Shown: positions 1-64,000 of the stretch, piece after piece | Layout: every line of letters starts with the position of its first letter | Numbering within the stretch: the stretch's first letter is position 1 | From: Piedraia hortae CBS 480.64 | Taxonomy: Eukaryota | Length of the DNA: 64,000 bases | Assembly: GCA_010093745.1 (NCBI GenBank) | Contig: MU005960.1 | Span: 1-64,000, forward strand | Direction of reading: 5' to 3' | Program-made: the position numbers and the translations under genes | Notes under the pieces: model-generated | What the model saw: the letters and a program-made list of their open reading frames with translations, nothing else | Databases searched by the model: none | What the model was told of the DNA's origin: nothing

Positions 1-95
1 CATACAAATCTCTACGGAAAACTAGTTGACGCGTGAAGTCGAGAGCCGAGCGACGGTTACTAATAATGCGCGTAATATACCGCATATTCACAACA
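1..95 (+). mobile_element. 3' part of a short solo LTR (family C), cut by the window edge and nested in a family D LTR
   Basis: Aligns by eye to 31139-31233 and ends ...CACAACA. The sequence after it matches the distal part of LTR family D. Confidence 0.8.
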
Positions 96-194
96 TATAG
101 ACATCTACATTCACCTTTTCGGTTAAAGTTGAGTGCACACATATCTCGTCGATATCCGCTCCCCTTTAGTCCTCGAAGGTTCACCCCTCCGACA
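96..194 (+). mobile_element. 3' end of an LTR (family D)
   Basis: Similar to 32866-32961 (...GAGTGCACACAT...TTTAGTCCTCG-AGGTTCACCCCTC-GACA) and ends in CA. Confidence 0.8.
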
Positions 195-204
195 CCTGTA
201 CTAG

Positions 205-429
205 TGTTATGTGACCATCAGTGCCCTCACCAGAGATAATTGCGGACACGGGACTGGCAGCGTACGAAAGGTGTGAGGAAGATGTTACGGCGAGGCTGTG
301 TATGCCCGGGACGACCTGCGCCGCCTAAGCGCACAGGGAATTTGATACACCGACGCGCCCTGCTAGTTATTCATAGCTACGCTCGCTACCACGCACTAAT
401 TAACGGTGCTTCTGAATTGGTTCATAACA
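205..429. mobile_element. probable solo LTR (single copy in this window)
   Basis: Ends are a perfect 7-bp terminal inverted repeat, TGTTATG...CATAACA. It sits in an LTR cluster and contains the GCGCCCTGCTA motif seen in family A LTRs. The flanks (ACTAG/TCCTA) are not a clean TSD. Confidence 0.55.
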
Positions 430-837
430 TCCTAGCTTCCCAGTAGATAGGAGTCTGGATTGTCCTCGTTGTTGGGACTTATTGAACCTTTTCCTCTGAG
501 CACCGTAACAGAAGAGAGATATTGCGTTGCTTTGCCCGGCTGTTAAAATTTGGTGGTTTTTGTTTTGCTTCGCTGTGTTCGCAGTTAATAATTGGTTATT
601 GTTATAGTGTTGTTGTGGTGTTGCGGAATTTCCGAACTTTATACAAGTGTTTCTTGGCGATGTCAAAATTTTGACAGGACATCACATGATAGGGGCTTGA
701 TTGGGAAAGTTTATGTGACTGCTGTTTTGGACGTGAAGTGGGAGGATAATTGGACGGTGTGAATGTGGAGCTGGGTGAGGCCCTGGTTGGATGGAATAGT
801 GGTGTTTGGGAGGGATTGAAGGGGGAGAACAACTGCC

Positions 838-1210
838 TGTTGGCATGAAGTCTCGTTGCTATCAGTGTACGATGCCACTGCGTGACACCTCATACACCAA
901 CAGCTGCACCCTAGGTTTTGTCCTTACAGAGGTTTCCCTCAGGGTCATGTCGCATGCGACATGGTGAATGCGCCCTGCTACTGTTTGAGGTGAGTCAAGG
1001 AGTAAGACTGCATGCTGACAGTCTTACTGCATGTATAACCACTTGCTTACGGTCATACAATTGATGACTCTTCATACGAGGCTACGCACGGGCCTTTCAG
1101 CCCAGAATATATTCTCTGATGTTCCCTCGAAGATATACTTGTATTCACTCATAAACACATCTCTACTCCCCATCCATCGTTCTCACTCGTACATACTATC
1201 TGTATTTTCA
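838..1210 (+). mobile_element. solo LTR, family A1 (373 bp), TSD CTGCC
   Basis: TG...CA ends with exact CTGCC at 833-837 and 1211-1215. A second copy lies inverted at 21157-21524. Confidence 0.9.
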
Positions 1211-1228
1211 CTGCCCTGGCTTGGATCG

Positions 1229-1618
1229 TGTTGTTGAGAAGCATCGGTACCATACCTCGGCCTGATAGCAAATACTATACAAAGAAAAATCCTGTATAGC
1301 AAAATACCCAAGGAGCACAATAAAGAGGACAGCGGGGCAGTGGAGTAATATTTGAAACTGTTTAAAAGCTACTTGTATATAAGCTCGCTGCTGAACATCA
1401 ATGTTGTGCAAGTCGCCACGAAGCGATCCGCAGGTGATGACCAACATCCCTGACCAGGGTTCGAGTACTCAGAAATTTTCTTGTCTAGCTCTAGATATGC
1501 GTATATACTGACACACCTGTGAGGTGCCGCTGCTTATTAGAACAATCAAGAAACATAATCTTTTTGTAAAACCTCAATCTTCAGAACGATTACGCTACGC
1601 AACAACTATCTTCTAACA
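1229..1618 (+). mobile_element. solo LTR, family B, interrupted by a nested LTR
   Basis: TG...CA ends with flanks GATCG/GATCT (4/5 match). It is colinear with 28338-28581 once 1402-1549 is removed. Confidence 0.85.
1402..1544. mobile_element. 143-bp solo LTR nested in the family B LTR, TSD ATCAA
   Basis: TGTT...AACA ends with ATCAA at 1397-1401 and 1545-1549. It is absent from the 28.3-kb copy of the host LTR. Confidence 0.88.
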
Positions 1619-1960
1619 GATCTGATTGCGAGGGAAGTTGCGGTCTCCGCTGTGAACAAATTGGTATATTTTGAAGCTGAAAAGCTGAAAACACGATCAA
1701 TGTCGTGAATGATTCAATGGCTGATAGGAGAAGGACGACAGGCTTTGGGAATATCAGTCATTCATGACAGCTCGTGGAGATAGGTGGATTAGTAAGCGTC
1801 ATAACGGATCTCAGGGAACTGATTCCGGAGGAGATTACAAGATTACAAATTTTCAAAATGTTCGTGCGCTACAGCCTCCATCATCAACAACGCAGTCAGA
1901 GAATGAGTGGCGGAGGCGGGGCCGCAATGATGAGTGCTCTAGTATCCACCAACGCTGCTG

Positions 1961-2599
1961 GTGGCAGTAGCCATTCAATTGGATGCCGTAGTGAAGGCGA
2001 ATTTGCCTGAGTTTGCTGCTATTACGTTGCTAACCAACCTATCTACAGCTTCCATTCTTTTCCTGGGGTCGTTTCTACATGTAAAGCGAGTAAATCTAAT
2101 AGCACGGCAAGCACTTCCAGAAAATGGGCCTGCATCAGAGATCACCGCAGCCCTGTGCCTATTAGCGTACGTTATATCTGCAGATTCGTGTGATAAATAC
2201 TTGAGCACGGGAGGAAGCATCATTTGGGAGTCACTGGCGTTCCTGCAGCGTGTTTATGCAGCTATTTGGGCGTCGCTCATTGAGGCAGTACACATGGCTC
2301 TGGACACCAACGTTTCCCGACCTTTCGGGTTCCCACCCTTCTATGCAGCAAAAGCTTACATGGCATACTACACGTACGCGACAACCGTCATCAACAATGG
2401 CTCAACCCTCCACTCCACCCTTACCATCACCAACGGAACACCAACCCTCTGGCTCGGCACAGCCACCATCCGAACCGCCAACGCGACGCTTGGACAGCAC
2501 CCCCCGCCTCGGATACGAGCTGCCTTCAAACAACGCATCAATACAGCGAACCCCTCCATAATAGCCAACAAAGACGAAAGCACCATCACTCATAAGTGA
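1961..2599 (+). CDS. hypothetical protein or pseudogene fragment (212-codon open frame; start uncertain)
   Basis: Long open frame with protein-like composition, but no ATG near its start and no motif I recognise. Confidence 0.3.
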   Translation: MAVAIQLDAVVKANLPEFAAITLLTNLSTASILFLGSFLHVKRVNLIARQALPENGPASEITAALCLLAYVISADSCDKYLSTGGSIIWESLAFLQRVYAAIWASLIEAVHMALDTNVSRPFGFPPFYAAKAYMAYYTYATTVINNGSTLHSTLTITNGTPTLWLGTATIRTANATLGQHPPPRIRAAFKQRINTANPSIIANKDESTITHK

Positions 2600-3171
2600 C
2601 TGACACGAGTACCAAAGACTGAGGGGAAAGAAGTTTCTGATTTGGCTTGCTATTGTGCCATGATACTGATACTTGTGCTTGTCAATATCAAAGGTTTAAC
2701 ACGCGATTTCAGTAGCTACGCCACGATCGTACGTGCTACCATCTTTTGTTCCAAAACATCAGTGGAGCAACGCCAAATAGCCCATCGCTGAAGTAATTTT
2801 CCCAACCCAGCACGATAAAATGTGTGCAGATAGACAAAGACCACAGTGCATCATGAAGCGGAGGCCTAGCAATGCTGTCGGGGCTTAATAACCCGCTTCC
2901 AAATCCATCTACAATAGAAAAATCACACTCACGTCATACTTCCACCTATCTCATCAGAAGTAACTCAAACCCCCTGCCCGTGAGTAATCTAGCTCATCAA
3001 AAAAACCCCCACAGGACAACATTGAGTATGTTAATGTAGTAACAGAAAACGCTATCTGAGCTGAGATATTGAGTTGACATCTGTCCCTAACATCTCTACC
3101 CTACCGCAAACTTAACATCACCGCCCCCGCAAAAAGTCCGACCATTTCCAACGCGGCCAGCACCACTAAAA

Positions 3172-3448
3172 TCATCTTATACCACGAGATACACATTTTC
3201 TTGAGTGAACGCTTGGATTAGAGGGGGGGAGGGAGGGGGGGAGGGGGGCTTCTTCCATGTCTTGTTTCTGCTTCCATTGATATAGACATACACGTGCGCG
3301 GTCTTGGTAGGGTGTCCGAACTGCTCGGAGATTGTTAAGAAGTTTTTGCCCATGCGGCCGGAGTGGGTCGTGTAGTAACCGGTGGGGAGACGGTGCTGGT
3401 GGATGCCATTTCGAGGTCTTCTTCTCTTTGCTTTGGGGAGAGGGGCAT
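3172..3448 (-). pseudogene. degenerate member of a local small-gene family (MPLSPKQREEDLEMAS...)
   Basis: The N-terminus resembles the ORF starting at 4234 (REEDIEMGS) and the frame closes early (TAA at 3335). The upstream DNA (3575-3670) resembles 4365-4460. Confidence 0.4.
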
Positions 3449-3749
3449 GTTATTGAGGGCTGGTTTGATTGTAGGTTGGTTTGCACTGGAATGCAGTTGT
3501 GTGTGTTGGTTTTGGTGTAAGGGAAGTTTCGTGGAGGGGAGGGAGGGGGTTTGAAATATCGATTTGTGGCTGGTTGACATCTGTAATGGGGTGTGTATCA
3601 ATGGGAGAGATTTGCTTGAGTAAGTAGGGATGTGACATCGGAATTTGGGGGATGGCTAGACCAATGGGTGGTTTGAACTAGTCAGTGCAAGATGCGCCTC
3701 TTTGTCTAATCGGGACGGTGGCATTATTACAGGTTAAGCCAGATAACTT

Positions 3750-4234
3750 GATAGATTTCACACCAATACATGTATGCTTATGACGTCGCGCGTTAACACC
3801 CTTGAGTATTTCAAATGCAAGTATTTCAAATGCACAAGCCCACACGATGAGAGCCACAGCACTCAAGATAGGACAGCCGCCAGAATAAATACACATGCTG
3901 TCTCACATGCTGACATGCAACATCGCATGATCGCTCGTTTGGAGGGAAAGCTGTCAATGCGGTGGTTTGTGGTCTCGTTTCCGTTAGCGTCAGCATTGGT
4001 GTCGTTGTTGTTGGCGCGTTTACTGACGTTGGCGTTTGCGTTATTGTGGGCAGTATCGTATGGTGTAGCGTGGACTAGCTCCGTAGCAAGATGCTCTCCC
4101 TGGAGCGGCTAGGGCATCGTTGGAAAGACATCTCTCATGATGCTGTATGGCGTCGCGTAATATGGTGGGGGCAAGGTCGTGCTCTTTGAGCCCATTTCGA
4201 TGTCTTCTTCACGGCGTTTGGTAAAGTGATGCAT
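3750..4234 (-). pseudogene. degenerate small membrane-protein gene (MHHFTKRREEDIEMGSKSTTLPPPYYAT...)
   Basis: ATG at 4234 with an in-frame TAG at codon 42, after which the frame stays open for about 80 codons. A hydrophobic segment (ILSAVALIVWACAF) lies in a shifted frame. Confidence 0.4.
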
Positions 4235-5077
4235 GGTTGAGTGGTTGAGTGGATAGGAGATTGTTTTCGATGTCTTGGATTGGAATGGAAATCTTACGTG
4301 TTGATTTATGGGTGAAAAGATGCGAGAGGATGTGGCTCAGTGAAAATAGTGGATTCTAGTCGGTTGACACCTGTCATGGGATTCCAGGAACCAATGGAAG
4401 GCGATTAATCGAGGAGGAATGGGCATGTCATCCGAAAGTGGGAGAATGGACTGACCAATGAGTGCCCGGTCATTGGCTAATCACTTTGTCATTGCATTGA
4501 GAGGCATAGCCAAGCTAATTTTTTGCATTGGGCTCTTGTTAGGTGTAATATGTGGAGCAGTTGACTTTAAAATGACCTTGACCCTTTGATCTTTGATAAC
4601 TTAGTCAAAGTTTACTGCCTGAGACATTTCTGCCTTAGAATTTCATTTCCAACTTGATAAGAATGGTACGACGCCATTCATTTCGGCAGATCGCTTTGCT
4701 GTGGACATATCATTCTTGCTTCATGTTCATACGTAACCTTAGTCAATGAAGCCTTGTCGACTCTGAAACTCCTCATCATTCTCAAGCTGTGATCGTGGAG
4801 TGATGTGAAACCCTACAGTATGCAGCCTGCTGTGATCCTAGTTGGTAGCAAGCATATCGGGCATATCACTGTGCAATTTCAAAATCAATGCTCTTTCACG
4901 CCAACTCATACGACCCAGGATAAGAATCTGCAGAATCCTTTGCCAAACATAAACCTCACTCTAAGACGAAACCGATACTCGTTGGCAAAAGATAACCCCA
5001 ACAACAGTAGCATACAAGACGATCGATAATTACTGTATACCTATGCCATCCACCGTCCAGCCCTATCAACAGCCCTA

Positions 5078-5578
5078 TCAACGGGCAAAAATATGAATTC
5101 CCCAGATGATAAGATAAAACACCATGAAAATCACATATCCAGCGATCAAGGCCTTACAGAATAGGCTCACCACCTGGCGCAAGCTGATATTGCTTGTGCA
5201 GACTCGACTACGTCTCGCAGTGGCTGGCAGAGGAAGTTTTGGTTGGCTGGCGGAAAGCTTTTCAGGTTCAAGAGGTCTAAGCCTGATTGTGGGGCGATCA
5301 AGTGCAGCTGGCGCGCTAGAGACACTGGACTTACCCACTAGCTTGGGTTCGGTCAGATTACCATTGCAATGGATTGATTGGCAGATGTTGCGGTGGTGGG
5401 CAAGTGGGAAAGGTCTTGTGCTCCTTGACAAAGAGTTGAAGGACTCAAGTGGGTTGGAGGGCCGGGTATTGTTTGAGAATGGCTGCTCGGTTTGAGTATC
5501 GTGGTAGACATGTTCGGTTGCGTAGCTTGGGGGGCTAGAGTAGAGGCAGGGCGTTTCGGGCGTGTGCGGGCACGTCAT
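5078..5578 (-). CDS. hypothetical protein with an N-terminal PPSY motif and a C-terminal transmembrane helix
   Basis: ORF track shows ...SSPPSYAT... and ...ALIAGYVIFMVFYLIIWGIHIFAR*. Confidence 0.55.
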   Translation of the reverse strand: MTCPHTPETPCLYSSPPSYATEHVYHDTQTEQPFSNNTRPSNPLESFNSLSRSTRPFPLAHHRNICQSIHCNGNLTEPKLVGKSSVSSAPAALDRPTIRLRPLEPEKLSASQPKLPLPATARRSRVCTSNISLRQVVSLFCKALIAGYVIFMVFYLIIWGIHIFAR

Positions 5579-6349
5579 TGTCAATGTTAATGGAAGAGAA
5601 TGGGTTACGTTCTGGGGGGGTAGAGGGGGTTAAATGGTCCTCTAGCGGCAGGAACCCCTGGCGACCCACTGCCTTGGAGGTCATGTCAGGAAGGTTCATG
5701 AGCAATCGAGTGACAGAACGCCATAGAGATTGCTGGCGATAGAGACATGTTGGAGAGCTACTTCGACATATAGATGTGGCAATCGAATTTTATCGTCTGT
5801 GATGGATGCATCAGCCATAGAGTGGCCCGTTGCTCGGTTGCACGGTTCAATGAGTCCTGGATTGGCAAGGGGCATGTGACCCATCAACCCCTCATTAATG
5901 ACAGCATCTGAAGCACTTGATAGGTTCCAGACGTCAGTAGCCACTTCTGAGGCCCCATACGACAAACGTCACCTGAGGATCTGTGGAGCTTGAGGAAGGA
6001 ACTCATGCGAACGAGGACATTGATCAAAATGCATGTCCCAGAAACACATTACGCTCATGACTAAGTCGAAGGGTGCGCAGACGGCTTTAGCAGTTACATC
6101 AACCCATTGTACCCATGAAGAAGTCATCGCATATCCACGCAAATCAACCACTTTGCAGCCGATAGACGATGTGCCGCATGGAGGGGTAAGATGACGTATG
6201 CATGCGACCCCGCCTTTCAATAACCAATATCAATCAACCAACAGCGTCATCGTTCAGCACCAAGCCAAAATCATCAATGGCAACCCACTATCAGCCAAAT
6301 AATATTCATTTCACCATGAAGTGACCCACAGATAAATATTCCCCCAAAA

Positions 6350-9300
6350 ATGTCCACTCAAGAAGAACTTGAATACAACACTCGACACAACAACGCAGCC
6401 TACACTCCGCGTAACCCAATCCCTACGGTCAAAGGGTACCGGGAGGAGCAAAAAGCCCGTCATGAACATGCACTCACCACAGATTCTGCGTCGTCAAATG
6501 CCGATACCCTCCCACAATACGGCGAGGAGGCGTGGTGGCAAGACAACATATCCTCAGAATCCCACCAAACCTCACAGAACGCCCCTCTCGAAGGCAAAAC
6601 CGAGGGCGGAATGGAAGATACAACCGAGATCTCCACCATGACATCAAAGCATCACAAACTCTTCAAAAAGGACGACCGAAAAAACAGACGTCGCGTGACA
6701 GATCCAGTGACACACTTACCAGTCCACATCCGCGATTTCACGGATCAGGAGCTTAAGGATGCGTCCCGCCGCCCCGTAGATCAGTACGCTCGTCTGCCGT
6801 GGTGTGCTACCGGCTCGCAGAATAAGAAGAAGTCGGATGAGCAGTTGAGACGCGAGGCGGAGGAGATCGATGCTGAGGGAGAAATGATGGGTCATCTTTT
6901 CCCACCGCCGGAGTTTGACCAGCTCAAGAGGGATCTGGAAAGGGTGTGGAGGGTGGGTTTTAATGTCGGATTAGGTGGGTGTGTGCTTGTTGCTACGGGG
7001 GCTGGGTTGGCTATGTGGATCCCGCTTGTGGAATGGGTACCGGGTAGACTGCTGATTGTGGGCCTGGCGGCTGTGTCGATGGGATTGGTTGTTATGGGTG
7101 CGCAGAGCTGGACGAAGAAGCGTATTGACGGTGCATGGGAGGATGAGGTCTGGTTGGCAAAGGTTGCGAGTGAAAAAAGAGCTGCAAAGGCTCATAAAGC
7201 GGAGCCGGTGGTGTGGCTGAACTCCCTGCTGCATTCAATCTGGCCACTGGTCAACCCGGACCTGTTCGCTTCTCTCGCTGATACCCTCGAAGATGTCATG
7301 CAGGCGTCTTTGCCGAAGATGGTGAGGATGGTTTCCGTAGATGACATTGCGCAGGGAAACGAGAGTATACGCATCTTGGGCGTGAGATGGTTGCCGACCG
7401 GCGCTGCGACGAGGTCTGTCTCTTCAGATGGGAAACTGAAACCCGCAGACAAGAGAGAGGAAGATGATGATGGAAAAGTTCCCGGTCAGTTTGAGGTTGA
7501 CGGGTTTGCAAACGATGAGGGTGATAAAAACAAGCCACCCAGAGGTGATGGAACTCAAAAAGACATTGCAGAGGGCATGGAGGCCGAGGAAGGCGACTTC
7601 ATCAACCTTGAAATCAGCTTCGCGTTACGGGTAGCGAAGCGAACGGGCAGACAAGGCATGCACCTCTACCTTGCCTTTTATCTCCCTGGACGGGTGAAGA
7701 TTCCCGTATGGGTGCAGGTTCGTGGAGCGGTTGGGACGATGAGGATGCGACTGCAGCTGGCACCTGATCCGCCGTTCTTGGCTCTGGCGACCATCACGAT
7801 GATGGGTCAGCCAAGGATTGAGATTGGATGCACACCGCTGATCAAACACGGCCTAAATATCATGGATATGCCGCTGATTTCGAACTTTGTGCAGTCGTCA
7901 ATCGACGCCGCCGTGTCACAGTATGTTGCTCCAAAAAGCATGACGCTTGATCTCCATGATTTGCTGGCTGGTGATGACTTCAAAAAGGATACTAATGCTT
8001 ACGGTGTTCTGGTAGTCCATATCAATCGTGGTTTCGATTTCCGAATGGGCGATCCCAGCATTCCTCTCATCAAAAAAGGTGGAGCGGATCCGTACGTGTC
8101 TGTTGGCTGGGCCAAGTTTGGGAAAGCGATGTGGAGTACGAGGATCATGAAGAACGAAATGGATCCTCGATGGGTCGAGACAACCTATCTGCTAGTCACG
8201 TCCAAGGAGCTGGATGTTGGCGAACGTCTGAGAATACAGCTCTGGGACGCCGACAGGTTCACTGCAGACGATGACCTTGGCAGAATTGAGCTCGACCTCG
8301 AGCACATCATGAAGGGAAAAGAGACAAGGGGGAGAATCCAGAGACGAACAGACGGTTTCAGAGCACTGAAGGCTGAGGAGGAGATGCCGGGCAAGCTTGA
8401 GTGGGGTGTGGGATACTTCGGTAAAGTGCACATCACAGACGATCAGCTGGCAAAGCAGACATTTGATCCGGATATTAGGACTTGGCAGCAGCTTAAGGGT
8501 AAAGTTGAGCAACAGACTGAGCGGAAGCTAAGGGAAGCCATGATCAAAGAGCAACCGAGAAGCCAAGACGAGTTTGATCAGCAAAAGGAGCAGGAGATGA
8601 AGAAGATGGAAGATGCAATGATCATATCTGCTCCGCCGCCCGATGGATTCTCCAGTGGAATACTCAGCATTCAGATTCATCAAATCACCGGGCTGGAGCT
8701 GCAGACGCTTCACGAGCGGGACAATCAAGAGGACAACGGAGATGACCATACGCACAACCACCCACCTTCATCGTATTGTACCGTCATCATCAACCACCAT
8801 AAGACGTTCAGGACGAGAACAAAGCCGAGGAATGCCAGTCCGTACTTCAATGCGGGGGTGGAGCGGTACATCGGCGACTGGCAGAACGCAGAGGTTTACG
8901 TTTCAGTGCGAGACTCACGGGTCCAAGAGGATAGTCCCCTGCTTGGTATAGTGCACTTGCCCCTGCGCGATGTGTTCAAGACGCGATCGCACGTGAATAA
9001 GTTTTATCCTATCGTTGGCGGCGTTGGACACGGCCGCGTGCGGATATCAATGGTCTGGCGAAGTATTCAGCTCAGGGCGCCCCCTAATGAGCTGGGCTGG
9101 GACTATGGTACTCTTGAAGTCATGTCTGACATATCAGCAACAAGAGTGCCAGATGAGCTGAAGGGGACCAAGATGCGACTTTGCGCTGACATTGGAAAGG
9201 GCAAGATGTACTTTCATGACAATGTGTGGACGAGCAAGAGAAACAGCGTCAAGTTACCAGTCAAGAAGCGATATGCGAGCTGTTTGGCGGTGCAGTTCAG

Positions 9301-9937
9301 AAAGCACGGCACAATCCACGAAAAGACTGAGGCGTTTGCCGTATTGTGGCTGAGGGCCTTGACTGACGAAGAGAAGGAAGAGTTCGAGCTGATTATCTGG
9401 AAAGGCGACTTTGATCGCGCTGTTGTTTGCTGCCAGGAGGAATATGGAAAGAGGATCGGTTCCATCCGGCTGAAACTCAAATTCTGGGCTGGCCTGGGCT
9501 CGGCACATAGTAGATGGGTGAGCAAACAGGATGATATTAGAGACATCATCGAGGTCCTCAGCTGTGCGAGGGACAATATGGAAGAATACCAGACTGCCAA
9601 AGATGTTGGCATCGTTGATGAGGAGGCCTCAGACAGTAGCGACGAAGACAGTTCTGACCATGAGAAAATAAATGTCGACGGTGGAGGTGAGAGCAAGCAA
9701 AATATACTGCAAGCTGCTCAGGATTACAAGAGGCACATGAAGAGCGAGCACAGGCGGCACAGGGGAGTGATGCAGTGGAAGGTGAGCAAATTGGAAAGAC
9801 AATTCGAGTAATGCTAACTGGAGCAGCTGCCTCGACAGGCACAATATGCAGTGCACAAAGTTGAGCAGGCCGGACACAAGGCCAGCGAGGTGTTTAGGCT
9901 GCAGACGCGAGGTGGGGAAGTCGAGACGGAGGTGTGA
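6350..9937 (+). CDS. SMP + multiple C2 domain membrane protein (Mug190/tricalbin-like); exons 6350-9781 and 9827-9937
   Basis: Two TM segments, an SMP-type start (EPVVWLNSLLHSIWP) and C2 motifs (ADPYVSV, LWDADRFTADDDLG). The intron 9782-9826 reads GTGAGC..GCTAAC..CAG and the last exon ends ...VETEV*. Confidence 0.88.
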
Positions 9938-10070
9938 TGTCATTCAATTGTCACATGCCACGGAGGTGTCACGGGTTAATCACCAACGGCCGACGCGTGT
10001 CATTTGATCGGCGCGCAATGAAGGGCGGAGAATAAGTAGTTACTGGTCGGCTAGCGGAGTTTCCTAAGAC

Positions 10071-11819
10071 ATGGCTGACGAGAAAAACGGCAAGAAGTCG
10101 GAGGTGGAGAAGCAGCCGGCGGGAGGGTATGATTCAACGCCGATTCCGCCTTGTCCCAGCGGCTACACGTTGAAGATAACCATCCATGGCGCCGAACACC
10201 TTCCGATGGCTGATATCAGCTCGTTCTCGTCTGACCCGTATGTCTTGGCCGAGTTGAACTCGGCAACGCCAACGCGGCACAAGGAAGATCCGCCGCTGCG
10301 ATTCCGCACGCCGACGGTGCGCAATTCCACAGACCCACAGTGGAATGAGACTTGGATTGTCGCCAACGTTCCATCGACGGGATTCCGGTTGAAGTTCCGC
10401 ATCTACGACGAGGATCACAGCAATCACGACGATCGGCTGGGCAATGTGAAAATCTACGTCGATTCCCTCTCCGATTCCTGGCCCGGCATCCACAAATCTC
10501 GCAATGAAATCAAGATCCGTTCGGGCTCCAAGCGCGCGTATGCGATGCGCATCATGGCTGCCTGCATGCACAAGGCCAAGCACGTGCGCGGTTTTCTCAT
10601 CGTTAGCGTGGACCTCCTCGGCCGGACGGGTGATGACGGCCAGAGCGGGCGGATGTATACCGTCGGGCCGTGTCGATGGATCCGACACTACGATCCCATG
10701 CTCGGGCGAATCACAAACACGGTCGAAGACGAAGCCGACGAGCCCCAACCGTCTGGAACATCATCCAAGAAAAAGAAAAAAGTAAAGCAATACAACTTCC
10801 AAGCCAACGAGATCCAGCTCCCGGGTCCCGTCCCAGCGGAACTGTACCACCGTTTTGTAGAATTCAAACCGTGGGTAAAACGCATGTTCACCTCGACAGG
10901 TCTCGAAGGCCTCATTCTTAGCAAAGCACTACACCACCAGCACGCTCGTGTCTACAATTTTGACAAGCAGACCGTCTTTGGCTATTTCCCTGACTCTGAT
11001 GGTCGAACGAGTAGAGAACTCACCCGTCAATTCCTCGAGCTTGTGCACTGGGACAAGGGAGGGAAAATCTTCACCTACGTCCTCACCCTAGACGCGCTCT
11101 GGCGGTTCACGGAGACGGGGAAAGAGTTTGGCATTGACTTGCTTTCGAAACATACCATGCACTCTGACGTGGCGATATACATCGCGTATAGCGGGGAGTT
11201 TTTCATTAGGAGGAGACGGAGGCGAGGAGGAAGTAGTGGAAGGGGGCGGGTTGTTGATTCTGCTAATGGGGGAGCCGAAGCTACCGGCGAAGCGACTGGC
11301 GAAGCGACCGGCCAAGCTAACGGTGAAATAACAACTGAAGTTCCTTCTGAAGTCCCCACCGAAATCAACGCGGGACCTACCCCCCAAGCCTACAACAACA
11401 CAACAAGCTCAACACACACACCCGCCCCAATCGAAGACTACGAACTCATAATCGACAACGACTCTGGCACCTATCGCCCCAACGGCTCTCTCCTCTCAAT
11501 CCTAAAAACCTACCTCGAACGCTCTTTACCAGGTCTTACTGTAACAACCCTCGACTGCAACTCCCAAAAAGAAAAGATGAATAAACTCAAAAACGAGCAG
11601 CGAGAGAAGAAGAAACACGAGGGTGGAGAAGTTGTGTATCTACAGAGGAGACCGACTTCGTCGGTGTCGAGTAGTGATGAAGAAGATCTGGATAGGGTTG
11701 AGAGGGGAAGGAAGAAGGAGGAAGGAGGAAGGTTTGCGGTTACGCAGGCGGTTAGGGATCAGGGGGTTAAGGCCAAGGAGAAGGTTGGGAGGTGGAAGAT
11801 TGGGGCGAAGGAGGAGTGA
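10071..11819 (+). CDS. C2 domain-containing protein
   Basis: 582-aa ORF with an N-terminal C2 domain (SSDPYV, P.WNETW, IYDED..DDRLG) and a conserved-looking fungal region (HTMHSDV, IDNDSGTYRP). Confidence 0.88.
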   Translation: MADEKNGKKSEVEKQPAGGYDSTPIPPCPSGYTLKITIHGAEHLPMADISSFSSDPYVLAELNSATPTRHKEDPPLRFRTPTVRNSTDPQWNETWIVANVPSTGFRLKFRIYDEDHSNHDDRLGNVKIYVDSLSDSWPGIHKSRNEIKIRSGSKRAYAMRIMAACMHKAKHVRGFLIVSVDLLGRTGDDGQSGRMYTVGPCRWIRHYDPMLGRITNTVEDEADEPQPSGTSSKKKKKVKQYNFQANEIQLPGPVPAELYHRFVEFKPWVKRMFTSTGLEGLILSKALHHQHARVYNFDKQTVFGYFPDSDGRTSRELTRQFLELVHWDKGGKIFTYVLTLDALWRFTETGKEFGIDLLSKHTMHSDVAIYIAYSGEFFIRRRRRRGGSSGRGRVVDSANGGAEATGEATGEATGQANGEITTEVPSEVPTEINAGPTPQAYNNTTSSTHTPAPIEDYELIIDNDSGTYRPNGSLLSILKTYLERSLPGLTVTTLDCNSQKEKMNKLKNEQREKKKHEGGEVVYLQRRPTSSVSSSDEEDLDRVERGRKKEEGGRFAVTQAVRDQGVKAKEKVGRWKIGAKEE

Positions 11820-12136
11820 GATATCGGAGGGAGGATTGAGGCAATGGGGATTGGTGTGGAGTGCGTTGATGGAGGGTTGATTGGTGGAGGAGAGTGGATT
11901 GATACCCTTATTTTTTCTATGCTTGTGTGGATAGTGTTAATAGGATGTATCCTTAATTGAAGTTCGATGGTGGGAGATATACATTGGATATGTAGATTCA
12001 CCCAAGAAAACCGTGGTGAATGTGGAATGATACCAACGGGGACAATCGACTTTTAATAAAAATATCCATTCATTAATGCATCATAACCAGCTAGCTACTC
12101 CTCTGGAGGGTACCCTCTATCATAAATTTTTTGAAC

Positions 12137-13540
12137 CTAATCGTAGTGCACCATGACCGTTGAATTAGCCAGCCCAGCCTCCTGAATGGTTATATCAAGC
12201 TCCTCGGCAAGGTTCTTGCCCAGACAATTCAGCTCAAATTGGGTCTTTCCCTCAGCCCGGGCCTGTTCCGGCGGCGCGTTCTTGAGCCACTCAAACAGAC
12301 GGCGTACGGGATCACTGAGACGGAAGCGCCTGATAACCCTACCGCCTGAGAACCTGAACTGGATGCGTGTCGTGTTGGGCTCGGTCGCGACGGGCTCAGT
12401 GTGGGTGTTTGAGCTTGAAATGAGGTCAAAGGAAGTGGATTCTTCGCGTTGCTTGCCTTTGGATGTTTCCTGTGGTTGGGTGGAGGGTGCACGGGTGAGT
12501 GCGTCCGGGTCGTCATGCTCGGTTGGACTGGATTGGTTGAGGCTTTCGTTCATAGCCATCTGCATCATCTCGTCTTCGGTCATGCTGTCGATGTCTTTGG
12601 ACGGCCGTTTGGGCTGCCGCACGAGCTGCACGGGGTTCTTCTTGTCAATGCTAAGACTGTAGCGGTCCAGAAATTCGTGCAAGTCGTTGAGAAATTCAAG
12701 GGGTTTGGGGACTGGTCGTCCTGTCCAGGTCTTTACCCGCTCGCCGGTGCGCGGATCGATGATGGCAATGTGAGGATACGACTCCGGCAGGTCGCGCTCG
12801 TTGGCAAAGTACCAATTGATGTACTCGGTTGCGCGCGGATCGTCCTTGGTGTACTGCAGAAAGATGAAGTGTTCCCGAATCGTCTCCCGGACGCTTTCAT
12901 TCTTCCATAGATCCCTATTAAGGGTCTGGCAGTCGAAGATGTTCTGGTCCTGGAGGTTCAACAGAATCCATTTCTGACTTTCTTTGCCCAATTCACGCGC
13001 CTCGGTGAAGTTGATGGGCGCTATGAGATCTACTGGTGGTCGAAAGAGCATAGCGAGATGGTTGGTCTTAGCTGACGTATCCGATGCTCCGCCTGTTGCG
13101 CGGGACAGCACTTCCTGGGCGTTGGATCCGCTCCAAATGTTCGTGTCTTGGTTAAAGATGCTCGGCCGGCCGCGGAATGCCATGTTGCTGCGGGGCACCG
13201 AGTCTTCGTCCCAGTCCCCACCCACCAGAGTCTCTGTTGTGCGTGCTATGGGGGCTCTGACTCCGCCATCAGCCCCGCCACTCCCTCCGCCGTACATCTC
13301 GTTTTGCAGCCGCCGCGCCATGGCCTCGTCATCCTCCTGGGCACCGTCGTCGTCGTCGTCGTCGACCGGAATGGCACTACCAGACGTCGACCCCGCCGGT
13401 GGCTGCCCACTGAGTTCAGCACTATTGAAGTACAGCTCCACAGCCTGCTCGGCGTTGTCGTCGGTGAGAGAGAGATAGTGCCGGGCCTGAGCCGGGTCAG
13501 CTCCAGTAAAGGAACAGAATGTCTGTATTGCGTCGTCCAT
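12137..13540 (-). CDS. UBX domain protein (UBA-like, UAS, UIM, UBX; Ubx5/UBXN7-like Cdc48 adaptor)
   Basis: N-terminal UBA-like FCSFTGA..A..YL, UAS region LNRDLW, UIM MTEDEMMQMAMNESL and UBX TRIQFRF...RRF. Confidence 0.9.
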   Translation of the reverse strand: MDDAIQTFCSFTGADPAQARHYLSLTDDNAEQAVELYFNSAELSGQPPAGSTSGSAIPVDDDDDDGAQEDDEAMARRLQNEMYGGGSGGADGGVRAPIARTTETLVGGDWDEDSVPRSNMAFRGRPSIFNQDTNIWSGSNAQEVLSRATGGASDTSAKTNHLAMLFRPPVDLIAPINFTEARELGKESQKWILLNLQDQNIFDCQTLNRDLWKNESVRETIREHFIFLQYTKDDPRATEYINWYFANERDLPESYPHIAIIDPRTGERVKTWTGRPVPKPLEFLNDLHEFLDRYSLSIDKKNPVQLVRQPKRPSKDIDSMTEDEMMQMAMNESLNQSSPTEHDDPDALTRAPSTQPQETSKGKQREESTSFDLISSSNTHTEPVATEPNTTRIQFRFSGGRVIRRFRLSDPVRRLFEWLKNAPPEQARAEGKTQFELNCLGKNLAEELDITIQEAGLANSTVMVHYD

Positions 13541-13732
13541 GGTGTGTGTCTATATGGTGATCGATTTCGCAGTGTTTGCGCTGTTCCTTTAAATGCCTGG
13601 CGGTGCGCGTCACCCTCTACGCGATCCGCATACGTCATGCTGCATTAGTTACGCTAGCCCCATGTGGTTAGTTTGGAAATTCACGCTAATATTCATGCGG
13701 TCAGCTCCTGCATTCTGTTCCACCACGAGACA

Positions 13733-14287
13733 TCACAGCTCCATCTCGTCCTCGGCCTGGATTCCACTCAAGCCTGTGTGGCTACCGAGTAGGCTAGCCC
13801 CATTATTTCCATCCGCTCGAGGTGCGCCGTCTTCTAGCGGCTTTGACTCTCCCTCCCGAACCAGGCCAATAGACTGGAGGTATTGACGAGTATGGACTTC
13901 ATACCGTGACACCGCCTCTGCCTTTTCCCTTTCCATACTTGTAGGCGATCCGTCATTTAACGTCCCAGATAACGGGGGGACCTTCCATAGCTCAATTAGC
14001 AAATCACGTTGGGGCTGGTCCACTTGGTGGAAGAGCTGCATCTGGCTGGACGAGACAGTTGACGGATTGATGGAATTTTGTTGTAGCAGCTCCTCAAACA
14101 TGACTGTCTCCGAGCGGATATGGGCTGTAGCAGTGTAGTGGCCTGACGCATAGTATATTAGACCAACGTTGTTCGAAGTGCACACAGCTTGCCGTTCTGC
14201 CTCCTGTTGAAGCTGGTACTGCTGGTGAACCGGCTGTAGAGCGATACTTTGGGCGAACCGCCTTGTAAGTTCGTCAACCTGGTCCAT
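13733..14287 (-). CDS. hypothetical fungal protein (184 aa)
   Basis: ATG-initiated ORF filling the gap between housekeeping genes; no domain recognised. Confidence 0.65.
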   Translation of the reverse strand: MDQVDELTRRFAQSIALQPVHQQYQLQQEAERQAVCTSNNVGLIYYASGHYTATAHIRSETVMFEELLQQNSINPSTVSSSQMQLFHQVDQPQRDLLIELWKVPPLSGTLNDGSPTSMEREKAEAVSRYEVHTRQYLQSIGLVREGESKPLEDGAPRADGNNGASLLGSHTGLSGIQAEDEMEL

Positions 14288-14521
14288 ATTCTGTCAAATG
14301 TACACTGCTGCCCGGCCTCTCACTACAATGCCAAAGTTATGATAAAGCACAATCTGGTATCAAAGGGAACCTGGAACAATTACAGGCACGATTCGTACAG
14401 CAATCTCCTCCTATATGGCCGTCCAGCGATTGAGGCATGTGACGTTGGAGCTCCCGATTAGGACTAGCGCTGTCAACGCCTGTTCCTGTGGCTCCGCAGC
14501 TGACAGCGACAGCAAAACACC

Positions 14522-15489
14522 ATGGTATGTCCCGCAGAACTCGCTCTACGCTCTGCTGCTGACCCTCCAGACGTCAATAGGCACAGGCTATGATCTACAA
14601 AACTCCGTCTTCTCACCCGATGGCCGCAATTTCCAAGTAGAATATGCGGCCAAGGCGGCGGAAAATGGAGGAACGGCGATCGGCATTCGATGCAAAAACG
14701 GCGTGGTGCTTGCGCTGGAAAAGTTGGTGACGAGCAAGCTGGCCAAGAAGGGCGCCAATAAACAGATATCGACGGTTGACAGGAACATTGGAGCGGTCAG
14801 TGACGGTCGTTCCCACGGTTAGACAAGGCTAACGGGGCGTCTAGGTTTCGTCGGGACTGCTGCCCGACGGCAGGCATTTGGCATCGAGAGCGCGCGACGA
14901 AGCTGCTAGCTGGCGCAGCACCTACAAAGCCCCAATCCCCGTCGCTTCTCTTGCCGACCGCATGGGCACCTACGTCCAGGCACACACTCGCTTCAACTCG
15001 GTGCGACCGTTTGGCGTTACTTTGCTCGTTGGGGGATGGGATGCGGAGACAGACATTGACGTCGATGGAGCTGTAGGCGCGGGGCCATCGGTGGGTGCTG
15101 GCGGTCGGGCAAAGGGCGCCAAACATGGTGGTCCCTATCTGTACATGATTGAGCCGTCGGGAAACTGCACCGGCTGGCTCGCTACGGCAACGGGGAAGGG
15201 CAGACAGGCGGCCAAGGCCGAGTTGGAGAAGCTGCAGCTGGACGCCAATGAGGACGACTGCATTACGTTGGAAGAAGGTGTCAAGGAGGCAGCGCGCATC
15301 ATCCACGTGGCCCATGAGGACAACAAGGACAAGGAATTTGAGCTGGAGATGACATGGGTCAGCGCCGTCAGCGGCCCAACCAAAGGGCGACATGAACCAG
15401 TGCCCAAAACCATTTTGGATGAGGCCGAGAGGCTCGCCAAGAAGGCTCTTGACGGGGACGACGATGAAGACGGAAAAATGGACGAATAG
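14522..15489 (+). CDS. PRE10: 20S proteasome subunit alpha-7; exons 14522-14524, 14571-14795 and 14845-15489
   Basis: Signature [25 protein letters not shown] plus [14 protein letters not shown]. Introns are GTATGT..CTGAC..CAG and GTCAGT..CTAAC..TAG. Confidence 0.95.
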
Positions 15490-15843
15490 GCTGGTCGTGT
15501 CTGACCATGTAATATACTAGCAAGCCGTGTAATGCAAGATACTTGTTCGAGAGCCAAAACAGCCACTGGACCAATGACTCAAAAAGGAGTATGAGCACTT
15601 ACCACACGCATTGCCGGTGTACAGCCATGTGACTTCTCTCCTGCCTAGCACCGTGGTAGGTGCTTTCTCCGGGCCTATCACACTCGAACTCCCTGGAGAC
15701 GGGGTCCACCAGGGCCGAAGATCAAGCCGTGGACGAATGGCTCGTCTCAGATCGTTAGCTGGTAGGTCCCCAAACTGTTCCTCCTCTCTTCAGGCTTCAC
15801 TTTCTTTCCTATCTTATCACTCCTTTGGTCTCAAGGTTCTCCA

Positions 15844-17898
15844 ATGCGTTTCTTTTCTGTTGCAGCGGTGACGGCGGCCGTTCGCCTTGTCCAGGCCGTC
15901 AACACTGGCTTCAACTATGGAGCGATCATGTCCGATGGCTCGGCCAAGTCGCAGGCCGAGTTTGAGGCCGAGTTCAATCGAGCAAAGAGCCTCCAAGGCA
16001 CCGATGGCATATTCACCTCTGCCCGGATCTACACTACCATCCAGGCCGGTACGCCAAACACGCCCATTAGTGCCATTCCAGCGGCAATCAAGACAAAAAC
16101 ATCTCTGCTGCTAGGGCTCTGGGCATCTGCCGGCCCAGAAGTGTATGCCAACGAGCTCATTGCTCTCAAGGCAGCCATTTCCCAGTATGGCTCTGCCTTT
16201 ACCGATCTCGTTGTTGGCATCAGTGTTGGCTCAGAAGATCTCTATCGGATCAGTCCCACGGGCATTGAGAACCACAGTGGTGTCGGAATCGGTCCAGATG
16301 TCCTCGTCAAGTATATTCAACAGCTCCGATCAACGGTCAAAGGCACGGCGCTTGCCAAGGCACCGGTGGGACATGTCGACACTTGGACGGCTTGGATCAA
16401 CGGCACCAACTCTGCTGTTGTGGATGCCCTGGACTGGGTCGGCATGGACACGTATCCCTACTTCCAAACTACCATGGAGAATTCCATTGAGACTGCGAAT
16501 CACACCTTCTTCGCCGCTTACGATGTCACCATCCACTCTGCCAAGGGAAAGCCAGTGTGGGTCACCGAGACTGGATGGCCCGTTTCAGGCCCCAAGGAGA
16601 ATTTGGCAGAAGCGTCGGCCAAGAATGCTGAGAAGTACTGGTATGACGTTGCTTGCACGATCGTTGGAAATGTCAATACCTGGTGGTACACCCTGCGTGA
16701 TGCTGAGCCAACCACTCCCAACCCGTCGTTCGGTATCGTTCCATCGGACCTCAATGCTGGGCCTCTTTACAACCTAAGTTGCCACCACAGCTCGACTTCG
16801 GCAACCCACTCCCAGTCTGCTTCGGCAACCCACTCCCAGTCTGCTTCGGCAACCCACTCCAAGTCTGCTTCGAACACGGTGTCCGTTGCCGAAGTTGCAA
16901 AGCCTATGTCTATTCACCATAGCACTGTCAAACAAGGAAAATCTCTGACGGCATCTAACCAGGGTGGAAAGGCCACTGCGGCTGGATATGGCAAACCTGT
17001 CGACCACTCTGGCTCTACCCAGAATGCCAAGGCTACTGCAGAAGCCACTGCTGCGGACCATGGCAAACCTGCCGAGGGCTCAAATGCCAAACCCACGGCT
17101 GCTGCCCCCGATGCTGCTGGCCCGGCTACACACATGGTTACAGAGGTTGCAACTGATGTAACCACATATTGCCCCGAGGAACAGACGGCACAAACGGCAC
17201 AAACGCATGCCAGCTCACCACAAGCTGCCGCGTCGGTCAAACACGATGCCCCAGCTGCGCCCGCGGCTCCTGCGCCTTCCGAGAACGAAGCCCCCAAACC
17301 TCCTGCGCCTTCTGGAAACTATGCCCCAAAGTCTCCTGCAGCAGCCGTACAGCCGCCTCCAGCCGCCGAGAGCAACGGTCAGCCATTCTATGGTCATGGT
17401 GGCAAGTCTTGTCCAGCCAGTTTGGAAGGTGAACATCAGATTCCACACCTCATCGTTCCTGTTAGCCCTACGGAGCCCAATAGGGTCTGCGGCAAGTCTT
17501 ACAACGTCACCATCAACTCGCATAGGAACACTCTACTCAACTTTGACATTCCCGCCTCGTACGAGGGAAAGACGTGCTCACTAGTAATGCTCTTGCCAGA
17601 GCATTCTCAATTACAGACGTCGGCGTATACGTTCAACAACAAAGGTGGCATCACGGTCAATTATCTGACTCACGCCGTTACAGAAAAGGTCACATACAAC
17701 TCCATGCCCAAGGACAGCCACAATGGAGTAGGCAAGGTGGAGAGTGTGAGAGCAGGAGGCAAATGGGTACTTACAAGCTCTCCCTGCAAGGCTGGCACGA
17801 CGCAATGCTTTGAACTTGTCGGAACTGGAGGATTGGAACTGGAGTTTTTCCAGGACTACAACCCCTCTCCCATCGGAGTGTTTGTCACAGCATGTTAG
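15844..17898 (+). CDS. secreted GH17 beta-1,3-glucanase/transglucosylase (EglC-like) with Ser/Ala/Pro-rich linker and But2-like C-terminal domain
   Basis: Signal peptide, [13 protein letters not shown] and WVTETGWP catalytic-Glu motifs. The C-terminus carries a PHLIVPV...FDIP...C.L domain. Confidence 0.9.
16797..16873 (+). repeat. 24-bp coding tandem repeat x3 (SATHSQSA)
   Basis: TTCGGCAACCCACTCCCAGTCTGC repeated in the GH17 linker. Confidence 0.9.
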
Positions 17899-18196
17899 GT
17901 AGCTTAAGTAGGCATCAAATGTAGCAGATCCTAGTAAGCACAACTGTGAAATTTCTCTCAACAGCTGATAATCAGTGACAAGTGCGGGGTAAGCTGAAAG
18001 GAATGACCAAAGGTGTAAGAATGAGCTGCGCGGCAGGTAAACTATGTACAAGCTATGATTGTGGGGCGAATGAAAACTCTGCCAAAGTGGCGTTCTCAAC
18101 GTCTGTCAACATTTCCGCGAGTCATCCCTCCGCATCTTCAACGACACCTCAATCTGCAGATCCACCCATGCTAATATTGTCCTCTACACACACATC

Positions 18197-18427
18197 ACGT
18201 TGTTCGTAGACATAGTAAAGGTCTTTTCCTGCCCCAACCCAGCACGTTTGGCAGACCTACGCGCACTTGAAGGCTTCGGTTCCGGGTTGGATCCACAGCC
18301 CTCTGCTAAACAAGAACCCCAGCTGCCGCATAATCGCGCCTTCGGAGCGCTTCCCTTGACCGGGGAGGGCTCTGCTTGCCGCCCAAGTCTCGCACGTCTA
18401 ACATTCGTCTCGTTCAAGCCTCCCTAA
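18197..18427 (+). promoter_or_regulatory. non-AUG upstream ORF in the ODC leader (uCC-type), ending ...FKPP*
   Basis: In-frame ACG (18197) and TTG (18200), each with A at -3. About 75 codons, ending CCT CCC TAA 11 nt before the ODC ATG. There is no ATG in 18171-18438. Confidence 0.8.
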
Positions 18428-18438
18428 CGCGGAGGCAA

Positions 18439-19737
18439 ATGGCAGATTCGCTCTTGACCGTTGATACGGAACATGGCAGGGTGAAAGACCAGGCCAAAGA
18501 GATGGTATGGGCGGCTCTTCACCGCACCATCCGTGCCGTTGACGTTCAAACCTGTGAGGCCGGCGAGGAGGACGCCTTTTTCGTAGCGGACCTCGGCCAT
18601 GTCTACCGCCAGCACCGCCGTTGGCAGCAGCATCTGGCTCGCGTCACGCCGCATTACGCCGTCAAGTGCAACCCCGACCCGCAGGTTCTCCAACTATTAG
18701 CTGCTCTGGGCGCCGGCTTTGACTGCGCCAGCAAGGCGGAGATTGAACAAGTGCTGGCCATGGGCGTGGACGCCTCGCGCATCATCTACGCGCAGCCGTG
18801 CAAGACGCGCAGCTACCTCGGCTACACGGCTGCTCACAACGTGCGACAGATGACGTTTGACAACGCCGATGAGCTTTACAAGATCAAAGCCGTGGCGCCC
18901 GATGCCCAGCTGTACCTGCGCATCCTGACCGACGACTCGGCCAGTCTCTGTCGGCTGAGCCAGAAATTCGGCGCCGCCGTGGACCAGGTACCCGCGCTGC
19001 TGCAACTAGCCAAGAATCTTTCACTCGACCTCGTCGGCGTCGCCTTTCACGTTGGATCCGGCGCATCTGATCCAGCTGCCTTCACCCAAGCCGTCATTGA
19101 TGCGCGCTCCGCCTTCGACCAGGCCGCTCACCTAGGCCTGCATCTCACGACCCTGGACGTCGGCGGCGGCTTCGTCTCCGAAACCTTTGACACAATGGCC
19201 GACAATCTCAGCGCAGCACTAGACAAGTACTTCCCCCCCTCAATCCGCATCATTGCCGAACCCGGACGCTTCTACACCAGCGCAGCATTCACTCTAGCCT
19301 GCAACGTAATCGCCCGCCGCTCCGTCTCATCCGAAAGCGCAATGCTCTACCTCAACGACGGCGTCTACGGCAACTTCTCCTGCATCATGTTCGACCACCA
19401 GCAACCCATCCCACGCATCCTCTCAACCCGTCGCATGCCCCACGGCCTCCGTTGTCCTCGCTCATCCCCAGATTCAGGCTACGTCTCCGCTGAAGACGAA
19501 TCCAGCGACACCGGAACAGCAATCCACTACTCCATCTGGGGTCCCACCTGCGATGGAATAGACTGTATCTCGATTCGCTGGCTCTCGTCTGCGACCGTTG
19601 AGGTGGGTGATTGGCTCTACTTCACCGATATGGGTGCCTACACGAAATGCTCGGCGACGAAGTTTAACGGGTTTACGAATAAACATCGGACGGTGTATGT
19701 GTGTAGTGAGCCCGCGGCGAGGGAGTTGGTGGGGTAG
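18439..19737 (+). CDS. SPE1: ornithine decarboxylase
   Basis: PHYAVKCN (PLP lysine), FDCASK, FHVGSG, DVGGGF, EPGR and WGPTCDGID motifs. First ATG is at 18439. Confidence 0.95.
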   Translation: MADSLLTVDTEHGRVKDQAKEMVWAALHRTIRAVDVQTCEAGEEDAFFVADLGHVYRQHRRWQQHLARVTPHYAVKCNPDPQVLQLLAALGAGFDCASKAEIEQVLAMGVDASRIIYAQPCKTRSYLGYTAAHNVRQMTFDNADELYKIKAVAPDAQLYLRILTDDSASLCRLSQKFGAAVDQVPALLQLAKNLSLDLVGVAFHVGSGASDPAAFTQAVIDARSAFDQAAHLGLHLTTLDVGGGFVSETFDTMADNLSAALDKYFPPSIRIIAEPGRFYTSAAFTLACNVIARRSVSSESAMLYLNDGVYGNFSCIMFDHQQPIPRILSTRRMPHGLRCPRSSPDSGYVSAEDESSDTGTAIHYSIWGPTCDGIDCISIRWLSSATVEVGDWLYFTDMGAYTKCSATKFNGFTNKHRTVYVCSEPAARELVG

Positions 19738-21156
19738 GTTTATATAGTAAAAGCTTTTGGTTGATTGCGCTTTGGATATCTATATGATAGAAGGGGTAGT
19801 GGTCTTCGTGAACCTGATTGCTACACGAGATGGGAGGAGGTGGGTGATAAATGGGAAGCTTCCATAGATTGATCCAATCTGGTGTAGAGCTCGGCTACGT
19901 AATGGTAAACCGCATTCGTTAGCTAGAGGGAGATATGGGATTAGACTACGTGTTTTCAAACGTTTTTTTCGTCGAGAAGTAACGCTTTCTTTGATGCCTG
20001 TTCAGACGAGCGGATGACTCTCTCGTAGGCCTCTCGCAGAGTTGTTTGATCTTGGGCTCTCGATGCATGAAACATCAACGGCGAGATGGAAAAAGCCCCT
20101 CGGACATATCCTCCCTTTGGGGAATACAAGGAGATTGGAACAGGACAGGTAATGTGGCGGAAGGCATGTCCGAGCCTGGTTTCCAGTGATAGTGGGATGA
20201 GACGCTGAACATACTCATTCTGCATCTCTAGCTGGGTTTCCGCGTTGAGAAAGTTGTGGTAGGAAGGTGGGGCGAATTAAGCGTTGGAAGCTGTGTTTAT
20301 ATTATCTTCTCCGTGGATGAGACTGATTAGCGGAGGACCTACGCCGCGGAATTGGTCTTGGCGGTGTTTGGTTGGACGTGTTTGGGAGGGGTGTGGGCTG
20401 ACATGGTTCGTGGATGCAGGATTTGCCTTCGGTGATAAGAATAGGTGATGGATAGGCTCCTGTAAACATTCTCTTGGGGGAGCATAGAGCGGTGGAGGCT
20501 AGGCTGCGGCATGCTACGTCATTCACGAAACATGTGTGGATGGGAGGATTCGCTAGATCCGGTGTATGAAATTTCTGCTTAGTTGCGCGCTAGATGCGGT
20601 ACCATAATTAGCTTGCAGTGAAGAGTGGTCGAACTCGGACAGTATCATGAAACCCACAAGCGACAAAGTGTGTTCTGATACGGTTGAATTGTATTGTTCG
20701 TATCTTCTGCCGATTTTCTAGGGCACAATACGTCAAGGGGCTCATTGTGTATATGTAGGATAACCAAACGACTGGTAAAAGTCCCAGAGAGCAGCTGGCG
20801 TGGTGGCTGAATTGTAGTGGTGTCTTTAAGCTCCCCAAGTTCTATTTTGGTTGTTCAAGAGCGCGTTGCTGGCAATGCACAAAAATATCTCTCCATAGAT
20901 TTGCCACTGCATGGTTGAGAAAGGTATTCTTGTTCATAGCGTAAAACAAGTATTCACGATGCTCGTGTGCACCGTCCGTCTACCTGCGTTTTCGCTACAT
21001 CTTGGCTGCGAAATTACATGCAGGCATGCTGATCCGTAACTATTCCGGAAGGTTCATCTTTCAAGAAGAGAGGTGTTGAGGGCGCGGGTATATTTATTTG
21101 GATTTAATGATCGGGGGCAGTATAATATCAAAGTAGGTCATTACATGGGAAAAAGA

Positions 21157-21524
21157 TGAAAAAAGATGGTATGTGTGAATGAGAACGATCGATGGAGAGT
21201 AGAGATGTGTTTATGAGTGAATACTAGTGTATCTACGAGGAAAAATCAGAGAATATATTCTGGGCTGGAAGGTCCGTGCGTAGCCTCGTATGAAGAGCCA
21301 TCAATCGTATGACCGTAAGCAAGTGATCATACATGCAGTAAGACCGTCAGCATGCAATCTTACTCCATGACTCACCTCAAACAGTAGCAGGGCGCATTCA
21401 CCATGTCGCATGCGACATGGCTCTGAGGAAAACCTCTGTAAGGACAAAACCTAGGGTGCAGCTGTTGGTGTATGAGGTGTCACGCAGTGGCATCGTACAC
21501 TGAAGGCAACGAGGCTTCATGACA
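21157..21524 (-). mobile_element. solo LTR, family A1 (inverted copy of 838-1210)
   Basis: Reverse complement aligns along its length to 838-1210. Ends are TG...CA and the flanks are not a direct TSD. Confidence 0.88.
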
Positions 21525-24500
21525 TCTTTTGATGTCATGATTTGAAAATCTCTGATATGACGCAAGGGTGACGTTCGTCTGCACAAGAGCTCACAAGGTG
21601 GATGTAGACGGAAACAATTGCCAGGCGGCAGATTTGACTAGAGTGGCGCCTTTGCTACACATAGAGTTTGTTGCCCTTGCAAGACGATACATGGAGTCGC
21701 TAAGGTCTTTACCTCAAAAAGCGGCAATATCTGTCAAACATATTTGAATTAACAGTATGGTTAATGCAGTAATTGCCTGCCTTTGCTTAAGTGAACTGGC
21801 GTGGCGAATGCTAGCGCATGAGATAACAAAGAACAAAGATGTATGTCCTCCCTGAGCGGTAGACAAAGAAGATCTGAACTTTTGTCAGCTTCATACAATG
21901 TATTCAGGTTATCACTGCGCGGAATATCTTTCTTCGGGTCAAAAGTGAGGTGTGTATAATCGCTGGAACTTCATGACGAAGGTTCTCAGCGTTAATGTCA
22001 AGTCCATAAAAACCCGCAGCCAGCAGCGAGCCCATACTGGACTGCGGGTAAGGCCGGAAATTTTGCATCCACCCGAGCCATTTGTGACTTAAGAGCGCGG
22101 AGCTAACCACAGTATACTAAATCCTCCTGAAAGTTCACAGAACCGCCCCTTCAAGCACCATATCCTCCAGACCCTGGAACCTATCGCATGTCCAGCTCGA
22201 AAAACGCTTACCGGCAGAAGCCCAGTTGTGGACATACCATGATGGGTTCAATTGGACCGTGGGATGGCTACCGTCCGCTTTGCAGTGGACCATGCGGGCA
22301 TGCTGGCGGGGATGGCGGCATCATCGTTAGGAGCAGAGGTAAATTGAAGCACTGCGGTATAGCTTACGAGGCTTGGCCCCAATTCCTCAACTCAACGCCC
22401 CTTTCGCTGCAATAGCGGCAGAAGCGCTCGCAGCTCTGAATTGTGAGATATGACCCGAGGGTATTGGCAGGCCAAGGGTCGATGTGACCGCGCCTTGCAG
22501 GGCGTGGTTATATGTCGGAAGGTCGGTATGGAAGGGAGGTGCTGTGCCCACAGAGTGGTATGGTTGCTTACAGGGTCTGTGGTACGCAGGAGAGTGGAAG
22601 GAAGAGGAGCAAGTGGCGGGGAGGCGAGAAGCACAAAGCCCTATGATTAATGAACTTCAGAGCAAAGTCGCGTCAAGTGTAGTCTGTGCATGTTCAAATT
22701 TTGACCATAACACCCGCAGACGCGTCTTCAATGCAGTGGCGTATCCAGTGCGTGTTCAAATTTCTGAATCTGATACCGAAAGACGCGTCAATACTAAGAT
22801 TCGCGGCGAAACGTGATGCATAGTGTCGTGAGTACTGAGCAAGTTATAATATATCTTTCCAACAACGCCAAGAGCTAGATGCTTAGCGGTTATGTATATC
22901 CACAGTACTTGATTATCGTTTGATAGGATGCGACGGCTATTCGACGAACCACAGGGTATACTTTGTACCGACTCGCAACTCTTTCGCGCTGCTAATCATG
23001 CCGTTCGGATATTATCTTGTCAATAAAACTTAGAGTTCAAGTCACGTGACAATTGCACAATTTCATTCGCAATCAGTATATGACGCCAGGCTGCGTATCT
23101 GTGGCCACACACGGAGATGACTGCACCTTCAGTCAGGTACAGAAAATCGAGACAGATCAAACAATTGAACTTCGCATCAGGGAGAAGTCGGGTGCGAGAA
23201 TGGTACTGTACGCAGTCCGTCTAGCGCAGATCTGTGGTAGATCTTCCGCAGCTCTCCGCAGCCCTTGTCAGCGATGTACGCAAGCTCACATCGGTTCGCT
23301 ATAGATTTAACAGCCCAACATCTGCCTCCAATTGTATCTCTTCGGAAGATTCTCTGCTTTCTCACATGCGGGCCTACCCTTGGGCCTCCTGACATACGCT
23401 CCCTCAATGTGCTTGTGATTGGTCGACGCTCCCTTCTCTTCCTCGTTGCCGTCGGTCAGTTCCTGTAGAAAATTAAGAGTAATTGCCACACTCCGTCCTG
23501 GGTTGATCAAGGTGAGGGTGACAAGCCCTGTTGTAAGGTTAGCATAATGCCTCCGAAGCAATGACAGATATACGTACTGCACACGCTTGGCTGACCATAC
23601 CAGAGAGCATGGGGAGCCGATTGCTCTTTGTGCTCTCCGTCATAAGGTTTTCTGCAACAGGTACAGGGATGTCGTAGCATGACTTTGATATGTTCCTCAT
23701 CCATCCCGTCGTCCTTTCACTCGATATACCAAGGCAATAACCAAACCTCTTGCCGATTGTGATTTTCGTTGTCACGGTGTGTGACATGTTGTCGCTGACA
23801 ACACCATGGCCAGCAAGAGACTGATTTCATTGTTTACAATACCGAACAAGGAAGATGCCGGGCGACATTCTCCAATGGCTTGACAACAGGCACATTGAGG
23901 TGTCAATTCCCAGGCCGTGTTCGGACTCGCGCTGGCCCAACTGGTCGAACTCGGCCAATGCGGGTCATACACAATCCCATCTAGGCTTTAGCCTGTACAC
24001 ATGTGGCACGCCACGTTGAATGGCATACAACAGAGACGACTCCTTGCCCATTAGGGTCAACAGCTCCACCGAGTTGAGAACTCAGTGGGCATGAAGTCAC
24101 GCAAGGAGTCCGAAAGGAAAGGACGCAGCCGCACGCGCGAACACCGTTTGGAAGCCTCAGTAGGTGATAACAAGAAGTTACGTTGAAGAGAGTATACTGC
24201 CAACGGTGTTGAATGACTGGCCAGACAGAAATAGAAGGAAGTGTGAAGAAGGGTGGATGGGAGGAGTCTGGGGGTGACTGGCTGCGCACGGATCGTCTTG
24301 CTAGCCGCAGGTCTGCGCAGCAAAGTTTAAAGCTGGCAGTTCTGCACAGATATGTGCTAGACTGGCTGTGTAGCGGGTGGGTACGAATTATGCAGATCAG
24401 TAATGCTTGATGAGGATGATTCACTGAGATTGGAACATGATTTTCCAACAAGTTGAAGCATCTGACAGAGAGCAGAGAAAAACATTGCTGTAATACGTTA

Positions 24501-24698
24501 CATTGTGTGGTCCGCCAAATACAAATTGATCTGCTGCGCAAGATTTATCTTCTCTTTCCATTGTTCAAAGAAACCTCACAATACATATACAGCAACACAA
24601 ACACAGCAACACGTCAGGATACACAGTGTGTGGGTGGAGATATAAGAGTCTAATGTACCTGGCTATGGCTCCTATAAGAGAATCTCAGCAAGAAAGTC

Positions 24699-25670
24699 AT
24701 GGACAGCGGCTCGTCCATTGACAAAGGGCACGGTCGCGCGGAAACTCTCAGCGCTGACCCTGTCAAGTCGCTCGAAGAGCCTGCGACCGAAAAAAGCAAC
24801 CAATCCGAGCTAGCCGAGGCAATCACCGTACTGCCAAGCACCCTTAATCGGCCGAATACCTTATACTTCATCCCCAGCAAGCCTTCTGAGATTAAGAAGC
24901 AGCATCTTGAAGTTCCGACTGGTGAATCAAGGCACAGCACCTCCTCTGATGGTTATTCGAGCGAGTACTCTCAGTCCATAGGCGGGCCACCACATAGCCC
25001 CTCAGGGTCGGACAACGAGAATAATCACTTGTTCGCCCGAGAGGTGACATATTCCCCCCTTTCATGGTCCTCAATCCCAGAGCTAGAGTACTACAGTCTC
25101 CCGGCACTTTTCAACGAGGGTACAAAAAATTCAAAGAGCCGTCCTCGCCGTGCTCTTGATGTGCTCGGTCAAAGCCTTGACCCTCGCCAATACTTCAAAC
25201 GTCACTCCGCCAAGACTTCTTCTGCCTTGAGTACTCGCTCTCAGGGTCGCAAAAGTAGGGAGCGCGTTAGGAGCCTAGGAGGCGGTGGCGGAGGAGGGGC
25301 TTTCAGATCCCTTTCTACGCGTGCGAGGGACTCTGCAAAGGGTGCTGTGCACAAAGGCGTTGGTGTCGTGGCAGATAGACGTCGCCATAGGGTGGCGGTT
25401 TCTATCGAAGTGGTCCCTGGGACTTTCCGCAACATCGATGGACCGCCTATTCGAACAATCTCACTGGATGAAGCTCGTCGCAGACCTAGTCTTACACGGT
25501 GTGATTGGGATGTCGGGGTTGAGAGAAGGATGATGCATGGTGATGCCAGGCCGTTGGGCAACTATGTTCCATCCACGGACCTTGTGAGAGTTCTTAGTGG
25601 TGGGTCCAGCGAAATTACTCTTTGGAGTGACTTTATCGATGCGTATCGCAGCGGCAGTGGTGATGTGTAG
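24699..25670 (+). CDS. hypothetical protein (323 aa, Ser/Arg-rich)
   Basis: Long ATG-initiated ORF; no motif recognised. Confidence 0.6.
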   Translation: MDSGSSIDKGHGRAETLSADPVKSLEEPATEKSNQSELAEAITVLPSTLNRPNTLYFIPSKPSEIKKQHLEVPTGESRHSTSSDGYSSEYSQSIGGPPHSPSGSDNENNHLFAREVTYSPLSWSSIPELEYYSLPALFNEGTKNSKSRPRRALDVLGQSLDPRQYFKRHSAKTSSALSTRSQGRKSRERVRSLGGGGGGGAFRSLSTRARDSAKGAVHKGVGVVADRRRHRVAVSIEVVPGTFRNIDGPPIRTISLDEARRRPSLTRCDWDVGVERRMMHGDARPLGNYVPSTDLVRVLSGGSSEITLWSDFIDAYRSGSGDV

Positions 25671-26096
25671 CTTGTTGACTAGTCTGTGCGCAGTACAGTA
25701 GCATAAAGGAGTTCCTTGATTCGTTGCTTGTTTATCTATGTCATCCCACTTGCAGTAAAATTCCGTCTGAATTCACCATCTCCATGAAGAGTGCTTGTGA
25801 TCGCTCCAGGAGTACCATTTCACGAGAGAAGCTCAGGCCTATGATTCACGACTACTGGGGAGTTTCAAAGCTCGAATTCTTCTATGTGCTTACTACCCGA
25901 GACATCAAGAGTCTACAAGCCCTACCGAGTCCAGCACAGGGATGAACAGCAACCCTCGTGCCTTTTCACTGTAATTTTGTGGCATAACTTTTACCGCGTA
26001 TGCTGCTTTGCGCGATATAGCCACGACAGCAGGTCTCATGGTGTAATTCTGGGACCTACGAGGCACAAGCATGTCTATGTCTATGAAACTCAGGTT

Positions 26097-26121
26097 GGGG
26101 GGGGGGGGGGGGGGGGGGGGG
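26097..26121 (+). repeat. G25 homopolymer
   Basis: Seen directly. Confidence 0.95.
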
Positions 26122-26887
26122 AAGCGGATACACTGTGCAGGTAATACTTGACTAACTAGAATTGAAAACAGGCCAACCATCTTACGAGAGGCGGTCCAGT
26201 CAGCCCGACAGAGTCCCTTCATCCTGCTTGTCCCTGGTTGCATTGCAAAATACGTCGTCTTTGAACCGTTAAAAAGAGCCGGACAAAATATCTGACCCTC
26301 TCCCCAGTGGTAGTGAGGGCTCTACACCAACCGCCATCTCCAGCCTCGCCCCACCACCGTTTCTCAGCTGGAAGCCTTCATGCTCACGCAGTCCATAGCA
26401 CTAGACGAAGACTCCGTAGTCGCTTACGGTTGCAATCAATCAACACATGTCCTCGCTGCTGAACTGCCTGGTATCTTGGTCCTGGATCTCAGCCCACATT
26501 ACAAAGGCATTCAGGTTGAGGCTCTCGCCTCACTACTTAATGCAAGTCCCGAGCATGATATAGTTGAGTTAGCATATCATACACTACGAGTGAAACATCC
26601 CATACCAATCATGCGATTCTTAGTGCGTGACTCGACGTGGTGGGCATTGATTCCCTTGCGCTTTTCGCTATTTTCTCCGGTATACCCACAATTTTAGCGG
26701 CGTCCATGTGGACACTGTTTTCAAGAGAAGTTCTAATCACTTCAAACGACTGTGAAATAAGTGTTCAAGTCATCCTTGGTGCCTTTAATGTACATGATGC
26801 CAAGGCGCTGACTAATCTGTCTATACTTAGGTGACGTCAAGACTTATCGATCACCGACGCGTGGCTCTTTACGCTTTGCTGCATGTC

Positions 26888-27973
26888 ATGTCTGGCATGG
26901 CGCCTAAAAGAAAGATCAGCTACGAGCTCGTCATGGCCGCTAAAGGAGCCATCGAAAAAGCCATTGAAAGGGATAACGTCCTGATGGCTTGGATGTTCCT
27001 ACACATCCTCGAGCAGACCAGAGAAGATGATGATCTTCGAGCCTTGTATTCTGTTATCCTATTTAACACAGCAGACGCTACTCAGTTTGAACAGTTTGAA
27101 ACGTACGTTAAGAAGGAGGTGGAACTCTTCAAAAAGCAAGCGACAGTCAACGAGGCGACTGGATTAAGGAGCCCGCCTATGTCAGTTGAGCCGCTGATAG
27201 ATGCACCTCAGAAGGAAGACGCGGCCCTCGTTGTCGGTCCTAAGATGCCGCTTGGAACCCCCGAGTCGGATTGCTGTTTGCAAGTGACGACTGTGACAAA
27301 CGTTCGCAGCAGAAGCAAAAGCGAGAGTAATCATAAGCCCACAAAATCATTGTCTGCATTTACCGTCAAAAAGAGTCTTCCGCGCAAAGCAAAGATACAG
27401 AAACTGAGGACAGACTCTCTTGTAGAGGAAACGATGTCTGCAACCCCACACGCCACTTCTTTGACCGATAAACAAATCTCTGATCATATTGCGACCCCCG
27501 ATACGCTCAAACCCTCGAACTTGGGAAGGGAAGAATCCGCGAGCAAGCAATTCAATGCTGCCGAGGAAGTGGCTTTAACAAGCTACGTTACAAGGACTTT
27601 GGACAAAACGCTGCAGTCAGCAGATGCCATGGCTATCGAGAGGCGCAAGCTCGAATTCCGTCGGCTTTTCAAACCTGTGCCTCGGAGTCAACAGCATGGG
27701 AGTTTGGCGCCTAAGAAAGCTCAAGCGCGCAATGCTAAGAACAATGAAGATTTCACAGATAAGAAAGAAGATATGACTTTGAAGCGCCCTGCTTCTGAAG
27801 ATGTTGCGGATCATTATAGGGCCAAAAGAATCCGTGCTAGCAATGAGTCCACGAACGAAATGAAGGAACCTTTGAGAACGGTGAAGGCTGGCAAGAAAGG
27901 TCAGGGTTCCCTCGAAAGGAACAAAAGCAAGGGCGCATCGCGTAAGATTCAAGGGCGTATGCCTGCGAAATGA
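26888..27973 (+). CDS. hypothetical protein (~360 aa; helical N-terminus, basic disordered tail)
   Basis: Uninterrupted ORF with ATG at 26888 or 26897 (MAPKRK). Confidence 0.65.
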   Translation: MSGMAPKRKISYELVMAAKGAIEKAIERDNVLMAWMFLHILEQTREDDDLRALYSVILFNTADATQFEQFETYVKKEVELFKKQATVNEATGLRSPPMSVEPLIDAPQKEDAALVVGPKMPLGTPESDCCLQVTTVTNVRSRSKSESNHKPTKSLSAFTVKKSLPRKAKIQKLRTDSLVEETMSATPHATSLTDKQISDHIATPDTLKPSNLGREESASKQFNAAEEVALTSYVTRTLDKTLQSADAMAIERRKLEFRRLFKPVPRSQQHGSLAPKKAQARNAKNNEDFTDKKEDMTLKRPASEDVADHYRAKRIRASNESTNEMKEPLRTVKAGKKGQGSLERNKSKGASRKIQGRMPAK

Positions 27974-28337
27974 GCTCAGATGCTTTTAATGCGAAAATCG
28001 TGTCGGAGACGTAGTGTCCTTGCGGACCTTATAGGCAGCGAAAGTCGGACTTTCGAATAGATAGAGAGTAATGTCAGACTGTGGAGATAAGATGGCTGAA
28101 CAAAGGCCATTCCGTCTCCTCCCCTCTCCCACCTTGCGCCATCGAGCTGCACTTCGCGTGGCGCATTTGTTTGCATGCCAAACCAGCCAGCAAGCTTATA
28201 CAAGTACAAACACAACCCATATCTTAACTGAAGAAATGTCCCAAAGCTCGCCGTTGCTTGTGCAGAGACGCTCCGAGATGATGCGCATAGTAGGGTGCCA
28301 CACAGCATGGAGCAGGCACCCCTGCATATGGAAAACA

Positions 28338-28581
28338 TTTTATTGAGAAGTATAGGTGCCATACTTCGGCTTGATAACAAAGACTATACAAAGAAAAATC
28401 CTGTAAAGCAAAATGCTCAAAGAGCATAATGAAGAGGACAGTTGGGCAATGGAGTAATTTTTAAAATTGTTTGAACAAAAAAGCTACTTGTAAATAAACT
28501 CGTTGCTGAACAGCAGAAAGATAATTTTGTAAAAACTCAATCTTCAAAAAGATTACGCTACGCAGCAACTATCTTCCAACA
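28338..28581 (+). mobile_element. solo LTR, family B (244 bp), TSD AAACA
   Basis: Colinear with 1229-1618. AAACA at 28333-28337 and 28582-28586; the 5' TG is mutated. Confidence 0.88.
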
Positions 28582-29249
28582 AAACAAACGCATGTTGTGA
28601 AATGGAGTCCAGTGTACGCCTCCTGGGCGTGGTCACCCGGGAACAGAAAGTAAGATGCAGGACTTGCAGCCTTGGTGGCTCTCTGGTGCACTTGGCGATA
28701 TGCCTTGTCTTGACGTTGAGTCACTGCCCCTCAGTTAGACGCCATCTGTCTCATACGCGAAGAAGTGGGCTTATCGTGAGACAGATGCCGCCCGGAGTGA
28801 CCGTTTCACCTCCTCATGCATCGACAGCTTGAACACATGAGATCGGTCTCCTGATGCGGAGCTGACTCTTCTTCGCTCAAACCAAGTTTGCCCAGAGACG
28901 AACCATTGCTTGTGAACATTCTTCCAGGCAAGCTATTCCTTTGCAGCAAAAGCCATAGAGCACTGGGGGCCGAGCTTAACCCGATCTCTGAGTGTTTATT
29001 CTTGATTATATGGATTTGGTGCTGTTTGCACCCGTTTTGCCGCCTTTTTTTCTGCAATGATCTGCAATGATGGCCAAGGCAACCGACCGACTCTCTCAAG
29101 TCCGATTAATTACCCAGATGCTGATAACACAAGCAAACTTATGAGTCTTTCTGGACGCTCTGCACCATACCTTGGACGTCCGTTTTGCATGCATTTTTGA
29201 CTATGAAGTCAAGCTCGACCGGAGGGGGGGGGGGGGGGCAATTCGTTTT

Positions 29250-29800
29250 ATCCATAGACCTTGCAGCGTGACTTTGCAGCATTGGGATCGATGGGTTGAT
29301 GCTCTGCCAAAGTATGTTGTTATCGACAAAGTATACACACGCAGAAATCTGCTTTCATGGAGAGTACGTCCTGCTCAAGGTATTGACCAATTGCTACAGG
29401 CAACAAACGATAGCAAATTCACTCTCCGAATGAATCTCTCCGAACGCCTTTTCGAACTTGTGCCAAGTCTATTCATGCTCTTCTTCGGACGGCGCATCTT
29501 ATATGGCACGCAACTCAGCAAGCATGCCGTCGGCAACATAGCGAATCTTTAATCCCTGACACAGGGCGCAACGCCATCAATTTGCTGATTTTATGGGCTG
29601 TTACGCATCCCATCAAAAAAGTGCTCTCTCGTTCCCTCTTAAGAAGCAACCACGCAGCAATAGTACTCTGCCTAGCCTATAAGTACCAGTTGAAGAGGAC
29701 CTCATGGTTCCAACGGCGTAACCTCGTGCGCTTCCCTTCAGCCCTTCCTGCCATTCCTCAATATTTCCATTGAGAAACGACAAGGTTGCAACAAGCCTGA
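29250..29800 (-). pseudogene. possible Mutator/MULE transposase relic
   Basis: Broken minus-strand frames give LRAI*DAPSEEEHE*TWHKFEKAF, QYLEQDVLSMKADFC and TYFGRASTHRSQ, reminiscent of the MULE 'FG..TT.R.E' region. Several stops and frameshifts. Confidence 0.35.
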
Positions 29801-31105
29801 ATCTGCGAGACCTTCTATACATCCACGCTATGCGGCCTTGCAGTACTCGGTTTTTAACATCTCAGGGTGATAGATCTCAAATCTACCCATGACTGATTGA
29901 TGCTGGCCACACGCCATTCGCGGTATGATACGTCCCTGTCTCCAATGAGGTATTGAGAGACCATTGATGTAGTATACGGAGATGTAACGGCATTGGATCG
30001 AGCAAACGCCATCTGGCTTGAGCTGATTCCTTCGGCATCATGAATGCCACAAGAGATGGGCATGCGTTTGCAATGTTCTAGTTGGGCATTAGTCATCTAT
30101 CAAATCTCATCAGTACATTGTGACTGGCTGTGATTAACGTATCATTCCCATGCTCCTATGGGCCTTAAAGAATTGAAACCGTGTTTACCCTGCCCACTCA
30201 ATACTTTTCAGACCACAAAGGAAATTCATATCGTCTCTTCGAACTACATCTCTACCAGTTGCATGAAGGACACCAGGGCGAGGTTGTCGGTCGATAACTT
30301 TTGGCACATCCTTCAAGTAAATGGCCAGTTCCACCGCTTTTAGTATAGAGTCGTTCAAGTCTGACTCATGACTATTGGCCTCACTGTATAAACTGCAGCT
30401 AAGAGCCTCAATGCCAGTGAGATCAGAGCCTTCTGCCTTCCAACTACACCGAGTACGGGAACACGTCAGCGGCGCTCTGCCAGAGAGGCCTTGCACAGGC
30501 ACACCGGATTCGCTATGTTGAGGTTTCAGGTCAAAGAGGAGAAGCAGGAAAACATCAATTGTCTGTCCGCGACTGTGGGCCTAAGAAAAATAGTTGTCAA
30601 TGGGTGGCTAGGCGCGCACCAGCAATGTCATTGGCGCAGGTTGCGAAGATCAATAGGGCACGGCCAACGGGCACGAGCGGAAGAGCATTCCAAGGCGTTT
30701 TTCTTTGAACCATTCACGGCATCAGTGCGACACTCGGATTGTCGCGAAACGAACAACCTTCCACGGCATAGTTGGCCTCTTTATCCAGATGTGGATATCC
30801 AGCCGGGGGTGTTGTTGATTGAGTTGCCTTCAAGTACAAGTATTTGCTGGAGCTTGGCGAGGTATTTGCACCTCCCGGCCTGCACCGTCCGTATCACATG
30901 GGACGCCACTCGACAATATGCAACATTCTGCTCCTTAGAGACAACTCAGTCCTTAGCTAGGTATCCAGTATCACTATCGTTACTGCGCTCCTGTCGCAGG
31001 CCGATCGCGACCGGCAATTAGCAGCGCAGCTAACATCACTCGGAGGTCTCAGCTTTCCCAATCACTTTGCCATTGCAAAACGTTGGAGAGAATTTGGTGG
31101 ATTTG

Positions 31106-31233
31106 TGTTATAATTGTGAGTAGATGTGTACCAGTATGCATACAAGTCTCTACGGAAAACTAGTAAACGCGTCAAGTCGAGAACCGAGCACCAATTACTA
31201 ATAATGCGCGTAATATATCGCTTATTCACAACA
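31106..31233 (+). mobile_element. 128-bp solo LTR, family C, TSD ATTTG
   Basis: TGTT...AACA ends with ATTTG at 31101-31105 and 31234-31238. Homologous to 1-95. Confidence 0.9.
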
Positions 31234-31470
31234 ATTTGTAACGCAAAGCTTGCATTCACCTTAATTCTAGGATTAGGGTTATTCCCAACTAGGGTTACGC
31301 ACCCTACCTCGATGTGGACCCAACAGTTTCATGACATCAGGTTCATGACGTGGCAGCGACAGCTCGTCATTGGCGCAATACGATCCCCACCCTGGCGACC
31401 CCTCATCATCTCACGATTTTCTCCATCGTCCTTTGTCGCTTGCGGTCCTAATCGCATTCGGCGGTTCACA

Positions 31471-32250
31471 ATGGCACCACTCTACACAGATGATACGCCA
31501 AAGGATGTTAAAGACGCCAAAGGCCTTCATCTCATTACTATGAGTGAGTGATTTTGGCCCTACCAATGCCCCAAACTGACAGTCAGAGACACACCCAATG
31601 GCCAGGCTGTTCAGATCATGTTGGAGGAACTAAAGGCCGTGTACGGCACTGAATTCACCACCACCGTGATCAATATCATGACCAATGAGCAAAAGAAGGA
31701 TTGGTTCCTACGTCTGGACCCCAATGGCCGGATTCCAGTGCTTGTGGATAACACAACGAGGCCGCCATTCCCAGTCATGGAAACATCTGCTGAAATGCTA
31801 TATTTGCTGAAGAAGTATGACCAGAAGGACGAGTTTGGCTTCAAAGACGACTTGGAGCGCAGCCAAGCGTTACAATGGACATTCTTCTGGCACGGCAGCG
31901 GAGCCCCTTATCAGGGTCAAGTCTATCATTTCAGGAACGTGTCCCCGGAGAAGATTCCCTATGCAATTGATCGGTTTGCCAACGAAACTCTTCGTGTTTT
32001 TGGCGTGCTTGAGATTCAACTTAGCGGAAAGTATGCCGATGGGCCCAGAGATTACCTTGCTGGCAATGGCAAGGGAAAGTATAGCGTTGCAGATATGAAA
32101 ACCTGGCCTTGGGTGCGAGGTTGGGAGAGAATGGGTTTCACACGCGAGCAAATGGACAAGTTTCCTAATCTGTTGAAGTGGATCGATCGCATTGCTCAAC
32201 GTCCAGCTGTGCAAAAGGGTATTGGTGAGGCATATGCACTCAAGGAGTAA
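31471..32250 (+). CDS. glutathione S-transferase (Ure2p/YfcG-like class); one intron at ~31544-31588
   Basis: TPNG..VQI.LEEL, DPNGRIP, ETSA and YSVADMK.WPW motifs. Intron has GTGAGT donor and CTGAC branch. Confidence 0.92.
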
Positions 32251-32657
32251 GTGGTTGAATGTGTTTATTGTAGCTGAAACTCTATCATTGAACTAGTCCT
32301 CATCCCTCTTCCGTATCGACAGTTTAGGCTGGTCTACGCTTACTGTTGTTCGTTTGATGATTCAGTATCTTGAGAGGGGTTCCTTGGTGATTTATCCAGG
32401 TGCGGGACGTGCAATTGAATTTTTGGAAACCGGTCTGTGCAATATTGTGCCAATTAACGCCACGGGGTGGCCGGGCCGACCCGTGCACAAAATCATTCCG
32501 TGTGATGGGACCAGTTCCCCAAACGATGTGTGAAATCTAAGGGCCACATGTTCACCCCCTTACGCCATGCGAAACAATGCCAGACGCGCAGATTTTTTGA
32601 TACACACCTTCGTACAAACTTTTTGCTGGACGTAATGGAATTTTGGCATATATGTCT

Positions 32658-32961
32658 TGTCAGAAGGAGGTGGCACCTACCATGACCACAACTGTAGATA
32701 GAAGTCGAAACTTCTCAGGGTTTTTACCTCTATAGAGAAAGTTTCCCCTGGGACGGGTCATTTTCTCGTTCATGCTTAAGGGCATGTTTCGCTGACGTTG
32801 TCCTGGCGAATGCGGTTAGGCTGAGGTAGTGTGGGGAAGGTTTCAAACCTCATCTCGCATAGAGATAGATATCTACATCCTCCTTTTGGTCAGAGTTGAG
32901 TGCACACATTTGTCTTTGATCTACGCTCCGCTTTAGTCCTCGGAGGTTCACCCCTCTGACA
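32658..32961 (+). mobile_element. solo LTR, family D (304 bp), TSD TGTCT
   Basis: TGTCAGA...TCTGACA ends with TGTCT on both sides. Copies at 39163-39461 and 96-194. Confidence 0.92.
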
Positions 32962-33830
32962 TGTCTACTTTATTTGACCTCATCCTCTCGACTCATTTGA
33001 AACTCAGAATGGCTGTACGATTCTGTTGACGTTTTCGTTGTGTTCAATGTCAGTGGCGAGCGCAACCGCTCTTTTCCGTTCAATACCAAGCTGTGTGGGC
33101 TAGATATTGACCCATGTGGATATTTTCTGGTATACTTGCACATTTGATTTGCTGGGCGCATCATAATAGAGTTACCAGAGCATGTTTTATCCGTATGTTT
33201 CTACGCATCACTCAGAGCACGTCGGACCGTGAGAGTTCGCGTGGAATCGTACAGGTCTTGATAGTGGCTCTGCAAGAGAAGCGTGCTTTTGATCCAAAGC
33301 AGTATGGACGGCATAAAAGAATGGAACTATGGCATGGTATACCTCTCCAAATGGATCGTAGGCATTACTGTGAGCAATCAATTTTCGGAGGAGCATGCCT
33401 ATGCATGCGTTATGTGTCAAGAAGGGCTATAGCAATGACTCAAATCTCATGTGCACCGTGCTACATTACACAAGTGCGTGCAGAAAGTGGTGTCTCCCAC
33501 GAGGTTGCATCACAACCAGCATGATGCTGCTGATAACTAGTGTGTGGCGCCATGGACAAATTACCTTCTCATTAGCTGTGATAGTTTGTGCATGCGAGGC
33601 AAGTGGTGAACCACGGCCATAGACCTTAAATGACCATTTCTTTGTGTAAGCACGAGCAGCATCAGTAGAGTTCAATTTTCACACCTGACCAATAACGTAG
33701 GACGCGGTGTCACCTGGTCTACAAATCGACCCATCGATATACCTCTCTTGTGGAAGATATTCAGTTTGATCCAAACTCCCAATTACTACTCTCTCCTGCG
33801 AGCCAACTCTACAATACCCGACTTAACATA

Positions 33831-34992
33831 ATGCCTTGCGATAATCCTGCTCATGACCACGTGTGGTCTGCAAACAACCCAGATCAGCGCCTGACAATCC
33901 AACGCTGCGAGCACTATTGTTCTTACTGCGACAATGGCCATTACTGGAAGTGTGCTGCGTAAGTTCTGCGCTGTAGATCTTCTTTGTACAACGAATTATT
34001 CTAAGGCAAAAATGTAGGGCTCTCCGCCGCCATGTTGCGACGAAGCACTGCAAAGAGGGTAAAACTCACCCCACCGTGTGGATGAATCCGTGGTGGAAGG
34101 AGGGGACTCCGCCGACCAGTCCCCCCCAAGGGTATGTGTAAGGATGGTCAGCCTAGAAAAAAACCAGCCCGGCGTACCACGGGCCTTGCTGTCACCCAGC
34201 AGACTGACAGCGGCGCTCAGGAAGAGGTTTCGAAGACCGCCTCTGGAGAGAACGACGGCTCTGATATGAATGTCAATGAAGGTGCCAATCCGGGCAACAA
34301 GAATCGTCAGCTTCCGACTTGTCCTGACTGTGTTTGCTACCTCGAGGACGATGTTGGTGATGCTGCTAACAATGCCGCCGCCACCAAAATCGTGGATCTG
34401 CGTTCTGCTCCCAACGATGAGGCCTCCACTTTTGCTGAGTCGCACGGGTGCCGTGATGGCGAGTGTGTGTCGGGACCATGATACCGGAAAGAACACGAAC
34501 TGCTGCAGTGAGGGAGAAGCCCTGAACGATGTAAAGACGGAAGACGCTGTGAGCGTCAAGATGGAGGAGGGAGCTGAGGACGATGAGATGGAGGAAGCGT
34601 CCGTAAGCATCAAGATGGAGAATGGATCCGTGGAAATCAAGATGGAAGACGAAGGTGATCAGACGCAGCCCACCGTTACTCATCATGAATCCGCCGTGGA
34701 CGTGAAGATGGAAGATGACGATAATCAGCCCCCGCAGACCGTCATCTCTAGCAATTCATCCGTGATGGTCGATATGAGAACGTCTCCAGGCCGCGGCCTG
34801 TCAGGATTGCTGAACGCTGCCGGCAGGTACGCTGAGCGCAACATGGCTGTAGTCGAGGGTACCTTTATGATGATGCCGCACACTGCTGCCCGCCCAGATC
34901 CCCGTGTCAATGACAATATGCGCCGCAAAGTCATGATCATGGGACCTGATGGAAAATTCGCCGAGGGTGCCTACCGTGGGCACGGGGAGTGA
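33831..34992 (+). CDS. multi-exon orphan protein with a C2H2-like finger and repeated VKME/IKME motifs (exon structure uncertain; may be a pseudogene)
   Basis: Intron 33959-34017 (GTAAGT..TAG) joins YCSYCDNGHYWKCA to ALRRHVATKH. Downstream frames 34134-34481 and 34510-34992 need further introns or frameshifts. Confidence 0.5.
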
Positions 34993-37133
34993 GGAGATTG
35001 AATCATGATGGAAAAACAAGAGGAAATCCAAAAAGACAATACCGGAATAGACAAGCCTCAAACTAGCAGTAGTTTGTCGTTAATGAGTTGTCTTCTCCAT
35101 GTGGGATTGCTTCTTTGTTATGTTCCATTGCCGAAAATTGTAGGCGGGCTCTGTGCTCGAAGTTTCTTGCGTTGTTTGTCTGCGTCTTCGTTTCACAACT
35201 TAAGCAATATGCAAGCATCATAACAAGACAAAAGGCAGAGCGCTCCCAAAACTACTTTACTGCCCGATGATACAAGTATTATGTGATCCTTCAGACGAAT
35301 GGGCCGGAACGTGCCCATGCGGAAAGGATGAGCCTACACAGAACGGACCAAATGCCAGAGCGGATATAGAATGGGTGACTTTGAGGCGACCTTAAGTCAC
35401 CAAATATTCTACTCGTGAAAGTGGAGGGTTTCCAAACCCGTCCAGAGCCTTCCGTAACGGCAAAGTGCATCCATCATGCCAATACAACTTAAATAAATTC
35501 AGAGCCTGAGCCGGTCGTTTCAGTTCCAGTTGCCTGGTGCCCTTTGAATAATAATGCACATCGTTCGGCGCTAGTAAGGCCGGCTAGACGCGGATAACCT
35601 CTTGTTTGTCATGAAGTTATCGTATAAAGTCAAGCTAGTTCCCCTAATGGACTTGAGGTTTTGATTGGGGTTTCCATCCATGTCTCTTAAGCATTCAAAT
35701 GCCTTCCATAACGATTTAGGATGCTGAGAGTTATCGTTTTTCCCTCACGAATGGACCACTGCAAACTATCATCGGCTGTGTGGCTTATATCACCAGTCGG
35801 CTTCTACATTCGCATCTGATTGAAGATCTCTCACTTGCAATTTAATGAAGACTCGATTACACCCAAGTGTTCGTCAAATGATGTAATCAAGCCTTGGAGG
35901 GCGCGTTTGTTCGACCTATGCTCCAGCGAAACTCTGGTTGTTAAGATTGGTTCTCGAGGCTCAGCCAATCAAATTTCGCTTTCAAAAAGAGGTCTGGAGC
36001 TGCTTCCAATGAGGATTAGTATGACTTTTTGCGCACTCATAGTCTTCGAACTTCATCACAGTTACATCAGATTATGACTGTTAAGGTTGTTATGTGCATA
36101 GCCTTCCAAAGTCACTTTTTCATACAATCGATAACCTAGTTTGAACAAATAGCTGCTGATTTAGGAATTCAGAGAGAGCCCAAGAATTCTACGATTCAGT
36201 TCTAATGAGAAAGTTACCCCCGGGAAAAGATATGGTTCCGAGAGCGTAAGCGCACGGACCAGCGCGCCTATGCACATACGGTGATACTTTTAGTGGCCTT
36301 ATTCAGACAATGCCTAGTTACGCGGTGGGTTTTTTACTGCCAAGATCAAGTCTGCCTCTCAAAGAAGGCAAGTCTTAGTGAGTTGTTCCCGAATCAGCAT
36401 GTAGAGTCGTATACAGCTCGTAAATTACTTCAGAACACCAAAATCAGATGCTAAACTTCGGAGAAAGTTACGACTTTGCCACCTGATATAACGTCGGCCT
36501 TACATTCATGACCTGGCGAGTGCGCTCCCAATGACAAATGTCATGGGATTTTCATATTCGTGACGTCACAAATTCGTTCCCAATGACAGCTGTCATGGAG
36601 CGGTCATTTTGTCTGCCAACCCAAAATGAAAAAAGTAACTTGGAACACGGACAAGGCTCCATGGAATCTGGTGTTGAGTATATCCTGCCCGATGTTCGAA
36701 AGTTATAGCTCTTGTTAGCTCCAAAGTTGAACCGAAGCCCCGTCGGCAAGCCACCGCTTGCCTAAATACTCAGAAGTTTCCCACGTCGAGAACTATGTTC
36801 CTCATTGCTCATGCTCCCGTATTGTGTGCTCATCCGTGCACATCGTGCTACTGTTGGCGGCCCCTTATGATGTGGGTTTTATGAATGCGGTAAGACCTTG
36901 GTTAGCGTTGAATGATGTTCCGCTCTTCGCATCACCTGACTTGAGGAACCACTACGCACACATGGACATCTACACGCACCTTTGTCAGTGTCAAGTAATC
37001 TGACCTCCGACAGCTGCACATCGATTGCGATATATATACGCGATCAATCGATTGGCCCGAAGCACTCAGCAGGTCAGATTGCATTCACCCTAGGAAACAA
37101 ACATGGGATGATTTTTCACGCTCAAATGATATC

Positions 37134-37493
37134 TGTTGGATTCAAGCATCGCCGCTAGCGCGTATGCAGGGCACTTGCATAGCAAGTCAGCGATACCTCC
37201 TACACTACCGGCTGCACCCTAGGTTTTTCCCTCATAGAGGTTTTCCCTCAGGGTCATGTCATATGTGACATGGTGAATACGTCCCGCTAGTGTACGACGT
37301 GACGTCACCGGCCCACCGGAACAGAATTTTCATTCTGAACGTCCCCTTATTGAATATAGTCATTCACACTACCATACTGCAACTGGTATTTTGACTTACA
37401 TACATCTACATCTTTCCTGTCCCTGATTCCGTCTATCGCTCCGCCCTCTTCGGGTCGCTGTGCACTCTCACCCACGAGAGCTAAATATCTACA
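37134..37493 (+). mobile_element. solo LTR, family A2 (360 bp), TSD ATATC
   Basis: TG...CA ends with ATATC at 37129-37133 and 37494-37498. Copies at 57609-58040 and 58398-58904. Confidence 0.92.
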
Positions 37494-39162
37494 ATATCTA
37501 GGATACTGGGAGACGGTCTGCTATCAGGCCGTGAAACCACCAGTGCACCTAACGGAAAAATGGCGCAGAGACCTCAACGAGCAAATAACACAAAACTATA
37601 ATGCCCATCTGCGGGAGCCGCCAGGCCTATAAATTACAGACTCTCACAAAGGATGCCCAACCCCGATAAAGCCACTGCTCCAGGCAGGTATTGCTCCAAG
37701 GAACTAGCAATGCTGCCCAGAGAGACAGTGCTGTCAGACGTGATAGGCTCTCGCTAATGTAATATAAGACACGTGATATCTCAGCCCATTCATAAACCCT
37801 GGTATATTCACCAGCTCAACACTATTCCAAAAGTGGGAACCCTTTCTCGAGAGTTCCAGTATTCCATACCCATATATGCATTGTTTCACATATGGTACTA
37901 CCGTTCCGTCGTCGATATGATGTACTGTTCAAAAACTTTTAAGCGTGTTTGTGCTCCAATTCACACCATAACGCAATTGTACCGTGTCTGGACCGTAAAT
38001 GCATGTTTGTACCGCACCGCGAGAACAACCGCACATAAGCAGTGCGTTCAAATAGCAAGGTGTTTCAAGATAGACCGTTGATAGAGAGTTCCAAGGTTTC
38101 CATGAACCGTACGATGATATTACGTGAATCGTGTGTTGGAAACGCAATTGCGCCATAGATTTTTGATGCTGCGTTCCATAGTTGAGTCTGAAGTGTTGTT
38201 TGTCCACTTTTTCTAGATATCATCCACTCATAACATAGCACACGTCGCACTCCTGATCTTAGCCAAAAATTCAGCGTCCCTTACACAGCCAACATCCCCG
38301 CACTGGCTGCCAGTCTAGGCCGACAAACCATTGGTGGCCAGAATCTGCGGGATTACCCGAGCTCTGGTGGTCACTGATCACCAACTTCTCGATCGCCATT
38401 GGTCGCCAGCCTGGTGAATAACAGCAACAAGGCCAGCTGCCATGCTGCTATCGTAGAAGTAACTTGTATGTATCCTTCTCGGTTCAAGCTGGCCGCCACT
38501 GTCAGCCGGACTAGTCGTCAACAATCTTCATATTGTATACTACCCATCAAATACTGGCATGAAAGGCCGACGATCTGGCTGTCAATTGCCACCAGACTGG
38601 TCACAGTTGGCTGTATCTGTTCGAGACACGCGACGGATGACTTTGAAGGCAAGAACCTGCATCTGCATTAGGCGCCTTCAATGGCTGAGCTATGCACAAT
38701 GAAGTGAATGCAAGTCTATCTATGATATCGCATCATATGAAAACCTAAGGGCTCGAAGCATCATGTGTAGCGTGCGACCACTTGTCTCCTTCCATGTCCT
38801 CGCACTCAGTACGATACGCGTTGGGCCCAGTTGTTCTTTTGCATTCACTGTTGCAGAAAGGCTGGACGTTGAGGATTTATCGAAGGCTGCTGGCGGCTAC
38901 CGATTGGTACCGCCCGCTCGAAGCCAGCAATTCGAATCCTTCGCCGTAGCAAAACTCTTATGCCGCATACTGTGGCTGTGTGCGCATGAACTCTTCGAGC
39001 AGAATGATTCGTCCATCTTCCTCGTTCGCCCGCGACAAGAAGTTGACTCGGAAAATTGCGTTGCTGCCTTTGCATTGGACGAATAACCCCAGTGTGCAGG
39101 CATGTTGGCCATGCAGGTGTGAACAAAGAGTGTAGGATCCTTCTCGGTATCCAAAGGAGTAT

Positions 39163-39461
39163 CGTCGGAGGGGTGAACCTCTGAGGTCTAAAGCGGAGCG
39201 TAGATCAAAGACAAATGTGTGCACTCAACTTTGACCAAAAGGAGGATGTAGATATCTATCTCTATGTGAGATGAGGTTCGAAACCTTCTCCGCATTACCT
39301 CAGTCTCATTCGCCAGGACAACGTCAGCGAACCATGCCATTAAGCATGAACGAGACAATGACCCGTCTCAAGGAAGTCTTCCTTTATTGAGCTAAAAACC
39401 CTGAGAAGTTTCAACTTCTATCTAGGGTTCTTGTCATGGTAGGTGCCACATCCTCCTGACA
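39163..39461 (-). mobile_element. solo LTR, family D (inverted), degenerate TSD AGTAT/AGGAT
   Basis: Reverse complement aligns to 32658-32961. Confidence 0.88.
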
Positions 39462-39582
39462 AGGATGTTCTAGCCAAGGAAAGGTGAGAGATGGTAGTAG
39501 CGCTGGCGGCTGACGCGGGCATGCACTCCCGACAGGGCAACTTCTCAGGCAGTCCAATCCAGCCGAGAACCAATTGCCAGTT

Positions 39583-40278
39583 CTAAAGTTCTACCAGTTC
39601 ATTGGCCGTATGTGTTACTGACGTTCCATTGGTAGTCCAGAGGTCTCCCATTGCCATGTGCTGTAAACCATAGATCGGCTTTGTTCTGTTGGCCACATCT
39701 CGAGGGATGGTGAAGCGGTTTATATGTTCAACCTGCATCCTGACTTGTTGTCGCTTTCCTGGACCTCGGCGCTCGCCCCAATGATAGGTCTGAACAGCCT
39801 CGCCCATGTCGTCACATGCAAGAGGTGGTGCAGCTTCGTTTGGCGTCTGATCAAGTCGAAGTCCCGGAGTTCACTCCAGACCTTGACCAGCTCCTCGCTT
39901 CTCTCGCAGACTTGGTTAGACCAGGCTGCCAAGTTTTCAATCTTGGTCTCGTGGATCAGCATGGTCTAGTCGGCGGCGGTGCACCAGAGGTGAACGAGCT
40001 TCCGCTGCCCGCCTGTCAAGCCATCTTTGGAGGCGAAGAAAGGCATCAAGGCTGCTGGGAATACCTGGATGAAACTTTTATAGTCCCCTCTAGTGAAGGG
40101 CTTGTTCCGGTTCATCAGCTTCTTGTATGTCGGGAAGCTCTCTAACCCGTCACGAGTTTTGGCAGTAGCGCACGACGCAAAGCCTTCTACATCCCTGCCA
40201 AACTCGGCATCATCCAGCATATCAACCCACAGGCACTTGAAGTACCCGAGAGGCGAACCATGCAGGGGCTTGAATTTC
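39583..40278 (-). pseudogene. CACTA/EnSpm (Plavaka-like) transposase fragment
   Basis: PLHGSPLGYFKCLW...KLHHLLHV..WARLFRP....AEVQESDNK.VR....HINR..IPRDVA resembles the LH...LG..KY.W / K.H.L.H....RRFGP....TE..ES.N pattern of fungal CACTA-like transposases. Contains a stop and a frameshift. Confidence 0.6.
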
Positions 40279-41085
40279 AAGGCAATTAAAAATCCCAATT
40301 GGGAGCTGGAGTCCTGGTTATTGGAAAATGCTCCATCCGGAAACACCATCAACTTGGATTCGCGAGGTCTAGAGGAAAATAGGAGGGCCAGTGGCTTGCA
40401 TTGTCAATCTGCCATGATAGGCGCTTATTCAGGTACTTTATGTCATCGTCGCTCGGGTCTGCAATCTGGGCAGCTCTTGATAGGCCGAGCGACGCCTCGG
40501 GCTGACATAATGATGCTGTGGAGCTTCCTCTGGCCATTTCCTGCATGTACTGCTGCTTTCTATCCTTGTCCGAAAGGTTGATCAACTTGAGTTTCGTTGC
40601 ATACAGCTATTGAGCAACTATGATATTTACAACTATGATATTTTCCCCTCGGCACATGATGGTCATGCCATTGCACTGAAGTGAGGTGCTTGGGTTCAAG
40701 GCCTTCTGTTCCTTAGCGCGGAATCCCGCGTCTTTCAACTCATTGTCTTCTTTTGCCGGGAATTTCGGCGTCGCTAGCATGAATGTATCATCCGCCTGCA
40801 GCGCAACCAGCCCGAAGTCTTCGCCTTCGTCTGCAGCGATCAGCAAACACGAATCGTATGTCGAAGTTCGCATCGGCAATTTATTGACGTGGTGCAAATG
40901 GTAAGTTTGATACTAATGAGTCCCGGCTTCAGCTATGCCGTAGAGTGGCCGGATCACCCGAATGATGGTCTTCAAAGGATAGTGGTCCTCGATCTCTTTG
41001 GGGAGCTCAGTCAGGATTTCCCTTAACAGCTTTGACTTTGATTGGACGTATGCTTGAGATACGTCACGCAATTCCACTGTCGTGC
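40279..41085 (-). mobile_element. Ty1/Copia reverse transcriptase to RNase H relic
   Basis: RDVSQAYVQS, PLYGIAEAGTH, STYDSCLL, LQADDTF (YVDD-equivalent) and FPDGAFSNNQD..SQLG (RNase H start). Multiple stops and frameshifts. Confidence 0.88.
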
Positions 41086-42369
41086 CAAGCCTCAAGAGTG
41101 AAAGGGACAGCGCAAACAGCAGACGTTTGGAGGACTGCCGGAGGAGAGGTGGTGCTGCCTAGTTTATATTGGAGAATGTCCAAAGCTCTTCGGAACGGGG
41201 CATGGTATCTTTCAACTTTTCCCACTGACCAGTGGGCCTAGATACGCCGACAAGCAGACCACCTCACGGGGGTAGCCAAAGTGCACACATGGATGCGTGC
41301 AAAACCCCTCCCATAATTGAGAACTCCACATCTACCCACTTCACTACACGCTTTACCAGCCGCAAACGTAGCATCAGTTGATGTACTACGGCCGTCCCTC
41401 TGATCAGGCGGGAGAGCTACATCACCGACTACATCACCAATTCGGCTGGCAAAATCGAGATACTTACCTCCGATGACCGCTACTTCCGATCGCATGGTAC
41501 TGCTTCTTTGCGGAGGGTGAAGGATTGAACAAGACTTCTGCACTATGACGCCCTTTACAGTCAACATCACCTCAAGGGTATTGCCACGTTAGTCTTTCCA
41601 CGAAGTGCTTCAGAGATCGTCACCAACGGACGCACTGTCCGCGCTGTTATCACTGCGGGCTTCGACAAAATGCCCCTCCATGACTTCTTTCTGCCCGAAG
41701 AGTAATGTCTCCACAACCTAGTTGCGCATTCTTGAAGCAATTCACGACCCTGCCAACATCAAAAACGAGCTGCCCAATGGGCAAAATTGCTCCAAGAATG
41801 TCGAACAAGCCAAAGATATCATAATCGACGGCCGAAGCCATCCATCCGGTGCCCTTCCCTTTTCTTAGTTAAGTTCATCGACCCTTCTTCAAGGGCCTGG
41901 ATATATGTAAGGGCTTGCATAAACTACATTCCCTTCAGTGGTTCCAATTCCGATACGTTGCGATACGAGCTTGCTACCAATGGCAATGGCATCAAGACAA
42001 TGAGTATTGTCACCGAATACAATCGCATCCATGCTTTGTGTCAGGCGCGAAGTCTTCAGAAGCTGCTGCAGACGAGCCACAAGCGAGGAGAAAGAAGCGC
42101 CGGCACGAGAAGCAACCCACTAGTTGGATATTGGTATATAGTTGGAGGCTGAACTCAATCGTTAGAGTTCGTGAAGCATCATGTGAAACTGCTCAACTAG
42201 TAGACCAGGAGACATGGACGGTGGGGAGGGGATTGAGAAGGTACAGAGAGAGTTGGGGGCATCAATAGGTAGGCTTTAGAGAAAAAATCGAATCATACGC
42301 AACTCATCAACTCAGATCATGCGAGCGTTCATTTACTTCAAAAACTTCAGAAATTTAGAGAAAAGGAAA

Positions 42370-44139
42370 TCAATGCTTCCTCTTCGGTAACGCCGGCGCA
42401 CCTGCTGCCCAAAGCATAAACGAGCTTGGCTTTTTCCCCCCGGAAGAGGAATGGTGCCTCTTTTTCTCCGCTGGTGGGGTAAGAATAGGCGGAGATACCG
42501 CTGCCGGCGCAGGTGCCGGTGCATCAGCGGGAGGAAAGAGAATGGGTACGACGGGAGGTGGAGGCGGAGGTTGAGCAGGGGCGGCATGATGTCTTTTCCC
42601 GTGAGATTTTTTCCTGTGGGGATGTTCGGCTGGAGGTGGAGGAGGCGCGACGGGTTCGGCTGCAGGCGCAGGGGCCGGGGCCGGGGCTGGGGGATCTGGT
42701 TTAGGCTTCTCTTTTGGAGGCGGCCAGAGACGCATTTCGATGTTCCAGCCGGGCTTGACGGAATATTCCCAGATTTGGGGCAAGATGTTCTCGCCATCGG
42801 GCCCAATGAGATCGTACTGGTGATTCTTGACTTGGTCGCTCACGCCATCGATGTGCAAAAAGGCTTGCTGGATGAGCTCGTCCACTCCCTTCCACGTCTT
42901 GCAGTGTTTCCAGGGAAACTTAAACTTGCGGCTGATTGCGTCTGTAAATTGGATGGGTGGCTGGGCGTCGTCGGGTGGTGGCTTGTTCTTTTCAGCTTCC
43001 GCCTCGATTTCTTTTTGCTTCTTCACCAGTTCCTCGTTCGCCTTTTTTTGTTCAGCGAGTTCCTTCTCCTGCTCTTCGTGCGCCTTCTTGGCCTCTTTTG
43101 CGGCTTCTTGTTTTGCTTTGGCGGCCGCTGCCGCGGCCGCTTCCGCTACTTCTGCTTTATGCTTCGCCGCCTCCTCTTCCCTAGCTTTGACCGCTGCGTT
43201 TGCCGCCGCCGCCTCTTTAGCTTCTTTTACCCGTTGCGCCTCCTGTTTGGTACGGGCTTCTTCCTGCTCTATAAGCAACTTTTTCAACGCCTCGAGCTCC
43301 TTGCTCGGTTTCTCATCGGCAACGACAGTCGGCTCCTTTGGCTCTTCTTTTGGTGGCGGTGCTGCTGCAGGCATAGCCTGGGGAGGGTACCATGCCGCGG
43401 ATTGCACTGGATATGGATATGATGAAGGCATCGGCTGCTGAGGTGCATATACCATATCAGTATAGCCAGGAGGATTCATATAACTGCCCGCTCGTGGCGG
43501 CACATGGCGAGTAGATGGTGGGTAACCCCCATATTGAGGAGCATGATAAGGAGAGGCGGTATAGCCATTTTGAGCAGCGAAGCCATATGAACCTCCATAG
43601 CCGGTAATGAATGGGTTCTGGCCCACATTGAAGCCGTCATGTGACGTTGACACGAGAGCCTGTGCGGGTTGCGGGAACTCATATCCATAGCCCGCGGGTT
43701 GTTGGTGCGTTCGCGGAGGAACAGGAGCACCGGCAAATGGCTGCTGGCCATGCGGGTCCTCGTAGTAGCTGGACGCCAGATCGCTGGTGGACGGGTCAGA
43801 CGGAACCCGCACAGGTTCCTCTGACCGCAGCGGGCTATTAAAAATTTTCCTACGCGGCTCGGTGCGTCCCGCGGCTTGGCGGGTGCGCGTCTGAAAGGTG
43901 CGCGGTGCGCGCTGACTCGCCTGGGGTGGGAGTTCGGGCACGGGCGGGAAGCGGTTTGGACGCGACACCGACTCCGATGGGTCTAAGTCGTCCTCGCAAG
44001 ACAAGTGCACAAAACTCCCAGAGCTGGACGTGAAGCTCGTCAAGCTTTCGTAGGACGGTTGGCGGTGGCTGCTTGCGTGCGGCCGTCAGCAACACGATAG
44101 AGACCTACCGAGGAATGGGAAAAGGCAAACTCACGGCAT
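42370..44139 (-). CDS. Pro-rich/coiled-coil protein with a fungal ubiquitin-like domain; exons 44139-44135 and 44068-42370
   Basis: PIQFTDAISRKFKFPW..CKTW...LIQQAF...YDLIGPDGENILPQIWE motif. Intron GTGAGT..GCTGAC..CAG (44134-44069) links ATG CC to the long frame. Confidence 0.85.
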
Positions 44140-44360
44140 GAAGACTGTGAGAAGCGAGAGAGGGGGACGACCAGCCAAGGCTGATACCGTATTTGCCTCA
44201 GGCTTGATGCACTGCTGCCTGAGGCGTGTCACCCTAGCAACCCGGGATGTGACATGTGGCACAACAGGGATCAGGCGGGGCAGTGCGCCAAGCCTTACAG
44301 AATCAATGCTAGGTGTGAGAGATATTGTGCGAGATATGTGTGAGAGTGTGAAAGGAATTA

Positions 44361-45635
44361 TTATTCAGTGTACACGTCGATACAGTCCTCATCCTCCAAC
44401 TCCGTTTCACCAACTATGCTGTTCGGATTGAGTGCCTCCCCGTCTGCCTCCAATATCAGAGTCTGCTCTTCAGGTACGTTAAAGTGCTGTCTGGTAACGT
44501 CGATAATCTTGGAAATCTTGGTCACGGGTCGTACGCGCAGTTTGTACGGCTCACGCACCGTTTTGAACCGCAGGCTAATGCGGAAGTTGTTTCCCGCTTC
44601 CGGATCTGGTTCAGGCTCACCTTCGGGCTCTTCCTGCGTTGGGCGCGGCTTGAGGCTTTCTCTTTGCAGCTCTTCAAAGATCTCCTGCGTTACCGCCCTT
44701 AGTGCGATCTGACCCACTTCCCCGTCGTCTCTGCCTTTCATCCTGAGTTCACCATTCTGGCCAACTTCCAGCCCAAGATTGCGACAGGTTGTGATGTCGT
44801 GCACTCTACGCATCCCATGTATAAGGAATATCTCGTTGAAACCCACACGTAGACATGCTTGTCGTTTGCACCATGCCAAACGCACTTCCTGTAAGTTTTG
44901 CGTAACTTTGCGTGTCACAATGATTGGTTTTGTGCCTTCTATCGGGGACGAGATGAGCAGGGACACGGTTGGCACAGTATCTCGCCGGGACGCATCAGGC
45001 GTTTGCGACGTTGCCACTGATCGCCTCATACGGGCCCTCCGCGCCAGGGCAGCAATATCTGGGTCAGAGTCGGAGTCTGACTGCGGAACCTTGGGCTCTT
45101 CTACTTTTGGCTTCGCGTGAATAACAGGCAGCGGAGGTGGCACCTTCCGCACAGGCGAGCTGCTTCTATCGGAAGGCCGCTCTGGTGCAGCCTTGGGCGC
45201 AATTGGCTTATATGTTGTGTGTGCCCGGAGAACTGGCTTGGGTAAAGACTCCGCTCCGTTCGGCGTTATTCGTCTTCTCTTGGTCCCATCTCTCTGGACC
45301 TTTTGAACTTGAGCAACAATTTGAATGTCATCATCATCGCTCTCCACCACCGTGGTCACCGTCTGAGTTTTACCTGGAGTTTGCGATGCCACGCCGTTCT
45401 GAGCAACATGGCGATCAAACGCCTCCAATGGCGGCATAACGTCGCCTTCCGGCGTGGGCGGCTGCGGCGTTACTTTTTTCTCTCCGTTCTGCATTGCTTT
45501 TTCCTTGTCGCGCTCGCGCTTTTTCCTATGTTCTTCTGCTATAATCTCGGCGTATGTTGTGGAGTGGCTGAAGATGTTTTCGCGTGTAGGGGTGGAGCTA
45601 TTTTTTGCCCAGTCCGGTCGTTTGAACAGCGACAT
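44361..45635 (-). CDS. Esc2/Rad60-like tandem SUMO-like domain protein
   Basis: Starts MSLFKRPDWA, has acidic SIM-like DDDDIQIV, and ends in a SUMO-like domain (DGEALNP...ETELEDEDCIDVY). Confidence 0.85.
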   Translation of the reverse strand: MSLFKRPDWAKNSSTPTRENIFSHSTTYAEIIAEEHRKKRERDKEKAMQNGEKKVTPQPPTPEGDVMPPLEAFDRHVAQNGVASQTPGKTQTVTTVVESDDDDIQIVAQVQKVQRDGTKRRRITPNGAESLPKPVLRAHTTYKPIAPKAAPERPSDRSSSPVRKVPPPLPVIHAKPKVEEPKVPQSDSDSDPDIAALARRARMRRSVATSQTPDASRRDTVPTVSLLISSPIEGTKPIIVTRKVTQNLQEVRLAWCKRQACLRVGFNEIFLIHGMRRVHDITTCRNLGLEVGQNGELRMKGRDDGEVGQIALRAVTQEIFEELQRESLKPRPTQEEPEGEPEPDPEAGNNFRISLRFKTVREPYKLRVRPVTKISKIIDVTRQHFNVPEEQTLILEADGEALNPNSIVGETELEDEDCIDVYTE

Positions 45636-45818
45636 GACGACAGCAACTTTCCAGAAGCGATTCAAAAGCAATTTAGGGCGACCAATGTCCTTTTCACAAC
45701 CATGCCGCCTGTCGCGGAGTCGACAACGGGGCGGAAGCCTTCCGCACTGGAGCTTCCCGCCCCACTGTGGGGAACTGACAGATGCACAACTGCCCGAACT
45801 CGAACTACAATCCACAAC

Positions 45819-46165
45819 ATGAGCCCAACGGACGAAAAGTCATCGGATCCTACCGGGTTTCTGAATGAAGCTATTGGAACCGCGGTGACGATCAAACTGA
45901 ACTCAGGGGTTGTCTATAAAGGTAATGGTTTGTTCAGCGCTGCATTGAAAGTTTGTTCATCCGAGTTGTCCAGGTGAACTCCAATCCGTTGATGGTTACA
46001 TGAACATTGCGCTGGAGAAGACAAGGGAGTTTGTAGATGGCAAGATGCGGAGAGAATACGGAGATGCCTTTGTCAGGGGCAATAACGGTAAATACAGGCC
46101 CGCCTCTGCGCTGTGTAAACTGCTGACCGAATGTTGCAGTCATGTACATATCTGCCGATACCTAA
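45819..46165 (+). CDS. LSM6: U6 snRNA-associated Sm-like protein LSm6; exons 45819-45921, 45974-46087 and 46140-46165
   Basis: Spliced product DPTGFLNEAIGTAVTIKLNSGVVYKGELQSVDGYMNIALE...YGDAFVRGNNVMYIS. Confidence 0.93.
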
Positions 46166-46221
46166 GTGCTGAGTGTATCGAACAGGCAGATTCTATGAAG
46201 CGTATATTAATGGTAATGAGG

Positions 46222-47233
46222 CTACGTCGCCTTTGCTGGATCCTCGACACTGAACACATTTTTCTTCCCCTCCTGGGGCACTTTGCTGGTCCACACGATA
46301 TACGTATTCCCATGCACCGCCACCTCTCCCTTTATGTTTTTTTTTGCATCCTGCAGAGCGTCCATGACCTCTCTGCGCGTTTTCTGACCAAACAGCATTA
46401 GCCAACTTTGAGGATGGAATTGTCAAAGATCTACTCACCTCGCGCCTCTCACCCTGCAGGACAGAGATATGTGAGAGGGTGGAGTATCTATCCCAGACGC
46501 GATCTTTATCCATCCACGTCTCAAACGGCTCAACGTGTTCTCCCAACGGCAACGAAAAGTAGACATCTTTCCCGCCTTTCACGAGCGCCAACGGCGAGGA
46601 CTCGAGCTGATCATCAAATACCTGTCGCCACTTTTCATGTCTGAATCGGGATTCGTTGTCATCAAATGACCACGTCAGCTGATGAACGCGGCTCTCCCAC
46701 GGCGTAGCCGCATTATGATCCCGCGCGGCATTGTAGTCCTCGATATTCCACACTAAGACAAGCATGCCACGAGGTTTCAAAACCCTTTTCAACTCTTTCA
46801 ATGAATCCTCCGTCGCGAACCAGTGGAAGGCCTTTCCCAGCTTCAATCAGCCAGATAATTCCCACACCCAGCTACAAACGGAATGACCCACCTGAGCAAC
46901 AATAACAGCATCCATGCTCTCATCTTCGAGAGGAATATCCTCAGCTGCGCCCTTGAGGATTTTTACCCCTTTAAGCCCTTTCTCAGTGAGTACCTCTCGC
47001 ATCTGATCATGTGGTTCGACGGCGACGATATCGTATCCCTCTTCACGCCGCGCAAGCAACTCAGTAAACTTTCCCGTACCCGCTGCCAGGTCGAGGATGG
47101 CCGCGTGTTGGCGCCCCGCAACTCCCGCTTTGTCCAAGACGTATTGCACTACTGTGTGTGAGTACGATGGTCGGTAGAGGTCATAGTTCTTGCTCGCAGC
47201 GAACCCGGTTTGTGCTGAGTGGTGAAGGGGCAT
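46222..47233 (-). CDS. class I SAM-dependent methyltransferase (type 11), 3 exons
   Basis: YDLYRPSY, LDLAAGTGKFT, AVEPH, VAQ/AFHWF and LKPRG motifs. Introns near 46891-46838 and 46438-46384; the last exon ends ...PAKAT*. Confidence 0.9.
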
Positions 47234-49037
47234 TTTGCGGGTTTCGAAGTGGGGTTTCGATGAGCGGTTCGTTGGTAGAGTATGATATCACCTTTGTACC
47301 TTATGCATAAGGCGTTGTACGCGATGATGTAATCAGTGATTCGGCAGGGGAAAAGTGTTAAGAGGGCTGCTACCTGGTTGAGAGTGGTATCTGATCTAGA
47401 GCTATCTTTCTAAAGGTATCATGTGTGGCTGACGCCAGGCGAATTCGGTAGCGATTGGCTGTTGGAAACTAACGCTCATCCCAAGAGCCATCACGAGAGG
47501 TATTGGAGTGCTGTTCTGCGAATTCATCTGATTTGGACTGCTGATCTGACAGATGGGGGTCTGGCCATATAGGAAGACTGTTTGGAGAAAGCTTGATGTG
47601 TAAATGTCCAGGACGCTTAGAAAACAAGTTCCTATCTATGGAAAGAAATTCCCACGGATAAACGTTGTCTCCTGCACCTGTTATGTTCAAGTACCTTGCC
47701 TTCAAATCACAACTTGGGGAAGCAAACAACCAGCGAGGTAAGCGATACAAATATTTCGTTTTTATCCATGGTTGTGACCCCGCCCCCACCAATCTCGCCA
47801 GAGAGCGGTGGAGGCAGAGTCGCAACCACAGATTTTCCCATGCTGACACCGGGGTGAGCAAAAGCATCGTAGTGAACGTTTCGAACTGAGACAACCGCGA
47901 GCCCACGGACGTGAACAAAAGGTTTTTGGAGTCGGTGAGAACTCAGCCAAATAGAGAGTTGTTCCTCCTCACAGACGTCCGGCTTTGTTCTCGAACATCT
48001 TGGCTGCGCCCGCATAATCCCGATGACGTGCAGATGTGGCGCCTCTTTCAAATACGGCGGCAGTGGGGTGAAATACTAACGCAGAGCGGTTGAGACTAGG
48101 GTTATATTTAAATAGCAAAAACGATGATCGACACGCGTCAAGGACCGATGATATCTGAGATTCGTCCCAGTTGTGGGCCCTTCCTATTTCGTTGCATGCG
48201 TCTGTAGATTACCCAATAAGTGCGGGGCCCCGGAACTCGTAGTTTCGGAACGGCTCCCTGCAGGTCCGAACATTCTTATACGCGGCCGTCCCGGGACTAG
48301 GCAAGTGTAGCGCACTGACATGGGCAGGATGTCTCTCAACTTCCCCTGAGCCCTGATGATCAGACAGTTTCGGGACTTGCCAGATTGGCCCACAAGGGTC
48401 CTCCTCCGCCCAAGCACTGCCAGGTACTGGCAGTCAGGTGAAATGAAAAAAAAAAAACAATTGAACTATGACAGAGTTCTGGACCGATCAACCTGACTCG
48501 GAGAAGTGTGACAACTGATCAGAGTGGATGGAGGTACAAGATGCGTGAGGTGGCGGTGGCGGTGCCTGGACATGTGAAGGTGTCGCGCACAACAGAGCGC
48601 ATGCAGATGGCTGCAAAGAAGAACATCCTTGTTGGTTGAAAGACATCGAGGGTGAAGAAGAAATATCATCTACTGTACTTTAGCAAGAATAGAATTCGGG
48701 CGGTAGCCGAAGATGTGCGTCGCCCCAACAAGATTTGGCGCGTCCAAATAGAGAGTCCGTTAGTGGTCCGTGGGGCGAATGCAGCTCTCCATTCGTCCAT
48801 TCGTATTCACAGCTCCGATCCCGACAAAATACACTCCTCGACTTTCTGCCAGTTTTTATTTTGCTCGCTACGTCTGGCTTCAGTGTTTGCTTCAGTTGCT
48901 TTGGTCCAAGAATAACACCCGGCCACTCCCGCCCGAAGTGTTCCCGGAGTTCTCCCGACCCGCCACCGCCCCGCCCGTCGTCCCTCGCTCGAGCGCCGTC
49001 TGTCACGTCACACGTGGAACACTGGAAGGGGAAGGAC

Positions 49038-51560
49038 ATGCCAACGATTAAATCAGTATTTCAGAGGAGAAAGAGCGGAAACTTGACAGAGTTGGCCGTC
49101 CAGTCTTCGTTCAGGGTTTTGGATCAGCACGAAAAGCCGCCGACAACCGCTCCGCCCGGTTCGAGCAATGGCAATAGCAGCAATTCCGAGCGACCACCAA
49201 GCCAGCTGCGCCGCCTATTCCAACCACGGCGACAATCGGGAGAGCCGTCGGCCGTGGAGTCCAGCTGGTCAGCGACTCCAGATCGTACCAGTGGAGGAAC
49301 GACCAATTCGGGCTCCAGCGGTTTCTACGACTCAGCGAACACGTCTGCCCGACATAGCTCGTCCACGCTGCCATCATCTGTCGACAATGAGCGGGAGGAA
49401 CCGAAGCCTCGGACCATGCGGCGGGCGGATCCTCCTACCCTTCCATCGCCCTCACATCTCCACCCTATCCCTCAGTCTACCCGGGAAGCACCGGTTACAA
49501 TTCATGAAGAGCCACAGAGAAGTCCCGGCTATGGTCGCTCGGCAACTTCGGCCAGCGACGCGACGGTGCAGGGCTCTTCAACGGACTTTCGACGATCGCC
49601 GCGACCCCTGAATGCGATGGATGAACAATTTAAGGGCGCCGCTCCTGTTTTCCCTGCCCGGACACAACCAAGACAAACGTTTGTTCCTCCACCGTGGCCG
49701 CCGAGACGCGAGGGCGCCAGCTCACCTTCTGACAACGAAGGACCGGCATCCCCGGACCCATTAATTCCCGGTGGATCGGGCTTTGGCTCTCCAACACGCG
49801 ACGAGGCGAGAACAAGGCCAATACGAGGAACGGGCAAGGCTGGGTATTCTTTGGTTGGAGATCGCGAGTCTTGGTCAGCCGGCAGTTCGACCGGTGGAAA
49901 GCCCGATGACCGACGGATTCTGCCGCAAACGGACCGACGGGAAATCCCGCATCTTTCCGCAACGCCATCGACGCAGTCGTTCCGGTCCGCCAACGCAGGC
50001 TCTTGGCACGAGTCTGGGGATGATCTCTTTGTCGCGGGATCCAGCGCAACAACACCCAGGGCTAACAACGCTTTGGCAGTAGAGCCGGACGAGGCGCTCT
50101 TTGGTTCGTCTTCCATGGGCCCCGCAAGTCGCGCGGTCCGACCCGGCGGGGCACATGCTCGTACGCCGAGTGCTGCGCTGAAGAGGATGACATTGGCCGA
50201 ATTCGATGAGCTGCGACGCACTGACGACGCAGACGCCGACGAGGACGAAGAATCGCGAGCAGACGATGACGAAGAAGAGGCGGAACATGGCCGCAAAATG
50301 GCCCGGCAGCGGGCGCGCAACGAAGCCAACATGTCGGTGTACCGGCAGCAGATGAAGAAGGTGGCTGGTGGAGGGCTTTCGGGACTACCGTCATCACGGC
50401 CAAACATGGACAGGTCTGTCAGTGGTCCGGCATTTGGTATGCACATGGGCGGTATGGCTGGGCCCCCGCCGGCCGAGGCCTTGCGCGGGCGGCGAGACGA
50501 CGACGACGACGACGTCCCTCTTGGCATCCTGCAGGCGCACGGTTTTCCCGGCGGCGTTCCACCGTCACGGCCTCTGGAGAACGATATTTCACGGCGATCG
50601 TCTGGCATGTCGGTAGTGGGCGGAGACGGTGGGGCGATCCCGCCTTTTGCTAAGAGACTTCCGCAAGACCCTTACTTTGGCGCAGGGCTCGTGCGGCCGA
50701 CGCAGAGAGAGTCGCTCGGCTTTGCAGCGCCGTCTGAGTATGGCATTCCGGCTTCGTCGCCGTCTCCGGGCGGCTTGGTCGGTGTCATCGCCGACGAGGA
50801 ACGGGCGAGGGCGGCTCGTAGGGCAAATCCCAACCAAGCCAGCGGCTTCATGCCACCACCTAACCAACGCACACTGAGCATGAACATGATGCCGCTCGTA
50901 CACACACCGACTGGTATGCAGTGGACCAGCGCACCGCAGGACCCGCAGATGCAGCAGTTTATGCAGCTCCAGATGCAGCTAATGCAGAATATGCTCGCTC
51001 TGCAGCAACAACAGCAATTTGGCGTCGATTATACTGATGGACGGGCTATGAGCATGATGGGCCCGCCATCCGGCCGCGCCATGAGCGTCATGCAGCCGAT
51101 GCGTTGGGAAGCCGGCGCCAACGCCAGCAACGTAGCTCTTCCCCTGGGACCAAATTTACCGCGTCGTCCAACCAGTGCGATGCCCAACATGGGCGGAGCC
51201 GCTGCCTATGCACCTTCCATTGCGCCCAGCGAACGGAGCAACATCGGCCTTCCTAACCGCTACAGACCAGTGTCAACCCTGGATCTTAGGAGTATGTCTA
51301 CTCTTGGCGTAGATACCACGGCGTACAGTAAGCAGCAAGCCTCCCCGGACACAAATGTCAAAACAACAGTGCGGGTTGTGGACAAACCAAAGGGAAGCCC
51401 CAGGATGCAGAGACCACAGTCTTCTTCGGCGCTGAACAGCGAAGAGGACGAAGAGGGTTGGGCTGAAATGGCCCGCAAACGGAATGAGCAGAAGAAGAAG
51501 TTTTGGGCCAGACGGTCGTCGAGGATCGCCGAGGAGGCCCCCACGGCTGTCTTGGGGTAG
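49038..51560 (+). CDS. large low-complexity fungal protein of unknown function
   Basis: 840-aa ATG-initiated ORF with conserved-looking blocks (DDDVPLGILQAHGFP, LPQDPYFGAGLV, GGLVGVIADEERARAARR, PSIAPSERSNIGLP.RYRPV). Confidence 0.85.
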   Translation: MPTIKSVFQRRKSGNLTELAVQSSFRVLDQHEKPPTTAPPGSSNGNSSNSERPPSQLRRLFQPRRQSGEPSAVESSWSATPDRTSGGTTNSGSSGFYDSANTSARHSSSTLPSSVDNEREEPKPRTMRRADPPTLPSPSHLHPIPQSTREAPVTIHEEPQRSPGYGRSATSASDATVQGSSTDFRRSPRPLNAMDEQFKGAAPVFPARTQPRQTFVPPPWPPRREGASSPSDNEGPASPDPLIPGGSGFGSPTRDEARTRPIRGTGKAGYSLVGDRESWSAGSSTGGKPDDRRILPQTDRREIPHLSATPSTQSFRSANAGSWHESGDDLFVAGSSATTPRANNALAVEPDEALFGSSSMGPASRAVRPGGAHARTPSAALKRMTLAEFDELRRTDDADADEDEESRADDDEEEAEHGRKMARQRARNEANMSVYRQQMKKVAGGGLSGLPSSRPNMDRSVSGPAFGMHMGGMAGPPPAEALRGRRDDDDDDVPLGILQAHGFPGGVPPSRPLENDISRRSSGMSVVGGDGGAIPPFAKRLPQDPYFGAGLVRPTQRESLGFAAPSEYGIPASSPSPGGLVGVIADEERARAARRANPNQASGFMPPPNQRTLSMNMMPLVHTPTGMQWTSAPQDPQMQQFMQLQMQLMQNMLALQQQQQFGVDYTDGRAMSMMGPPSGRAMSVMQPMRWEAGANASNVALPLGPNLPRRPTSAMPNMGGAAAYAPSIAPSERSNIGLPNRYRPVSTLDLRSMSTLGVDTTAYSKQQASPDTNVKTTVRVVDKPKGSPRMQRPQSSSALNSEEDEEGWAEMARKRNEQKKKFWARRSSRIAEEAPTAVLG

Positions 51561-51997
51561 ATGTACATTTGAACACTTCCATTTGATTAGATGTGCGTGG
51601 AGCAGAGTACGTGTAGATGGACGGGTGGGGGATGTAATGGTAATTTTTTTGAAGAATCCAAACTTTTGCATGGGAGCGTGCTATCATATAAGTATCTGGG
51701 GCTGTCATTTCCATGGAGATTGAAGCTAAGGCTAAAGTTGCTTTGACTTGTCAACATTCATGCTTACAAGTACATATGTCGGTGCCAAGTCTCCCGCAGC
51801 AGGTAAAGTGCCTCGTGAATCAAACCTTCATCCAATGTCAACTGGACTCATGGCAGGCGGTTGGCAAGTAAAGAGAGATCGAACCAATAATCTTTGCGTT
51901 GGCTATATATATTCTACGCGTCTGTCTGGGCCACGCCAACACGGACTCTACTCTACGGGTCCTCCCCATCTCTTACGTTCTCTATACGGCGTGTTTA

Positions 51998-52053
51998 CTG
52001 GGCTCAAGTCAGCAAAGCGGCTCAGGCAGTAGAGAAAACAGAAATCGACTCAC
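51998..52053 (-). other. predicted 56-nt intron in the eRF1 3'UTR
   Basis: Minus strand reads GTGAGT (52053), a pyrimidine tract, GCTGAC branch and CAG (51998). Size and signals match the coding introns in this window. Confidence 0.75.
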
Positions 52054-52170
52054 GCTCGTTCTTTACGTTCACGGTGCGGCTGCAACGTTCGACCGCGACT
52101 TCCCCCCGCGGCGCGGCGATTGGGGGGGAGGCAGAGGAGAAGAAAACGCGCCACTCGGCGAAGATGTCAG

Positions 52171-53463
52171 TCAATCGTCATAGAATTCATCATCAGAATC
52201 CTCGGCTAGCTGCTCAAAGTTGAGCTTGTACCGCAGCATGGCTCCAATGCCGCTAAAGCCGTGCACAAACTGGTCGCCCTCGGCCGAGCGGTCCGAGACA
52301 AACTCCAGCTTGGCCCCAAACTCTTGATACTTGTCGGCGAGCCATTCCAGGAACGGCTGCTGGTCGATGACCTCCATCTCAGTGTTGGTCTCTTTGTCAG
52401 TCAGCTGCTCGCGGTCTGGCTGTGCACCATTCGTGTGGACGATGACCGTCGAACCAGAACTGCTTCTTAGCTCCCAGCGCGTAATCTCAAGGTTTTCGTA
52501 GACAATAAGCGTCTCGGCAGCACCGGCTTCAAGCGCTTTGAGTGTATCATCTATGCCGTAACACACTCTGCCGCTGTCCTGGCTGATCTCGTCAAAATAG
52601 GCGCCAATGAGTTTCTTCTCCTGGATAAACTTGACATTGGAGAGGGTTTCGGCAGCGAGTTCGATGGCTTGGTTGAACCCGTTCTCGCCGCCATAACTGA
52701 CATCTACCACCTTGATGACGCGCGCCTGAAGACGCTGGTCGAACATATCGGACTGATTTAAGTCGTTTTTGAAATCAGCCGAACCGGCGAGAATCAGCCC
52801 AGCCACATTGACCTTATCGTTCGTAATGAAGTTCTGTACCGCCAATTCGGCGACCTTGCGCACGTAATTGTGACGTTTCTCCTCGCGAAGACGTGAAAAC
52901 CGGAGCGCCGACTGGCCACCGCGGCCGTGCTTCTTGGGAAGATCGACACTCAGCTTGTGAATGATCTCGCGGGTGTTCCCCGACAAGGTGCCCAGCAGCA
53001 CACCGTTTCCGTCCATGACTATGAATCCGAACTTCTGGTCTGACTCCAGCAGCTCGCTGAGAGCCTCCGTGTGGAACTTGTTGTCGCATAGGTACAGCGA
53101 GGTGTTGATGGGCTTGAAGGGCTCGAAGTCAATGTTGATCTTGCGCTCTTTTCCTTCGCTGGTGACGATTTCACCGCAGTAGACCACGAGGCCGTTGGGC
53201 GGCACCTTGTTGTACAGCTTCAGTCGCTGCTGCGTCGACGTAATGGCCGACAGTACCGACAGCCTGTTCACCCGGGACTTAATGTTGCTTGCCGTGCCGT
53301 ACTCTTCTGCCAACATCTTGTTAATGCGTGAGACTTGGTCTTTGGGCGGGATAATCAGGCTGATCATCGATGTGCCATTACCGCGTGCCGCTTCCAGCCG
53401 CTTGATCAGCTTCTTCACCTTCCACATTTCAATATTCTTGTCTGCATCATTAGCCTGCGACAT
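52171..53463 (-). CDS. SUP45: eukaryotic peptide chain release factor 1
   Basis: TASNIKS, YLCDNKF and GRGGQS motifs. Intronless CDS with ATG at 53463. Confidence 0.98.
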
Positions 53464-53950
53464 CGTGGCGCTCTGTGTTCGCTCTGTGTTGGTGTGCAAT
53501 CGAATTTTTTCGAAGTGGCCGCGGGGGGTGAAATATTCCGCTGCGGGGTCTTCAATGACTCATATTATGTAAGCACCAGTAGGCCGGCAGCGCCCGTGAT
53601 CACACTATATCGCATCTAGGTCTCGTCATGACCTTCCTTCGAGCGTCATGACCAATTATCAGGGCTAAAGCTTCCATGAGTCATGACATGAAGTGCCCTT
53701 TTTTCGTGCAACTGGACAGCGAGAGATTGAGTAGTAGGAACAATCGGCCTGAAACAGAGGTAAAGCCTCCGCACCTGTAAAATCCTTACTCCTAATCCTA
53801 TGGCGTAAGTCTTAGAACAGTACTCGTAGTTTATGTCCCACAAAAATTTGACCTGTCCCGATTCGGTAAGCGCCGATGACTGGCCGATACCGGGTATCAG
53901 ATGTTTATGAGATGTTGACGCTGAAAAACATGCTCTAAAACCTCCCCACC

Positions 53951-54524
53951 ATGCATGATAAACCCTGCGTTTGCATCCATGTCTACCACCGCGATCGCCT
54001 TCCTGTGGGCAAAGAGAATCACAAGAAATACGGCAACGGCATTTACCACTGGGCAATCTGGGTATGCCCCAAATCTGCCGACGCACTTGATCAAACCACC
54101 ACTTTCGATGCAACCGACGGCCTTCGTGTCACGCCAGAAGGCAAGACCATCAATCCGGACCTAAGCAGGTGGTATCGTCTGCGCAAACATGAAGACCCGA
54201 CCAGGAACCCAAAGTTTCTTACCGCTATCTATATAGGAAAGTTGCCCAAGAGCATCACCGTAGACAATGTAGAGAAGATGTTGGGGACGATGCCCCTGCC
54301 ACGCAAAACTCATGTCCCAAGAGAGAGCTTCGTCTCCTGGGCACGAAACGCTATACTAAGGTTGCAGAAGGAAGGCTGTGTAGATAGATTTTGATTTTGT
54401 TGAGGTTATGAAATTTGCCATACAGCAAGGCGGTTTGGCTATCATGAATGGGCTTTCGGGGGACTCGGATATGTGGTTTAAGCATTTCAAGAAACCGAAG
54501 CGGGGTGGCTCTTGTGGGTTGTAA
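53951..54524 (+). pseudogene. frameshifted fungal protein with YHWAIWV and 'S-[C>F]-VSW' motifs (DUF6914-like by recollection)
   Basis: The ORF stops at 54394 inside a T4 run. Deleting one T extends it with FDFVEVMKFAIQQG... to TAA at 54524. Confidence 0.55.
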
Positions 54525-56443
54525 ATGTTTGGCCACGCTATATTGGGCCTTGATATGGCAGCTGGACTTTGCACTCATCCTTGTGTTAGCAATCTGTGCA
54601 ATCCAATCAGCTCTACCAGCACTTGGATGTCGATATTCCATGTCCTTCTCATAACTTTCACTAAGCGGTGCAAGCTGCAAGTCATGAGTTATATCCCCCG
54701 AAAACTTGGAAAAACAAGTGTGTGTCAGAACCATGGGCAGTGAGGCAGAGAAGTTGTTCATATCTATTCTTTTATGAAACTGGTGCAGCTCTAGGATTTG
54801 TGGAGAAATTCTCCCTTCATCAAAGAGGTTTGGCTGCACGCCTGGGAGTACGAAAACACCATCCCGAGAGTATTCCTCAAGGTAGAGAGTTGCTTGACTC
54901 TGCACTTTCGCCATGATTGGTAAATGAACTGGAGTAGGGTGCATGACTCCAAGTTATTCATGCGTAGAAACCTGTTTCATACTCATCATAGCCCAATGGT
55001 TACCACTCGAAACATGGACCTACAAAGCAGCACGCATTATAACGCTACGACTTCACTAGTATGCGAGCATGCTCTCTGCGGTCGGATGCTAGAAACCCTG
55101 GTGGGAAAGTTTGCGGGGTGTGAGTTCGTGGTTCCGTATTTTTTTCAAGGAGAATGAGGCGGTATTAATTGGAGAGGGAGGGGAAAGGCATCTTGCGTGG
55201 AAGCTTGGGTTCGGATGAGATGGGTTTTGATGGAACTTCCTACTTTTCCTCTCGTGTGGATGTTTGTGTGCCCAGGTTTGTCACACACGTTCGTGAACTA
55301 GGTGCGCACGCGCCCCAGCATGCGAGTGGTGCCATATAAACAAACAAACTACTGGCTTCTGTCAAGGCGCATAGTTTCAATGGAAGCAAGACATGATAAA
55401 AGGGAAATTAAGCAATGTTTGGGTACGCAGTGGTGAATTTGCCAGTGTCCGGAAAGCGTACAGAGGGAGATGGTTAGAAAATGAGGAACTGGCTTCCCCT
55501 ACGTGCTTTGGCGTAGTTCCAACTAGAGTGCTAAGACCAGTTCCGACAGAAGCGACAACAATGCCTGTGAATGCGATCACTGTTTAGCGACTGCTAGACG
55601 CTAGCACCATTCCAACGCTCTATATAACAAGCGCCTGGCTCAGCGCAAGGTCGTCTCGGGTCTCAAGCATCCACATGAGGCACTTACTGTCTAGTGTCCG
55701 AACCGTCGTTCGGGATGCCACTGTACACCTTCAGCTGTGCAGAAGATGCACACCAATCTGTCAAGGAACAGCTGTATAACGACACCTATGCCAGTGATAA
55801 TGACACAAATTCTACGTCACGGAACATGCGAAGAAGATATTTGCACAATCAGTAACTGAGCTTTGGGTTGTTGACTTATCGTCTGCTTTCCCATCATCTC
55901 CACAACATGGAAACAAGGCAGAATATAGCATAATTGTCTACCGCAAGGCTGGTTCAGTGATTATCAATGCACTCGTCAAGTCTTGCGACAGGACAAGATG
56001 TGTGAAGAGTCGATAGAGAAGATCGCCTCCAGTATCGTTATGCAAGACCAGAGCGTTGTACTGATCAGGTTACAATAAAAGCCGCACACACGTCCACGGT
56101 ATCACTACAGTGACAGACCTCAGGGGGGGAACTCGTTGCTTTCGACGGGAATTTAAGAAGTTGGGAACAAGCCAAAAGTGGGCCCACGCAGGTCGGGTTT
56201 TGTCGGGTCTTGAGTTGTGCAAATTGACACGGCCGACTCGCACTAAGCTTCTTGCCCACTTTTGACATCTCCGAGCTTGACAAGAACACCACAAAAACAC
56301 ATCAAAAACACACATTCGCCTGGATCTCACCGTCTCTCTGCACGCTGTCTTGTTGTAAAGGTTCCAACTACCGCTGAATTCTAGTCGTAGCGACAATGCA
56401 AAGCAACTCACACGAAAACTTCAACACTCACTCGAACATTACG

Positions 56444-57100
56444 ATGATCTTTTCGCCGCGCATGCCCAACGACTGTCTCAGGCCGCTGCACACCACAGAC
56501 GTCAACGAAGTCGCACTCGATTCCATCGCGAAGCAGTGGCATCCGGTAGGGCTGACTCAGCCTGCCAACTTTGGCATAGTCAAAACGGGAAGCATTTATC
56601 GCTCCTCATTCCCCAACGGGAAGAGCTTGTCACTTCTCGAGTCTTTGCGCATCCAGGCAATTCTGTACGCTAAGCACGAATGATCTCAAAACGAAAAATT
56701 TGCTAACAATAGCATAGATGATTAGTTGACACGCCACCATCAGAGGCCTATACCCAGTGGGTAGCCCGCTCGGTATTGGAAGACTGTAACTCAGCCTGCT
56801 CCCAAACAGAAATGGAGCGGAGATCTTTATGACCCTGAAATCCTAGCACCGGGCCTTGGTATTCCTTGGTCGAGCGGCTGCTGCTGGCCTTCCAATCTTG
56901 ATCCATTGCAACAAGAGTCGCCATCGCACAGGATGTGTGTGACTTGCCTCCGTAAGTTACATGGTGGCGAGATTGAAGATATTTTGGCGGATTTCATAAG
57001 CTTTGCCGCACCCAAGCAGCGTCTTGGCGATATGAATCTGATCCACCAGTTCGATCCATCACTGATTGAAACGGTTTTAACACGCCTTTTTTTCACACAT
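56444..57100 (+). pseudogene. Siw14/Oca-family (PFA-DSP) phosphatase pseudogene
   Basis: PANFGIV..GSIYRSSFP, then an intron, then LIHCNKSRHRTGCV followed by TGA. TCLRKL...FAAPKQRLGD..LIHQFD continues in another frame. Confidence 0.8.
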
Positions 57101-57608
57101 GCACTATTACGAACGAACCAGTTTGACGTAGTATGGAATTTTATGATAAAGTGTAGGAGAGAGAGAAGACAGTGGATGACAGTGGTGATTAAGGAAAGAG
57201 CAACATAGTCAAGGTTCTTTCTATGGGGCTGCTAGTAGGGAGAAGTGAACAAAGAAACCTCTGTAGCTGCACAGAAGACAGTACATTTGGTGATAACTCT
57301 TCCACTGTTTCTCAACCTACATTAGTTTGCCCTCTCTTCTCATAACTGTGGTTTCTCCATCACGCACCGACATTCCCACAGGTAGGGTCAAGTGCCAGAA
57401 CTGTCTCCACTAGGAAGCCCTCGCCACAACCTTAACTCTGCCGTAGAGACATCAATTTTGTACGGGATATCATCGTAGACTGACACCCACCCTAGTGATC
57501 ATCACGAACAAGGATTTTGCAGTGTTGTGGCAATTGAAAGCGACATTTTCCCTGCACCTTGGCAGAGACAAGCATAAAAACATGCTACGCCGCACCAGCG
57601 TTAAAGCG

Positions 57609-58040
57609 TGTAGGAATCTAGCTCCCGCGGGTGAGAGTGCGCAGCGACCCGAACTAGGAGGACGAAGCGATAGACGGAATCAGGGACAGGACAGAAGGGA
57701 CAGGACAGAAGGGACAGGACAGAAGGGACAGGACAGAAGGGACAGGACAGAAGGGACAGGACAGATGTAGATGTATATGAGTCAATACCAGTGTCGATAT
57801 GACAGTGTGAATGGCTGTCTATCTCTATGAGGGGATGTCAGAATGAAAATCCTGTACCGGTGGGCCGGTAACGTCACGTCGTACACTAGCAGGGCGCATT
57901 CACCATGTCACATATGACATGGCCCTGAGGGAAAACCTCTGTGAGGGAAAAACCTAGGGTGCAGCTGGTAGTGTAGGAGGTATCGCTAACTTGCTATGCA
58001 AGTGCCCCGCATACGCTAGCGGCGATGCTTGAATCCAACA
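57609..58040 (-). mobile_element. LTR, family A2 (inverted), with internal minisatellite
   Basis: Reverse complement aligns to 37134-37493; no direct TSD. Confidence 0.9.
57683..57765 (+). repeat. 14-bp minisatellite (GGGACAGGACAGAA) x ~6
   Basis: Seen directly; single-copy at the equivalent site of the 37-kb LTR. Confidence 0.95.
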
Positions 58041-58397
58041 CTCTTTTGTTGATACACTTCGTTAGACCGTATCACATCTCTTTTCATTATGTCACTTCAA
58101 ATATATAACGTTACGCTTCAATTGCTATGTGCATACGTGAACGACTAGTTGCTCCTACGCCGTAAATAACTCCCAAGAAAGAGAACATGGCGCCAAGAAA
58201 CGCGACTCGTCCCAGCGCTGCATCTAGAAAGATGACTAAGAATACGGTAGTGGCGGCCAGCCAGAGGTGGAATCGTTCGCCTTCGAGTTCCAACAGCCTC
58301 TCAGCGACCCGGCTACCAGCGAGCCTTCCATTAGCATCAGCAACTCGTCCGTCAACCCCTCCGTCATCGGCTTGCCATGGTGTAGCCACGAGAACAA

Positions 58398-58904
58398 TGT
58401 TGGAGTCAAGCATCGCCACTAGCGCGTATGCGGGACACTTGCAAAGCAAGCCAGCTATTGTTGATATTAGTCGGGAGCCAGTCCCGACAGGGCTAGGGTG
58501 ACCAGTAAACTCATCTCCTCTAGAGTCTTAGCAAAAAGGTAGCAGCAACAACATTGCATTTCATGTCACTTCCCATTCTAATATTCACTAGCTATGCCCC
58601 CTACACTACCAGCTGCACCCTAGGTTTTTCCCTCACAGAAGTTTTCCCTCAGGGCCATGTCATACGTGACATGGTGAATGCGCCCTGCTAGTGTACGACG
58701 TGACGTCACCGGCCCACCGGTACAGGATTTTCATTCTGACATCCCCTCATAGAGATAGACAGCCATTCACACTGTCATATCGACACTGGTATTCACTCCT
58801 ACCCACCTGCATCTTTTCCTGTCTCTGTCGTTGATCTTCGCCTATCGTTACGTCCTCCTAGTTCGGGTCGCTACGCACTCCCATCCACTAGTCCTATCGC
58901 TACA
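58398..58904 (+). mobile_element. LTR, family A2, carrying a nested 132-bp element (3' end approximate)
   Basis: Starts TGTTGGAGTCAAGCATCGCC and is colinear with 37134-37475 after removing the insert. Confidence 0.88.
58459..58590. mobile_element. 132-bp nested solo LTR-like insert, TSD GCTAT
   Basis: GCTAT at 58454-58458 and 58591-58595. Ends TGTTGATATTAG...CTAATATTCACTA; absent from the two sister copies. Confidence 0.85.
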
Positions 58905-59446
58905 GCATAGACCATCTGTTTCACTACCAAGCTCAAGCCACAATGCGATACAACACAGCACTTCTTCTCCCAATATCATACATCTCGACCTTCGAATCAA
59001 TATAACTACGTTTGGCTCGGTAATTTTAGTCGCCTTTACATCTTCTCGGCGTTGGAGCTAAAGCTGCATACTACACCAAATCTCCTTTGAAAAACCGGAT
59101 CTGAGCCCAAACTCCGAGACCTAATCCAACACAATTATACAAATCACAAACCGAACCTCCAACCAAGTACCAATTTTCATACCACCCCAAAGCCCAAAAC
59201 CTCTGAGTACCTACACCTGCAAGGCGAAACGCTAAACCTTAAAAAGCGGGGTCTACCCCGCCTTCTCGACCTCAAACCAGAAAAAGAGGAAACCCACCCG
59301 CGACGCAGCACAATCCGCAAAGCAACTCACCCGCAAGAAACGCACCAAAAAAATCTACCCACACTCAAAAACCAACCACAAAGTAGAGCACCCCACCCGA
59401 AAGAAAAGCTCACTGGCAAAGCAACCCACACACCTCATCCCAAGAA

Positions 59447-59993
59447 ATGAAACTCCTCACCCTCAACTTCCTCACCTGCGCACGCAAAGCGTGCAAAGCC
59501 TCGCCTGCAGCGTTTCCCTTGCACCCGCGCCATGCAGAGCTCGAGATGATTGAAGGCGATTACAATATTGTGTTCATGAAGAATGTGCTGGGTAGACTGG
59601 ATTGGGGGGGACTGGGGGTGGTAGTGAGGGAGGTAAGTACCTTTTTCCTTAAGGGAGGGTGTTTCCCATGGGGATGCGTACAATTCGCTCTTGGACGGTT
59701 ATCAACTAGTTCCCGATTATGTCGGTTACTTGGATTGGTGCCGCCGCTATTTTTATTGTTTGTCATTGACTAACAGATGAAATCAGCTAGGTCTCCCGAC
59801 GACCAGTCTTCCCACGGCCGGGGAGGAAGGGGCGATGGAGATAGATCCCGAGTCAGCGGACTTGAAAGGATTGCATTCGCTTCTAATCGAAACGTCGATG
59901 AATAGCGGTGAGCTGGTGTGCGGAAACTGTGGACAGGTTTACCCTGTCAAAGAGGGGATTGCGAATTTCTTGTTGCCTAGTCATCTCGTTTAG
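59447..59993 (+). CDS. TRM112: methyltransferase activator Trm112; exons 59447-59632 and 59787-59993
   Basis: MKLLTLNFLTCA.K.C...FPL ... GELVCGNCGQVYPVKEGIANFLLPSHLV*. Intron GTAAGT..ACTAAC..CAG. Confidence 0.95.
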
Positions 59994-60231
59994 ATGGGAG
60001 GGATGAGGGACGTGGATGAACGCCGGATAAATTGATAGATTCCCGAGGCAAAAGGATGGTAAACAACCCTGCAAATGATAACAGCGCGCACGCGTCTACA
60101 TAATAACAAAATGTCACGATAGCAACAGCGTCACGTTGTTGTCCAGCAAAGAGACACAACAGCGTGACACAACCCCCATCTTCTTCCGAACATTCTTAAA
60201 GTCGCACGCTGCAGTAGACTGAGGAGGGCCC

Positions 60232-61146
60232 ATGATTCTGCCGCGTGTGCGTATATGTCTGGGGAAGATTTTGTATGGCAACAAGGCTGGCAAGAATGGC
60301 GTCCGCATCAGCCGCGACCGCATGATTAAGTATCCGTGCCATGAAACGGAACTGGAAGCTCTGCGGTTCGTCGCAGATCACACATCAATGCCCGCACCTC
60401 GGGTCTTGGAAAAGTTCTACCTCAAGGGCAAGCTGGGGGTTGTTATGGAATATTTTCCGAACACTCAGAGTCTTGACTCCTGCTGGGAGGAGCTAGACGG
60501 CGTGCAAAAGCGCGAGATTGTGAAGCAGTTATCGAACCATCTCGAACAAATGCGTGCTCTCCCGCCGGATGATGATTATAAGATTGCGTCGACCTATGGC
60601 CGGGCGTGTTACGATTTCCGCGTCGCGACGGATACCTTTGGGCCGTTTGAGGATTCGGTCGAGTTCCATGAGGCGCTCGTTAACGACCGGGTCAAATCAA
60701 ACCCAGTGATTCAAGATTTCATCTATAACGAGTACAAGGCCCGCTTTACTCATGGCAATCTGGACGTTATCAACATTCTGGTCAACAAGAAAACGCATCA
60801 GTTCGTTGCCCTCATCGACTGGAAGGGCGCCGGCTGGTTCCCTGACTATTGGGAGTATACCAAGATGCATTTCCACGCGATTTACTGCGTCGAGTTCGTG
60901 GAATTGATGAAGGAGGTTATCGAACGGTACGACAAAGAGCTAGAGATCGAAGAGTATCTGTGGAGGATCGAAAAGAAACCACTCGATCCCGCTACGAGGG
61001 CTGCGGACGAAGTTGTGCAGAGCATTGAGACAGACTCTGTGGCGGAGACTGTGATCGTAACTCCGCAGGTCAGTCCGCTTGACAATGACGAGGAGGTCGG
61101 ATGCATTTACGATCCTGTCTGCGCGCTGCTGCACTGCCGAAAGTGA
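60232..61146 (+). CDS. APH/choline kinase-like phosphotransferase with an altered catalytic motif
   Basis: E.EALRFV..HTSMPAPRV, VMEY, FTHGNL...NILV and LIDWKGAGWFPDYWEY motifs. Confidence 0.85.
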   Translation: MILPRVRICLGKILYGNKAGKNGVRISRDRMIKYPCHETELEALRFVADHTSMPAPRVLEKFYLKGKLGVVMEYFPNTQSLDSCWEELDGVQKREIVKQLSNHLEQMRALPPDDDYKIASTYGRACYDFRVATDTFGPFEDSVEFHEALVNDRVKSNPVIQDFIYNEYKARFTHGNLDVINILVNKKTHQFVALIDWKGAGWFPDYWEYTKMHFHAIYCVEFVELMKEVIERYDKELEIEEYLWRIEKKPLDPATRAADEVVQSIETDSVAETVIVTPQVSPLDNDEEVGCIYDPVCALLHCRK

Positions 61147-61423
61147 GCCCCAAGGGCATGCTGCAACGATTAGATAGCTGTACGAAGTCCAGTGATGATG
61201 TCAACGTTTCATCTAATGTCAATGTCATCTCTGTGATGTCCACGTGATGTCACGCACATGACTGACGCACCGATCAAAAATTAGTCATTAGACACCGGCA
61301 AGCGGTGAGGTCATAGTGAACGAAACCGGGCTAGAGCGCGCCCCGACGATCAAACGCGACGCTCATGCCTCGGTCGGCGCGGACGCGGCCAGTAGTAGAG
61401 CGGACAGCAGAGCGTGGTTGGAG

Positions 61424-62542
61424 ATGAAGGCGACACTGACGAAGCGGCAGCAAGCGCGCCACGAGCGGGCGCTGGCGGAGCTGGTGCGCACCGTGCCTGG
61501 CAACGAGCGCTGTGTCGACTGCGGCGCCAAGAACCCGAGCTGGGCGTCGTGGAGCCTGGGCGTCTTTCTGTGCGTACGATGCGCAGCCATACACCGCAAG
61601 CTGGGCACGCACGTGTCCAAGGTCAAGAGCCTAAGCATGGACAGCTGGACAGCAGACCAGGTGACCGCCATGCGCGAGATGGGGAACGCAGCCAGCGCGC
61701 GCATATGGAATCCCGCAGGAGTACGTCCCGACCTGCCTGTAGACGCCGGGCTCGTCGACATTGCCATGGAGCGCTACATCCGTCGCAAGTACGAGCAACA
61801 CGCCTTTGCAGCCGGAGCAGTGCCAGTACCGACACCGAGCTCGGGCCGATCGTTTGAGTCCGCCGAAGGCGAGCGACCACCGGTACCACCCAAGAACGGC
61901 CTAACCGAGTCTCCTCGCGCCGCCAGTCCGGTTGTCAACGGCCTCACGCTGAACAAAACGCGCAACAGCAATCCATGGGACATTTTAAGCGAACCGCGTC
62001 GGTCAGCAACGGCTCCCATTGCGCCCCAGCCTCAACCCGCATCCGCTGCATCCTGGAATCCTTTTCTCAGCCCGGCACGGCCGCAGCCGCAGCCCCAACC
62101 ACAACAATATCAATCCTCAGCAGATCTCTTCGCCGCAGTCCATCAAGAGCCACAATCAATAGACCATGACACCAACAATCCTTTTCTCCGCAGAGCCACG
62201 TCGCAGACTTTCCCCCTAAACACCAACCCCTGGGCGCAGCCCCAGCATCAATCATTCATCCAACCGCAGCATCAACAACAACAACATATCTTCACATCCC
62301 AGCCCACATACTCAAGTCCGACTCCGGTTTTCTCACACGGAAGTCAATGGTACAACCCCCAAGCAAACTATACTCAACAGCAAGGTTTCCAGCAAGGAAA
62401 CCCCTTCCAATCGCAACCGCAACAGGCTGTTAGTCATAATGGCACGAATCCCTGGCAGAGTCATCCGACGTCAAATGGATACGTGACACAGCAGGGGTTC
62501 CATCAGCAGCAGATGGGTGGGTATGGGGTTTATGGGCCGTAA
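61424..62542 (+). CDS. ArfGAP (Age2/Gts1/SMAP-like) with NPF/NPW-rich tail
   Basis: CVDC-x16-CVRC zinc finger, [20 protein letters not shown] and IRRKYE. First ATG at 61424. Confidence 0.93.
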
Positions 62543-62721
62543 TTGGGAATCCTCTGTAGAATTTGACAAATCGTTGGCTGCATTGGTAGCTCATCACTGT
62601 ACAGGCTAAATTTCAGAACAAAGTAAACATTAACCTAAGCACTATTCACAACTCAACGGGGTAACTTTTTTTTTTTTTTAAAAAAAAAAAAAAATCATCA
62701 CACGTTGATATAGAGTACTAT

Positions 62722-64000
62722 TTACTTCCGCAGGAAGACAGGCACATCGCTGAGGTCGAGGCCGTATTCTTCCTGTCGAGCGACGCTCTTGCGTCGTCCC
62801 TCGCTTCCGCTTCTGCGTGTTCCGGCTGAGCCTTGGAAGCCTGAACCGCGTTCCCAGCCGTAGCCTAGTCCGCCGCTGTAGCGGTCGTAAAAGTCTAGAG
62901 AGTCTGTTCGGGTCGGGACCGAGGTGCTGTGTAGCGAGGCGGAGCTCTCGTTGGCGCCTGTTAGCTTGGCGAGGCTTTCGGCTCGTGAGCGCTCCGCTTG
63001 GCTGGCTTGGGAAGGGGAGTAGGCTCTAAAGACCTTGGGAGGAGCGTCTTGGGAACTGGTTTGGGGACGGGGATCCCAGGACTTAACTGTGACGAAGGTT
63101 GAGGTGGAGGTTGAGCAGCGGACGCTGGGTCGGAAGTTCTCCTTGTTTCCTTCCCAGGAGGCTGCAGGGGGAGTCACATAACGGGAGACGACGATTGAGG
63201 GCGAAGGTTCTGCTTGGCCATCTTCTGGCACCTCCTGAACCCCTTCTGGTCGGTGCTCCTTTTGCTGTTTCTTTCGCAGCTTCTTGTCTGTCCTCGGTGA
63301 TTCCACCTCGACGCTGTTGCGCGCTGATGCCGCGGGCGTGGACCTCGCGCTGTGGAGCTTCTTGGCGACGAGCTCATCGGCACGGTGCGTCAGCGCCTCG
63401 AAATCGGCCGGAAAGGCGGGCATGGGAGGGACGTCGGTGAACATGCTCTGGGGACGGTGCGGCATCACCGGCACCTTGGGTAGATCAGCCTCCGCCTTGG
63501 AATGCCACTCTGGGAACCGATCTTCCACCAGAACCGACAGTTGCGGCTTCTTCTTGGAACTCTGGGCGGGCGTTGCCATCCGCGGCTTGTCTTGCCAAGG
63601 CTTGTCGGCGTGCGCAAAGTCGCGACTCTTCATGCGCGCCAGTTCAGACGCCATTTCCGGCGTCATGCCCTTGTTCCGCGGCCTCAGCCAATTCGGTCCC
63701 AAGGCAAGCGGCGATGGTTGTCGGGTGTTACTTGTGGGCGCGTTGCGTGCCATTTCAGAAGCCACGCCATACAGTCCAGCGCCAAGAGCTCGTGCAGTGG
63801 CATCCATGTCATCCATGTGACTTGAAGGCATAGTGGGAATCGTCTCGGGACGTCCACCAGGAAGTGACGGACTGCGGCTGAACTTTTTTGTCCACGATCG
63901 GGACAATTCTGGCTCGGTGTTGACGCGGTCACGACTCTTGGACCGCCGTCGGACGAACGAAGGCCGCTTGGTAACACTCTTTTGGGGTATCGGGACTCCA
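62722..64000 (-). CDS. 3' part of a hypothetical fungal protein (runs off the window)
   Basis: At least 394-codon frame ending ...DRYSGGLGYGWERG.GF.GSAGTR...YGLDLSDVPVFLRK*. Confidence 0.8.
   Translation of the reverse strand, partial: GVPIPQKSVTKRPSFVRRRSKSRDRVNTEPELSRSWTKKFSRSPSLPGGRPETIPTMPSSHMDDMDATARALGAGLYGVASEMARNAPTSNTRQPSPLALGPNWLRPRNKGMTPEMASELARMKSRDFAHADKPWQDKPRMATPAQSSKKKPQLSVLVEDRFPEWHSKAEADLPKVPVMPHRPQSMFTDVPPMPAFPADFEALTHRADELVAKKLHSARSTPAASARNSVEVESPRTDKKLRKKQQKEHRPEGVQEVPEDGQAEPSPSIVVSRYVTPPAASWEGNKENFRPSVRCSTSTSTFVTVKSWDPRPQTSSQDAPPKVFRAYSPSQASQAERSRAESLAKLTGANESSASLHSTSVPTRTDSLDFYDRYSGGLGYGWERGSGFQGSAGTRRSGSEGRRKSVARQEEYGLDLSDVPVFLRK

What the first reader, a model, noticed from the sequence alone, without database searches (positions are those of the whole stretch)
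18197..18438. Non-AUG uORF ending Pro-Pro-stop upstream of ornithine decarboxylase: candidate polyamine-sensing switch
Seen: an AUG-free leader with adjacent ACG/TTG codons in good context (plus ATA at 18212) opens a ~75-codon frame, (T)LFVDIVKVFSCPNP...SLARLTFVSFKPP*, ending 11 nt before the ODC ATG. Established: ODC/antizyme-inhibitor homologs in animals and filamentous fungi carry non-AUG upstream conserved coding regions with proline-rich ends. In AZIN1, polyamines inhibit eIF5A, ribosomes stall and queue, and main-ORF translation is repressed. Inference: this is the fungal element, which gene callers miss.
Basis: partly seen in the sequence, partly recalled or inferred. Interest (0 to 1): 0.7.

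Follow-up and report, generated by a model that had tools for sequence, protein, structure and literature searches.

The report
Fungal ODC non-AUG upstream reading frame
The short hidden reading frame in front of this fungus's ornithine decarboxylase gene is real and belongs to a known, probably polyamine-sensing kind of switch; most related fungi also carry a second, overlapping hidden frame with three prolines, which this species has lost.

Summary
Confirmed. Frame 18197/18200-18427 is the Pezizomycotina ODC 'uCC', a non-AUG uORF known from sequence since 2008. A profile of 48 related leaders hits it at E=6.7e-12 (next best 0.34), and 76 of 78 related ODC loci carry the same Pro-Pro-stop frame. 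An RNA-like contig covers the leader unspliced.

Corrections: the leader is not surely AUG-free (ATG 18168 lies inside the contig); ODC may start at 18502; the 'QLPH' and 'LP..GEE' conservation is nucleotide-level (an invariant 13-mer and a hairpin), and only F-K/R-P-P-stop is clearly peptide-level.

Not found in the papers I could read: 39 of 48 relatives, from three fungal classes, have two overlapping non-AUG uORFs. An ACG-started frame encodes N-x-x-PPP exactly 41 nt after the uCC's own near-cognate start (TTG/ATT/ATC/CTG/GTG). This window has lost that first frame.

Likely mechanism, inferred and untested: polyamines inhibit eIF5A, ribosomes stall at PP-stop and queue, and ODC is repressed; in relatives a PPP pause may prime the uCC start. 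The 2008 paper was unavailable, so the two-frame layout may be known. The scan noted similar, unverified ODC leaders in other fungi.

The parts
18121..19960 (+). Stretch covered by one ungapped contig of a run guessed to be RNA: leader, ODC ORF and 3' region; no intron in the leader
   Evidence: record 6; 0 other letters, 0 gaps. RNA status is a guess by the tool; a poly(A) loose end at 17940 and no cover at 17941-18120 fit RNA.
18154..18174 (+). CTG (A at -3) opening a 6-codon frame (LQIHPC*), 271 nt before the uCC stop, at the distance and in the frame of the relatives' ACG uORF1; possible relic
   Evidence: positional only, no sequence similarity
18168..18209 (+). AUG uORF, 13 codons (MLILSSTHTSRCS*), weak context (C-3), overlapping the uCC start out of frame; not conserved in two-uORF relatives
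18175..18270 (+). Open stretch in the relatives' uORF1 frame (..HHVVRRHSKGLFLPQPS..T*), with PQP where PPP would be and no usable start; eroded uORF1 at best
   Evidence: uORF1 HMM scores it -0.6 bits, i.e. not detectable
18197..18202 (+). ACG-TTG near-cognate start pair. TTG 18200 is the best match to the relatives' start profile (5.1 bits; relatives 5.7-15.3) and lies 75 codons from the stop (relatives 74-86). In-frame rivals: ATT 18176, ACG 18197, ATA 18212
18200..18427 (+). uCC: non-AUG uORF of 75 codons ending F-K-P-P-TAA
   Evidence: E=6.7e-12; 9 of 9 columns conserved at 90% or more are matched; DNA profile E=6.4e-11 over 18295-18427
18320..18332 (+). CAGCTGCCGCATA, nearly invariant including wobble bases; reads QLPH in the uCC frame and A-A-A-stop in the -1 frame; role unexplained
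18344..18373 (+). Conserved RNA hairpin inside the uCC (GGAGC/CTTCCC..GGGGAG/GCTCT here)
18413..18427 (+). F-K-P-P-stop, presumed stall site; Pro codons vary freely at the wobble base; stop is TAA in 50 of 51 leaders
18439..19737 (+). Ornithine decarboxylase ORF, 432 aa from ATG 18439 or 411 aa from ATG 18502; one match in the genome

Best explanation
The frame 18200-18427 is this fungus's copy of the Pezizomycotina ODC uCC, a translated, non-AUG-started inhibitory uORF kept by selection. Shown here: the frame, its C-terminus and its position are conserved across three fungal classes; it lies in the transcribed leader; related leaders are purged of AUG. Inferred by analogy to AZIN1: at low polyamine most scanning ribosomes pass the weak TTG/ACG and make ODC. 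At high polyamine eIF5A works poorly, the few ribosomes on the uCC stall at F-K-P-P-stop and block scanning, and the queue behind them raises initiation at the weak start, so ODC synthesis falls (possibly with mRNA decay). The window carries a shortened form: it keeps the uCC, the invariant 13-mer and the internal hairpin, but has lost the ACG-started PPP uORF and the 5' hairpin found in most relatives, and has an AUG mini-uORF over the uCC start instead.
For: PP-stop frame in 76 of 78 related loci with a main ATG; the 2 misses had only 52 and 113 nt of leader. Control region: 1 of 33. HMM E=6.7e-12. The uCC frame has no stop from its start codon to PP-stop in 39 of 39 two-uORF leaders, against stops in 39 and 34 of 39 in the other two frames. 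Last 7 codons: 65% of single-base codon differences are synonymous in the uCC frame, against 12% and 15% in the others (20 dereplicated leaders). 2 ATG in -350..-1 against 213 in -1000..-651 and 194 CAT in the same leader stretch, over 33 leaders. Ungapped RNA-like contig. Literature: a N. crassa leader region holding the uCC represses ODC about 30-fold, about 3-fold of it translational and partly relieved by polyamine depletion (PMC2811004 section 6). AZIN1 stall-and-queue mechanism (PMC9082881 and PMC11550727 passages).
Against: No translation, stalling or polyamine response was measured for any fungal uCC here; the review says the N. crassa uCC was never tested directly. The 5' half of the window's uCC has no detectable similarity to relatives (DNA profile aligns only 18295-18427), and the window's start score (5.1) is just below the relatives' range. 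Much of the C-terminal conservation is nucleotide-level: the QLPH block shows no synonymous excess in the uCC frame (0.21 against 0.25 and 0.41). The RNA evidence is one run whose RNA status is guessed. The window's ODC sits on a long branch (0.94), so relaxed function is possible.
Confidence: 0.75

Rival explanations
1. The uCC is a real translated inhibitory uORF but mostly constitutive, or acts through mRNA decay; the polyamine response of ODC comes from elsewhere (antizyme, transcription).
For: Only about 3-fold of the 30-fold N. crassa repression was translational, and it was only partly relieved by polyamine depletion. Nothing here measures polyamine dependence.
Against: Weak starts are kept instead of AUG in 39 of 41 anchored leaders, which suits a tunable rather than a fixed brake. 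Pro-Pro-stop and PPP are eIF5A-sensitive motif types (general knowledge).
Confidence: 0.12
2. The working element is nucleic acid (the invariant 13-mer as a protein- or DNA-binding site, plus the hairpin); the open frame is secondary.
For: Wobble bases of L, P and H are invariant (CTG 50, CCG 49, CAT 51 of 51) and most variants change the amino acid. Hairpin pairs hold in 98.3% of cells, 0 of 500 shuffles as high, one pair with compensatory change in 12 sequences.
Against: The frame stays open and in phase for 74-86 codons through many indels. The PP codons vary synonymously. The start-codon column covaries so as to stay near-cognate. An RNA or DNA motif explains none of this. The 11-mer is not enriched in the genome (11 hits against 7 for the reversed control).
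Confidence: 0.06
3. In relatives the uCC is one product made from the ACG by a +1 ribosomal frameshift near PPP, antizyme-style. The window would then be a remnant, or a form that no longer needs the shift.
For: The ACG is out of frame with PP-stop by exactly 1 in 38 of 40 leaders. Two leaders (L012, L074) have it in frame, and L012 joins PPP directly to the uCC. That pattern is typical of a fixed frameshift.
Against: No conserved shift site: a slippery CCC-C occurs at Pro1 or Pro2 in only 13 of 41, and the codon before the uORF1 stop varies. The +1 frame is already free of stops from 41 nt before PPP (0 of 40 against 19 of 40 just upstream). That exact position holds a near-cognate codon with a purine at -3.
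Confidence: 0.07

Closest known systems
uCC of Pezizomycotina ODC mRNAs (Ivanov, Loughran and Atkins 2008; seen only through review PMC2811004 section 6)
   Same: Non-AUG uORF in the leader of a Pezizomycotina ODC; two adjacent prolines at the C-terminus; extra conserved positions near the C-terminus; UUG/ACG/AUU-type starts.
   Different: The review gives about 100 codons and one uCC. Here the uCC is 75 codons (74-86 in relatives). In 39 of 48 relatives the ACG belongs to a separate, overlapping PPP frame; the review does not mention this, but the primary paper and its alignments were not available.
Mammalian AZIN1 uCC (AUU start, PPW stall, eIF5A, ribosome queuing; review passages PMC9082881, PMC11550727)
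   Same: Weak start, proline-pair stall motif near the end, upstream of an ODC-family ORF.
   Different: Independent origin according to the review; controls ODC itself, not an antizyme inhibitor; PP directly before the stop; stall site about 75 rather than about 30 codons from the start; no experimental proof here.
S. cerevisiae HOL1 uORF (PS-stop; passage in PMC11550727)
   Same: Polyamine-sensitive stall at termination is the closest model for P-P-stop.
   Different: A different gene (polyamine importer) and a PS-stop motif; from recall, a very short AUG-started uORF.
Plant AdoMetDC tiny/small overlapping uORFs (passage in PMC2811004)
   Same: Two overlapping uORFs in a polyamine-pathway leader; the window's AUG mini-uORF over the uCC start resembles the tiny uORF layout.
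   Different: Both plant uORFs start at AUG; in the fungal relatives both are non-AUG and the first carries PPP.

Membership tests
Pezizomycotina ODC uCC | Lies in the 5' leader of an ODC homolog of a Pezizomycotina fungus | tested here: met
   ODC by Pfam and PDB; nearest named proteins are Dothideomycetes at 63-71% identity; RNA-like contig from 18121
Pezizomycotina ODC uCC | Conserved coding region shared with other Pezizomycotina ODC leaders | tested here: met
   E=6.7e-12; 9 of 9 most conserved columns; 76 of 78 loci. Not compared directly with N. crassa or A. nidulans sequences, which no call supplied.
Pezizomycotina ODC uCC | Two adjacent prolines near the C-terminus | tested here: met
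   FKPP*; synonymous variation of the Pro codons
Pezizomycotina ODC uCC | No in-frame AUG; conserved near-cognate start in good context | tested here: met
   No in-frame ATG in 18074-18427; relatives near-cognate in 39 of 41; window TTG 18200 best profile match. Which codon is used is not shown.
Pezizomycotina ODC uCC | Length about 100 codons (as stated in the review) | tested here: inconclusive
   75 codons here, 74-86 in relatives; 89 in the two leaders with an in-frame ACG
AZIN1-type polyamine/eIF5A queuing uORF | Translated from the non-AUG codon in vivo | not testable with these tools
   No ribosome-profiling data; only contigs of one run
AZIN1-type polyamine/eIF5A queuing uORF | Polyamine- and peptide-dependent stalling that represses the main ORF | not testable with these tools
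   Needs reporters; indirect N. crassa data only
Two-uORF form seen in relatives (ACG-PPP frame plus uCC) | ACG in optimal context opening an N-x-x-PPP frame, 1 nt out of phase with the uCC | tested here: not met
   The window has no such ACG and no PPP; uORF1 HMM -0.6 bits
Antizyme-type +1 frameshift cassette | Conserved shift site at the end of ORF1 | tested here: not met
   Variable Pro codons and variable codon before the uORF1 stop

The most novel reading that the evidence does not exclude
The Pezizomycotina ODC leader is a two-stage ribosome-queuing relay, not a single uORF. An ACG-started uORF1 pauses at PPP when polyamines inhibit eIF5A. That pause sits a fixed 41 nt downstream of a second weak start and parks the next scanning subunit on it. 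This loads the uCC, whose P-P-stop stall then shuts off ODC. Some lineages have dropped the first stage (this window, Aureobasidium, both with an AUG mini-uORF in its place) or fused the two frames (L012). I found no description of this layout in the searches I ran.
Probability: 0.4. Interest if true: 0.72.

Novelty: new member of a known kind. Interest (0 to 1): 0.5.

Why it matters
The element itself is a known kind, but the review I could read says the fungal one was never tested directly. This comparison names the exact codons to test: the uCC start is a position that switches among TTG, ATT, ATC, CTG and GTG while staying near-cognate, and the conserved ACG belongs to a different frame. 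If the PPP-primed relay is right, it is a natural case of one uORF's stall choosing the start of an overlapping uORF, and natural loss and fusion variants, this window among them, serve as ready controls. ODC is the entry enzyme of fungal polyamine synthesis, and gene callers annotate none of these frames.

Tried and rejected
Intron in the leader (branch-like CTAAT 18171 and CTAAC 18398, GTAAAG 18215): rejected; no joint in the RNA-like contig. Relatives with intron-less ODC ORFs (L020, L043, L051, L056, L066, L072) whose kin break at residues 95-111 keep the same 1-nt offset, so splicing does not explain it.

+1 frameshift at PPP: kept only as a minor rival.

A third ORF ending in A-A-A-stop: all 51 leaders read A-A-stop there in the -1 frame, but that frame has stops within 10 codons upstream in 10 of 51 and has no fixed length; rejected as a separately started ORF.

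Long-range pairing partner of the 13-mer: no consistent site in 26 leaders scanned. Rfam at gathering score: 0 matches in 4 loci. Pfam on the uCC peptide: 0. The 11-mer elsewhere in the genome: chance level; the 10 other sites were not examined.

No RNA holder is on record as RNA. Whole-leader folding is unremarkable (z=-1.68, 6 of 100 shuffles as good). The shuffle test of label clustering on the tree was not significant; 21 of 49 leaders were left out of that tree because an intron cut their ORF.

Ivanov 2008 (PMC2481320) and Hoyt 2000 (PMC85492) are not held. Supplement 1 of PMC2811004, part 1 of 2, holds no ODC alignment; part 2 was not read. Paper searches listed no paper on a two-uORF fungal ODC leader; I read passages of only six papers.

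Full report
OBSERVATION. The frame is open from 18074. The downstream ORF is ornithine decarboxylase, with one match in a 16.9-Mb genome. Its nearest named relatives are Dothideomycetes at 63-71% identity, and it sits on a long branch among Capnodiales-type sequences. One public run, guessed to be RNA, gives an ungapped contig over 18121-19960 and a poly(A) end of the upstream gene at 17940. So the leader appears transcribed and unspliced, but it may include ATG 18168, which opens a 13-codon frame in weak context over the ACG/TTG pair. 'AUG-free' is therefore true only of 18171-18438. The first ODC ATG has C at -3, and the public protein starts at ATG 18502.

CONSERVATION. A scan of metagenome contigs with an alignment of 47 fungal ODCs found 557 confirmed stretches, of which the tool kept the best 80. 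78 had a main ATG. 76 of these had a Pro-Pro-stop frame 44-218 nt upstream; the two misses had 52 and 113 nt of leader. A control region had such a site in 1 of 33. After removing duplicates there were 56 related leaders, 48 of them with at least 295 nt before the stop. An HMM from those 48 ranks the window's frame first among 1956 window frames (E=6.7e-12; next 0.34), and the window matches 9 of 9 columns conserved at 90% or more. Related leaders are purged of ATG to about -450 (2 ATG in -350..-1 against 213 in -1000..-651, 33 leaders). Named cluster mates place these loci in Dothideomycetes (Friedmanniomyces, Ramularia, Aureobasidium), Eurotiomycetes (Lithohypha/Exophiala, Elaphomyces) and Sordariomycetes (Microdochium) (class assignment from my own knowledge).

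WHAT IS CONSERVED, AND AT WHAT LEVEL. The last seven codons behave as peptide: 65% of single-base codon differences are synonymous in the uCC frame, against 12% and 15% in the other frames. The stop is TAA in 50 of 51. The QLPH block does not: its wobble bases are fixed (CTG 50, CCG 49, CAT 51 of 51), it shows no synonymous excess, and all 51 leaders read A-A-stop in the -1 frame. I cannot explain this 13-mer. The LP..GEE block coincides with an 8-pair hairpin that pairs in 98.3% of cells over 43 sequences; 0 of 500 shuffles reach this and slid controls give 62-75%, but only one pair shows a change on both sides (12 sequences), and the sequences are related. The window keeps both elements (18320-18332; 18344-18373).

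THE START, AND A SECOND FRAME IN RELATIVES. A frame-blind search found one ACG with purine -3 and G+4 at 259-295 nt before the stop in 40 of 48 relatives. It was 1 nt out of phase with the uCC in 38 and in phase in 2. It opens a uORF1 with N-x-x-P-P-P. 41 of 48 leaders have that anchor; the three Pro codons vary freely at the third base (entropy 1.6-1.9 bits, first two bases invariant), and the frame closes within 13 codons after PPP in 34 of 40. Exactly 41 nt before the first Pro, in the uCC frame, 39 of 41 leaders have a near-cognate codon (TTG 20, ATT 11, ATC 4, CTG 3, GTG 1), with A at -3 in 40 of 41. Shuffling the third base gives a mean of 20, and 0 of 20000 shuffles reach 39 (this ignores relatedness). 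Stops in the uCC frame occur in the 13 codons before that codon in 19 of 40 leaders and in the 13 codons after it in 0 of 40; the third frame gives 12 and 10. After dereplication at 80% identity the counts are 8 and 0 of 20 (Fisher p=0.003), and at 70% they are 5 and 0 of 13 (p=0.04). Leu/Val codons of uORF1 that precede an A use a stop-forming wobble base in 12 of 22 cases before the start and 0 of 17 after it. This favours two separately started, overlapping uORFs over a +1 frameshift, for which no conserved shift site exists (CCC at Pro1 or Pro2 in 13 of 41). A GCCTTTG..CAAAGGC hairpin lies just 5' of the ACG in about 33 of 40 leaders (by eye). Against a simple picture: 7 of 48 relatives lack the PPP anchor, two have the ACG in frame with the uCC (one contig each, so errors are possible), and the fixed 41 nt could reflect a nascent-peptide motif rather than ribosome spacing.

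THE WINDOW'S FORM. The relatives' start profile picks TTG 18200 as the best site in 18121-18320 (5.1 bits, just under the relatives' 5.7-15.3), at 75 codons from the stop against 74-86. L076 has a similar ACG-then-near-cognate pair. ATT 18176, ACG 18197 and ATA 18212 are not excluded. The window has no detectable uORF1 (HMM -0.6 bits) and no 5' hairpin (DNA profile aligns only 18295-18427), while close kin such as L002, L010 and L013 have both; loss in this lineage is the simplest reading. Aureobasidium-type leaders L015 and L019 also lack uORF1 and carry a tiny AUG uORF (MN*) about 220 nt before the stop; none of the two-uORF leaders has an ATG within 320 nt before the stop.

MECHANISM. Shown: a conserved, transcribed, non-AUG, PP-stop uORF. 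From literature: in AZIN1 high polyamines inhibit eIF5A, ribosomes stall at PPW, and queuing raises initiation at the AUU (passages of PMC9082881 and PMC11550727); in N. crassa the leader region holding the uCC represses ODC about 30-fold, about 3-fold translationally, and the uCC was not tested (PMC2811004, section 6 read whole); A-3 and G+4 are the key context bases in Pezizomycotina (passages of PMC5487733). Inferred: leaky scanning makes ODC at low polyamine; stalling at F-K-P-P-stop and queuing repress it at high polyamine (confidence 0.75). In relatives the PPP pause would sit 41-49 nt beyond the uCC start and could hold a trailing scanning subunit over it. That is somewhat more than one ribosome length (about 30 nt, recalled), so the geometry is suggestive only.

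COMPARISON AND NOVELTY. The element meets the sequence criteria of the Pezizomycotina ODC uCC and is filed as a new member of a known kind; it works like AZIN1 only by inference. The review lists putative UUG and ACG starts but one uCC of about 100 codons. Eight paper searches and passages of a frameshifting review (PMC5009743) showed no account of two overlapping non-AUG frames. The primary 2008 paper and its supplements could not be seen and may contain it. PMC13578949 (passages) added nothing. Earlier notes of this scan describe similar, unverified PP-type frames before other fungal ODC genes; none matched this sequence or place.

VERDICT. Real, conserved and of a known kind. Interest 0.5, mostly for the family-level two-uORF layout and the exact tests it makes possible.

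Noticed in passing
window 15844-17898 (+): 684-aa ORF with a weak glycosyl hydrolase family 17 match (27 bits, under the 28.2 cut-off) and a C-terminal But2 domain; three near-identical 24-nt repeats at about 16796-16866; poly(A) at 17940, 42 nt after the stop.
   Followed up: partly
window 18439-18560: The ODC N-terminus is about 30 residues shorter than in close relatives (432 or 411 aa against 445-484), and the ORF has no intron where many genomic relatives break at residues 95-118.
   Followed up: partly
L012:227-427 (contig of a Dissoconium-like cluster): The ACG-PPP frame is fused in frame to the uCC (89 codons) and the internal near-cognate start is absent; either a natural fusion or an assembly error.
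   Followed up: partly
L074 leader (Elaphomyces-like cluster): ACG in frame with the uCC while a PPP remains in the other frame; a TATATAAATA box lies about 15 nt before the 5' hairpin, which may put the hairpin near the cap.
   Followed up: no
L026, L027, L029 leaders: No ACG-PPP frame; TATAAATA about 290 nt before the PP-stop and a shared TTG (A-3, G+4) 183 nt before it, i.e. a shorter 61-codon uCC.
   Followed up: no
L015, L019 leaders (Aureobasidium cluster): Tiny AUG uORF M-N-stop directly before the open uCC frame, with no in-frame near-cognate codon that has a purine at -3; may load the uCC by reinitiation.
   Followed up: no
window 14845-15489 (+): ORF piece that looks like a proteasome alpha subunit (recalled from motifs; no call tested it).
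   Followed up: no

Follow-up and report, generated by a model that had tools for sequence, protein, structure and literature searches.

A probable readthrough-NMD feedback circuit at the 3' end of the sole eRF1 gene of Piedraia hortae

Autoregulation of eRF1 by readthrough and NMD is, as such, an already published circuit. The erf1 gene of Neurospora crassa is reportedly autoregulated by readthrough together with 3'UTR-intron NMD, as Kurilla et al. are said to have described in FEBS Lett in 2020. Going by the title of that work, it shares with the case described here the gene, the filamentous ascomycete host and the combination of a leaky stop with a 3'UTR intron. In angiosperms, the 'intronic RT-NMD' 3'UTR of eRF1-1 was assigned three defining sequence features, and the EJC is placed 20-24 nt upstream of the junction, according to Nyiko et al. 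(2017, PMC5397192). As regards the stop itself, Firth et al. (2011, PMC3159437) describe type II readthrough signals in which UGA-CGG or UGA-CUA is followed, beyond a spacer of 7-12 nt, by a 3' stem. In Stiebler et al. (2014, PMC4207609), UGA-CU was sufficient for readthrough in Ustilago maydis reporters and the fungal context is given as UGA-CU(A).

The window analysed is the whole stretch of 64,000 nt from Piedraia hortae CBS 480.64 (GCA_010093745.1, contig MU005960.1, positions 1-64,000 of the forward strand). The eRF1 gene and all parts of its 3' end lie on the minus strand. The coding sequence (53463-52171) is an intronless open reading frame of 430 aa, and its product matches PF03463, PF03464 and PF03465 (eRF1_1, eRF1_2 and eRF1_3), all far above the cut-offs. 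Only one eRF1 match was found in the genome (16.9 Mb, 132 contigs). The first stop, TGA at 52173-52171, is followed by CTG ACA; with CUGA at +4 to +7 (52173-52167) it is of the leaky UGA-CU type. Behind it, an in-frame extension of 33 sense codons (52170-52072; 68% GC) encodes a Ser/Pro-rich peptide and ends at a second UGA, followed by A, at 52071-52069. A 56-nt GT-AG intron occupies 52053-51998, with the donor GTGAGT, a branch motif GCTGAC at 52013-52008 and the acceptor CAG. It starts 117 nt past the first stop and 15 nt past the second. The sequence-only reading had described this layout (UGA-CUG, 33 open codons, a second UGA and an intron at 117 and 15 nt), and all its numbers proved exact. 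A three-codon uORF at 53563-53552 (minus strand), about 90 nt upstream of the eRF1 start codon, may lie outside the mRNA.

Evidence from RNA was taken from a single run, X1, available as contigs, which cannot give the spliced share. Over 42000-56000 the contigs contain six GT-AG joints within 14 kb, and X1 therefore holds RNA. One joint, 51997/52054, removes exactly the 56 nt from 52053 to 51998 and has 123 letters on its shorter side. A loose end with 23 nt of poly(T) was observed at 51875, in genomic sequence that is not rich in A. The joint and the poly(T) end together therefore establish that the 3'UTR intron is spliced and lies inside the transcript. The junction 52053/51998 that the sequence-only reading had proposed is thus present in RNA, and the two outcomes that it had named as fatal were not observed: the intron is spliced out, and polyadenylation occurs not before 52053 but 123 nt beyond the intron. 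The last exon (51997-51875) is 123 nt long and contains a TATATA run at about 51912-51904. After splicing the 3'UTR measures 240 nt, and the second stop lies 15 nt upstream of the junction and 138 nt upstream of the poly(A) site. No X1 joint falls inside the coding sequence, and by both sequence and X1 the 3'UTR intron is the sole intron seen in the eRF1 transcript. Neither of the alternative donors at 52066 and 51976 is joined in the X1 contigs, which show presence and not absence. Likewise no altered letter appears at the stop codon in these contigs, which drop rare variants.

A divergent small gene on the plus strand (53939-54394) has weak matches to DUF6914 and DUF6540, and a low-depth plus-strand GT-AG joint in X1 near 53757/53808 may be its 5'UTR intron. 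On the other side, a convergent, low-complexity ORF of 955 codons (48693-51560, plus strand) is transcribed in X1 and has no Pfam match; the distance between its stop and the poly(A) site of eRF1 is 315 nt.

All three sequence features given in PMC5397192 are found in P. hortae eRF1. A spliced intron, 56 nt long, is located more than 50 nt after the stop, namely at 117 nt. The stop stands in a context which, as sequence, is of a readthrough type, UGA-CU and not the plant CARYYA. The same text places the Arabidopsis intron 130 nt past the stop, against 117 nt here, and the next stop less than 25 nt upstream of the intron, against 15 nt here. Plant eRF1-1 is further alike in having a readthrough context and a tail peptide that is apparently unconserved. 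According to that source, the plant context is CAAUCA (CARYYA type) while that of P. hortae is CUGACA, the plant 3'UTR is 378 nt as compared with 240 nt after splicing, and plants also keep canonical eRF1 paralogues whereas the P. hortae genome gave one eRF1 match. By the 20-24 nt rule the EJC is predicted to sit at 52077-52073, where it would follow the first stop by 94-98 nt and closely precede the second. As regards the machinery, UPF1, UPF2, UPF3 and Mago are encoded in the genome; a search for Btz/CASC3 gave no match in the genome and was uninformative.

The layout was compared with chance within the same genome. Taken by itself, the open frame of the eRF1 gene is no surprise and is explained by GC content: in 72% of shuffles the frame likewise reaches to less than 50 nt from the intron, and downstream of the stop it is frame +2 that stays open longer (48 codons). 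For a wider sample, 128 ORFs of at least 250 codons were collected from 464 kb; 19 which probably end inside introns were dropped and 109 were kept. Among these 109, seven end in TGA-C and three in TGA-CT, and a strong candidate downstream intron was found for 12. The full layout, comprising TGA-C, an intron more than 50 nt away and a frame open to within 50 nt of it, was found in one of the 109, which is eRF1 itself.

A metagenome scan yielded 80 eRF1 loci. Of these, 32 were kept as relatives, 28 filamentous-ascomycete-like and four basidiomycete-like, the labels being read from C-termini and a tree and not from annotation; the remainder, four duplicate or truncated loci and 44 loci of other lineages, was set aside. 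In 12 of the 32 the last codon is interrupted by an intron, which was resolved beforehand. The set holds no close relative of P. hortae, the best protein identity being 88%. The stop is TGA in all 32 relatives. It is followed by C at +4 in 28 and reads TGG onwards in four (L045, L065, L067 and L068), in which UGA-UGG replaces UGA-C while the hairpin described below, the open frame and the intron geometry are retained. Without any intron call, the readthrough frame exceeds both other frames in length in 32/32 relatives, and over all 33 rows its median is 95 open codons as compared with 17 and 6 in the other frames. Among the loci set aside, the yeast-like L006 and L031 show no such layout; the more distant loci L072, L076, L079 and L081 also end in UGA-C and have 14-42 open codons.

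The introns of the relatives are predictions, and the splice scorer separates them poorly from antisense controls (6.4-21.8, as high in the controls). When the top pick was taken uncurated for the 32 relatives, the geometry was present in 23 and failed in six, the intron lay less than 50 nt from the stop in two, and one could not be classed. The curated set of 3'UTR introns consists of 24 rows, 23 relatives and the P. hortae window. Nine of the 32 loci were excluded from it because they are probable cDNA, are truncated or lack a convincing intron. For five (L005, L009, L071, L073 and L077) the donor used was ranked second or picked by hand. In these 24 rows the intron begins 117-400 nt past the stop, and P. 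hortae has both the shortest distance and the shortest tail. The next stop is less than 50 nt upstream of the junction or beyond it in 24/24 rows (23/23 relatives). The same geometry is found in 0 and 2 of the curated rows in the other two frames, the shuffle expectation being 5.7; the loci are related and the counts are hence not independent. The sequence-only reading had offered conservation of the stop-intron spacing as a check; on these predicted introns the geometry is conserved in the relatives beyond the frame and shuffle controls. Eight relatives show the very arrangement of P. hortae, with the next stop 13-36 nt upstream of the intron. Six of the intron calls are independently supported by a peptide motif of the tail that begins exactly 11 nt past the junction in 6/6. 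Coding introns are present in many relatives and absent from P. hortae eRF1. In one relative, the predicted eRF1 3'UTR intron contains a C/D-box snoRNA (L048:1880-1973; RF00335, snoZ13/snR52; 59.2 bits in Rfam), and a stretch of similar appearance is present in the long intron of L049.

The segment following the stop was also analysed for RNA structure. The sequence-only reading had pointed to a GC-rich segment able to pair, and the runs do exist and can pair (C7 at 52128-52122 with G6 at 52107-52102, minus strand). Three folds of this region gave z values of +0.71, +0.59 and +0.11 against shuffles, and in the minimum free energy structure of the first of them the C run has no pairing partner. 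A structural role for CCCCCC/GGGGGG was thus rejected, with z about 0 in all three folds. A long stem from +10 to the second stop, obtained on folding minus the first 12 nt, was rejected as well, being equalled by 138 of 200 shuffles. What is left is a 4-bp hairpin, CGCC/GGCG, of -5.0 kcal/mol, 10 nt past the stop (52160-52149, minus strand).

The relatives, by contrast with this, all carry a stem of 5-9 bp, which begins 9-14 nt past the stop (32/32). It takes the form CCUCGY/RCGAGG or close to it in 26 of the 28 ascomycete-like loci (11 nt past the stop, for example at L069:2886-2902; L002, L003 and L007-L010 are included), and the form GGCUC/GAGCC in the four basidiomycete-like loci and in L004 and L005. 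Covariation in the main type is thin: one pair shows a double change in 2 of 14 rows and four pairs are invariant. A covariance model built from 14 of the relatives' loci matches 29 loci at 30.5-63.6 bits; its best match in the P. hortae window is 6.1 bits and covers the stop context only. A stable stem about 7-14 nt past the stop is accordingly not found in P. hortae, which has the 4-bp stem only and folds like shuffles. With reference to the description of type II readthrough, P. hortae is alike in its UGA-CU, and the relatives in their UGA-CGG, CAG or CAA and the stem at +9 to +14; P. hortae differs in having CUG instead of CUA and no stem better than chance.

A second, bulged stem, pairing CAGA with UCUG, was recognized in 14 of 29 rows, with a doubtful register in two. 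It lies at about +30 to +70 nt (L003, L004, L005, L010, L013, L015, L017, L044, L050, L051, L053 and L077), and CAGA/UCUG is followed by a 2-nt bulge and more pairs, some of which appear to change together. It is absent from the P. hortae window. A scan of nine loci including P. hortae gave no Rfam family at the stop region and none for either stem.

The tails of the relatives comprise 48-144 codons where spliced. A motif [LV]-R-[SNH]-[VM] occurs in 15 of 29 ascomycete-like rows, in 11 of them at most eight residues from the tail end, and in 0/29 in each other frame; the pattern was drawn from the same sequences, and the shuffle expectation of 0.36 therefore flatters it. In its longer form S-x-[LV]-R-[SNH]-[VM] it is seen in L007, L008, L009, L013, L015, L035, L044, L048, L049, L051, L069, L071, L073, L075 and L077, and variants occur in L002 and L003. 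Among codon pairs encoding the same residue, 226 of 344 differ in sequence, and the differences are mostly synonymous. By codon position, 219 differences fall on the third as compared with 132 and 54 on the others. This third-position bias points to selection on the tail peptide of the relatives, and such conservation speaks indirectly for the occurrence of readthrough among these fungi. In some loci the motif precedes the intron, and in others it follows at 11 nt; the intron has therefore moved or been gained twice. Three genomic loci (L008, L013 and L015) have tails of 113-133 codons with hairpin and motif and no convincing 3'UTR intron; their tails differ by a 60-nt in-frame indel. The P. 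hortae tail gives no score with the motif (P 0.8). Its end resembles a motif copy by eye, a likeness that was rejected since there is no score. It shows no similarity to the relatives' tails beyond chance, save to 1/23 at P 0.03.

Taken together, the 3' end of the sole eRF1 gene is best read as a negative feedback circuit of readthrough and NMD, and a probability of roughly 0.7 is given to this autoregulatory reading. Splicing of the 56-nt intron should leave an EJC about 95 nt past the stop. Since the spliced 3'UTR is only 240 nt long, the intron is a plausible NMD signal. When eRF1 is plentiful, ribosomes would terminate at the first UGA, the EJC would stay in place and some of the mRNA would be degraded by UPF1-3. 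[quoted passage not shown] Low eRF1 would thus stabilise its own mRNA and high eRF1 destroy it, because eRF1 competes with the near-cognate tRNA. As proposed in the sequence-only reading, this circuit is supported by the layout, the splicing, the poly(A) site, the conserved geometry and the presence of UPF1-3 and Mago; the structural role of CCCCCC/GGGGGG fell away, and the hairpin of the relatives is unmatched. As those hairpins are missing, leakiness in P. hortae probably comes mainly from the UGA-CU context. The 33-aa tail is probably a by-product, and the outcome of readthrough probably mRNA rescue and not a targeted isoform. On sequence evidence P. hortae has the shortest and barest version among the loci examined.

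This bareness can also be read as decay. The gene would then hold a relic of an ancestral circuit. Loss of the hairpin would have brought readthrough down to an irrelevant level, and the intron would be neutral, favour expression or hold the mRNA down at a constant rate, with no feedback involved. The unmatched hairpin model, the absence of second stem and tail motif, and the length of the tail and of the stretch from stop to intron, both the smallest in the curated set of 24, all agree with it, as do the GC content that accounts for the open frame and the longest single end branch (0.14) among the filamentous-ascomycete-like rows of the tree. That hairpin, second stem and tail motif are lost or reduced is equally compatible with decay and with streamlining. 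A relic is nevertheless considered unlikely: UGA-CU alone is a strong context in a fungus (PMC4207609), and it stands at only 3 of the 109 sampled stops; the intron was retained and is spliced in a gene without coding introns, unlike many relatives; and the next stop remains within the permitted zone.

The remaining rivals concern what the open frame is for, or how it is opened. Readthrough could serve an extended eRF1 isoform with a functional tail, for instance a degron or a docking site, protection from NMD being secondary. The motif in 15/29 ascomycete-like rows against 0/29 in other frames with mostly synonymous codon differences, and its retention in L008, L013 and L015 without a convincing intron, speak for such an isoform in the relatives. 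The P. hortae tail, however, gives no motif score (P 0.8) and resembles the relatives' tails no more than chance (bar 1/23, P 0.03), and extended plant eRF1 was inactive in termination assays (PMC5397192), which leaves this explanation quite improbable. The frame might instead be opened by A-to-I editing of the stop or by selenocysteine insertion. Stop-loss A-to-I editing exists in some fungi (PMC13123824), but no altered stop letter is seen in X1, whose contigs drop rare variants, and fungi are without selenocysteine machinery according to PMC4207609. The conserved C at +4 and the stem at +9 to +14 match signals of ribosomal readthrough (PMC3159437), and both routes are regarded as scarcely credible.

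A more tentative, layered reading goes beyond the autoregulatory one. The fungal signal may combine the stem at +11, the bulged stem at about +35/+60 and a tail selected for a short C-terminal motif, with extended eRF1 being tagged (degron or docking) in many filamentous fungi besides the clearing of the EJC; P. hortae would be a minimal version, stripped of all three layers, in which the loop depends solely on UGA-CU and intron spacing. This is a possible but rather doubtful extension. The bare form is particular to P. hortae, and the second stem and conserved tail motif of the relatives may be new. A fungal eRF1 hairpin or tail motif appeared in no title or abstract beginning found, and the Neurospora paper or supplements may describe them.

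If the loop works in P. hortae, homeostatic control of a termination factor would extend to a fungus that has a compact genome and is distant from Neurospora by sequence, and a leaky UGA-CU with a well-placed intron would suffice for it. The relatives supply testable parts in the form of two conserved stems and a tail peptide motif. If the layered reading is true, the P. hortae gene would be a ready natural control for the contribution of each layer. The tail motif suggests that in some cases readthrough yields something other than the inert by-product described for plants.
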